Source: Paragordius varius
Taxonomy: Eukaryota > Animalia > Nematomorpha
Assembly (NCBI GenBank): GCA_964247055.1
Contig: OZ176050.1
Span: 7,006,001-7,070,000, forward strand
Direction of reading: 5' to 3'
Length of the DNA stretch: 64,000 nt
Shown: positions 1 to 64,000 of the stretch, piece after piece
Numbering within the stretch: the stretch's first letter is position 1
How the letters are laid out: each line of letters begins with the position of its first letter
Translations under genes and position numbers: made by a program
The notes under the pieces: generated by a model
Seen by the model: only the letters and a program-made list of their open reading frames with translations
Database searches by the model: none
Told to the model about the DNA's origin: nothing

Positions 1-190
1 TGTGTTTTGGGGCTAATATAATTCATTATTAGAAATAAATATTTATGGCTAAGTTTATTATTTTTCAGTATTAAAAACAAACAATTATAAAATATATTAA
101 AAAATTTAGGTAATTTAATCTTAAAAAGCACATAATTTATGTTAGGGTGAATTTGAATTATTCAAGGGTGAATTTGAAGTGTAAATGGTA
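1..190. mobile_element. MITE family A, partial copy (right arm and interior); probably lies in a peroxidase intron
   Basis: Ends ...gggtgaatttgaagtgtaaatggta followed by TA. Interior gggctaatataattcattatt matches the copies at 8757-9077 and 37671-37948. Confidence 0.8.
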
Positions 191-584
191 TAGATAACGC
201 ACAACTAATAACAACGGATTCATATACTTAAATGTAATAAAAACTGGTTTATATCTACATCTTTTTATAATGCGGTAGGCTTTGATTTTAAAACTATTAT
301 ATACATTTATATTATAAATTAAAAGTTAATCAATAAGTTAAAGATGTAATCGGTAATGTTGCCTTTTAATTTTAATAACCAGCCAAACTCTAAGCCTTAT
401 CATTACATGAATTTTTTATTTGGGACCGTTAACGTATGAAATCTTTTTAAAGGTTTTACACATTCCGATTGGCATTAAAAATTGGTATGTTCATAAATAT
501 ATATAATATTTAAATTAATAGTAGTTCGATAAGTTTTGGTATTTTGTATAGATTAGAATTTATATAACATAGATTTAAACCGAT

Positions 585-3500
585 AGGTAGCCGAATAATG
601 TCATTAAGTTTAGTGCTAATCAATATATTTAGCAAGTTTTCTAGATTATTGCTACTTCTTTCGGATTGAGATAAATAGTTGAAGAATTTTCCATTTTTTT
701 CTTCATCAGATCTAATGTTATAATTTGGGGTCCTATGAAAATAAATTTTTTTTTATTAAAAACACTATTAAAAACGTCTTATCTTTCAAAAAAATTAGGA
801 TGATTTGGCTTTCCATAAATAAACAATGAAAACAAATGATAAAAACAAGTTAAATCAAATCATCTATCTCGGATTTTTCAGTAGTTCAACCCCATTTATT
901 AATTAAAAAAGGTTTATATCTAAATTAGTTACCGCAACCCCTGAGAAATTATATCAAACATGGTCGTATTTGACAACAGTAAATTAAAAATTTTAAGGGC
1001 ATTGACAGAAAATTCATTTCGGATCCCAGCATCGCATGAATCCACGTAATTATTCGCTGCAAAATCAATGTTGGATGTGAATGTATTAAGATTATATTTA
1101 TCGATTGCCTCTAATCCCAAAAGCTTGGGCAAAAATTCGCTATATGTTATGTGTTGAATCATAGCTCCAATAATTTTACGAGTCTCCTGCATAATGTAAT
1201 GTAAAAATTATTATTATAATACAGATAAAACTTAAAAACTAAAAGACGAAAATTTTGCTTAAAAAAGGCAACCATACTTTTCGAAACACCTTGGATTACA
1301 ACTGTAAAATATATAATTCAGTATATTTACCAATCATCTCTAATCCTTGTTTAGCGACCCAAAACGATAGGTCATATTAAAAAATCAAAGTTGACAGATA
1401 TGGTTTTTTTTCATATGGATGTCCTTTAATTTTAATGCTTTGTCTGTATAACTTCATTTTTACGATAAAAATCAGTATTACTCTAAAAAGTTTCAAAAAA
1501 ACAAAAACTAAAATGTTAAAAGATTGTTAGTGATTAACTTGAAATATTTGTTCGTCCCTCCATTTTGGGTTATATTTACTCAATCGATCAGCGATCCGAT
1601 TGTGTTCATTGATGAATAATTGATACATGGAAGCCATAATTGGTTCCATTCCTCTTGGATCCCCTTTAGTAATATTAGATTTAATATAACTCAGGTATTT
1701 ATTTAGCACTTTAATTTTGATTTAAATATATATTTTTTTGAATTTATTATGTTAAGTATAAATATATTAAAAGAATTTATCAAATAATTAAAAAAAATAG
1801 AGTTACTTGTAGACACAATTTTATCAATTATACCTGTAATAAAACAATTGACATCCAAAACGCTTACGCATTGCGTATTCTGAACATTTACAGTCTCTAA
1901 CAGTGATGATGACATGGAAAATGATGGTGAAGAAGCATCATGCTTGAAAGGAACATCGTTAAATTTAATCAATCCTGACATAATGAAAAAATAAATATTT
2001 TAAAGGGAATAATTTCCTATGTACACGTAAAAATTTCAATTAAATATTGCTGCTTTTATGTTCAGATAATACAGTGATATTATAAAACACAACAAAAATT
2101 TGTTTAGCGAAATCATTGATGTAGATAAAATTTACATATTTTTGAAAGGCCGGTTTTTGGTATGTTTATATATAATTATTTTAGTTTACAAAAAAAAGTT
2201 AGTTGGCTTGGCTTATAGTTATAATATTGTATTGCACAAAAAACTCAAAAAAATCCATTGATAAAAATCGAGCTAGTCAAATATAAGTCAGGCAAAAAGA
2301 CATTCTACTGTTTATATCCTTATATCTCATTTCTATAAGATACGTATTAATTTAATATTCCTCAATTTAAATAGGCAAATTTTAAACCTTTTCGATATTG
2401 TCGCAAGTATTTTGCTACACAATTATTTGATCCATAAAGCATCGATCCATCAATGTAGGAAGTTTGTTCATTCAATTGTTCACGTGGTCCTTACAAATCA
2501 TAAATAAATGAATAAGTATATTTTATTAAAAATGCTATAATTTTAATTATAAATTTACCAAATTTAATGTTTGCAGCCAATGATCTCACAAACGGTTCGC
2601 AAATTCCATCTGATAGGAAAAATTCATCATTATCGATTTCCGTGCTCCGATATGCAAGCAAATGTCTAGAACCATAAGTTAATTTAGACCGTGGGGAACC
2701 AGATTGAATTAAAATGGGTAAACAGTTATGACTTATGGTGTCAGCACTGTAACAATTTGAACAATTTAGGGCAGAATTTTGAAATCCTATATCAATTCAC
2801 ATCATGTTTTTAAACATATATTTATTTAGACAAATTGATATCACTGGATGACTATTTAAACCTCGAGATTCAGGTACACGGTTAATATCGTGATCAATGA
2901 ATTGGGACCAAATAACTAGGGCCATACTGTAATTTGAGAGAATAAGTTGAGGGAAGTATTTATTCACATGATAGCTAATGTTTGCTGCAGATGGTAAGAG
3001 ATTGTTTCCTAAACCAGCAATACGGGGTGCGTTCACCTCTATAAGATTTAGATTTTAATCATAATTTATGTATAACAATAGAGGTTTAATTATAATATAA
3101 ATAAGGAGTTGTTTTTAAGGCCCTTGATGGATAAACATTGTCAGAAAGTATAAGTTTTTTACCGGGAATAAAAACCGGTGTGACCGCCTTTAATTTTGTT
3201 TATTCATGTTCATTACACCAGTCATTTTATTTTACAAATTTATTCGTTTTAAATTATAAAAAACAAATTTAACCGAAATTGCTTTTTATTCTGTTTTTAA
3301 AATGTGTGCAAGGTTAGGTAAAGCAAATGGTCGGAAAAAGCTTCAATGGTTCAATCGCATTTTAAAATCATAAACTCCTGGTGACTTATCATCCGACCAA
3401 TTTTAAAAACCATCCAAGTTCGACCCCGACCAAAATCAATTCATTCATATAAAATGTTAAATATTTTCCAGTTTTTTTACATAAAATTAAATTTTTTAAT

Positions 3501-6500
3501 ATCGTTTTTTTTTTCAAATCAGTCGTCACAGTCATCGGTAACTATGTATACAATACCGTTTAAACCCAACCCTAAAATGCATGTAAAGTTTAATTGGTGA
3601 TCATTTAAAACCGATGTTTAATCATTAAACTTAAGTAGAGTGTTTTTTCTTTATGAGGGATGGAAACTGCTGATAAACAATTCACCATCTACCTGTCCCC
3701 TTGCTATTTTCTGTGGTGATCAGATGATAATTATAAGCAAAATAATTTTAGAAATGGATAGAATACGAAAAAATCAAAAGCAAAAATCAAAAACATTTGG
3801 TGGATATTCGGTAAATAAATACACTATCAATTGGGATATAATTTTAATTTTATCGATTCAAAAAAAGCTGTAATAAAAAAGCCGCTTAGATTAACTTTTG
3901 CCAATCTAATTAACAATTAGCCAGCCTGATTAATATTTTTAATTTAATAAATTTGATAAATTTGCAAAACATGTATAGTATGCTGAAAAACTGAATTTTA
4001 TTTTTTATTTCAAAAAAAATATAAATTTATTTAAAAAAATTCTTACTGTCATGATAGGCTGGCGGTAAAAACCGACCTAGGGATGTCATGGCCGATCCAA
4101 AGACCGGATTCCTTAAATTATTGCAAAATCCATCAATTCTTCGGTATTTGCTAAGGATGTCACATTCTATGTTGGGTGAAAGGCCACATTTATCCAACTT
4201 AGGAAAAATGAGAAATTTCGGAACTGGTATAATTTTGATTAATTCAAGATCTGGATCTTGTAGATTAAATCTGTGAAATTACATCCAATATAAATATAGG
4301 GGAGAAAAACGTTTTGAATAATCCATTTAAGTACAACTAGAAAACTGTGCAAAATTATGGATTAATGCAGTGTTACTCACCAAAAACCTCAAAGGGTCGC
4401 AAAAATATTTATCTTGTCTCAAGGGCCGAGCACCATATAACACTGATAAAAATTTCATAGCTGTTTGACGCATATTCAGAGATTTACACCCAAAATAAGC
4501 TTATCAAAATATTTAATAAATAATTAAGGGCCATAAAAAGGACTTTTAGGGGCGCATGAGGCCCGTGGGTCCCAATATAAGCACCACTGGATTAATGGGT
4601 AAATTATTTGGTTTGATTTTTCATAAATTAGAACGATAACACTAAATATTTCTTCTGGTTAAACAGTGGAAAACAATATAAATATAATACTATAAAACTG
4701 TGTATTAAAATATTATTACTGGACTCACATCATGCCATTTGTAATCTTCAATTAAATATAATAAACTGATTGTAACTAATATAGATAACTTAACTTGCTT
4801 AATTATAGATTAAAATTGGATTCGAAATTTGATGTGATATAACGATTACACTGATATTTTTCCCCTAAAGATGGTGAAAATTAATGAAAATATAATTAAC
4901 AAATTTACAAACTTTTCCGTCATTAAACCGGTCGTATTGATGAGAACATTTGCTATTTGAGCCAATTCCGCACTTTCTGGTCTTATGTGAATATCCTTTA
5001 TAGCGGGATTGACTGCTAGAAAATTGAGTTTTTTCGACCCTTTCTCTAATTCCATATACACATTGTTACACATTTAAACAGCATACTAAATTTATTACAA
5101 AACATGCCACATGAGCATAGTAAAAAAGCATGATTATAAATGTTAAAACACACTAATAATTTCATATCGATTAATATTTGGCAATTTATTTCCTAATAAA
5201 AGTTTGGAGAACTAAGTAAGCCGACGCATAAAACATTTTTTAGTAGTGCGTGGTAAACATGGACTTTACGATTTGATTTAAGCCCATTAAATATTTACTT
5301 TAAATATTAGGCCGATTGACAACTTGGTTTCGGTTTCATAAGCATTTTTAAATCATACTACATAAAAATTACATAAGAAAGATAAAGGTTCTGAATTAAA
5401 GTTAAAAATAATAAAAATAAATTTACTGTTATTGCTATGATATGCTCTTTCCTCCAGCTGGGATTCAAGATGAGCATTATTGGCTCCTAATTGGGTGAAA
5501 TACAGAATTTTATTTTCATCCAATTTACGATCTGTGTACTTTTGCAAATCATTGAATTGACCTTTAACAATTAATTTTAAATGTTAAAACGTTAAATTTG
5601 TAGTAATATATTTTATATAAATCAATATTGTGACATATATATTCGAAATAATTTACTCTGTTCGCGCCATTTAGTGATATTTATTGTAGGTAATAATTGG
5701 CAATCAATCGGATAATTTCTGATTACAATAACATAATTATTGTATAAATATGGAATCAAATAAGTAATTTATGAAATATTTTTATATTTTAAAACATATG
5801 AATAAATATGTTATTGCTAAAATCACAAAAAAATGATAAAAATCCCATGAATTGTATGCATACAAGTTATAATCCGCAATGGTAAAAACATCGGGTTGAA
5901 TGCGCCTCTCTGTTCCCTCTAACGTTCCGCACAAAATATTTGACAACCGTATTTTCTTGATCTCGTTAATTTGTTCTGCATAAACATCAATATAAATTAT
6001 CATCAATTCACAGAAGTTTACAAATCATAAAAAGTATTTTAAAATAATTCAAAATAACCCAATGTAAATCGGTTTGGTTCGACATTAGATTCAAACCAAA
6101 AACGATCACCCCGCTTTAATCGCATAAATTGATGTCCAATAATGCATGAGGCTGTAGGTCCAATCATTTTAAAATCTTTGCTTTTCTGGCCATCTTCTGG
6201 CGTGGCATCAGAACTTGTTTCAAGAAGTAACCCAATAAATAAATCCACATCCTCTGGCCGACTAAAAACAGTAAACAAAGTATTTAATTTGCAAATCAGG
6301 TTTAAAATTAAGAGACAAATAAACAGTAGCGGTTGTATGGTATTAATTAAATAAATTACAAAATTTGTAATTTTGATTTTTTAACATGCAATAAATTCAA
6401 TGTAGTTTTGATATGCTATAGTTTACTTTGATAGAGTTCGCAGCCAAATATGCTTTATCTTTAAAAAGTTTTTTTAATTTGATTTGATATGCCATTTCTT

Positions 6501-9500
6501 TATATTGACATCTTATAGGAAAAGGAAATCACCAAAATTTTTCAAATGGGCGAAAATAACCCCGAAATTTACTAAATAATCCAAGGCCATAAAAGAGTAC
6601 TTTTAGGGCCGCGGTTCGAGTACAACTGCCTTATAGACTTTTTACCCGCATTATGACCTTTATTTTAGATAAAAATACTCATTAAAAATATTTAATGTTG
6701 TCTTGATTTGTTTCAAATTTATTATGAGCTAAAAAATTTACCGGCTCAAACGAGGAATTCTTTAATATCAAAAAAATTGATAATAATCAACCTAGTTTAT
6801 AGAATTAACTGGAAAGCCAATTATGGGTGTCCACTATTGTGTATTAAAGGAATGTCTTATTATCTGTAGATAAACGCATATATATATTGCGTTACATATT
6901 ATCCATTTTACCATAATTTTTTTTGAAAGAACATCCCTAATATAAAAATATGTTCAATCTATGATAGCATTTCATCTGTAAGAATTAGAATAAAGAACAT
7001 ATTTTTCTACAGCATTCATTAGGTATTTTGAAATCATGAGCTTTTATCCAATTTTACATAAAAAAAACAAATTACTTATATAGCGTTTTTAAGGCATTCG
7101 TTATGGATTCCCCAAACAAAGGGCTAAATTGATCCATATGCAATATTTGTTCAGAGGATAATTTACAAAATTTTCTCCAAGCCACGTACCCAGGTATACC
7201 GTGATCCCGTCCTTTGTAAACGAAATAGCTTATTATGTCAAGAGATAACGGTATATAATGCTCTGATTCATGGTTTGTGGTTTTTTCCGCTTCAGAAAAT
7301 GACTATTATTAAATAAATCAAAATAAACTCATTAACCCGTTAAAATGATAAATATATATACTTTTATGAAAACATAATAAAAAAACATGTTTGTAAATTT
7401 AGGATTAATTCACAAAATAAATTCTATGAAATTATTTTAGTAATGTGGTAAAGAGATATAATTAGACGAATGACGTACTGCATTAAACAGGTTCTCAAAA
7501 TATTTCGAGGATAAAGGAAATCCGAAATTATGTTTTCCGGTATTAATTTCACGCTTAAACTTCATATTAGCAGCAGTCCCTTTGAGATACATGGTTGGTT
7601 CAACTACTTTTTGGGCCAGTTTTGATTCAAAAACATTTTTAGCATTATTTTTACCATCATTATTAATTTTGTTTTTCCTAATGACATAATTTAGTTGTTT
7701 ATCACCACTCGTTTCCTCTATAATTACAGTTTTTTGGCCCTTCTCCAGATCGAAAATGGTAGAGGTGTCATGATTACTCAACTCCCCCAGCGATGTAATA
7801 TTAAAGAGATTGTGAGACCAAAGATAAGCGTACGCAACTAATGTAACCGCTATCACATTCGATGCACTTGCATCCATTTCCAAATCATACTCTACGCAAA
7901 TGTCACATAAAATTTATACAGTTTAATTATATATATATTTATATATATATAAGACTCATTCATAAGCGGAGTTTCGTTCTTTTAACTTTCATTGCATGGA
8001 TTAAAATAAAGAGTTTTAAGTCGTAATTTTAAATGTATTATATTTAAGGGAGAAAAGATATATTAGCTGTTTAACATCTACCAGTGTCGACATGCATATT
8101 AAAATTGAACAAAATCCTATGTGAAGTCGTCTATACCAGTCTTTAGCTAAATTTTGTCTTTTTAACAAAAGTTGTTTTGTCGCTTAATTGTGATACTATA
8201 CACAATTGAATATATTAAAATAACTACAGTTAAAATTATACTGGACAAAACGTGAAAAGTAAAGGCAAATATATTTTAAGATAATCATAATTTTAATACC
8301 TTCATTTTTCCTACATCAATTATATAATTACTCTGTTTTAATTATATAATTGACTGGTACTAACTTAGGTCTCTATTTATTTTGCAACCCAAAACGAACG
8401 ATAAGTTACATGTAAATAATCAAGGTTAAAAAGTATGGTTGTCTTTTTAATGTTTGCCTTTGGTTTTTACGTTTTGTCCGTATTAATTCCAATTTTTACT
8501 GTAAATAGCAAGAAGAATCATATAATACCCTCAAAATATGCATTATTGTGCATAATATGTAGCCCATATTCATCCAAAACTTTAGGTTCCAGTATAAGGG
8601 GCAAAAATTCTTTGTATGTTATATACTGTATTATTGCACCTATAATACCACATATATTTAAAAATAATTTTTTAATAAAAGTAAATTTCTGACTAATTTT
8701 ATACTAACTGGAATGTAAAATGAGAATAAGTAGCCATTTCAACAAAATACGATATATACCATTTACAATTCAAATTCACCCTTGAACAATAATTCACCCA
8801 AAAAATTCAAATTCACCCTAAAAATAAATTATATATTTTCGGGCTAATATAACTCATCATTAATAACAAATATATTCTTATGGCATAAATTATTATTTTT
8901 TCAGTATTATGTTAATTTTTTGAAATTTTATTTTTGAAAATATAGAAAAATAAAGGCAATTTTTAATTTTAAAAAACACATAATTTTTTAGGATGAATTT
9001 GAACTGTTCGTGGGTGAATTTTAATTGTTCAAGGGTAAATTTGAATTGTTCAAGGGTGATTTGAATTGTAAATGGTATATTCTATATTATAAAATGATAG
9101 CAATAAAAATAATTGAAAATATACCCATGATTCTACGAGTTTCTTGGAATAATCTTTCATCATCCCAATACAAATTAACTTGTCCCAGCTCGGTTGCAAT
9201 AGTATTGTGGTATTTAACGAATGCGGTATATAGATAGGATAATAGTATATTTTCATTTATTTTGGCATCTATTACATAATAAAAATAAATATTATTAAAC
9301 TATATTTTTGTAAAATGACATTCGAGCGATTTATGAAAATATTTTAATTGTATATCGGGTCAAATTACTGTTATATCAAATTAATCACATTATAAATTGT
9401 TTTAAGGATACCTGGATTGATACAACCAGTAGCATATTTTTCCACTGCGCATCTGTATGAGAAATTGGAGAGCGGAAGCCATTTGTTTACCGCCATTTTT

Positions 9501-12500
9501 ATTGAGAGTAAGTTTTCCGTAGAACTTTTCAATTTACCTATAATGCCGTTATAAAAGATTATTATATGCCAACTCTTAAGTTCTTAGGGAAACACAATCA
9601 TTTCTTAAGGGTAAATTCATTAAATGTGGTCTTTCCTAATTTTTTTAGTACACTCCTTACACCAACCCTAAAATATTAGGAATGTATTTTATGGAAAAAT
9701 TAAAATAAACTAAAAAAAGTCTCTGTTTTTTATCTCCCTATTCCTCTGTGCAATATTTATCGTAATGCTCGCCCGCTTTAGATTTTAAGTTTTTAAATTT
9801 TTTGCTAATTACTTTCACAATTCTAGTATCACAGCAAAATGGATAATATGATTAACAAACAATATGCATGGGGTTCATAATATGACAAACAAAACATTTC
9901 ATTTATAAACAAAACGCCGCATACCATTTTCAAAAGTTCGTAGTTGGTTGGATTTATCCTCAGTACTGCCGTATATCATGCTACCATCCAAATAAGCTGA
10001 AGCCATGGTTATTTGCTGACGCATCCCTAAAATGATTATAATTTTCTAAAAAAATGAAATAACTTAAATATAATGGAGAAACCTTAAAAAATTAGCAAAT
10101 TTTTTGATAGTTTATTTAAATAAAAATAAATACCTAATTTACAACCAGGTACTATGCCAGGAAAAGATCTAAAACCCTGTCTACATTTTAAACTCAACAG
10201 AGGGTTATATGGTAATTTAAAACTATCCCAGTGACCTTCCGCACATGCTGAAAATATATTAAAAATAAAAAATATTAAAATCATATTTTTATTATTGAGA
10301 TAGAATCGTTATTTTTTATAATTAAAATTTATCAGTTTAAAATTTCTTAAAAAAGCCGCAAAAGGCCCAATTTTTCAAACAAGTAAATATAATTGTTAAC
10401 AAAAATTCAAATACTTGTGTCAAAAGGAATGATTAAGATATCATCTAAAACAAAATGGAGAAAATAAAATGTCATTGCAGTTAATTTGTGGTTCGTTGGT
10501 TGAATTTTTTCTGGAAACAAATTAGCAACAACCATATCTGACGGTGGCAATGGGGTATCGGATTTTATACTATTCTTTAAGCCGTCAACATCTGAAATTA
10601 CATATAATATATTTTAAAGCTTAACATTTTAACACATTTATTCTGATCAACAGTTTTTCCAATATTGAGCAAAACTAATTACAAAAATTAACTCATATAA
10701 GCCATTTATATTTTTTTAAAAAAAAGTTTGGTCAAACATACTATTCGAGTAAATGGGCCTAATTTCTCTTCTCATGGGTAAAAAAGCACCACCGCGGTGC
10801 GGAAAAAGAGCATTATTACAGAAACCAGTGTAAGATCTATATTTTTCAGGTTGACATGCATCCTCTAACCTTGGGTACGGGCAAATGCGTGTGAGTGATT
10901 TGCTTAAATCTATTTCCCCCAATCTTTCCACAAATCCTATTTCTTGCTTAGGGCGAAAGCTATTATGTGAAAAGAAATTTATATCACATTTTGGATCAAA
11001 CAAATAGTTTTACAATAGACATATATTAATGTATTGAACTAACTTTAGTATCAAAGATTTGGTTGTTTTTAGCAATAATTCGGAGAGTTCTGTAATGTAT
11101 GTTAATTTGTCATCGGAGAAGTATTTAAATGGATAGAAATCAAATTCCTCTTTAGCTACAATATAGATAATATAATTGAGACATAATATTGGCAACCTAT
11201 GTAAACTGTTATAATTAAGAATTATAAAATACACACAATGATTCGACTTGAAAGTCAAATTACTCCGCGAAATTTACAAATCTTGCAAACAATATATGTT
11301 TTACATGGTGTTTAAAGCTTTTTAGCTTATGAAATTGTCAATATCCTTATATTCATACAAAAATATATAAATTAACTTTTATTTATTTTAGAAAAGGTTA
11401 TTAAACGGAATAAATCAAAATAATATTTTTTTCATATTCTTTTCTTTTTTGAACGCCTCATTTTTCTTACCCAAACAAACCGCGTCTTGTCACTAAATTT
11501 CTGCAACATAAAGGAATATTTTAAAGCATATACATCATATGTGAATGTTAAATTATAGCCAAATATTTAAAAACATTTTCGCTTATTTCCATAATGCTAA
11601 AAATAGAAAAAAATCATTTGCATATTCCGTAAATGTTTTTTCAAAAAATAATTAAATTATGTATTATTTTAGCATTTATTTTGATTCATTGACCGGAAAC
11701 TATTTAACGAATTATCTGGGTAGATATTTTTAGCGCCCGCATAAAAATAAAAACAAAACAAGCATTGTTTAACTTTAAATATAGGTTAATATTTAATAAT
11801 TACATTTGGTTTAAAACTCAATATGTTCTCAAAAATGTATGCCCGTTTTTTTTTATGGGAACATAGACATAACTTACTTATTAATACTTAAATATAGTAT
11901 GAGAATCTCGATAACTTCTTAATTAGTTTAAAAAAGCTTTATAACATCAAACTTGAATGTTATAAACTAATATTTGTAAACATACAAAAGACGATTAAAA
12001 TCATATTTAAAATAAATACATTGTTTAGAATAAAGGTACGGATTAAATGATGAATGCGCCAAAATTTCCTGTAAGATTGTATTAACTGCCATCATTGTTA
12101 CTTCTTTTGAAAGGGGTGGTAAAGTCGATATTTCGGTTGCTGGTATCTGATGAATTATACTCATAGGTGTGGCTATGTAGTAGGATGATGGAGGTTCCGT
12201 CCGATCACCCAATCTTTCTAGCAATGTTAACTCAGATAAATTAAATAAGAAATTTGAGTTGACGATTTTGGATCGTTGATATTTGGGAGAGTAGTTACCA
12301 TCTGATACAACATTATCAGTTAATGGTTCATTTGGCAAAGAAAATGCAAATTTCCGTGAAATATCAAGAACTTTAGGAGTTGTAATGCCTGTAATTGGTT
12401 TCCTTGCAAAGGTATGAGTTGAGGCATGTGCTAAAATACCTCCTAAATCATCATCATTTTTAAGCTGTTCTTGTTTCTTACCGTGTATAAATTTTTTATA

Positions 12501-13337
12501 CACAGAAAATGGATGGGGAGATTTGGCATCCATTTTAGTGTGAAAAGGAATCATATTTGCCATAGTTACGATTGGTATTTCATTTGTTGCTTGAATGTTA
12601 TTAACATCGTGTTCGGACATGGAGGGGATATCGATTGGCTTGAAAAAGGTTTGTAGAGAGTCTGAATATAATGGGACACCGACATTTTGGTAAGATTCCA
12701 AATTATTTTGTTGTTCATTTATATTTTTAATAGTGGATTCAGGAACCATGCCATTTTTAATTTCGGGGTTAGTATAATTTTCCAATATATAGATAGAAGA
12801 AGAAGTTGGTGTACCCTTTAAATTACTCATCACATTAGATTGTTTAGGAACCATATTATTTGGATAATTATTTTCATAAACTTTCGTGGTTGTTACTTTA
12901 GTTGCTAGATAATGAGGCGGCTCTTTATACGACTGACTACTTATTTTATTACCAAGTGTAACCGCGGGAGCCTTTGTCCCATGATTTATCATATTTTGAT
13001 ATTTTTGTTGCAGTTTTTGATGTCGTCGATTGTAGCGGTGAGAAGTCCAGGCAGGATTAGGGGCCGGATTCGAAACAATTTTTTTCTGCTCACCACCACC
13101 AATGCTTGTGTTTTCGCCATTTTTTTGATCGCCGGACATCATTTTGCTGTTTTTGTCCAGTGATTTATTATTGTTGTTACTAAGATTTTGTCGATATCTT
13201 TGAACGCTACTTTGTCCATTATGTGTGATACGTTTCAGGCCACGATGATGGTGGACAACTATTTGAATGGATTGATGGAATGTTAAAAAACAGATTATCA
13301 AACTTTTGACAAGGTTAATGAAAATGTCGAAATTCAT
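585..13337 (-). CDS. Secreted animal heme-peroxidase-family protein with two tandem peroxidase domains (DBLOX-like architecture), multi-exon; 3' end lies outside the window
   Basis: Hydrophobic signal-like N-terminus at 13337. Domain 1 exons: YRSYTGFCNN (about 10830), SAYLDGSMIYGS (about 9980), KYHNTIA..WDDERLFQETR (about 9160), QYITYKEFLP (about 8610), KGRDHGIPGY (about 7200), DVDLFIG..GPTASCIIGHQFMRLKRGDRFWFE (6090-6260). In-frame linker exons at 5680, 5540 and 5050. Domain 2 exons: KYRRIDGFCNNLRNP (about 4150), WSQFIDHD (about 2890), GPREQLNEQTSYIDGS (about 2470), GDPRGME..NEHNRIA (1560-1660), QHITYSEFLP..NEFS (985-1165). Confidence 0.92.
4525..4589 (-). mobile_element. hAT-like MITE terminus remnant; related fragments near 6580-6625 and 15754-15912
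   Basis: Minus strand reads CAGTGGTGCTTATATTGGGACCCACGGGCCTCATGCGCCCC, resembling hAT/Charlie MITE ends. The shared gggcc(a)taaaa.g..cttttagggc motif recurs at about 6585. Confidence 0.4.
8757..9077. mobile_element. MITE family A, complete copy in a peroxidase intron
   Basis: Terminal inverted repeats TACCATTTACAATTCAAA..CACCCTTGAACAAT and ATTGTTCAAGGGTG.TTTGAATTGTAAATGGTA, flanked by TA on both sides, with internal 21-bp subrepeats. Confidence 0.88.
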
Positions 13338-14034
13338 TTAGCATATAAAATATTATTAAAAATTAAATGACAAATCCAACAAACTTATTCATAAAATATA
13401 TTGATTGATTCAACACTTAAATATCGAAAAAAAAATTATTTAAAAATTTATTATTATAATTTTCACGCTTATTCCTATATTTATCATCGCATATTTAATT
13501 AGTTAAATTGTGATGATAAAAATGACAGCAAAGCAAAACAAAGGTGAGCATCATTGATTTACTAAAACTTTATGACACCTATATATTCAACCATTAGATT
13601 CAATCAAAAAATATTTGAAAGACGTTACTGATTTATTTTATATTTTTCAATCATCTCTACATAAAAAAATCATTTGAAAAGGTATTATTTCATTGTTTAT
13701 ATTGATATTTCTTTATGGCAAAATTTTGTCTTCAAATGACCAAATATGTAAATATTAGGTATTTAATTAATAAAATTTTGGAATCTTTATTTTATATATG
13801 GCATACATAAAGAAATAATGTGGTAAAAATTTGTCAAAATTAATTTGGAAGGTAGGTTGTGTTCCCATTTTTCCCTTTATCATAATTAGGTATTAAATCA
13901 AAATATTAATAAATGTAAATAGATGACTTTAAGATAATCCGGAATGTGTGTAGGCCGATTTAAATTAAAAACAAGGAAAATTATTTTCACTAAATGCAGC
14001 AACTATAGTGGGCCAGTCAACCCGGTTCCCACTC

Positions 14035-14200
14035 CATGCAAAATAGGGGTTTTTTACGAATGCACTATGGTCGGCCCAAACTTTTGAAGTACCCCTGTAT
14101 TTAGCTGCTTCCCCTGTAAAATGCATTTTTCGCAAAAATTTAAGTTCCCATGGCTCTACTCACTGGAAAAACACGTCAACACAAAAAAATACCAATTCTT
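14035..14200. repeat. Dispersed repeat family B; inverted partner at about 60540-60745
   Basis: Reverse complement gcgaaaaatgcattttacaggggaagcagctaaatacaggggtacttcaaaagtttgggccgac aligns with gcgcaaaaaatggcattttacagaggggcggctaaatataggtgctaaaaaggtgggccgac at about 60675-60735. Confidence 0.65.
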
Positions 14201-15753
14201 TGAAGCAAATTACCGAATGTTTGGGAGATGATAAAAATTTAGAGTTATTTGCCAATTAAAAGCATGTTAGTCTAGAGACTAAAATTGGCCACATGGTTAG
14301 CGCCCAACTTATTTTAAATATGCCTCTAATCATAAAATCGTGTCTGTGCCTAAATAATTTCCAGTTTATTGCAGAAAAAATGTATAATCGATTTACTAAT
14401 GATATTATCGACAGTCACAGCGACAGGTGACAGGGCACAGCTATTTTTTATTATTTTTATCAATTAGAATTTAACTAAACAATCTATAAAAATTAAATTA
14501 GCAAATTTTTGATAATTTATAAATTTGTTAAGATTCCCCACTTTACAGGCATAATAACAATAAAAATTTCTCAATAGAATTTTTCTGACCCTTAAAAACC
14601 GCATCATATTTTGTACAATCATAAACCGGATATTTTAATTTCTAAGATATTATATGAAAGCCCTCGGTGTTTATCAAGCTGATATATTTGATAACTTAAA
14701 AAAATGCAAAATAATTTTTTTTAGAGATGCAGTTTAATGCTCTATTAATTCCATTTTGATAATTTTAAATAATATAATTTGGAAATACTGATAAATGGAT
14801 TAATTTTATGGTTAAATAACGATTCCAACCCATATACATTAACTAATGTGATTTCAAATACTTTATAACAACTTTTTATACTAAATTAAATATTTGGGGT
14901 AAATCAGACGATATGTGAGAGAACTAAAAAAACTTTTTTAAAATTCTTGTATATGTAATTTACCCTTTTCCCCAAAATGGCTAAAAGATCCAAAACAAAC
15001 TTCATCAAATTTCCCTAACATGCACTCTGAATGTTAAAAATTATTTTATAAATAATTTCTATAATTATATATATCATCACAATTTTTCTTGTTTTGAACA
15101 TTTTATATGCAATGTCTAGGAAATAAATGCCTTAAATTTCGTTCAATGTATCAATTTATGGCTTAAGAAATACTGTTTGAAATTCCATTGATTTTCAAAT
15201 ATATATATATTTGGAGTTAAAAAGGTTAATAATATGTTTATATGTTAATTGTCTAAATTTAATATAAATAGATTTTGAAATAGAGGCATAAGATTTGTTT
15301 CTTAATTGAGAAGAAAGTTTTTTGTATACTTGTTAGATTATGTATAATAATAAAGCCTAAAATATATAAATATTACTATTTTAAATTTTAAAACAAATAT
15401 AATAATGTGTATTATTTCAAATTATGATGTGGCTAAAACAAAACAAGGAAATATGTAATTTAAATTTCCGACCATAAAAATAATTAACCATTCTATTAAA
15501 AGATTACACCTTTAAAACCCTATAAAAGCTTTTAAATCATAATCGTATAAAATATTTACTATCATGAAGCCCAAATACAAATTTGTCAGAAAAACTACAA
15601 AATTTATTGAATCAGCTGTTGTGCTTGATTAGAATCCAAAATTTTTATAAAGGATAGCAGTTAAAATAGAAAAAGGAAAGGCTTTTCTGAAATATATTAT
15701 GTTATCAATTATATTTAATCAGAGACACCACATATTTTTGTAAATCTCTAAAG

Positions 15754-15912
15754 CAGGGGTGCTTCAACAGAAATGGCTTGGCAGTGTGCATTTGTAATAT
15801 AAACGAGAATACTGAATAAATAATTTGAAACATTTTTTATATGACCATATATTTGCAAAAAATGGATTTCAAAATTTTTTAAGGGCTGCCAAAAAGTCTC
15901 GAAGGGCCGCAT
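15754..15912 (+). mobile_element. hAT-like MITE remnant
   Basis: Begins CAGGGGTGCTTCAAC and contains aagggctgccaaaaagtctcgaagggccgcatg, similar to the fragment at 4385-4450. Confidence 0.35.
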
Positions 15913-16051
15913 GTTTTTAATGTAAACACCCAAAAAAATTCTAAAAATTTCATGAGCAATCCACTAAAATTATAACTAATCATATTTATTCATAAACATA
16001 AAACAAGAAAAATATACAATTAATTTCTTGAGGGAACATCAGGTGAATTGT

Positions 16052-17455
16052 TCAACGTCGTCTGCCAAAAAGATAAAGATATATAAACAATTATATTGTT
16101 AATGTATTTAAAGAAAGTCTAAAAATATTTGCTAAATTGTTAATTAAAATTGTTCTTTTTAATTCATGTAATAACATAGTTATTAATATATTTTTTATTG
16201 TAACAGAATTTAAATGTCGCACCGAAATTTGTAAAATTATAAAATTCAGATTCCAATCAATGAACAAATCATAAATTAACCCATACATTTTAATTTGTAT
16301 GCCAAATATAATTTTAAAAAATATTAAGCAATCATTTTTTTGATAATCGTTTCTTATACCTTCCAACTCCATCAAATCCATTTCTACCACGGGCAGGATA
16401 TGGGCTACGGGTTCGGCTACGCCTACGATTTGAAGTCGATTGAAATGTTTCATAGGAATCCCTCCGGTCAGGATATCGATCGTAACTTTCATAATAACCA
16501 TCATCATTGTTGTATTCACGCCGGTTTTTATTATATCGCGATGGCCTATAAATAACACTTATCATTTCCTACGAAACAAACTGAAATAATTAAAACAAGC
16601 GGTGTCTCTTTTAATATAAATCGCAAGATGACTCTCTAAGAGCAGACACTGATTTTTAATTATTGTGTACATGATGCATTATCTTTTACATACAGATGAG
16701 GTGACGTTAAATGTCTTTATCAGTCTTTTGTGTATATCTTTGTCTCAAAATATGGTTATGTTATAAATCCATATCACAAATTTCAATCTTTATTATAGTT
16801 CACTAAAAGGTAGAAATCTAATAAGTTTGAGGAGTCATAAAAACATTTGTAACAGTATTAAGATAACATTTGAAAAGTATGTGTAAAAACAATCTTATTT
16901 ATTAAACCTTTCGGGTGTATAAGATCTAGAAGGCGATTGATGACGTGAACGGTCATGATGAGATGGTCTAGGCGAACGTTTCCATTTTTGCTGGGACTGA
17001 AATTCTCGCAAATCTTCTTGAGAATATCGTTTATCCTTCTTCCGCATTTGAAATGGTGCTGATAAATAAAGAATTAAATAAAAAATATGTAAAAACTTTT
17101 TCGATCACCCTGAGCAAATTCAACTTCAATCAAGCGATCTTTTATTTTTAAGGAGCGTAATTCCCGTTCAGCATCCTCGGCATCCCGCCAATCTAGATAC
17201 GTACTTATGTTAAGGAAAATTAAACAATATTATATAAACTAATTTCTAATAAAAAGGATATTGAACATAGGCAAATCCGCGTATTTCTTTGGTAAAATAA
17301 TCTCTAGGTACGTATATATCTTTCACCGGACCAAATTTTTCAAAAACTGGCCGTAAATCTTCCTCGCTAAAATTAAAGGTAAAATACTCGATTGTGGAGC
17401 TTAAATTGCGCAAATAAAGAGATACAGGGGGTTTATTGGAACGAGACATATTCAA
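16052..17455 (-). CDS. SRSF10: Serine/arginine-rich splicing factor 10/12-like (RRM plus RS domain)
   Basis: Spliced translation MSRSNKPPVSLYLRNLSSTIDEEDLRPVFEKFGPVKDIYVPRDYFTKEIRGFAYVQYLDWRDAEDAERELRSLKIKDRLIEVEFAQGDRKTPFQM matches the SRSF10 RRM without gaps. RS-rich exons lie at about 16910-17060 and 16360-16550. The last exon is uncertain (stop at 16332 or 16052). Confidence 0.9.
17201..17261 (-). other. U12-type (minor spliceosome) AT-AC intron, 61 nt
   Basis: 5' end ATATCCTTTTT, branch site TTCCTTAAC (17217-17209), then ATAAGTAC as the 3' end. Removal joins CA|G and restores FAYVQYLDWRDAEDA. Confidence 0.95.
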
Positions 17456-18454
17456 ATGGTAAACTATAAATGGTAAAGAACTGACACAAAATTATTATTT
17501 TTTTAAGTGTAATATGCAATATTCATATTAGAGTGATCAACCAGAAATTTTATTAATAAATAAAAATCCTACGATATACCAGGCCATTTAAAATTACATT
17601 TATATTTTATATAAAACATATTCTACCGAAAAAAATCATATTTAACACTTAAAACACATTTATTTCATTCGATTCGAATTGGGTTGGACACCCCAGGTTT
17701 GGTAACGAAAATACAAAAGCTATGGAATAAATTAAAACCATGGCAAAAATTTGCACTTATATAACATTTATGAACCAAAATATATAAGAAAGTTTATTCA
17801 TAAATATTAACCTATTTTAAGGTAAAACCCCATGGTAAAAATTTAGTCATCACGACATGTGTGAACTGCTAAATTAAAAAAATAAATCATTTTTTCTCTT
17901 TCTATCAATGTTAGATGTTATTTAAAAGAAAAACTAGCTTTAATATTATCCTTAAGCAAAATAAACACGATAATTGCATAAATGTTGTAAAATAAAAATG
18001 TAGAGGTACATTGATTTGGAATTTTTCACAACTGAATTATATATTTCAGCAGTTATATAATTTTTATTAGGATAAAAGCACAAATTTAAATTGGGACCGT
18101 TTCTTTTAGTAGTTTTAAAATATCAACTTAAAAATAATTTGGAGTATTTAGGTACCCCATTTCGAATCGAAGTGTCAAAGTAATAGAAAAGAATCGCTCA
18201 ATCCATTAATTGTAAATGCTAGGGCAATCAAGTCTAAATTTTTGCTGATCTGCCACAAGACAGTTTTGTGAAATGTTTTGTATTATAAGTTAATCAATGT
18301 TAATTAAACTTTTGAAATGGTTGCAATACATTTAATATTTTATAAATTTTATGTTGTACCGGTTAGGAATCGTTAAGGACCACTAATGAATCGAAGGTTA
18401 GACTTATGATACAATGCTATTTGACAAAATAAATAACCGGATGATATATATACA

Positions 18455-18910
18455 ATAGGATGTATCAGGATTATCATGTGCTTGGGTTTTGGCCGTTGAG
18501 GGATTTAGGAAAAGTAATCAGACATTTGTGGTAAGCGGTCCATATCAGAATATGGAAAATTTCCGCACATATTTTCGTTAGAAAGAATGCTTCATTTCAA
18601 AAAAATTCCATAAAATATATAAACAACATATATAGAGGAAAACAATATTTTTAAATTATTTAAATGTGGGGTCCAATAGTCCCAAATTTTTTTGCTCTTC
18701 TAAAATAAAGCAGGTTATCGTAAAATTAACACAAAAAGATTCGGATTCAGGGATAAAATATTTAAATTATGCTTAGTTGAAATCGAATAATAATATTTTT
18801 GAAAAATAAATACTTTGATTTATGAAGAAGTTATTAAAATGACTTCATACTATATTGAGGTATGATGAAAACGGTATAAAAACGCTTTAAGGTATACTAA
18901 AAACACTTTT
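18455..18910. repeat. Dispersed repeat family C; direct partner at about 59320-59760
   Basis: Collinear shared blocks atgtatcaggatta, tttgtggtaag, aaaatttcc.ca.atattt, acttcatactat.tt.gag.tatgat and acactttttc at both loci. Confidence 0.65.
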
Positions 18911-20049
18911 TCTATATCTGTAATGCTTTACATTTCTATCACCTCGGAATTCAATTAAAATACTCGTTCCTGAAATTTATTTCAAATATATATATGGTTT
19001 TTCACAAAAATTTACTAAATTTTAAAGCAAACGTACTTAAACAATTCTGATCCGATAGAGAATCATATAGAATGTTATTATAATATCTAAAGGCGTTTGT
19101 AAACTGTTTCTACGATGCCTCAAAATGGTATGATGCACGCTTCAAACAAATTTTGATTAAAATAAAATATTTAAAGAAGTACGCATTTTTAGATACCAAA
19201 ATTTACCTTATATGCAACCTTATCGTGTACTATCAGCATTTTTGCGTTTATTTCAAGGAAGTAGCCCAATTTAGATGAGCGAAAAATTGAGTGAGTGTAC
19301 ATTTATATATATTTATTGTGGTATATTTTAGAATTAAGCATTTAGTCACCAAAATAGTTTTATCTGAAAAAAGTACGCAAATTTTGTCATTTTTTATATG
19401 GACCAGTTATTAATAATAACTATCTTAAATGACTCATTAGGGCCAAATGCAAAGTCATCATAGAATTTATATACCCCATCAAGATATTTTTTATACGCCC
19501 GATTGGACACAGTGTATAATTGTAATTTGGAGTGAAGTTCTTTCATCAAAAAAATTATTAACAAAATGTGTTTAAATTTGCCATTTATATCGAGCTACCA
19601 CTAAAGTATAAATCGTAAATCATTCGTAAGGGCCAAAACCAAGAAACCTATGTGAATTAATTTTTACCAGAATTATATTTTCAGGATATTTATATATAAC
19701 CGTCGATTTTGTGCGCTATAGATGTTTTAACACCTTTATCAAAAATTTATTTAAAATAGTTACAATAATTTTGTAACTTTTCGATTCGAACCAAAACCCA
19801 AAAAGTATACTTTTGAATAGCTCGCCAAAATCGCACCATGATCCTAATATATTTTGCTATCAAAATATATATTTCTTTTGTGTGCTGTTTTTTAATTTAG
19901 CAATTATATTTTAAACAGTAGATAATTTAAAACTAATATAAATATAAAAAAGTTATTAGTGATTTAATTGTGAGCCATAATGCAAAAGCCGAATATATCA
20001 AATTATTATATTTAGAGTCAGTTGCTAATATATATTTTAACGTCCCCAT

Positions 20050-20985
20050 ATGAAAAATTCAAATTTTCACGAGCAAAAAAAGCATGCTTTACAGAAAAAT
20101 GATATAAGTATTAAAAAATCAATAGATTGTCATATTCTAAAACTGTGTACTTTTATTAATGAACAATCAAATTTATATACAACATCTTCTTGTTCTGGTA
20201 GAATTGCATTTACGGCTTTTTCGATAAAGAAAGAGGGAAGATTGGCAAAGACGTTTCATGATTCTATTAAGTTCGATGAATTCGTAAATTGTTATATATT
20301 TTTAGATAAATATGTGTTATGGCCTTAGTATTTTTTACGTTTCATTTGAGCCTTTTATACTTCATGTCCAATCAGAAGATCTTGAAGTAGCTCAAAATTT
20401 GGTACATGGATTTATTTATTAATTTTTTAATATATTTATAATATAGAAGGAATATAACAAATTAAACATCCCTTTATTTTGTTTTTAAATTTACAATTTT
20501 AGGCATATTTAATACGATCTACCCGTGCATGATCCTTTCCATAAGGCTCAAAAGTCGGTTTGCAAAATATGCGCAAACAAAATTATTTTTTCATAGAAAA
20601 AAATAAATACACATTAAATTTCAAAATTAAGACATTTAATCGTAAAAAATATTTTATACAGCAAACCTCTTTTATTCAATTATAAATCTTAAATTATCAA
20701 ATTTGCCATCATTTTAGTGTCAAATGTCCATAAATTATGGTCTTAAGAATTCGGGCATTACTATTAGCACCAAAAACAAAATTCAGGTGGCACTTAGAAA
20801 CACTTCACACCTATCCATACCTATCGATATGAAATTAGTTACACAAGAGGTACAATATTTTTGTAATACAAATTTAGTATCTACATTACATTTATGGTAT
20901 ACTCAATGATAATTTAATCAAAAACATTCAAAAGTTAGAATCATTCACATTATATACTATCAATAATTTGACAACTATTAAATAA
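20050..20985 (+). CDS. TYW3: tRNA wybutosine-synthesizing protein 3 (yW-86 methyltransferase)
   Basis: Motifs DISIKKSID..L..FIN..YTTSSCSGRI, FEPFILHV, GLKNSG, VALRNT. Four exons: 20050-20283, 20306-20401, 20718-20849, 20878-20985 (TAA). Confidence 0.88.
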
Positions 20986-21009
20986 ATAAATTTATTTTAA
21001 AAATCATCA

Positions 21010-21530
21010 TATATTAGAAACATGAGATTTTCTTGTAAAACAATCCTTATCATATGATATTATTTCATTTTTAACCATTTTTAATTTTTCATCCAATTTG
21101 GTTTGTACGATATTGTATTTGTCCAAATTTGCCAAACCATTGTTTATTATTGAAATTTCTTGAAGTCTACACATATCAAAAGTATATTATTTATAAATAA
21201 CAGTTATTATATTTTTGGTGGGTATATAAAATAAAAAACGTAAATTAAATTTAACATTACTTGACAGCAATGTCATTGATCAAGGAAGCGTTTAACGATG
21301 GTATAATATTTTTGATAAGATCAATATTTCCTGTGCTGGTAATGGTTGTATCTTCTTTCGCTTGGTATATCAAATTTTTGTTCTATTTAGATTGGATTAA
21401 ATATTTTTTAAAGAAATTATATCTGAATGAATATAAGCAGCCTACTGGAGTTATCTTATGCTTATATATCCTAACCAAATTCTTGCGTTTGGAGATTATA
21501 TTTTCAAAAAATGCAGAATATTTTGCAGAA
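21010..21530 (-). CDS. Putative terminal exons of an unidentified minus-strand gene, possibly the 3' part of the 24370-25240 gene
   Basis: Open frames NKNLIYQAKEDTTITSTGNIDLIKNIIPSLNASLINDIAVK and RLQEISIINNGLANLDKYNIVQTKLDEKLKMVKNEIISYDKDCF, bounded by plausible GT/AG sites. No family recognised. Confidence 0.35.
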
Positions 21531-23372
21531 TCGAACTTATAATAATGCAATTTCGATGATCAATTATTTTTTAATAAAGCATCTAATATTTATCATACAC
21601 GTTTAAATTGCTTAAAAACATAATTTATCAACGGGTCGTCGGCCTCCAGATAAGCCAGTTATCTGATCTTTGAGTGAATGCGTTAGAGATAATCGTCTTT
21701 GGTGAATTGTGTGACGTTTAGATTGTTGTTAGTTGTTATGTACCCATAATATAACCAGGTCTTAATTTACAATTGGGATGAAAATATCTAGTTTTATTTA
21801 TTCAATCATAAGACTGTTCAATGTATATCTAGTATGAGAACCGATTCTTTCTAATGTAACTTTGGTGAAATTTGGAAAAAATTATGTATATTTTTATTAC
21901 TATTGTTTGATTTATCATTTTTGTGGTTATTATTAGAAGTTAAGGATTTTGTTTTTTATCGCATAATATATTTTCGTTGGTTTGATTTAAAGACCAACAT
22001 ACACTAGGACATATAGGGGCAGAAATGTTAATCGAATAAATTACTAAATTCTGTACTTGGTTAATTCGGTTCAGGCTTGTTGTGTTTATGTGTTATTATT
22101 TTTTTGATTAAAGCATTTGCTTTTGTGTCGCTAAATATTTGTAATTTTGATTATTTCAATATTGATGAATGAGGCTTAAATGGTTTTAAGATTAACCTGT
22201 TCATTTGCAGTGTTTCACACGTGTACATATAAAAATTTTGATGTTTTTAATCTTCCTTTGATCTGTGAGCACTTTTTGTTCACCCACAGTTGCAATTTAG
22301 TGCATTTCATGGTAAAAAATTTTACTTTGACGAATGGAACATGGGAATTTGATTATTTCAGTTATAATTAAAAACATTGAAAATTTTATAATCGTGTGTA
22401 ACACCACTAAATAAATCGGCTAGTCTAATCTAAATTACCTATCTCCCCACCCAAAAATATTGAAATATTTACCAATTACAATCTGGGCGATATGATAACA
22501 GTAAATATTAATATAAAAAACGCCATAATGCGAAAACAACCAGTTTGGGTCTAATTTCACCAACTTCTTCGATTATTGAACGCTCAAATGACTGGATAAA
22601 TAAATTAATATCCTTTCATCCCAATGGCAAATTAAGACGGGGAAGACGAGATTGATACAAAACAATCAGCCGCGAAAACCTTAACACAACTTAAATGGTT
22701 CCTAAAAGTCAGATTGAGTTTTCATTTATCAAACCCTTCTAAAATATATTTGTCTTGTAAAAAGAGACTTAATTGATTACGATTAGTGAATTTGGTGTAT
22801 AAAAAATTGGCTAAAGTTCAGGACATGGAAAATATTTAATTTGTGTAGTCAATAAATGACGTTACGAAAGATTCATTGTAGTCCTGTTAATGTTTGCTAT
22901 TAAGCCACACTTAATAAAAAATTGTTAATAAAACGGCTATTTAAAGTGAAACTAGTTTTTCTTGTTTCTGGAGGTTCAAGAATTTCGATTTTAAAATGTT
23001 TTATCATGTTTTAAAGAGGTATAATTTGAATAATATACAAACTTTATGAAAAGTAAAAGGACATAAAGACTGAGTTTCCATATGATGTTTAATGATAGGG
23101 TATGGATTATGACGGTTTTTTTCAATAACGATAAAAATTATATAATAATTTTTTCAAATAGTCAATAATAAATGCGATATTTAAAATTGTTATACAATAT
23201 AGGTGCGATTATGGTTCCCTCTATTACTAATTTTACCATATAAATAACAGAAATGTTTAAAAAATGTCACTTTTAAATGGCTGTAGGGGTTATAATTATA
23301 AAAAATTGGAATAAATTTGTTATAAATTGTAACGGGATTAATCTTTTAACAAATTTTTACGCTTATCACTAC

Positions 23373-23375
<3 letters not shown>

Positions 23376-23403
<28 letters not shown>
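23376..23403. repeat. (TA)n microsatellite; others near 45945-45972, 50238-50259 and 60811-60830
   Basis: Direct reading of the sequence. Confidence 0.9.
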
Positions 23404-23408
<5 letters not shown>

Positions 23409-23441
23409 TTCAAAAACGGATTTTCCTAAAAACCATTATAA

Positions 23442-23806
23442 CACTTCATTTTCATTTTTTTGTGTACCATGACATTTTAGGGTAGTATCACCCCTGCAAA
23501 GGTAAATAAGCTACTGATAAAATTGTTTTGTTGACAAATGTCAACCCTCTTCCCATGTATTAGATAAAAAACTTATATATTTAACAGTTTTTAACAATTT
23601 TGTTGTTTAACGATTAAAAAATTGGAGAAATGACGGCGAAAAACTTTGAGCTAATGATTTAATTCAACATTTTTTTTCAAAAATTATCATCTGCCTCAAA
23701 GGTTAAAGAAAGAATTTTTAAATTTGGCTCAATGCAAAAAATATTTTTTAAGATATTTAAATTTTATATGGCTATGGGATATACGACCCCAAAAGGTCAT
23801 GAAGTG
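23442..23806. mobile_element. piggyBac-like MITE; end fragments also at about 35915-36010 (inverted) and 57520-57625
   Basis: ATAA|CACTTCAT ... ATGAAGTG|TTAA termini. The right end gggatata...aaaaggtca.gaagtgtta recurs at the two other loci. Confidence 0.5.
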
Positions 23807-24369
23807 TTAATATATAAGTTATGAGATAATTAAAAAAATTTTTAAAATTTTATTAAATAAAATTGTTAGTTGATTAAAGTCATTTAAAATTTAAATCAGG
23901 ATCGCGCCGATAAAAAAATTTTTTTTTAGTTAGTGAAATATCGAATGCAAATCTTTTGCAGTTAATAGGTTATTTGTGTGTCTGCAAATAATTACATACT
24001 ATGAAATATTAACAAATGAAAAAATATGTGGACGAAACCAGAGGCAAGATTGGACGTCGGGTTGGGGGATTGGTTCAACATTAAAAGTGAAGATAACTAT
24101 TTATACTTTGCAAATGTAATTAATTAATGTTTGTTGTTATTGATTATGAATAAGCTTAGATTAATAATTTGAAACAATTCATTTAAAACGATTGAATGGG
24201 TTAATATAAAATTTCGAGCAGACGCAAGAGTTCATTTGGATTTTATTAGTTAGTGCTACCGTAACGAATTGTATACAAATAATATACAGAAATACTTCAA
24301 ATATGAAGTTTTGGTATAAAGCAGTTAGTACCATAATCTTTCGTCGTGATTACAAAATGAATTTATTTC

Positions 24370-25240
24370 TCACATTCCATAAAATAAATATCCTTGCCAA
24401 AAAGATATTATGCAGAAAATGCAAAACTGGTCTTTGCTGTTAGTTACCAAAGTTAATCCAGCCAAGATCATGAGTAGGTAGCAGTATGTTTTAATATTTA
24501 TTAAATCCTTAAAGCATAAAATATATTTGGTGAATTTTAAAGTACCTTTATTAATATCCATCTTTCAATTAAGCTTCGTAATAAGTTAGTGGTTTTTGCG
24601 TTATCTGACTCTAAAAGAAGGGTTTTTTCTTTAATTTTGGCAAAGAGATATATAAAAAACTTCAGATATTTGGCCTGTTGATCTAATACATCACAAATCT
24701 AACATTATAATTCTAAACCTTTTGCTGAATATCTCTAAATTGTTTTATACAATAGTTATGCTGAATTTCAAAATCATGTTCATCTGTAATTATATGAGGA
24801 ATAGAATCTATTCTTGATATAATATTTTGATAACTAAATATAAAAATGTTGTTTAACCAAAATATATATTTTTCTATCTGAGTGTGGTGCTTATTAAATT
24901 GTTGAGCAGAAGACATATATTGTTTTAATAGTAAATAATTTGTATTTAAGTCACCTCGATCGTAAAAAAGAGCACTGCATATTTGAATAATATCTTTTAA
25001 TTTTTTATGTATTTCTTGTCTCTGATTTAGTTGATGAATTAAGTTTTCGATCTAATTTAATAATATAACTTTACTTGGCTTAAAGCATCGCATTCATCTA
25101 TTTTTGGAGCAGATATTACAGGATTATAATTTATTAGCTTTTCTTGATATTCATTATATCTTATTTTAAAAATTTTATTACCGATGTATTAAATAACTGT
25201 CGGATTGAATTAATTTTTCTACCGATTTGTAATTCATCAT
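24370..25240 (-). CDS. Orphan, probably helical or coiled-coil protein; 3' end uncertain
   Basis: From ATG at 25240, one long frame is restored by removing GT-AG introns 25160-25181 (22 nt), 25052-25074 (23 nt), 24699-24718 (20 nt) and a 38-nt intron near 24490-24527: MMNYKSVEKLIQSDSYLIHRYNEYQEKLINYNPVISAPKIDECDALSQIENLIHQLNQRQEIHKKLKDII... Confidence 0.6.
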
Positions 25241-25352
25241 ATATGTCAAAAAAATTTGAAAATCGGCAAAATTTACATATGTATTTATGATCGTATTAAT
25301 TTTTTCGTTGTTTTTATTAAAAAGCGTTTTCTTAGAAAAAAAAACCATTGCA

Positions 25353-26817
25353 ATGAATTCTGGTAATTTTCAAAGGCATACTCTTTCCTCTAATGAAATG
25401 CAGGTCACAAATCTTCCTCACAGTGTTTTGAACGACGAAGGAATCTCTGATTTCGATTATGAAGAAATAATATCCAATTCACCTTATTTGGTTTCAATTG
25501 ATGAAAATTTTGAAAAATATTTAAAACGAATATCTCATGCCAGATTTCATCAGAACACTAAACTTATGTTGGATGTTTTTTCGGAGTTTTGTGTCCCTGA
25601 TACTCGCTCGATCGTTACAAGTCAACGAATGAATGTATTAGAAAAGCAAGTAGCTTCTCTCACGGCTCATCAGAAAAAATTGGAGACTGAATTAGATGAC
25701 ATTGAACAAAAATTTTTGCATAAAAAGTCTTTATATGAGACATTGTCAGTAGATTTTGAAGGGAAACTTAAACAAGTTAAATTTTTTTTAAGAGTATACT
25801 GCTATAAATTGTATTTATTTATTTATCACATAGGATTTTTAAATTTTAATCAATTTAATGCGGGTATGCAGCAAGTAATTTTATAAGTTAAAAGTTTGAG
25901 TCAAGTTTTTAGAGCATTAATAAGTTTAAAATTAAAATAAGGAAAAATTTATTTTTACCATTGCTTTTTATTGCATATAAATATTAATAACCATTTACAT
26001 ATCTACGAATACAAATAATAATAGGCTTTGGCATTCAAACCTTCCGAGGAGTTATACCAACAAATTTTGCAACGTTTAAGAAACCAGGTCGTCCTTTCAC
26101 AACAACCGCATAACATCATAAACAGCAATGTTAAAACCGGGAATAGTGTCACTTGTTCAACGGTAACGTCATCATCGCAGCTGAGCGAAAATCAACTGAA
26201 TGTAACTTTGCCTACATCCATACCACCAATTTTTACTACCACGAATCAGAACTCTTCTGCTAATCCAGATGATAAAGATGAAAATTCGTCCGTTGTTTCA
26301 ATGACTGAGAAATCAGATATTGTTGATGTTGTACCCAATGACCAAAATGTAAACGGTATGACGGTCTCCTACAATTATTTTTTTTACATTTAAAGATATG
26401 GGCCGATGTTTTATGTAATAAAGTTTGAAGAACTTTAAGGTTTTATACAACATCGCGAGAACCATTGCTTAAAGCCTATAAGCTGGAATTTTTATCTTTT
26501 TAAAACCCACTTTGGAAATCGGTTTTAAAACTGTAAAAAAATAAATAACCAGGTGAAACCAGTTGTTTTTTTTTGAAACACTTTGTTTTATATTCTTTTT
26601 ATAAACGGATATTACTTTAACTTTAGTGTGATTATAAAATTTTCATCTTGATTTTTAATTAATTGCTAAGTTTTTTCTGATAAACTACCCAGTTAATTAA
26701 AAGATAAAGAAAAACCTTTTAATATCATTCTGTATAAGCTTAATTACGTTTATTAAATTGATTTTTGCAGCAGCAGAATCCAAAATGGAACCCACCATTA
26801 ATTCAGCAAACCAATAA
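25353..26817 (+). CDS. SMARCE1: SWI/SNF subunit BAF57/SMARCE1-like (NHRLI and coiled-coil region; no HMG box visible)
   Basis: ARFHQNTKLMLDVFSEFCVPDTRSIVTSQRMNVLEKQVASLTAHQKKLETEL matches BAF57 [52 protein letters not shown]. Exons about 25353-25774, 26025-26357 and 26771-26817. Confidence 0.85.
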
Positions 26818-26884
26818 ACAATTTATCTGATAATGCGTTTTACTCATTTATATATTATATATTAAAAATAAATTTGTAATATAT

Positions 26885-28088
26885 TTATGTCGTTATTTTT
26901 ATAGTATGTTTTGGACAATAATATATTTTATGAGCTTGATATGAGGATAATTTTAAAAATTTTATATCACATATATTGCAATAGGTCGTTTCATTATTGT
27001 TTGTATTATTGCTTTTATCGCTTTCTTTTGCAGTGTCAGGCGAAATAAGAGGTTTTGTAAGCTCAGAAATATTTTCAAAACTTTTGTCCACCTTAAAATT
27101 TTGTATTGTCTTAGCATTAGAAGCGATTAGGCCTGCAGAATTACCGTTTAATTCCTTATTTTTTACAATGGATGTGTTGCTATTATTTAATTTTTTTGTC
27201 GTTTTCCGCCTTTGATATGGCAATTGAGCTTTCAAATTTGGATTTAGATTAGGGTTCGATGTTTTTACTGCATATCCTTCGGGATATTTGCAATAAAATT
27301 CTTTATGGGCCGATAGATTAGGAGCAAATTTGAAAGATAACCCACATCCATCACATATGTGTTCATGTTGTTCCATAACCAAATTGTTAAAATTTGCATC
27401 TTTATATGTAATTTTGTTTAGATCTTGGCTGTGCAAAGTGCTTTTATTTGTTGTATCATTTAATTTAAGGGTATCATTATTGATTTTGGGTGCGAAACGG
27501 TTAGTTAACGGAAACCAAGGCGACATAATATACGGTACAGACGAGATCATCATCATACTGTTATTTGCGACAGTGTTTGTTAAAACCTTTTCAAACATGG
27601 TTTTATAGTAATCATAATAATTTTTTAAAAGTAGCTCAGGGTATGAAGATAAAAATGTGACTAAATTATGATTTTTATCGCCATCAAGATTGATTGGTAT
27701 GGGTGAAGTCATGTTTTTTATAACAACATTCGTTTGTTTGACCTTTTTTGATTTTCTGGGTTTTGAAAAACTTCTGGTTACACATTTTTTAGGCGAAAAA
27801 TTCACTGCTACTTTATTATTTTTATTAATTAGACAAGTTTGTTGAGTTTTGGGTTCAGTCGAGTTATTTACTATTTGCAGCAAGTTTTTGCAATAATAAT
27901 TTTGATGGCATTTAAAATTATTTAGTTGCCGAAAGCTTATCCCACATTTCTGACACTCGAATTCCTTGCCAACTTCATCGATATCTATATTCGAAAAAGA
28001 ACATCTGATTTAATACTAAACATTTGTTTGCAGAGGTTTTTGATATGCAGTGGACCCCCAAATTGATGCCGATTATGGGAAAATGCAT
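26885..28088 (-). CDS. ZFPM: Friend-of-GATA/U-shaped-like zinc-finger protein
   Basis: Three C-X2-C-X12-H-X4-C fingers in one frame: CQKCGISFRQLNNFKCHQNYYC, CDGCGLSFKFAPNLSAHKEFYC and CNICDIKFLKLSSYQAHKIYYC. The 5' end is uncertain. Confidence 0.8.
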
Positions 28089-29637
28089 GGTAAAAAATAT
28101 GAAGAATTAATTTTTTTAATTAAAAATGTATTTTATCATATAATATAATAGTATACTATAGATATTTGAATAAGTTATTAAAATGAAATTTAAGTATTAC
28201 TTTTGGAATATTATAAGCGTTCCATGCTGTCCACAAACTATGAAATATATAAGCACACTTTGCTCGATTTTGAACGATTTAATTCAAAAATTAGGGCCTT
28301 ATTTGAAAATCGGAAAAATATGTTAACCTATGTAATAAATAGTATTTTCCAAATTACACTTCTATTTCAACGGTTTTACAGGTTAAAATATTAAAAATTA
28401 AATTAAAGATATCTTTTTATATTAATGAAACAGTTCACAAAAACGAATCAAAAAAATGGAAAAAAACCTTTTCGATTGGTAGTCAGGCTTCTTGAAAACA
28501 GCATTTTTGTTTTCCTCATTACTTCATACTTTTTCCGAATCGATCTTATAATTAATTTTCCCATTTCTTTGTGATTTTTATATTATTATTATCTATCAAC
28601 AAATGTAAATTTTCCACAAATTAAGATATTTAAAAGTCTTTATTAGTACAAAGTTTATTGCGAATCGGTACAGTTAAAATCGAATCTGGGAAGAAAGCAT
28701 GATTAAGGAATAAATAGTGGATCAATTATTATTTAAAAATTTTATATATACAATATTTTGTTGCCTCTAAAAGATAAGATTATAAACATTCTGATGAAAT
28801 TGGTTATAATAATAAGAATAATAATAATTTAATGGCATATCTATATAATGATACGGAGTGGCGAAAGATAAATTTTTTAGATAAAAAAAATAAGAAAAAA
28901 AACGTTAGTTAATATTAAAATTTAAAGGTTTTAACTCTCTATTCTTCTAAAAATTAGATATTTGATAAAGATTATATGTATATATAAAATATTACGCATT
29001 GTATTATAACATGTTAGGGAGAAAAACCTCAATATCAGAGATATGCTTAGATAAAACACAATGCAATATATATACGATTGTAAACTCAATTTGCTAATAG
29101 TTTTTCTTATTATATGTATATATATCTTATTGATGCAAAAAATTTTTATTTTATATATATATAAATATATATTTGAGATAAAAATATTATATGGCAAAAT
29201 TAATTTTTTAAGATAAGTCTAAAGAGATAACAGCTTCGTCCTCAGAGCAAAAAATTGCAAAAAAAGTCAAACTGTAATATATTTAGTAGCTATTATACAT
29301 GAAGTTATCAATCGTTTAATATGTTTATGGATAAAAATATATATAAATATTCGGAGAGCATTAAATAGCTCACTGCTAAATGAGACTTTAGTTTAAGAAA
29401 AAGTAGTGATTGAGTTACTTTATTAAAAATGTTATATCATATCTAATACAATCATCTTTTAATATTTGGTTTACCTTTTTATATCTATGATAAACTGTTT
29501 TGATAAATATAAAAAATATATTTTTATCTAATCTTATACATCTATCAATTAGTTATGTATAATTTATTTTTAATATATAATTATATCCATATTTCACATC
29601 TTAATAAAATACATATAGTATGTATGCATATATTTTA

Positions 29638-29785
29638 CAGTAGCGTATGGTATAAAACAATATCAGTCCATAAAAAGAATAAAAAAATGTTTTTTTATAT
29701 GAGTAGGTACAACTGGGTCTGTTTTTTTTAAAAACATTTTTTTATTCTTATATGGACTAATAATATTTTATGCCATACGCTACTG
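29638..29785. mobile_element. 148-bp hairpin MITE, Tc1/pogo-like (TA|CAGT termini)
   Basis: TA|CAGTAGCGTATGGTATAAAA...TTTTATGCCATACGCTACTG|TA, with arms of about 58 bp that are nearly complementary. Confidence 0.85.
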
Positions 29786-32582
29786 TATTTGCATCTTTAG
29801 AAAAATATGTAAAGATTGGCAAAAAACCTTCGGTTCATCAAAATTTCTAATCTTAATGATACATATATTGATGGTAAAATGGTAAATGTGGTAATGTCAT
29901 AATTTTTAAATTATTGATGAAAATCAAACCATAAAGTAATAATATGTGCGTAAAATTTGAATTAAACAGGGTATTGTAAATTTACATATGTTAGCATTGA
30001 GTAGACCACCAGTTAACATCAGTGTAATTTAACAAGGTCTTGATTTAAATTTGAATCTTTTAAAAAATAAATATTATTAAAAACATATTGATATAACCAT
30101 TAAAAGCCTTGATTCGTAAAAAAGACTTTGCTAAATAAAGATTTTTGAATAAGTGTTTAATTTTTATTGGGGTCTTTGAAAGTTTCATGTGTGATTATGT
30201 CAACCTTAGTTTCGCCTTTCATATTAGGTAATTTATCATATGATTCAGCTTTTTTGGAAAAATTTTACAAAATTTTGGTAAATATATATTTTTCAAATGT
30301 TTACCAAAATTGAAATTCTAGATATGTATAACCGGGAAAATGATTTTGATGGACAACAAATGGATAGTAGATTTAATGTTTTCTACTATTGTTAAAATAG
30401 TAATCATAGAGAGCCCTACATGTATCGATAGAAAATTGTATCAAGATGTATATGGGTATATTTGGTTTTGAGGCTTGCGAGTTATTTAAGAAAATTTCAT
30501 TTTTTATCGTTATTACTTAAGATCAAAAAATCACAAACTGAACCCTTCTTAATATATACAGTAAAAATTGAAATAAAACAAACGTAAAAAATTAATACAC
30601 ATTTTTTGTTAAAAGACAACCACACTTTTTCAAAACCTCGATTTTTTAACAATTCGAATCTTTCGCAACCCTTTATGTGAGTTATAATATGAAATTTAGA
30701 TCTTAAAGATGTAGTTGCCTTTAGAAAAATATTTCTCTTTATTTTTTAAGTTTTGTCTGTATAGTCGAATTTTTTAATTATTAAATAAATAATATTAACA
30801 AAGAACATTTTTTGGAAAACTTCCAGTGTCAGACATTTTTAAAACCCGTTAAAATAGGCTAGTGCCCATAATATTAACTAAAAACAGATATTGGCTGTAA
30901 TTAATATATTCTGGTTTCTTACATCATATATAATTATAATTTATTACAAGAAAGATACACTTTGCTTTCTTAACAAAATTTTACCATGTTTTTTAGATTA
31001 TTTGATGCAAACATCGGCAAAATTAATAATAAATATTTATTTTTCCGATGTTCTTTGCTACAAATTCTTCTAAAACCCACCAATTCAGATCAACCTGGAT
31101 TTTTAAATTCCCTCTTAAACATTTCTTTTATACCATTTTCGATAGTCTGCATAGTACCTTAGAATAAACTTCAACATATCTTTGTTAAAAAGGCAAATTA
31201 TGTTTTTTGCAAAAAAATGAATATAATGTGAAAGTTTACCATACATAATAAATTATCGCGCAATGGCCTTTTATATATATATTTAGGAACACATAATCCG
31301 ATTTTAATAATTTTTTCAGAGATATTAGTGTAGCCTACGAAAAATTTGGAAAATTACCAAATAAATACGATCCAAATTTGCAAAAGTTTGCTGATAAAAT
31401 CATAGAAAAATTAATATTTCTTACTTAAATTTTCTGTATAAGTTTTCCAATTGACAGATAGCAAAAATAGGCAAAATATATAGTAGATATATTTTTGCAG
31501 TTATTTTACAGTCTTATATTTGAAATTTAGTTAAATATTTTTTTATCCCCATATATTTTTCAAATGCGGCCTGCCAAGCCATTATTTGTGTTGGACATAT
31601 CTGATCTAATGCAAACATTGTTTAGATAACATAATTTATAATAAACAATAGCATTTAGCTACCAAAAAACTTTAACATTCGCCGAATTTAAATTAAAAAA
31701 ATTCATATGAACAAACACCCCAAAACTAAAAAAAACCATGAGAGAATGATACATGTTTTTATTAGTCAATATGTAATCGGGATAGTTATAAACCTTAATT
31801 TATAGAGTGTGTAACATTAGTAAAAAGGTCGTTTTAAAAAATTTTATTTTTAGTTTTTCCGCAACATCGACAATTATATAAACCGGTTTTAAGCGCAGCT
31901 AATATTTGTATGCAATAAAAAATATTTTACAGTTACGATTTCAAAAAAATATTTGTTAAGCAGATTGGTTAGCTTCACTAATGGGTTATTATAATGATGA
32001 TGATTTATATGGCACATTTATAAAGCACGTATAAAATTTTGAATTTTTCCGCGGTCTAAAAATTGTGAAATTTAAAAAGCCAATCTTTTAACCTTCACAA
32101 AATTATTCACATAACCAAAATAGTAGATAGATATTCATCAAACCTTTTCATTTAATATTATTTGATTTTATCTGTATTTTCCTATTATATTATACATTTT
32201 TATCACAAATAAACGTAATTTTTCCCCTCAATTTAACAACCTATAAATGCAAATAGTAAAAAAAAGCTTTTTTAGATAGATAACAGAAGTTTTAAATGAA
32301 AAAACTGATTAGAGATAATAAATTTTGTTGATTATTAAGATAAAATATTAAATAAAATTTTATCTTTTCTCTATAATCTTATGGCTTTGGTGGCTAAAAA
32401 ACTCGTTATCTACATATTAAATTTATTTTTACAATTAACCAAATATAATTCGATCAAACATCATGTGTACACATTACATAAACGAAAAATTAAGTATTAT
32501 TAAAAAATGTAATAATTTTAGATTATACCGGGATAAATTTATGCATCTTAAACACATATATACCAATTTTATATTTATATCA

Positions 32583-33763
32583 TCAGGTGTAGTCATAAGT
32601 TTTCGCTGGTATTTTTGGGCAAATAATTTATAAGGGAAATCAATTATTTATTTTATTGAAATATTGTCCATGTGTTTTTATTATTTCGCCCATTTCCACG
32701 GTAATCTATGAAGACGCTAGAAAAACGGATTGTATTTTGCACCATTCGGGTTAACGTCTTCGGAATTATCAAAGTGCTGCTCTGCGAGGGTGTGCTTGAT
32801 TGAAAAGTTGTATAGGTAAAATGGCACCAGGTCAGGAGAGTGTGGCGATGTGAAAAAAATTTTCATCGAAGCAATATTAAGGTTCCTTTCACCGGCTTTG
32901 ATTAGTGAGTCAGAATATTGTCATGTAGCAAAATTACTTGGTCATGTCTTTTGGCCCATTTCGGTTGTTTTTCGATTAATGCAGGGTTAAAATTAACCAT
33001 TTGTTGGTGATAGCATTGTATATTAATGGCTTTACTGGATAACTTCATAATAGACAATACAGCCTTGGTCCCACCAGACACGGTCTTCTTGCCAGAGCGA
33101 TTTAGTTTTAATATTAATGAACCAGCTTGGCAGATAATGAAAGCTACCATTTTTTCCGTATTTAATTTACATAAAAAAAGCCCCGTTTCATCACCCGTCA
33201 CAATTTGATGCACAAAAAAATATTGTTTGAGACGTTGTAGCAGATTTCACGATTCACTCTGCGATTTGTAGGATCCATTTACCGAGTATATTTGTCCTCC
33301 CCGCTGCTTAAAGGCGTCGACTGGTTGTTTTTCGTAATACCTGCAATGCATCAGTCAATAGCCGCTGAAGAGTTTAGGCACACTTGATCGTTTTTGCAGT
33401 GTACAGTATACCACAGCATTCACCTTTCACATTAAAATCCCTAGTTAATTTTTGAAACCATGTTTCACAAGTTTTAATCGATGTAGCATATTCACCATAT
33501 GTTTCCAACGAACGATTATTTTCAAACACCCTTTTACTTCTGATAAAATAAGAAAAAGCGATGCCTGCCGCGTATGTTCTTTTTCAGGCACAAAGTTTTG
33601 CATTAATAATGTGATAAAAATAAGACGCTATCTTTTAGCGAACCTTTGTGTGTGTTTGTAGTTTAATGTCAGATGAACAAAACCGGGTCTGTATCACATT
33701 AATGGTCTGCCTACTATTTGCGGTCGTTTTCTCTTATCGGTAATGTCTTATGACTGCACCTGG
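32583..33763 (-). mobile_element. Decayed near-full-length mariner transposon (mauritiana/Mos1-like)
   Basis: Terminal repeats (T/C)CAGGTGYAGTCATAAG, with TA at the right end. Broken transposase: MQNFVPEKEHTRQ, ETYGEYATSIKTCETWFQK, HQIVTGDET, LLHDN, SPHSPDLVP; frameshifts and stops present. Confidence 0.93.
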
Positions 33764-36700
33764 TATAATGGCGCTTAAAACTTTACAAAAAAAACATTAG
33801 TCCAGGTTACTAAAAAAGTTATTCTTCATAAAAGATAAAATACTGATTAAAAACTCTAAAATCTTTATTAGCATTAATTATGCACAAAATTATGAGATAT
33901 GATTTAAATTATATTAATATTTGGTTTTAATTCAGATAACCATATGTTATGCAAAGTCTCAGGATGAACGCCTTAAAATTTGTCTAAATTTTATCATTTT
34001 ATGGCACAAAATTTTATTTTAATTTTATATGTTCCTTATATATTAAAAAATCCAAGGTGATTCTGCATTAAACCCTACTGGGGTTTTAACCTTTTAAAAG
34101 TATCCTTATTATTTTAATTGTATGGTTTAATACGTTTTTATCGAATTGCTGTAACAAATATTTTTGGGTGCGAATTATACTATTTTTACAATGAATGGGA
34201 AAAACACAGTGCTAATTCTAAAAATTGGCTCAACCACGATCCACGCCTTGAAATATAATTACTATTCTTTATATAATTTTATAAGCCGTCTCATTTTCCT
34301 GAAAATCAAATCCAACATTTCACATTTAAAATATATAGATTAGGAGAGTGAATAACCGATTTTACAAAAAGCCACTTTGTGATTTTACTAACATTCAAAA
34401 TATTTAAATCGCAGTGGAAATAACGTTAGAAATGCTAAATTATATAATCGAGTTTTGTTAAATATAGACTTTATTTTACGCCTGCTATAATTTAAAACCG
34501 TTTATGCCCTAAAGGAATCACACTAGTTTACTAATGGGTGAGCCAATTGTCACACGGTGCGAACCGAGTAATTAAAGTTCATGTGCCATATATGAATCGA
34601 TAGCTGCTTCATTAAAATCATCGGAGTGATAAGTGCGGTAAAAATAACAGAAAAAAAGTTACTTAAATTTTTCCACTATTTGCCAAAATCAAAAATCGCA
34701 TTTTCATCGCACATTAGGTTGAACAAAATAGATTTAGTGAACGCGTCAAGTAAATTTCATTTGTTTATATATTAATACAATAGGATAATGAATGCAATAT
34801 ATTGTGGATAAAAGTTTTATATTTTTTAGATGGTCCCAGAAATACTGACAAGAATTAACCTTAAACACCGCATAAATATGTAACTACACGCATTTACTTT
34901 TCAATTTAAATATTTAAAAATTTGATTAGTGACAACGGAACTTCATTTTGAGTTTCTAAACATATATATGTCATTTTAATTATTATTTGGTTTTAAATGA
35001 TTGAAACATTATATGTGGATAAAAAAAATTTGTCCATTGGAGTTTTTTGCACTATTTAACTAACCTTATTTATCCAAACTAAAATATAATCTCTACTTAG
35101 TTTTGTTTTTAATTTAATTTTGCGCCATCTATAAAATATGGATTATTAATATGATTATAATAAAAGATGGGCTTTTTTTATTTTTATAATCTTTAAAATA
35201 TATCAGGCATATTTTGCTATTATTATGGTGTAATGGGAGTTAAAATTAATCAAAATTATGTTACCAAATACAATTAAATTATATTCCATCCCTTTTTTTT
35301 TGTAAAATATGTCGAACTGGAAAGATGAAAAATTGGTTGTGGACAGGGTACAACGATGTTCAAATTAGAAAATTAAAATCTTTAAATGAGACAAAATGAC
35401 ATATTGTTTATCTGATCTTACTTAAAAATCAACAACAAATGAAATTTTAATATAAAATACTTTCATAATTTAACTCAGGGAATACAACTCGTATGGGATA
35501 AATCACCTTCATGTTTGCATTGAGAAAAATAAGAATTTAACAAAGCCTGTTATTGTTTATTATCATATAATAACAAATATTACATACAATAAATACTTCC
35601 TTTTTATTTCTTGGAAAGTTGGAATATAGAATTTCCAAAATTTAAATTATAACTTCTGTTCCTTATTGAAATCGGCACTTTCCAAAATACTTTTAAATTA
35701 TTCTAATTTATAAACCGTTGCAAGTTTTTTGTAAAAATATATTTGTCAGTCAAAAGATGAGAGATTATTATCAATAGTATCAAATTTTATAGGCTTTCAG
35801 AATCCGTTTTGTTAATAACCAAAGCTATAAAAAATAAACGCGACCGGATAGCTAATTTAACTTTAATATTAAACGCATACATTCATCATCATAGTTATTA
35901 AAATATAAGAAATGTAACACTTCTTGACCTTTTGGAGAGTTTTTTTCACTCTAGGGCCATTTAAAATTTAATTATTTAAAAAATATTTTTAGCATTAAGC
36001 CAAATTTAAAAATATGTTTTCTTTAGAGTTTTAAACGCATGGTAATTTTTTGAAAAATGCAAAATAGTAAAAAATCCTCACTCAAACTTTTCCCCGATAT
36101 TTTTTTCTTTGAATTTTATTAAATCGCTAAAACAACTGGCAAATTGATGTATATTATGGTGAACAATATAAATAATTAACTTTGGAAAGCTTTCAAATTA
36201 CAATTTATAAGCAAATTTTTGAGAGATTTCGATTTTAATATCAGCAGTTCTTTTAATCATTTTTTGGATCTATCCGAATTGACTATAGAAGTTGAAAAAT
36301 TAAAATTTCAAGTTTTTTGATACAAGGGAAGAATTTGATAATTAAATCTGGAATAGTGAAACCCCCAAAATTTCGCGTACAAAAAAATGAAAATGCAACG
36401 GTGTTTAAAAAGAACGTAACTTTAGCAAATTCGTATATTAAATTATGCTAAGCCTTAATACTAGTCCAAATATATAACCTAAGTAAAACTAGTAACCGTT
36501 TTTTTACATTCGAATTAATTAAATGTAGCTTATACTTTTGAAATCCAATAAGTTTCTCTCATCGTGCATGAACTTCTGGAATTATAATTAGTTATTGTTT
36601 AATAAGTTTATGTAAAGTTATATTCTATTTAAAATACTATTTTTTAACATTATTATCTAAGGTAAGTTTTATAAATTTAGCACTCTTAAATAATCTTTCA

Positions 36701-37670
36701 TTTTGGGAAGGTGTCCTTTTTATTCATTAAACTTTAAGTCGTTATATTATAGCAATAAGGCATAAAAAGCTAAAATATTTTCCAATTTTGTACTTTAATT
36801 GTGAATAACACAAATATAAATTAACCTTAAAAATGCCTAAATGCTAAAAAATTTCAAATTATTTTTCAATACGGAAAAGAATGAATGTAACAGAAATAAG
36901 TTAGATGGCCAATATACTATCAAATTCACCTCCAATAGGTGATGCGTCAAGTTAACTCGGTTTCAGTTACACTTGGAAAAAATATTATCCAAGAATGTTT
37001 AAATTTTATATTTACTTTTTGGACAAAATTTTATCTTTTGGTACGATAGAAAAAAATATGAATATTCATGAATGAATTTTACATTATTAACATAAAAATT
37101 TATGAGTTTTACAAAAAATTAAAAAATTGAGATCTGACAAAATATAATTTATAATATTTGAATATGTTAATTTGGATAAATATTAAAACAAGTATTCTCA
37201 TGGGAAAAATTATTGTAATCTAAAATCTAATACATCTTATTATCTATAATATTACAAACATTATTATGCTGCTAATCACAAATTATGGTTCTATTAATTC
37301 AATTTTATAAATACTAATATGTGATTTAAAATCAAAAGTTAGAAAATACACTAAATTTTTTTCTTTAATATAATATTATTTGACATAACGCGAGTTTTGG
37401 GTAGTTAATACCCAAACTAAATATGAAAGTATTTGACTATTTGAATGGTTCTATCTATATATCAAATTTATACATTGTAATTTATCCATAGCAACATTAT
37501 TGCGCCATTTTTATTTATAGAACATTGAGCCTTTAGGATTTTTCCAACTGGTGTTTAACGTTCAAACTATATTAATATTAGCTATACAAATTATATCCTT
37601 TAAAATGACTAAAAAATTAAAAACATATTTGATATCGATCATTTTTATATTTTTTTATTGATCGATGCTA

Positions 37671-37948
37671 TACCATTTACAATTCAAATTCACCCTTAAA
37701 CAATTCAAATTGCCCTTCGAACAACTCAAATTCACCTTAAAATAAATTATGTGTTGCCAAGATTAAAAACTATATTTTTATATTTAGAAAAATGAAATAT
37801 ATTTTAAAATTAATATAATACTGAAAAACTAATAAATTATGGCATAAATATATATTACATATGAATGATGAGTTATATTAGCCCGACACATAAATATTTT
37901 TAGGGTGAATTTAAATTGTTCGAGGGTGAATATGAATGGTAAATGATA
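37671..37948. mobile_element. MITE family A, complete copy, opposite orientation to the 8757 copy
   Basis: TA|TACCATTTACAATTCAAATTCACCC ... GGGTGAATATGAATGGTAAATGATA|TA; interior atgatgagttatattagccc. Confidence 0.88.
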
Positions 37949-38606
37949 TATATAAATTTTTGTAAAATATTCCTATATAATACAATTTTCCTATTATTGA
38001 AAATTAAAATAGTTAACTGTGCCTCGACTCGTATTAAAGATGAACGCACCCACATAACTCGTGGCAATCTGTATTCAGGGCCTGCCTTAATAAAAATTTA
38101 TTTTTGAATAAAAATGCAAAGCTGGTTTAATATAAATTATGTCGAATTAGCTAAATCACAGGGATCCCAGGCAGTAAATATCAATCTAAAACCAAAATAA
38201 AATTAAATATACAAAGTAATGAAAGTTAGTAAAATGTAATAAATGCCTTTTGCTACGATAAAATTATAAATTTTTTATAACAAGTAAAAAATTAGGGTTA
38301 GTAAAACCAAATCGTAATTAAATCAGTAAGTTAACATAACTACCATTCATTAATTAAAACTAAAATTTTAAATAATTTTTTGTTAATGTACAAATTTTGT
38401 GCTTCGATGTTCCAATTGAAGGATTACAAATAACATACTGTTTGGGTATCGCAATAAGGTCATTTTAAGTTTAATCATTAATACCTATCAAGGTTAATTT
38501 GAATAAGGTCTGTATATTTCTAAATTTTCATCTATGTAAATGAGAATTTATGTCAGATATCATAAAACTATACCTATTGCATGATCGAGTCATATTTCAC
38601 CAAAGT

Positions 38607-41600
38607 TTAGGGTTCACTCAATAAAACGTTATAGGGTTGTTCGGTTACTCGAACTAAGAACTCATCAAGCTGTTTAAGGGATAAAGCATTGTGAAGAGTT
38701 TCTAGCGGTCGAATTTGGGGCACAGCAGGTGGTCCTTCAAACGTGACTGTAATGATTAAATTTTAGTCAGTTTATTTATCGATAATGATATTTCATGAAA
38801 TTTTAATTTTTATAAATATATTATTGTAAACAAATTGTGTGTGATGAGGTAAAATAATGATATAATTATAATTAATTTTAGATTTGGCATAGCATAAAAA
38901 TATAAATACGTTTTTAACGCAAAAGGATTCTTTAGTCATATGTTTTTTACTGTTGATCAACAGTAATAATTGGTGTTAAAAGTAAAAGTTTTGATATAGG
39001 AAAATTGAATTTTGTTCAATACCTCAAATTATAATAAAGCTGTAATTACATAATCAGTTCAACGCATATAATATAATTGCAGTACAATCCCTATTTATAC
39101 ATTTTTTACTTAGTAAAATGATAGTGTAATAAATTTTAAGAAAGTGAGATATGAGCATACCATCATGTAAACTCTCATGAGATTCAAGGGGGTTAGTGTT
39201 AGGACCACTCACAAACTTTCCACTAATTAAAGCCGTGCTTATCAGGCAACTGCCAGACCCTAAAAATAAAAACACACTATTATATTTTTATATTACTATA
39301 TTGATTAAATTTCATCAGTAGCCTGCATGCAAAAGGCAAATTATACATATAAACAGTCCAGTCATGTATCCTATATTTTATCAAAAATTTATTTTTTTTC
39401 GTTAAATGGGTATAAATATTTGGTAAAGAATGGAAAAACAAGAGCAATATGGCAATTCTTATACGTTTTGATATAGATGATATTGTTAATACCATAGTCT
39501 TGTTTTTTCGATTCTTTACTATATATTTATACCCATTTAACGATAAAAAATAAATTTTTGCTAAGATAAAAGATACATGACTGTAAGTAAAAACTTAAGG
39601 CAAAATTTTGCCATATTTACTCATATGTATTTCAAAAAAGCCAAAAAAACTTAAAAATTAAATTATAATATTCATAGTTATCTAAATAAAATTAAAAATT
39701 ATATTATCTCGATTTAGTCAAGTAACCTTAAAATTAAAATTTTGCCACAATTTATGTTTGAAATAAGGTGTATAAAACAAGTCAAAATACCAAAGTATGT
39801 CACACTAATAAAGCTATGTTAAAAAACAAACACACAGCAAGTAAGAAGAATCATTTAAATTATATTGTGATTATCGGTTTATAAAAGCAACGATGTCATT
39901 CGCCAAATTTAAAGCCTTTTTAATAAATAAAGCAAATATTAAAATTTAAAAAAAATTTGAAAACGCAAACGTTAGCAAATAACCACACACTCACAAAATT
40001 AATGCGAAAAAGAGATCAAATTTAGCATTTTTTGCATTCTTTCGAGCTAAAAAATGTTAACTTGATTTGTGGAATGAAATTGAACCATTTATGTCCAATA
40101 TATCCTCTGTCAAGTGTTTCCTCGTAACTATACCAATATATGTTATGACAAATATCACAAATACCAATAATGGTATCAATGTATAATTCGTAATATTGAT
40201 TATACAATGATTTCAGTTATCATACCGTATAATTAATGTGATTTTAGATACCTTTTTTTTCATTAAAAGACAAAAAATATTTATTCAGCAACATTTTTTG
40301 GATAAAAAAAAATAATATTTCACTCCACAGCATCTATTTGAAGTATTTTATGTTTATGAAAAAAAATTATGCTTTTGAATGAAAAAATACCTCAACAAAA
40401 AATTATATCAAAAAATATAATGGGAATAAATAGATACGTGTTGGAGTAAGGGGAGAAAATTTATTCTCAGATAAACTGTACCGCGTTCCAACATTTTCCA
40501 TGTTAAGCATCGACGGTTTTTCCATTATGCCCATTGTGTTTATCTTTTTAGCTACATACGATTTATTAGATAGCTCTTCGTTATCACTTTTTGCTATAAA
40601 TACATTATCAGATCCTAGGCCCAATTCTGTTGAGGATAGAATTGGAACTTCTTGAATTACGTTAATACTTGATCGATCAACTACATCCAAGTTAGATATG
40701 TGGTTTGAAAGCGATGCGTCAGATGTTGGTTGACTATCCTGAGACTAAAATATATAAAATGACTAGTCATTATTGAGAAAAGTTAATTATAAATTATAAA
40801 CAAAAAAAATTTATTAAAATTTGTGAAAATTATTATAAAAAAAATTTAAATATGAAATCTTTCGTCAATTAGGAATAATTTACGAATTCGTCCTTGTCAG
40901 AACATATCAGTTCAACATAACAATTTAAGAGTGTTCACATATCAAAATTGTTTATAGAAATCCTACAATCTAAAATAAGTCTCATCATTTATTTTACGGT
41001 CTTTTATCCAAAACTATCGGTTCCGTGAAAGAATATTAAATACATGAAATATAAATAAATTAATCTTATAGCTTAAAAAATATAAGCCATATATTATTTA
41101 TACAAACACATTACTATATCTTTTGCTATGTTGGCCGCGGTTAAAGTTTTATCATTCATTTTGAGTGGCGAAGTTGATGGGATGGTCGATAAGAATGGTT
41201 TTTCATTCAATTCAAACGTATCGATAGCAAAATCTCTGTATGTCTTATCATCAGCGCTCAAATTATCGCTTGAATCCGTAGAAACCTGAACCGACAAAGT
41301 CCGTTTAAACGGATGATTATAATTACCTGTCCTATAATAAGTGTTGGCAGAATTATTGCTAATATTATTGTTGCACGTAGTTTTTGGTATGGGACGTAGA
41401 GTATATTGACAAGAGGTAGGTGTAGATTGTTCAATTCCGTATTCACTTGGGGAAACAGTATTGTTAATAAGGGTATAAATGGGTTCATGCGGCATTGCTA
41501 ATATATTACATTGATCATTCATTTGCCCATTATCAAGAGCTATTAGAGCAAAAGGAAATGAAAGGTGAGGAACAGAAGCCTATGTAGTTGAACATAAGAA

Positions 41601-44600
41601 TATACAGTCAAACAAATTTTTTATGCGAAATATTTATATGAGCAGAACCTTATTTATCATTTTCTGTGCAAAATTTTTTCTGGAACTTTTCTGTGAGATG
41701 GCCACAATAGGCTTAGGATAATTAATTAAATAGAAAACCGTTTTCAAACCAGGAATAACCATAAAGCCCCTAAAATGAAAATGGCTTTAACCTAGGTCTT
41801 GGGATTTAAAGCGATGATTCCTATAAGAATAAACCCGATCCCAATTCAATTATTATCAAAAGGGATTCTTAATTTGCAAAAAAGCGTCTAACTGAGTTTA
41901 AAATTTTGGATTTTTTTCCATATCCTATTTTTAAGATAAATATAATATTACTAGCAATCAATTCATCTTTTCTGATCTATCATGATAGGCGGTTTCTTAC
42001 GCAAACACCCTATTGAAAATTATCTGTCTTAACAAATTCACCTTAACAATTGGTGGATTGAATAAGCACCTACCAACACCACATGGATGTGGTATTAATC
42101 TTTTAGGTATAAAAACTTATTTGACTTTACTGTATTATTATTATGAAAAAAGGACCTTTTTCTTGCTGTGATGTGGACGAAATCCCAATGCAAATGGTCT
42201 ATCCTTATCAGGTATGGCATTTTTGGCTCCAACACTAAAATGTAATTCCACATGCCACCTGTCCTCCGACCGTAAATCCTGTATTTTATGAAATTTAATA
42301 ATTTTTAAGATAGAATACTATGGAGACCATTAAAAAATATATAAAAAATCTATTTTGCCGAGTAATAATTAACACATGCATTAATATGAAAACTTTTAAA
42401 TAGAATTGCCCAGAACTATTGATAATCATGTATATCCGTAATTAATGTAAAAATTAAATTATTCACGTTATCCTAAAACATTAAAGAATATCGCCGATAT
42501 GCTCTATATCATGTAATATTTCCTTTTTACTATATTATTGAAAAGCGCTCCCATTTGTTTTATTATCTATCAGCGTTACCATTCTTGCATAGTTATAACA
42601 AAATAGAAAAGAAATATGAAAAGGGAAGTAATTTAAGTAGTTGTACAATAATTAAAAAATCTACAATTATTGAAAAAACTATCTATCGGGAAAAATTTAT
42701 TCGATTTTTCCAAATGGGAAATAGATTTTTTCGGGGATTACGAATATATTTGTAGCCATGAGCATGTTGATAAATTTTTGAATCTAGTTTTCCTAATCTA
42801 TCCGGTTAAAAACTGTTTGAATCGATTAAGGTCAAGCTAGAAGAGTCCAAAACCCTAGGAAAAGAACACAAACCGATGTCATTATTTACTTATTCGGAAT
42901 TAAAGACATGAAATGAGAAGAATAGTAAGTGTTAAAACAAAACATAAAAAATAAATAATTATTATGGAATTAGGATTTTCATCAATTTTTAAGACTAAAT
43001 TAAAGAAATTACCAGTGTGTTAATACCAAATATTTTTTTACATAATAATTTGAAAACTAATAAAAATATTTTAAGTAAAAAAAATAGTTTTACTTTGCTT
43101 GGATCTTCGTACAACATGATGACTATTTGTGTTATGTAATTTAGTTCGCTTATAGCTGAAATATATTCAATGGCCCTTTGCCATTGTAAATCACTTGCCT
43201 ATTAATGTTTAATATAGGATGTAATTAATCAAATTGTTTAAACCATTATACATCTGTAATGATGCAGAAAATAAAACCGGAATAGGTTTTTAGATCAATA
43301 TTTTGTCTAGTTTTAGTATTTTTTTAAAAAATATTCCCAAACTAAATGGTTCATCAGAATTTTTACGAAAAATATGTTTTTGGTCCATTGTTTTTTTCAT
43401 GAATGGTTATAATGTCGGTTCCATTTATAAAATTTACAGATAGCCTAATAATTATAATATAATAGTAATAAAGTACTAAAAAATATATCTACATTAACAT
43501 TACATTTATTGTGTGTTATTTCAAATGAAAAAATAATACATTTTTAAGGATAAGGTTAACATTACATTAAAAGATATATAAAAAATGAGAAAAAAACATA
43601 TTTTTGTAACCATTTTTGCAATAACAATAATATTTATGGTATCAGTTTAATACAGATTACTAACTACGCATTACTTAATTTATAGAAAATAAAGTTTTTA
43701 GGGAAAAAATATTTTTTGCCAACAATCATACCGGACAAAGTTTTCCCAATCGCAAAATAGTAAGTAACGAATGCGTATGGCTTTCACTCGTAAAATATAA
43801 TCGTGTTCGGACATGACGACCAGGGGACATAACACCATGTGAATAACTATAAAAGTAAATTAATTGCCCAAAATATTTTATGCATTTTTCAAGGTCATGC
43901 AAAAATTAATTAACCACGAAAACTATATATATATTAAAAAGAGTTGAATATAGTGTAAAATAACCAAAAAAAATGTAAAAAAACCGAGATGAAGAAAACA
44001 GTCATGGAGATTTAAAGAAAAGAAATATTAGTATTATTAAATGTGGTATCGATTGAATTATGGAGGAAAAATTAGACACTGATTAATCAACCTCCTGATT
44101 ATAAATATAATTCTACGAGTCCATCCAAGCGAAAAAAACGCATTTGAAACAGAGAAGTTACTTTGCATTTAAAAGGGTAATGTTTTCATCCTCAGGATGA
44201 CATTCATATCCCAGTTGCGAGGGCTCCAACGTGTGATTCAAATCATTCCGTATTTTGCGTAGCAATGGAGTGCATATGCTTTGGGCTATGACCCATTTTT
44301 CTTTCGCTGTAATTCCATATTCCTATTATGAATAAATATGTAATAAATAATAAATTATTTGATTTTTAGCGATGAATAAATATATATAATAAAAACATTG
44401 GTTAATTTGTTATATTTTCCATATTTATATTAAAATTTATGATTCTTTTAATATCGTTTTATATAGCAGCTATGGTCAATTAAATATAATTAATATAACC
44501 TAATAATGGAAATATGAATTTCAAATATATATACATTTATCTAAACTTTATATGTAAAGCATTTATCAAATAAATATCATTTCATCAGATATGAGTTAAT

Positions 44601-45942
44601 ATTTAATACTATAGTAATTTACAAATAATTTACTTATAAATTAACCCAAAATCTTATTAAAACAAACCTGAGGTATGACAATATCAGCCATAGCTTTGCT
44701 ACACAAAAATAATTCCTCAATCTTTGGAAAATCCAAGGATTGTGCATTATGGAGCATATCATATTTAGCTGAATCATATATGTCAGGAATCTTACTAATA
44801 TCGAATGTGAATGCATTACTCGCCCCCTGAACATTTTTGGCAGTTTGATTAACTTTATTTTTATTGGGCTGAATTGAGTTTGTGGTTTTATTTAATTTAT
44901 CGGAATTAGTTATACTAGCGGCACATGTTTTATCCTTGATGAGTTTGAAATCTTTCTCAAGTTTTGTCCATCTATTTTGAGGTGATAAAACGATATTTTG
45001 AGCGATCATTTTTATATCATTTGAAAAATTTTCCTCTCAAATTTTTTTAATTAATAACATTATTGCATATATAAAATAAATTTAAAAGATTTAAATATTG
45101 TGAAAAGTTAAAAAATGATTAATTTATAATAATTAGGATAATTACATATATTATGCTTATTTAAATAAATTGCAATAAAATAATTCGATAAAACGATATT
45201 ATTAAAAATAAAAACCGTCTAAACATAAGATCCCATGTTTCATCATGATATAGTCGGCATTTAGATTCTGTGCCTTGTGAATGTGGGGATTGAAACGCAT
45301 TCATGTGATTCTGCATATATTACATGGTTTTGAAAAAAACTCTAGTTTATTAATTTATTTTTAATTTTGTTGCGAATATCTTTTTACGCATCTTATTTAC
45401 TTATCTTTTCAGGGGGCGTGATGGTATAGTAGGTACGGCGTTCGAAATCTTGCACTGCGTGCCAGATTTCGAACGCCGAAACTACGCAATTTTTCCATCA
45501 TCACTGTCAACCCTAGGCAGGCGAGTGTTAAAGCCTTCACAAGTCCGGATACAATTTAAGTCCTTACCCTTTATAAAAAAGGAAAAAAGAGATAAACTGT
45601 ATTTAATTTACTAATCTTTTCATAATTTTTGTTTAAAGATTTTAAAATGTTAATTAACTCGGTAAAAATTATGTTAGTTGCAACATATTCTTATCACAAT
45701 TAAGCGAAAAAAATCAATTTTATATATATATATATATACAAAATATGTTAATCACAAAATGTCGACTCACATAAATTAAAAAAATATTTTGTGGGATTAA
45801 ATTAATTGATAAAATGCGGGAAATAAACTTATCACAAAACTGCATTGTATTGTACATAAAAATTCAAGTATTTTGATAAACAATATAAAAACAGATATAT
45901 TAATTGTTTAAACAAACTGCTTATCACATTTTACTAACAAAC

Positions 45943-45975
<33 letters not shown>

Positions 45976-48900
45976 ATAATATTTTACCCGAATGACAAAC
46001 ACCAATTCTCTAATGAGTTCATCCAAATGCATACACATACGGAAAGGATTTTTGACAAAATTTATGGCTTTCACCAAACTTTTTGATTTAGTCGGGATGA
46101 GTTCACACAGTATGGCTTCATTCAAGCTTTGCATCAGTAAAAATTTAAAAAATAAGGAAAAAACTTATTTTCTAAGAATCATGTTTTTGATTATTTTTTT
46201 GCTTTATAAAACAACTTGATTACAATTGTAAAACGCTGTATTCTTTATTTTACAACCCAAAGCTATAGGGAAAAAAATACAAGGTTAAAATTTGATTTAA
46301 TATTTTTACTGTATATCTTGATCCAGGTTAAGCAATTCATTTAATTTGTGTTTAGCTCGTTTCATATATTTGTTTTGCAAGCCACGTAAATCAATGGTAG
46401 GACAATTATTATTATTGTTGTTATATATGGGATGTTGTTCTAACACAGAGCAAGTTGAGGAAAGTGATGTATAAGATGTACTTATGTTACTTTTATTCAT
46501 ATTAATGTTGCCTTGATTGTTTAATGAATTACATGATGTGTGGGAGGTGGCTGTATTACTGCAATCATTGGATAAACTTGGTGTATTGGATGATACATGA
46601 GTTGACTAATTAGTGTGGTTTATTATAAAAAAATTGCGTTAATAAAAAATTATTTATTTTATCAATAAAATATATTATGAGTATCAACTCAAGAATTTCA
46701 TAAGTGATTCAGAATGGTAAAATTAAGTTGGCACAACGGATGAAACCTTTTTGTTAACAAATAATATATTTTATTTACAAAACTAATTATTATTTAATCA
46801 AAATTAGTATCTGTTAACCTTAAAAATTCATATATATTTTGCACCAATTTGATTTTATCATTATTATAATGTGTATTTTTAAAGAAGGCTAAATTTAAAT
46901 TAAAAAAAAATTGTGTGGAAATTAATCAATCCCCTTTTCACAAACTAATTTAATTAAAAACACTTAGCAAAATAAATTACGTTATAAAAGTACAGTGATA
47001 TAAAAAAATCAGGTTAATAAAAATTAAACTTTAAATTTAAAAAAACTAACTAAGCTTTAAATTATGAATGTAATATTACTTTTGTCGGGTTAGAATAGGA
47101 AGATGATTCATATGTATGATCCAAAAGACCATTTATATTGGCACTTTTAACCATTTGAACCAAGATTGGGGTAAGTTCACCTTCCAACGCTAAAAATCCC
47201 TGATAAAAATGAATATCACATTATTTTGTAACATAGATACAGAATGGATTTAAGCCTAGCCTTTAGAAAAATAGTGAATATTTAATCATTATTTCACCAC
47301 TTTTAAAAGATATATTTAGCATAAATAATGGTAATTACATAAAAAAAGTATTATGGTTTTAAACAGCTTTTACTTTTTTCATTAATCACAGTGTAAACAC
47401 GTATCAATAAATATTGTTTGTAAAATAATATTATATAATATTTAGTGATATATTCATCATTTAAAATGTATAAAGGACTAATAAATTATTTTATGAAAAA
47501 AATAAATTTAAATAAATTTGCTTCTCTCATACTTTTGCAAAAGCCGCGGCGGTCATTTGAACACGGCCCTCATCGGAAGCATAAATTTTGAGATCATGGC
47601 GATATGTGCTGTGTAATCGAAGCAAACCGCAACCCAGGTCAGATCCTCCTTTAACTATATTTTTTAAATAAAGTTAATAAGTATAAAATAAAATTAGGAT
47701 TTATCAGCAAAAAATTAATTTGGATAATATCCACAGTCATATCCATAAACATCATCTCTATAATATAGTAAATTTCGTATTTATTAATCAATATTTAACG
47801 AAAACTAAAATACCACCACGTCATTTTTTTAAATAATCGTAAAGTTATTTTTTAAAACGATTCCGATTTGAAACGAAATCAGTAATATTGTTGTCTACTA
47901 GTGTATTTTAAATTTGCCATTTTGAAATATAAATTAGTATTTCCCAAACAAATATATTACCTAATCTAAATCGTGTTAAACCAATTAACGGATGTTATAA
48001 ACGAATTCTAAAAAAATTTTAAAAAATATAATATATAAATATACCTGCCCTTCCACCTGGATACATGCAGCGAAATGCTTTACCAAGTTCCTCAGCCTGC
48101 TGTCTTCCGGTTTGCGTTAACTCACCACCCCATTTCAATATGAAAAATAAGGAAGGACCTTGATCTTTGGCCCGTGATTTTGCATCTTGTAAAAGTTTGA
48201 TAAATTACATAAGTAGTCTTACTTAAAATAATTTTTTGTGGGCAAGTTATTATGAAATTTAATTAAGGCAAAATATATTATATTGTCACCTATCATTTTA
48301 AATCCATCAATTTTATATGGTTGGAAGATAAAAATATTTTGAAAGACGACGTAATCACAACAAAACATTTAAAATAACTAAAACATATAGGCCCATAATC
48401 TCCACAAACATTTTTGTTATACGGAAAGTAAAACAAATCAAATATCAAAACTCTGTTTCCAGATTAAAAACCCCCTGGAATTTACATAAATCCAAATTTA
48501 CCTTGCAAATTCAAGGGATTCGTAAAATTGGTTGCAGAATTTCGGACAACATTTTCAGTGACATCTGTTGTAGTGGTACCATCTCCAGGAGAATTTGCAT
48601 TTGAATAACCATGTGGTTGATATTTGATTTGCACTTTGCGGTTTATGCCACTAAAATGCCCATACATTTCCAACACCTAATGAATTGTAAGTAAAGCACA
48701 GTTTAAGGAGGACTTTTTTTTGTTAGACATTTGTGACATTTTTTATAAATCACAATTTTATTATTATTATAAAAAAACCCGATTCTAACAGTTCAATAAT
48801 CATAAAATTATTTTAATTAATGATATTATAAACATTACTATGATATATAATTTAGGATAAAAACGCTTATAATATATATGATATATTCGATCCGTAATAA

Positions 48901-51900
48901 TTTTATAATTTACCTTTTGTAAAGTTTTATCAATCAATATAAAATATTTCGAAGTAGTCAAATTTTTTTAAACATTTGCTGTTTTCGAAGATTTTTTCTA
49001 CTTATATAGGAGCACAAAAAGCGTTTATTGCATTTCTATGCCGACTAGTGGACCAAATATTATAATTAAATAATATGATTTTTTGTGAAATATTTTTGTA
49101 AAAGGAGTTTGTTTATTTTTTTATAATTACCTGTTTAAGCTGTTCCAATTTATTTGGATTTTCTTCAATTTCGTCATCATTTTCTCCCAATTGTGTCGCG
49201 TCATGATTAATGGCTTTGATGTTTGTCAGAGTTTCTAAAACATATTAGGCATCCCAATTTTATGCAACAATATAGTAAGATTTGGTAAAAATAATTTTAT
49301 TTCAAATACAAATTATAAAATTTTTACGTTGAACTACTAACATTAAAATATATATAAGTGGAGTTATTTAAATTTAGCAATAATTGGATATTTAAAACAT
49401 AAATATTCGATTAATAATCTTTGCCAAATGTAATAAAAAATATACTAAATTAGAAAAAAAATTAGAGAAAATTAAAAATTTAAAATTATTTTCACATGCA
49501 TTTTGGCAGAATGCAAATTGTATTTAACATATATTTCCTGGTTTGATTAATTAAGGATAAAAAATTTGATAGCTGTCAACTTAGGGTTAAAGAGATGTCA
49601 ATAATTTAGGAAAATAGATATATTTTAAAATACGTATATATCTTTAATTATTTTTATATATTTAAATTTTATTATAAAATATACCATAATTATCAACAGT
49701 TGGAAACTGGAAAGTGTTGATATGGTTACCATTTGTAGCTATATATTAAATACAATAATTTTAAAAAGGCCAATTTTATATAGGCTCCCTTTTTTAAAAA
49801 ATAGCAATAATGCCAAATCGTATTGGAATCATTGTCGGTGTTAAAATCAGTAGTTTATTTCGGTTTAAAATTATAAATTAAGCGCAAATACTTTAATATT
49901 AAATATTTATATATCTTTAATTAAGTGTTTTTTTTCATAAAAAAATCATATACATGGTAATATACTTTCGTTTGCGCTAATAATTTTTTTCGTTATCTTG
50001 TGAATTTGTTGCTTTTTATACTGATCTATGAGATAGCGTGTAATATCCAAAATTTCCTAAAAATTAAGCAAAAATATTTTACTTGCAACTGTTTAGGCTT
50101 CTTCAACTTTAATTCGCCAGTCCGATATCCATCATATTTGGCAAAAAGATCAAAAAATCTGTATATTAATAAATTATTGTTTTTGTATATTCATAAATAT
50201 ATTCAGAAAACAAAAATTGGCATACCAACAAAATCTTATATATATATATATATATATATCCGTTAAAAAAATATATTATGGTAAAAATATCATCAGAATT
50301 TTATGTAAAATATTTGAATATATATATATTAACTTTAATATAATATGTCTGTAACATTTAAAAGAATTATTTAAAATTCATTTCATTTAACTTAATATGT
50401 AAAAAAGGCGAGATAAAAATATAAGAGATAGGAGTAAGTAACCTTTGGTGTTTAACTTCCATTTTAAGTTTTTGTTTTGGGGTACGATCGGCATGACGAA
50501 TAACAGCAACAGCACACCTTAATTCCATCCTTTCATATAATATAATTTTTAATTTACAGATATTAAAATACTCAAACAATTTATTGAAACAAATTCTGCT
50601 TAATAGTGTTTTTTACCTGTGAATAGGCAAAAGCTTTAAATATCGAAAATTTATCATCATTTAATATATTTTATGAATAAGAGAATTTTCTGTGCTCCAA
50701 AACATTTTCAATGTTCTAGTTATTGCTTAACAAACTTTTATAGGAATTAGGGGATATTTTTAAAATAATTCAACGGTAAAAATTTGGATTTAATAAATAA
50801 TCATTTGAAACTGTTTGTGTAAAGTTATAACAACACATTTTAAAATATAGCCATTTTTCATCGCAGTTGACAAAAAAAACTTTAAAAATTTTCCGATTTA
50901 ATTTTGTTAAATAAAATTAAGGTATACATTCGTCCGTATGTTGTGGGCATGATTGGTGGATCGTCCAATTGATAAGGTATACTCCAAGGAATGTGAAGAG
51001 TAGGTGCAAGTTCTCTCATGATAAAATTTCTAAAAATTAAGAAAAGCAATATAAAATAACTATTGGAAACATAAAGTTAAGGCTATATAAATAATTTTTA
51101 GTAATAAAAGTACTAATGAGACAAAAGGCATATATATTTTATAATATGGTAAAATTGGTAGAATTAAGCATTGAAAATTATATTTATTAGAATTAAGCTT
51201 TTAATAGTGCATAACTAAATTCTATCAATACAAATATTAAAATTTCATGATCAAAAAAAATCATAGCAATACATATACAAAAATGTTATTAATTTATGAC
51301 TAATACATGATTAAAGTATTTTTGAACTTTATGAAGACTGATTAATTTACTTTTAAATTATTCTTAAAACTACTTACCCTAATATCATTGCACAATCATC
51401 ATAATATTTCCGTGAGTTTTTCACGAATGAAAATCCATTGACATCACAGACGAACGATTTTCCATTGGCGCGTAAGAGATCGAAACCGCAAACCAGTTGC
51501 TAAATAACACGATATATACATCATGTGTAGAACTTAAAATTATTTTCAACAATGATTGTTCTTCCAGATTTTAATAATCAAACAATAGGTTAAAAGTAGA
51601 ATAATCTCAACAATACTATTTAAACCTATATTAACTTCTTGAAAGTACTTACCAGCGAAAATTCTAATCAATCCCTTAAAAAACATTTTATATCTGACAA
51701 TGTGATCTGTTGGTCTCTAAATGTTGCTAAATCTTCGCGTTCTATTTATATATATAGATTTTGTTTTCGAACGGTGTAGACGATAATAATTAATTAAATA
51801 TATAGTATATATATTTTCACAACATAAACCAATTTCGTTTTCATATATAAAAACTAAACAAAGTTTGTGAATTTTAATAAATTGGTATATTTTTATTTTA

Positions 51901-54900
51901 AATTAATTGTTAAAATATTTTATTTGAAAAAATATTATGATAAGAAACGCTTGATTTCAACAGTTATGGATGGAGAATTGGTAAAAAAATGGCTGAATTG
52001 CTGAATATTAACTATAATATTTTATCATTTAGCGATTCCTATTCTACTTCTGATGTCGGTGCTGTTGTTAGTCGTATTATAAGACTGCCTAAATAAATGT
52101 ATTGTGAAACTATTTCAATTTTTCAGTTGTCAAAAGATAAGTTGTAATGATTCTGAGCGTTTATATCAATAATTTTAGTTTTTTTTGTAGTTAATCGTCA
52201 GACCGAATTTTTGACATTCAGTCAAAAATTCTGTTAAGAGTTTTTTAGGTTGTCCACTGAATTTGACAGCAGTATAGTGTCGTAGTCTTATAAATACGAC
52301 TAACAAAAGCGCCCCCGACATCAGAAGAAGTATAGGAATCGCTAAATCAAAAATGATAAAATATAATAAACTATGGTCGTCACACGACATCAAACTTAAA
52401 ACAAAAATTCGATTAGTTAAATCCCTAATATATTATAAGCTATACGCTTCAGAAAGTTGGACAAAAAATGACAAAAGATACATTAACGCCTTCGAAATGT
52501 GGTGCTGGCGGAAGATACTACAAATCACATGGAAAGACAAAGTAAAGAACACTGTAATCCTTGACAAAATAAATCCCGAGATACGCTTGTTCGGCATGTG
52601 CCTCAAAATGAAATTATCATACTTTGGTCACATTACCAGAGCTAATGACTTGGAATTCCAACTAATGCCAGGCAAGGTCGAAGGATCCAGGAAACGTGGA
52701 CGCTGCAAGATGCGCTGGATCGAAAACCTAACCAAAGAAACCAATCTTTCTTTACAACAGCTAACAGCACTCGCTTACAATCGAAAAAACTGGAGAAAAA
52801 TACCTTCGAAAAAGCAATTTGCTATAATAATAATAATAAACTATAATACAGCCAAATCATTTTATAAGGTATAAAAATCTAAAACCAACATATGAAGAGG
52901 AGGAAAGAGATGAAAAATTTATAATCGTATAACTTTAGTTAAAGAGAATGTTAAAAATCCATCCAAGCATTCTAGAATCTCTTAAAAATTAATGAATTAA
53001 ATACTCGCTCTTGAAGCATTATTCAAAATAATATCTTGCGATGACAATGAAAAAAACTTATTCGAAATAAGCTAAATATATGATCCGGACACAATCAGGA
53101 ATAGAAGCATATGCAATTTGGTTCACAAAAAAATATTGATTTATGTTCATTAATAAGTGCGGACACAATCATGATATGATAAATGTTGAGAAAAAGGGAA
53201 ATTTTATCTAAACAAAAAGGGATAAACATAAATATCTTGTTGTTCTGGGGTGTTGGCATGGGAATTCGCCATTATATGGCGGTACTCCATTGAGAGCATT
53301 TCTCTAATCCTTTTCTCAATATGAAGAAATAAAAGAAGGATTTTTTTGGAAAATAAATCTGATAAGTAACGGTTTTTCACGCTAAAAATTTTAATAAATC
53401 ATATAATCCAAACACGGCGTCAAATGTTAAAGGCTTTGCAATAGTGATTAAATGATGCGGAAAGGCGAACACGAATAGTTAATTTTATTTTATACAATAC
53501 ACTTTTTCATATGTATATCATTAAATAATTATTTTTGCACATAAAATGTTTAATTTATGTGTATTAAATCCTTACCATATCTTCAAAAAGCACAACTATT
53601 ATTTTTATAAAATGACTAGCATAAATGATTTTTGCGAAACAAATCAATAATTTTTCGGAAAATTTATAAATAAAGATTTAAATCAAATAGGGTATATTAA
53701 TCTCCAAAAAAATTCATTTTAAATTTGTTATAACCAAAATTAAATATTTATCTCTTTTAACAAGCGCTATAATTTGCAATTACTTTTTACATACATAAAG
53801 TTTCACAGCTATTTCCAATTAGGTGTGTTTAATATATTGTGTATGTTGCAATTAAGGGAGAATAATACAGTCATATATGTTTATAAATGTCAAACATACG
53901 TTTTTAATTGATTTTTCTTTGTTTTTGTTACCAATAAATAGGCTATTATTATTTTAAGGCTGAAAAATGGGTATGTTGAAGGTTGACATATCAAACATCA
54001 TAACAATTAAAAACAAAGTAAAATCAATTAAAAACGTATGTTTGACATTTATAAAAATACATGACTGTAAAACATTTATCATAAAATGAATGGAATGAAA
54101 ATTTACCTTAAAAGCTAAACAAACTTTGCGTGCAATTAATTTTTCACGGCCATTAAGGATAACCGGATACCGAACCTCCTTACCATCCAAATCCCGTTCA
54201 ACTTTCCCATCTAAAGCCGGAGATTTCCGGGCCTCGGCATGGGCATAATCGGGACCCACAGTGTAGACTTTAACGTCAGTCCCATCGGTTGGCATAAATT
54301 CTTCGTATATGTATGATCCGCTCTAAATAACATACCAATCAATAAAAAATAAGTATGTATTAAAACAAATTGAATGCAAATCTAAATTATTTCCTGTGTG
54401 ATTTATAATTTGCTAGTTAATAAGGTTACTACACTCTTGGCCTGATAAATCTACACGATTTGGAATTTTCCCTAGCGCTCAAATTTTAAAAAAATTTGGC
54501 TCTAAACATTTTTTTTCTCTTTTCCATCAAAAGATGCTTAAATTTCTAATTTAATTTCAAAACAGAAAAAATTCCAAATTTTGGACGTTAATTTAGTTTT
54601 TAATAATCATATTGGGTTTTATTTTCGCATATTTGCATCTTATAATGCTCTCACAAACTATGCATTTTATTATACGCCCGTTACAATATATCTCAGTTTC
54701 TATTTACAAACAATGGGTTGCTAAGTTTCAAACAGTTAGAATTGCGCTATTATATAAGGCCAAAAATGTCTCGGTATGTAAGCTAAAAAATATATTCCTG
54801 CCAAATAGATAATAATAATTCGTTTATCTTTGTACAATGTCATATTAAAAACAATAATGATGTCGCCCAGATATTTTTGTACAAATATATATGTGCGGTC

Positions 54901-56393
54901 CAACTTGTAGATAAAATGCTTTCTTGCCCTGTCTTTTAAAACACTATCCTTGGTTATAAAATAAAAGCGCCTTAATAAACTACCGGTTAATGATCATTAT
55001 AAAAAAAGCCTAGTTAATTTTAAACGCGAATAAAAACACAACATGTTTAAGACAGAGATGAAATTGCCTTATGCAGATGCAATTTATGGGATTTCCAACC
55101 TGATGATACATTAAAAGGTGATAAAAATGATGGATAAAGAACACTATTCTATTATTGCGATTTGGATTTAAATAACCAATCAATAAACATCATATAGAGT
55201 TTACACTCAAGTTAAATATGAATTAAATATAACTAAAAATAATTTCCTAATACCCTCTTTTCAATCATCAAAACTCCATAAGGTAATTTCAGATGTTTGG
55301 ATTATATACAATATAGACTACCAAAAAAACTAACAATCAGTTTTATTTATACATGTGCGACTTGAGAACGGTTAAAATAGAAGGATAAAAATTTCGATAT
55401 TAAGGTTAATTAAGCGCTTCATTAAAAAGAAATTATATAAAATATCTAATCTTCTAGTCAAAGCGAAACAACAATTTTAATGTATATAAAGATTATTATG
55501 ATTCGTATTAATCAATATGGAGGTGGGCTGAGAAGTATCATGTAAAATATATGGTAAAAACATATTGTGATGGTATAGCATAAAAAAGAATAACTTTTTG
55601 CGACTAAATAAAATATGGAGGAATGAGAATCCTGCCAGCACAATTATTAATTTAATAAATCCAAAAAAATTTAATATTTACATGCATTATTGATAAATAT
55701 ATGGTTAAATATTTATATTATATAAATATAGAAAACCTTGCGGACTGCGCTAACACTAGAATAAACACTGGATCGACTACCGATTTTTCGGAAAAGGCGT
55801 TGACTTCCTCCGCCGGCAGACTCCGGATAGTAAATATATATGTTATGATCTTCTGCGTTAACTGGTTTTTCTACAAAGGGTTTATTGAAGACTCGTCCAT
55901 TAATCTCAATGTGATCCTCACTTTCGACCAAATTAATGGTTTCTGTATATTAGAAACCTAAAATATACCATTTTTTGAATCTCTGTCTAACACAGCATAA
56001 CGAGGCATCTCTAATCCTTCATTTTCTAAAATTTTGTAAACTTCTCGCCTAAAATAAAACACAATCTTTACCGGTCCATTAATTTATACTGCATAGACAA
56101 ATTATTAATAATCAGAGGATTGCGGTATTTTGCGTATTCAATGGCCTTTTCTAACCGAAAACCAGCAGAATGAAAAGAAATTAAACAATCAACCACAGGC
56201 CAATCCTCTATTGGTTCATTTAATATATCATTTTGGGATATAATCTATAAATTTTAAATTAATATACAAGTGTGCTTATATATTCAAATTTATCCAATCG
56301 TTTTAGTATTTCAAACATCGGCTTAGACCTAGATTTTTTCTCCATAGCACACACTCCAACCAGAATGTGCTTTTTATCGGAGTTTTTAACCAT
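38607..56393 (-). CDS. PPIP5K: Inositol hexakisphosphate/diphosphoinositol-pentakisphosphate kinase (Vip1/PPIP5K), kinase plus histidine-phosphatase-like domain, more than 25 exons
   Basis: Collinear exons: [177 protein letters not shown], then stop at 38607. Confidence 0.96.
45412..45590 (+). mobile_element. tRNA-derived SINE candidate with CORE-like segment, in a PPIP5K intron
   Basis: GC-rich island: GGGGGCGTGATGGTATAGTAGGTA (A-box), TTCGAA B-box-like motifs, then CTGTCAACCCTAGGCAGG resembling the CORE-SINE CTGTGTGACCTTGGGCAAG, and an A-rich tail. Confidence 0.5.
52021..52910 (+). mobile_element. RTE-clade LINE 3' fragment with inverted 5' part, in a PPIP5K intron
   Basis: Plus strand 52285-52800: [54 protein letters not shown]. 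Minus strand 52284-52021: [25 protein letters not shown]. Confidence 0.9.
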
Positions 56394-56442
56394 TTCATCT
56401 GAGATTATGAAATCATTCCTAACCACTCGGTGACATATGTCT

Positions 56443-57320
56443 TTAATCCTTCCCTAATATGCGAAACACCTTCACAGTCATCCGATTCAAATTAGGGTCT
56501 TTGGGGACCACAGAAATGTTTTTTAAATATATCTCAAAATATAAACAAATTACTATTGCAAGTGCACGTATAAAACATTGATGGGCCGAAATATAAAAAA
56601 GATTCATATAAAAACTTGCTATTCTTATTTTAGGGATAAATCTTAAGAAAAAATAGTGAATACATGTCCTCATTAGTTAAATATAAAAAATACTTTTTAT
56701 AATTGTTAGAATTGATTCAAATAAAAAATGAGCTTCAATTTTAGCGTTATAATCAAATTAGCACGATAATTGGCAGAAATGATGTAAGTAATGGCGTGAA
56801 GTAATTGTATATGGAACTCGTTTTTTAAAAATAATTTTTTAAACAATTTTGCTTATTCATATAATTTTTATTAGCATAAAATATTAAATTGGAACTGTCT
56901 TTTCCAGGTGTTTTTAAATCACTATATATCCCGGTTATCGAATTGTTTGAAAAATGGTTAAATTCATATATTTGAGAGGTGGTTATTGTAATCAGGACAA
57001 ATATATCATAACAATTTTTCCTAATAAGTTTAACACATTGGCAAGAAATAGAAATAATATGCAAAATTGCGATGACATTTTGCATATGCATATTTTATGT
57101 TCGGCCCGAAGATTTTTGGGTCAAAAATACGACTTGGGAAGCCATTTGTGTTAGACACCCTTGGTGTAAACAATTTTTCTATAATTAAAGCCTTTGCACC
57201 AATTTATTTACATCCAGGGCCGCTTATTATCTTTGTAATGCCCGTGCAAATTCTTATATTAAAACCCAATATAAATTGGGACAGTTCACAAGATTGAACT
57301 AAACACCTGATTATATCAAT
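56443..57320 (-). CDS. Possible unidentified multi-exon gene immediately upstream of PPIP5K
   Basis: Several GC-richer open stretches with plausible splice sites: CLVQSCELSQFILGFNIRICTGITKIISGPG, SRIFDPKIFGPNIKYAYAKCH, NISVVPKDPNLNRMTVKVFRILGKD-stop. No family recognised. Confidence 0.35.
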
Positions 57321-57629
57321 ATATATCTAGTTTTTACTGGTTAAATGCAACATGAAAGCTTAATAAAATTAATTTACGTATTTAACCATATATACATTTA
57401 TTTGCCTATTTTATTGGAGAAAAATGGCGATAAATAAGTTTGATATGAGGTTCTTTTCACTATTTATATTTTTAAAATAACTTGCATTATTATGCGCCTA
57501 AAAAGAAAGAAAGCATATTCTTAACTTCGGGTTAATATCTTAATTACTTTTTGAGATATTCAAATTTTAAATCTCTCTGGGATATAAAACTACCACAAAA
57601 GGTCAAAAAGTGTTATCACTAAGACTTTA

Positions 57630-58990
57630 GCAATTCATTCTTCTATTTTTCATATGGTTGGTTGGTTATTTCTAATTCGTAAACGACTTTTTGGATATAG
57701 TTTGCACTATTGATTTCCACGTTTATATCTTTTACCACTAGATTCAAATTGTTGAATGTCATCTTATATTCCTCTTTTATCATGTCTAACGGTGGTCCCC
57801 TTTTCCCCTGCCCTTCTTCACAAGCATTTTGTATTTTCGATAAAGAATTAGATTGCTTGACATGACTAAAATATGTTAACATTCTTTTGTGAATTTTCTC
57901 TAAGATATTTGTTTTATCATTTATATGTGTAGTTAACTATCCAATATTTATTTTATCTTTCCATGTGTATTCTAGCATCTTGCGTCAGCAGCGCTTAAGC
58001 CATGAGAATTTGTTCTATTTTTTTTAAAGTTCTGTGGATAATCTTTATTTTTGGTTTTCAACTCCTAGACTTTTGTTTTTCCACATCCATATTAATTGGG
58101 TCATCGCCTCCCTATTCAATCCTATTCTCTTTCTGATGCCAGGAGTTAAAAAGCCATCCTCGGAAATTATATTACTTCAGTCTCTGAAACATTGGCTGCA
58201 TAAATCCTTTTTTATTATCCCTTCCACTTCCTAGCATTGTTTAATGAGAAACTTTTCATATTTCCTTTTTTATCATGGAAATTCTTTGTTATATTTTTTA
58301 AATTTATTATTCCCCCTTGATATTCTCATCCGCTTTTCGGCTGCCTCTTAACTCTTTTCTGACATTCATTTATTACAATTCCTCTTTACCCTTTAAACTT
58401 TTTCCTTTGCCACTTGATTAATAACTTTTTTTATCGTTCCCCATAAATCGGAACTACATTCATTGTCTAATTTATCCAATCTATCTTTTGTTTCTGATCT
58501 AACCTATTTGATATGTTTCAGATCATATCGCCATGTCTGTTTAGCGTTATTTTTAATCATTTCAAGATTGATTTTTGTTATTTAAAGTTCATCATCGCTA
58601 GAGCAACTGCTTTTGCTTGTTCTTGTATCTACTATAAAACCCATTTTTGTTGAAAAATTATATAATTTGGTTTTTGTATTGCCGTATGATGTGTATAACC
58701 TCCTACAGTGTTGTGGAAACCATTGGCTATCATCATAACGTTTTCCTGGCAAAAATTAATCAAAGCTTTCCAGCCTCGTTTCGTTCTCCCCATCCATATG
58801 AAACGACTATTTCATCTACCATACCTCTACCAACTTTGCTGTTCCAGCCACCTCATTAGATAATTATATCCCCTTTCCTTGTTTCATCCAAAACTTAAGT
58901 TTTGTATAAAAATCATCTGTCTTTTTTGGGAGCATTTGACGTATGAGCATAGACTACAATGTATGATTTAAATTGGCCTGCACGATACTA
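57630..58990 (-). mobile_element. Decayed, internally deleted RTE-clade LINE
   Basis: APE endonuclease remnants (VYAHTS, GWNSKVG, GERNEAG, FCQEN, RRLYT), linker (RYDLKHI, DLWGTIK, EAAEKR), then directly IRKRIG..MWKNK and the C-terminal TWKDK..LTYFSHV..GKRG. The 3' end accaac(c)atatgaa is shared with the 52 kb copy. Confidence 0.85.
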
Positions 58991-60894
58991 TTCTGGGTGT
59001 ATATAGTATATAACGTTTAAAATTGGTTGCTAAAATGTTTGATCACTAACAGAAACCAAACTGATTATAATTGAAAGAGAAATGGAATAATTGAATTTAG
59101 ATATTCTAGGTTTAATGGAGATGTGCAAAAGGTATCGCGAAAACACAAAAAGAAAACTACATTTTGTTGAGATCGTGAAGAAATAACGAAAAATTAAAAG
59201 GCTTTGCTGTATGAATAACGAAGTATTGTTCATATACGGACAATTGTTAAAGTATTTTTTATTCCAGAACTTTTTACCATAATTATTATTTCTTATTAAC
59301 TTCAATAGATTTTGATAGGAAAATGTATCAGGATTATTATTCTGCATTTAGTTTTCCTTACGATAAGAAAGTTATTTACACTTTGTGGTAAGTGCTACAT
59401 AACAGAAATGGGCAAAATTTCCTCATATTTTTTTAAATATTTTTTTGGTGAAAGATACAGATTTCTTTACAAAAAAAATCACTAAAATATATCATAAACT
59501 ACATATAAAAAGCAAATTTCAAAAATGAAAGTTTATTTTTTATCTTCTAAAATGGGCATGCCTTTTTTAAAGAACGCAAAATGCCGGGATTGCATAATAA
59601 AAATTTTAAATATATGGAAATTTCATCAACTAAAAATATATTTAAAAAATGCTTAATTTTTCAAAAATTTAATTTTTAGCAAAATTTAATTGAGGTGTAC
59701 TTCATACTATTTTGAGTTATGATTTTAAAAACGTCTTTAGATATTATAATACACTTTTTCAATATAATTTGATAATAGGTTTTCTGGATTTTTGATTATA
59801 TTATAGTAAAAACGATTGTTTTTAGATAATTCATAAATGATACTTTCGCAAGAATAGAAAAGTATGGTATTTATCATAATACCATCGATGAATTGTCACG
59901 AGTCGTTGTGACTTATTTGTCAATATTATAGTTATATATTTATAACTAACATGAAAATTTGCCACAGGATTTTTATTTTGGAAGGCCTATTTAATAAAGA
60001 GTGGGACCCTAAATTTTTGCTTTTAAATGGCAAATAACTAATAGATATTGAGTTTATATGGTCGCTTAAGCTCTCCGTAAAATGCTTCCACATGTTATTA
60101 TATATGCTGACCTATTAATAGAGTATAAAACAAAACCCTTCGATAATTTAGCTTTTAAATGGGGAATATTAAATTAATGTCTCATGAGCTTTCCAAAATC
60201 CATGCACGATATACTTATATAGTTGCATATATAATATTGTAGAACTGCTTAGGGCAGTAATAAGGGGAACCGCGGTCCTAGATGTGCTGTTTGGCTCAAT
60301 TAATTGTAAAATTTTTAATGTACTTTTGGAGAATAAACAAACAGCTATGAAAATTTGATCGGTATTTGACTCTTGAGACAAGAAATATATTATCTTAAGC
60401 CTTTTAAAATTTTTTCGGTTAGTAGCACTGGCATAGGGGTTTATTTTAAAAAAGCGCTGTATTTTCTTTGCATTTACATATGGAATACCTAAAACAATTA
60501 TTTATAGCATCACAAATAGGTAAATCCCTTATAACCACGATGGTCGCGTATTTTTCAGAGGGTAGACCCCTAATCAGCGGCTAATTAAAAAGCTCCTAAC
60601 TAAAATTTCTTACGGGAAATATTTAAAAATATTATAATTTCATAGATTGGGCTTGCTTAAAAAAATATTAAGATGCGCAAAAAATGGCATTTTACAGAGG
60701 GGCGGCTAAATATAGGTGCTAAAAAGGTGGGCCGACTTCGGAGAAATCGGTAAAGAAACATATGAATGGGCCTACATGTCCACTAAAATCCAACTCTACA
60801 TGTTTATTAATATATATATATATATATATATTCTATTTCTTTCGTAAAATTGCATTATAAGTATTATTTCGAAATTTATTTTTGGCCACCCTAA

Positions 60895-62258
60895 TTAATC
60901 AAAATCATATATAATTAATGTCAATTTTTCTTTTAGATTTGTTGCTGTAGGCCTATCTTGAGGTTGAATATTTATACAATCCATAATTAACTGATTCTAC
61001 AGGCATTATAATATATTTTAATACATATGGTGTAGATTGAAGGCATGTTAAAAAATTGTTTGGCTTTTTGCAAAAAAGACAGAGGGTACGAATCCTTTCA
61101 CATTCGGTCGAAAAACTGTGCAAACTTTCAAATAAAATAATTCCAATGCTAAATATATCTACCTATATAATGTAATTATAAAAAAAGACCTTTAACCTTA
61201 TAATCGTAAAAAGTATGAGCAGGGTTCAATTGTTCAGGTGCACTATATAAGGAAGTTCCAACATTATGGGATAGGCGTGTTAAACTATTTGAAGCTCGCG
61301 ATTCTTGAAAATTCTTTGGATTTATATTTATGGCAAGACCGAAATCTCCGATGACAGCACTAACGTCTTCATTAACAATTTCGGATTCAAAACTGCAAAA
61401 TATATTGTCTGGTTTTAAATCGCGATGAATTATATGTAAGCTGTGAAGATATTCAAGGCCGCAAGATATGTCACAAAATATTTTATGTTTCATACAATTC
61501 AATATACGATCGGTTTTATTGAATTCTTTTAGAGAAAATATATTTCTCAGTGTGTGAGTGTAATACTTATATTTAATGTTCAGAAAAATGTCGATTGCGG
61601 GGTTTGGATGAAGAGTTTCAATAGGAAAAGTACCTTCTAACCAAGAATCATGATATCGAATTATGTTTGGATGATTAAAGGATGATATTAACTTAACCTA
61701 TACTTAATACGGTAAACAACTTCATTTAGGGCCTTCTCGAAATTTATATTCAGAACGTTGTGGTTCCCATAAGTTGGAAAAAATATCAAAACTTTTTTAA
61801 CAGTATAAGGTCTGTTATCTAGTTTACCAAAACTTTTGTACACATTACTAAACCCCCCTTTGTCCATCCATTTAAGTGATGCAAATTTTTCGGTTGTGTG
61901 CAAACTTTCTAATGTTTTAATATTTAAATGTTCTGCAAATGCTGTCCATATTTTTTTCCTAATGTCTGAAAAATAAGCGCCCAAAAATATTTTCGGAATA
62001 AAATCAATGTCAGACAATAATTGTACGCACCTATTTAGTCAAATAATAATACTTTTCGAAATCATAACTTTTCAAAGTATATAAATTTTCTAAAAGCGAT
62101 GCCATTATTAACCATGAAGAATATGAACAATTTTTGGAAACTTGATCGATAATATTTTCATCATTTATTGATTTAGTCAAAAGATCTGAATCTAAGAAAT
62201 TAAAAAATATTTTACAATCAAAATTTTGAATTGTATGGGTGTGTTTATTTAAAAACAT
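60895..62258 (-). CDS. EIF2AK1: eIF2-alpha kinase, HRI/EIF2AK1-like
   Basis: N-terminal [10 protein letters not shown] (HRI LLVSLLEHL), [80 protein letters not shown]. Introns 62031-62052, 61698-61720, about 61163-61196 and 60997-61024. Start codon uncertain (62258 or 62327). Confidence 0.8.
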
Positions 62259-62350
62259 ATTATTGGTTAGGGAAATGAATGTGATAAATTTTATCTGGAT
62301 TAAAAAAATGCTTTCGGCATATTCCATTTTTGAATGTCTCATCATTGTCA

Positions 62351-64000
62351 ATGGTCAAACCTGAGTTTATTGAGATTTTTCCTTATCCGCCAAACACTTC
62401 TCCTTTAGATCATCAAGTAGCTGGTCATTTTCATGGACAGGGCAAAACAGGATTAGGATTCCTCAAACATGCAAACGGATTAATTTACAAACCATTTCAA
62501 ACCTCTTTAAGAGGTGAAAAGGAGCATGCGTTTTACGAAACAATTATCAATGAGTTAAATGATGATGATCCAATTGTTGTGAAATTAAGAACATTTCTTC
62601 CTGGTTACTATGGTGTAGAATATTTAAATATTTCAAACGAAAGTATGTTTAATGAATATATATTCTTAGATATCAAATTCATTAAATTACAAGATTTGAC
62701 AGCCAATTTAAGTCTTCCTTGTGTCATGGATATTAAAATTGGCCGTGAAACATACGAACCAGGGACTTCAAATAATAAAGTAGCCTATGAAATTGCCAAA
62801 TATCCATTAGTCCGTAAAATAGGAATAAGAATTTTGGGAATGAAGGTTTATAAATGTTTAAATAATCTTTCATGATTTAATTTTTATCTGCCTAATTACT
62901 TTTTGTTTTGTATATGTAAAAATATATTTTTTTTAGTTTTAATGATATCGAAAATGTTGCTTTCTAACAATAGAGAGATTATAAACCGTTTTTCTATTTA
63001 TTGAGAATTAAATAATCCTGTTATATTATTCGCATTTTAAGTAAGTCTATCAATGTCTCCTTTGATTAAGTCTTCGTCGACTCCCCGTCCTTAGAAAAAT
63101 ATCATTTTCTTTTAATATCGGGACGAACATTGATGGATCACGAATTAAACTGAAAAAAATAAAATGAAAGTGAAATTTTAAAACATTTATAACTAAATTT
63201 TCCGTAAAAACCGGTATATGTATACATATGTTTCTTTAAAATTTATGCGGTATGAAAAATTAGTGTAATTACTAATAAATTATATCCTTTTCATAAATTT
63301 GTTTAGGACGTGGCAAGAAATTTTTGCAACTTTTGTTAGGAGTATTTCTAATCTATAAAATTTGGCGTTTTTATTCTGGTGTAAAGCGGTTATCTAGCCA
63401 GTTTATACAAAACCTTTTTAATAAAAAAACAGCTTCTTGGTCTGAAATTTGTGTTTATAAAATTAAAAATTAATTTAAATAATTTTAAATTCGGTAATAA
63501 ACTTTTTCTTTAAATTTATCAGTCTTATTTTAATGATATTTTTTGATAAGTAAATAAATTCGATACCCTATCGGTAAGTGTTGTATGGATCTCATTTAAT
63601 TAATATGTGGTACGTATTTTATGGTAAATTCCCAATTTAAGGATTTTATATTACACTTTCCTTTCCGCCAAAATAATTGTTTATAAGTTCAGAAATCGGG
63701 AATCGAGGTTTTTCTTAGTAATTCTATTTTTATGGATTACAAAACTCGACATAATTCTTTTACCTATTATTATTATTAATGATAAAAGAGACTAAATATT
63801 TGTATAATACATTTTTTAATATAACACAAAAATATGGTTTAATATGATATGATTTGTCCAAAAAATTAATATTTTTATTAAAACATATATCTTAAAATAT
63901 ATATTTAATTTTCTTATGTTTGATAGATATTTAATCCAACAACCGAAAAATATGAACAATTTGACAAAGAATATGGAAAAACTCTTGATGAAAATGACAT
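62351..64000 (+). CDS. IPMK: Inositol polyphosphate multikinase; continues beyond the window
   Basis: Motifs HQVAGH, KPFQ..RGEKEHAFYE, FLPGYYG, LQDLT..PCVMDIKIGRETY, GIRILGMK. The next exon from 63927 reads IFNPTTEKYEQFDKEYGKTLDEND. Confidence 0.92.

What the first reader, a model, noticed from the sequence alone, without database searches (positions are those of the whole stretch)
17201..17261. Intact miniature U12 AT-AC intron at the ancestral SRSF10 site
Perfect minor-class signals (ATATCCTTT, TTCCTTAAC, AC) in only 61 nt. The intron interrupts the Gln codon of FAYVQ in phase 2, the site where vertebrate SRSF10 has the minor intron through which the minor spliceosome controls SRSF10 levels (recalled knowledge). 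Retention reads QYPFY-stop and truncates the RRM. This implies a working minor spliceosome in a genome otherwise compacted to about 22-nt introns, and possibly a conserved sensor circuit without room for the vertebrate poison exon. Standard GT-AG gene predictors would mis-annotate this gene.
Basis: partly seen in the sequence, partly recalled or inferred. Interest (0 to 1): 0.8.

Follow-up and report, generated by a model that had tools for sequence, protein, structure and literature searches.

The report
61-base minor-class intron in SRSF10/12
A splicing-regulator gene (SRSF10/12 type) of an AT-rich animal, probably a horsehair worm, carries a textbook 61-base minor-spliceosome (U12, AT-AC) intron at the same codon as its orthologues in another horsehair worm, Trichinella, a starfish, a frog and a seahorse. 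It is a real, very small member of a known intron class, but no RNA was available to show it being spliced.

Summary
On the minus strand, 17261-17201 is a 61-nt AT-AC intron with a 9/9 U12 donor (ATATCCTTT) and a 9/9 branch site (TTCCTTAAC) 8 nt before the terminal AC. The combined pattern occurs once in the window and in 0 of 100 shuffles.

Removing it joins FAYVQ|YLDWRDAEDA without a gap. The product falls in the SRSF10/12 clade, apart from SRSF2 (100/99 support).

The "ancestral site" claim is now tested. Gordionus (818 nt), Trichinella spiralis (2092), Asterias rubens (1367), Rana SRSF12 (5043, AT-AG), Hippocampus SRSF10 (678) and two unnamed contigs (663, 112) all carry a U12-type intron at the same codon and phase. 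A further 24 public ORF fragments read FAYxQ/E-YP, the mark of ATATCC at that phase.

The window and Gordionus share 22/22 signal bases, against 64% identity at synonymous sites.

Not shown:
- Splicing itself: no RNA run holds the locus.
- Minor snRNAs and minor-specific proteins: the rest of the genome could not be searched.
- The "sensor circuit": no competing major donor is evident.

The gene probably also has 362- and 298-nt introns, so compaction is not uniform. The scan had already noted other U12 AT-AC introns elsewhere in this genome.

Verdict: new member of a known kind, moderately interesting.

The parts
17388..17449 (-). Exon 1 (ATG at 17449; MSRSNKPPVSLYLRNLSSTI-)
   Evidence: The N-terminus aligns from residue 1 with the Trichinella and vertebrate orthologues.
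17367..17387 (-). Intron 1, 21 nt, GT-AG, phase 2
   Evidence: Same position and phase as the 41-nt intron 1 of Gordionus (L001).
17262..17366 (-). Exon 2, first half of the RRM, ending ...GFAYV + CA
   Evidence: Pfam RRM_1 at E 3.9e-09 on this exon alone. 82% amino-acid identity to Gordionus exon 2.
17201..17261 (-). U12-type AT-AC intron, 61 nt, phase 2
   Evidence: Orthologous U12-type introns in 7 other loci.
17253..17261 (-). U12 donor ATATCCTTT (9/9 to consensus)
   Evidence: The first 13 intron bases are identical to those of Gordionus.
17209..17217 (-). U12 branch-point sequence TTCCTTAAC (9/9), 8 nt before the terminal AC
   Evidence: Identical 9-mer in Gordionus and in Trichinella.
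17097..17200 (-). Exon 3, second half of the RRM, (Q)YLDWRDAEDA...EFAQGDRK
   Evidence: 68% identity to Gordionus exon 3.
17059..17096 (-). Intron 3, 38 nt, GT-AG, phase 1
   Evidence: Same position as the ~6.3-kb intron 3 of Gordionus. Splicing restores GDRK-TPFQM, matching GDRKTPxQM of SRSF10/12.
16908..17058 (-). Exon 4 (linker and start of the Arg/Ser-rich tail). If the next intron is retained, the frame runs on to TAA at 16897-16895, giving a 144-aa short form.
   Evidence: Inferred.
16546..16907 (-). Probable intron 4, 362 nt, GT-AG (inferred)
   Evidence: One haplotype of run X1 carries 5 substitutions and a 1-nt deletion at 16844-16901, including a change in the TAA, as expected for non-coding sequence.
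16360..16545 (-). Probable exon 5, R/S/Y/D-rich (PSRYNKNRREY...RRRSRTRSPYPARGR...)
   Evidence: Weak low-complexity similarity to the SRYDDYDR...RSRSRS region of fish SRSF10.
16062..16359 (-). Probable intron 5, 298 nt, GT-AG (inferred)
16052..16061 (-). Probable last coding piece (-RRR, stop TGA), giving a 205-aa long form
   Evidence: Inferred. Gordionus SRSF12-like is 202 aa.

Best explanation
The 61 nt at 17261-17201 (minus strand) are a genuine U12-type (minor-class) AT-AC intron of the animal's SRSF10/12 orthologue. It was inherited at this exact codon from at least the bilaterian ancestor and has shrunk here to about the size of its own signals plus a ~35-nt spacer.

Inferred mechanism, from established knowledge of minor splicing:
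- The U11/U12 di-snRNP binds the donor ATATCCTTT and the branch site TTCCTTAAC together across the intron.
- U6atac replaces U11 at the donor, and the branch adenosine about 10 nt from the 3' end attacks.
- The exons join as GTT CA|G TAT, giving FAYVQ-YLDW, the continuous third beta-strand region of the RRM.

If the intron stays in, translation stops after QYPFY, in the middle of the RRM. The amount of functional SR protein therefore depends on minor-spliceosome activity.

Shown here: the signals, their uniqueness, the reading-frame logic, positional homology in 7 other loci, and conservation of the signals against a diverged background.

Inferred, not shown: actual excision, which spliceosome does it, and any regulatory use.
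For: 1. Signals are 9/9 and 9/9 with an AC end, unique in the window, and absent from 100 shuffles.
2. Only the AT-AC boundaries give an ungapped match to the orthologues (FAYVQ|Y.DWRDAEDA...AQGDRK). The spliced model is 68% identical to Gordionus SRSF12-like over 91 aa and about 50% identical to vertebrate SRSF12/10 over about 100 aa.
3. The tree places the model in the SRSF10/12 clade, apart from SRSF2, with 100/99 support.
4. A U12-type intron sits at the same codon and phase in Gordionus, Trichinella spiralis, Asterias rubens, Rana SRSF12, Hippocampus SRSF10 and two unnamed contigs.
5. 24 representative ORF fragments from public assemblies read FAYxQ/E-YP, which is read-through of CA/GA|ATATCC.
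6. Against Gordionus, all 22 signal bases are identical, while third codon positions of identical codons are only 32/50 identical. 0.64^22 is about 5e-5. The rest of the intron is unalignable and 13 times shorter.
7. The annotated Gordionus protein (GenBank and RefSeq entries with the same sequence) is joined exactly at AT-AC. From general knowledge, BRAKER/AUGUSTUS accept AT-AC only with an RNA-seq hint. The Gordionus paper used RNA-seq with BRAKER.
8. Literature: the SRSF10 AT-AC minor intron controls SRSF10 levels in mammals (PMC7244321).
9. The intron-bearing DNA is confirmed in an independent read set.
Against: There is no RNA evidence. No public run on record as RNA holds the locus, and three possible RNA runs of the same species label laid nothing on 5 kb around it.

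No minor snRNA gene lies in the window (Rfam gathering scan), and the rest of the genome could not be searched. The only hints of minor-spliceosome proteins (SNRNP25, ZRSR2) and of other U12 introns are unchecked notes of this scan.

An earlier follow-up in the same genome described an AT-AC intron (ARPC5) that had lost its U12 marks, so some conversion to the major pathway occurs in this lineage. The 8-nt stretch after the branch sequence is at the short end of the range seen in the orthologues (8-13 nt).
Confidence: 0.85

Rival explanations
1. Converted intron. The minor spliceosome has been lost or is being lost in this lineage, and the 61 nt are removed by the major spliceosome as a U2-type AT-AC intron, so the U12-like motifs are relics.
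For: An earlier follow-up in this genome reports an AT-AC intron in ARPC5 without U12 marks (not checked by me). Nematodes, the sister group, have largely lost minor splicing (PMC10639083). No minor snRNA was seen in the window.
Against: All U12 marks are perfect here and are identical to those of Gordionus, while synonymous sites have diverged. Relics would decay, as in the ARPC5 case. From general knowledge, U2-type AT-AC introns have a different donor (ATAAGT-like) and no TCCTTAAC close to the 3' end. The scan's readers list many further U12-type introns in this genome.
Confidence: 0.06
2. U12-type intron with another acceptor. The same donor is used with the AG at 17205-17204 (58 nt, AT-AG), which is also in frame and would give FAYV-H-T-YLDW.
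For: The 58-nt variant keeps the frame (one search lists it). The Rana SRSF12 orthologue uses AT-AG.
Against: That AG lies only 5 nt after the branch sequence, which is too close. The product would replace the invariant Gln and add a residue where all orthologues are ungapped.
Confidence: 0.04
3. Not spliced at all. The gene is decaying or produces only a truncated 60-residue peptide, and the downstream homology is a dead remnant.
For: No transcript evidence. The RS tail is short and unusual.
Against: Exons 3 and 4 remain open and conserved in the frame that only AT-AC splicing provides. Introns 1 and 3 keep intact GT-AG ends at orthologous positions. Both haplotypes are identical over 17144-17449.
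Confidence: 0.03

Closest known systems
Vertebrate SRSF10 exon-2 minor intron (Meinke et al. 2020, eLife 9:e56075; PMC7244321)
   Same: AT-AC U12-type intron in the RRM-coding part of the gene. In Hippocampus comes SRSF10 (L008) it splits the same Gln codon of FAYIQ|F in phase 2. Read-through gives an early stop.
   Different: The vertebrate intron is hundreds to thousands of nt long. It contains a competing downstream major donor, a poison exon 3 with an SRSF10-dependent enhancer, and a poly(A) site. The 61-nt intron has room for none of these, and no consensus-like major donor is present.
Gordionus sp. m RMFG-2023 SRSF12-like (XP_065317442.1 / CAK9299406.1), locus L001
   Same: Closest orthologue found (68% over 91 aa). 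All three intron positions in the RRM region are shared. The first 13 intron bases, the TTCCTTAAC and the AC end are identical.
   Different: The Gordionus introns are 41, 818 and about 6300 nt, against 21, 61 and 38 nt here.
Short minor introns of Blastocystis (Larue and Roy 2023, PMC10639083)
   Same: Minor introns that shrank together with the major introns and are mostly of the AT-AC subtype.
   Different: That is a protist with a median of 39 bp, and the survey held no nematomorph. Here an animal keeps 61 nt while major introns in the same gene are 21 and 38 nt.
Nested U12/U2 introns (Drosophila prospero; fly Urp/ZRSR2), reviewed in PMC8329584
   Same: Minor and major sites in one intron, used as a switch.
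   Different: No convincing internal major intron here. Only weak GT sites at intron positions 23 and 36, with poor acceptors.

Membership tests
U12-type (minor-class) intron, AT-AC subtype | Donor matching /ATATCCTT immediately at the exon boundary | tested here: met
   ATATCCTTT, 9/9, at 17261-17253.
U12-type (minor-class) intron, AT-AC subtype | Branch-point sequence TTCCTTRAY close to the 3' splice site, roughly 8-20 nt | tested here: met
   TTCCTTAAC, 9/9, followed by 8 nt. Orthologues have 10-13 nt, and one has 34.
U12-type (minor-class) intron, AT-AC subtype | Terminal AC paired with the AT donor, with boundaries that restore the reading frame | tested here: met
   Ends GTAC|G. The spliced frame gives an ungapped RRM.
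U12-type (minor-class) intron, AT-AC subtype | Positional homology with U12-type introns in orthologues | tested here: met
   Same codon and phase in 7 other loci from Nematomorpha, Nematoda, Echinodermata and Chordata, plus 24 read-through ORF fragments.
U12-type (minor-class) intron, AT-AC subtype | Excision seen in RNA (junction reads) | not testable with these tools
   No RNA holder. Three possible RNA runs laid nothing.
U12-type (minor-class) intron, AT-AC subtype | The genome encodes U11, U12, U4atac and U6atac and the U11/U12-specific proteins | not testable with these tools
   Only the 64-kb window can be scanned, and it has no Rfam hit. Scan notes mention SNRNP25 and ZRSR2 but are unchecked.
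SRSF10/SRSF12 SR proteins | Single N-terminal RRM | tested here: met
   Pfam RRM_1 on exon 2. Full RRM after splicing.
SRSF10/SRSF12 SR proteins | Groups with SRSF10/12 and not with SRSF2 or other SR proteins | tested here: met
   ML tree with a 100/99 split. Named best hits are SRSF12-like, SRSF12 and SRSF10.
SRSF10/SRSF12 SR proteins | Linker motif AQGDRKTPxQM after the RRM | tested here: met
   FAQGDRKTPFQM across intron 3. The SRSF2 group has ARYGRP instead.
SRSF10/SRSF12 SR proteins | Arg/Ser-rich C-terminal domain | tested here: inconclusive
   Only a modest R/S/Y/D-rich tail, which depends on two inferred introns.
SRSF10 minor/major competition module (Meinke 2020) | Competing downstream major donor inside the minor intron | tested here: not met
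   No consensus-like GT donor in the 61 nt or in the first 250 nt of the invertebrate orthologues. Present in Hippocampus as ATG|GTAAAG.
SRSF10 minor/major competition module (Meinke 2020) | Poison exon with a GA-rich SRSF10-dependent enhancer and a poly(A) site | tested here: not met
   There is no room: only 35 nt lie between the donor and the branch motifs.
SRSF10 minor/major competition module (Meinke 2020) | Protein level follows minor-spliceosome activity | not testable with these tools
   Needs an experiment. Only the early stop on retention is shown.

The most novel reading that the evidence does not exclude
In this lineage the major introns collapsed to about 21-38 nt, but U12-type introns stop shrinking near 60 nt. 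That would reveal a physical lower size limit of the animal U11/U12 di-snRNP bridge (about 35 nt between donor and branch site). The SRSF10/12 intron would then be the minimal, ancestral form of the link between the minor spliceosome and SR-protein dosage, working by plain intron retention and an early stop, without the vertebrate poison exon.
Probability: 0.3. Interest if true: 0.6.

Novelty: new member of a known kind. Interest (0 to 1): 0.42.

Why it matters
It shows that the SRSF10/12 minor intron is fixed at one codon across bilaterians, from horsehair worms to vertebrates. The dependence of this SR protein on the minor spliceosome, known from mammals, may therefore be very old.

It adds sequence-level evidence that horsehair-worm-like animals keep minor splicing. 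They are the sister group of the largely U12-less nematodes and were absent from the 2023 pan-eukaryotic survey.

It gives a natural minimal substrate of 61 nt, with 21- and 38-nt major introns in the same gene. This could be used to ask how short an animal U12 intron can be.

In practice, GT-AG-only annotation will break this gene, as it has in several public orthologue models.

Tried and rejected
- **Word search.** The 67-aa unspliced ORF (window:17249-17449:-) found no candidate, because of the length filter.
- **Protein atlas.** Returned only generic RRM clusters.
- **PDB sequence search.** Exon 3 gave nothing relevant.
- **Rfam.** The gathering scan of the window found no RNA family, and ARAGORN found no tRNA.
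- **RNA evidence.** No RNA holder. Runs X11-X13 laid nothing.
- **Tiny-intron scan.** A heuristic for tiny GT-AG introns in the window gave a flat length histogram and was dropped.
- **Other U12 introns in the window.** All 11 [AG]TATCCTT sites were examined. Only this one follows an open, conserved exon.
- **Other boundaries.** The 58-nt AT-AG and 69-nt variants, and GT-AG alternatives around the site, were rejected on frame and homology.
- **Vertebrate-style competing donor.** Not found in the invertebrate orthologues.
- **Literature.** The nematomorph genome papers held in the library do not mention introns or minor splicing. I found no figure for the shortest animal U12 intron.
- **Ostrich SRSF10.** The look-up found no record.
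- **Joined model.** The joined (spliced) protein model was never sent to a database tool. It was built from window.fa inside the sandbox and compared only with proteins already fetched.

Full report
**Observation**

On the minus strand the window holds a small gene starting at ATG 17449.

- Exon 1 is 17449-17388. Intron 1 is 17387-17367 (21 nt, GT-AG).
- Exon 2 is 17366-17262. The intron in question is 17261-17201 (61 nt).
- Exon 3 is 17200-17097. Intron 3 is 17096-17059 (38 nt, GT-AG). Exon 4 starts at 17058.

The 61-nt intron begins ATATCCTTTTT. It has TTCCTTAAC at intron positions 45-53, then 8 nt ending in AC. It splits the codon CA|G in phase 2. If it is left in, the frame reads Q-Y-P-F-Y-stop.

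The combined pattern (donor, 20-50 nt, branch site, 5-15 nt, AC) occurs once in the window, and in none of 100 dinucleotide-preserving shuffles. TTCCTTAAC itself occurs only once in both strands.

A contig of DNA run X1 reproduces 17144-17449 without a difference. The intron is therefore in the animal's DNA and is not an assembly artefact.

**What the gene is**

- Exon 2 alone hits Pfam RRM_1.
- The library-wide HMMER search with the 67-aa unspliced ORF gave, as its best single-RRM hit, P0015. Its sources name it "serine/arginine-rich splicing factor 12-like" of Gordionus sp. m RMFG-2023, a horsehair worm.
- The spliced model was built only inside the sandbox. It is 68% identical to P0015 over 91 residues and about 50% identical to vertebrate SRSF12 and SRSF10 over about 100 residues.
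- It shares the linker motif AQGDRKTPxQM. SRSF2-type proteins have ARYGRP at that place.
- A maximum-likelihood tree separates an SRSF10/12 group, including the window's model, from the SRSF2 group with 100/99 support. The nearest row is Gordionus.
- A ZFPM2/FOG-type zinc-finger ORF elsewhere in the window also points to an animal.
- Earlier agents of this scan took the genome for a horsehair worm. My result agrees only in so far as the closest available orthologue is from Gordionus. I could not name the species.

**The site is ancestral**

I fetched the genomic loci of orthologues and located the intron in each (table).

| Locus | Species and gene | Length (nt) | Ends | Branch match | nt after branch |
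|---|---|---|---|---|---|
| window | this genome | 61 | AT-AC | 9/9 | 8 |
| L001 | Gordionus SRSF12-like | 818 | AT-AC | 9/9 | 10 |
| L005 | Trichinella spiralis | 2092 | AT-AC | 9/9 | 13 |
| L006 | Asterias rubens SRSF10-like | 1367 | AT-AC | 8/9 | 12 |
| L007 | Rana temporaria SRSF12 | 5043 | AT-AG | 8/9 | 10 |
| L008 | Hippocampus comes SRSF10 | 678 | AT-AC | 7/9 | 11 |
| L003 | unnamed contig | 663 | AT-AC | 7/9 | 13 |
| L004 | unnamed contig | 112 | AT-AC | 9/9 | 34 |

- In every case the exon ends CA or GA, the intron starts ATATCC, and the next exon starts with one base followed by a Phe or Tyr codon.
- In addition, 24 cluster representatives are ORF fragments that read FAY[VI][QE]-YP. 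This is what read-through of CA/GA|ATATCC produces.
- The seahorse intron also shows a downstream ATG|GTAAAG. This fits the competing major donor described for mouse and human SRSF10 (PMC7244321; PMC8329584).

**Evidence that the signals are in use**

- Between the window and Gordionus, third positions of identical codons in exons 2 and 3 are 32/50 identical.
- The first 13 intron bases and the 9-base branch site are 22/22 identical. With 64% as a neutral yardstick this has a probability of about 5e-5.
- The rest of the intron cannot be aligned and differs 13-fold in length.
- The Gordionus protein is deposited with the exact AT-AC join in both GenBank and RefSeq. The Gordionus paper used RNA-seq with BRAKER. 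From general knowledge, that pipeline accepts AT-AC only with a transcript hint, so the orthologous junction has probably been seen in RNA there.
- For the window's own species I could not get RNA. No holder is on record as RNA, and three possible RNA runs of the same species label laid nothing on 5 kb around the gene.
- The minor snRNAs and the U11/U12-specific proteins could not be sought outside the window, and the window has no Rfam hit.
- The scan's unchecked notes list many other U12-type AT-AC introns in this genome: PHB2, RasGRP, Cav2, EIF2A and TMEM268, plus several unnamed ones of 89-110 nt. They also list a ZRSR2 and an SNRNP25 gene. These are leads, not support.

**How it most likely works**

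This part is inferred from established knowledge of minor splicing.

- The U11/U12 di-snRNP recognises the donor and branch site together across the intron.
- After exchange of U11 for U6atac, the branch adenosine about 10 nt from the end attacks the donor, and the exons join to give FAYVQ-YLDW.
- Retention gives a stop 16 nt into the intron, inside the RRM. Output of functional protein therefore depends on minor-spliceosome efficiency.
- That is as far as the "sensor" idea can be taken. The vertebrate module has a competing major donor, a poison exon with an enhancer, and a poly(A) site. None of these is present in the 61 nt, and I saw no consensus-like internal donor in the invertebrate orthologues either.
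- Weak GT sites at intron positions 23 and 36 could in principle form tiny nested major introns, but their acceptors are poor and nothing supports their use.

**Corrections to the picture**

- The gene probably does not end at the TAA after ...ERFNK (144 aa).
- A GT donor at 16907 and an acceptor before 16545 would join an in-frame R/S/Y/D-rich exon (16545-16360).
- A further 298-nt intron would then lead to -RRR-stop at 16052, giving 205 aa against 202 aa in Gordionus.
- In run X1 one haplotype carries five substitutions and a 1-nt deletion at 16844-16901. One substitution falls in that TAA and one in the Asn codon two codons before it, as expected for intron sequence.
- If this model is right, the same gene combines introns of 21, 38, 61, 298 and 362 nt. 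"Compacted to about 22 nt" therefore does not describe all introns.

**Known or new**

- The intron class, the gene family and the site are known. The orthologous AT-AC intron is already implicit in the Gordionus annotation.
- I found no paper on minor introns or intron sizes in horsehair worms.
- The pan-eukaryotic survey has no nematomorph and dropped introns under 30 bp. Its shortest minor introns are those of Blastocystis, with a median of 39 bp.
- New here are the 61-nt size in an animal, next to 21- and 38-nt major introns, and the explicit demonstration of site conservation from horsehair worm to vertebrate.
- I rate it a new member of a known kind, of moderate interest.

- The joined protein model was not sent to any database tool. 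Searches used exon or ORF references.
- P0136, a fragment whose exon-2 sequence I recall as vertebrate SRSF10/12 and which might be human, was not looked up or fetched.
- The read-laying run used 5,001 letters.

Noticed in passing
window 17639-18139 (+), with a lesser pile at 18641-18974: Contigs of DNA run X1 pile up to a summed depth of 3e5-5.6e5, against about 210-450 on the single-copy flanks, so this is a very high-copy dispersed repeat. It lies about 190 nt upstream of the SRSF10/12 start codon. 16-nt inverted arms at 17668-17683 and 18156-18171 (94% complementary) suggest a ~500-bp MITE-like element.
   Followed up: partly
window 16844-16901: One haplotype in run X1 differs by five substitutions and a 1-nt deletion within 60 nt. 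One substitution is in the TAA that would end the 144-aa short form (16896) and one is in the Asn codon two codons before it (16901). This fits a 362-nt intron 4 rather than coding sequence.
   Followed up: partly
window 16938: All X1 contigs read C where the window has T. On the gene's strand this changes CAA to CGA (Gln to Arg) in the RS-like tail, turning SRHQSPSR into SRHRSPSR.
   Followed up: no
proteins P0189, P0191-P0194, P0197-P0199, P0202-P0204 (public orthologue models): Annotated SRSF12 models of several vertebrates, and of Trichinella pseudospiralis and T. nativa, carry insertions such as FAYVQ-YPLFHFI-FEDVRD or FAYIE-YPFNYY... These are read-through of the U12 donor patched with GT-AG sites, that is, mis-annotation of this very intron.
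   Followed up: partly
proteins P0055, P0057, P0072, P0145: A few ORF fragments read FAYxQ-YL or -YV instead of -YP. Their donors are therefore not ATATCC (ATATCT-like, or a GT four bases downstream). These are possible degenerate or converted versions of the same intron in unnamed species.
   Followed up: no
L007 (Rana temporaria SRSF12): The orthologous U12-type intron there ends in AG, not AC: ATATCC ... CTCCTTAAC, 10 nt, AG. This is an AT-AG minor intron.
   Followed up: no
L004 (ENA metagenome scaffold, 28% G+C): An unnamed AT-rich eukaryote has the same intron at 112 nt, with the perfect branch motif 34 nt from the AC end. That is unusually far. A second weak branch-like stretch lies closer.
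   Followed up: no
window 26888-27883 (-): A 332-aa ORF with a ZFPM2/FOG-type CCHC finger and a C2H2 finger, which is an animal-type transcription cofactor.
   Followed up: no
proteins P0209, P0217 (Coemansia, Kickxellomycotina fungi): Fungal proteins with an SRSF10/12-like RRM and the linker ARGQRKTSREM fall in the SRSF10/12 group of the tree on a long branch. Whether they keep the intron was not examined.
   Followed up: no
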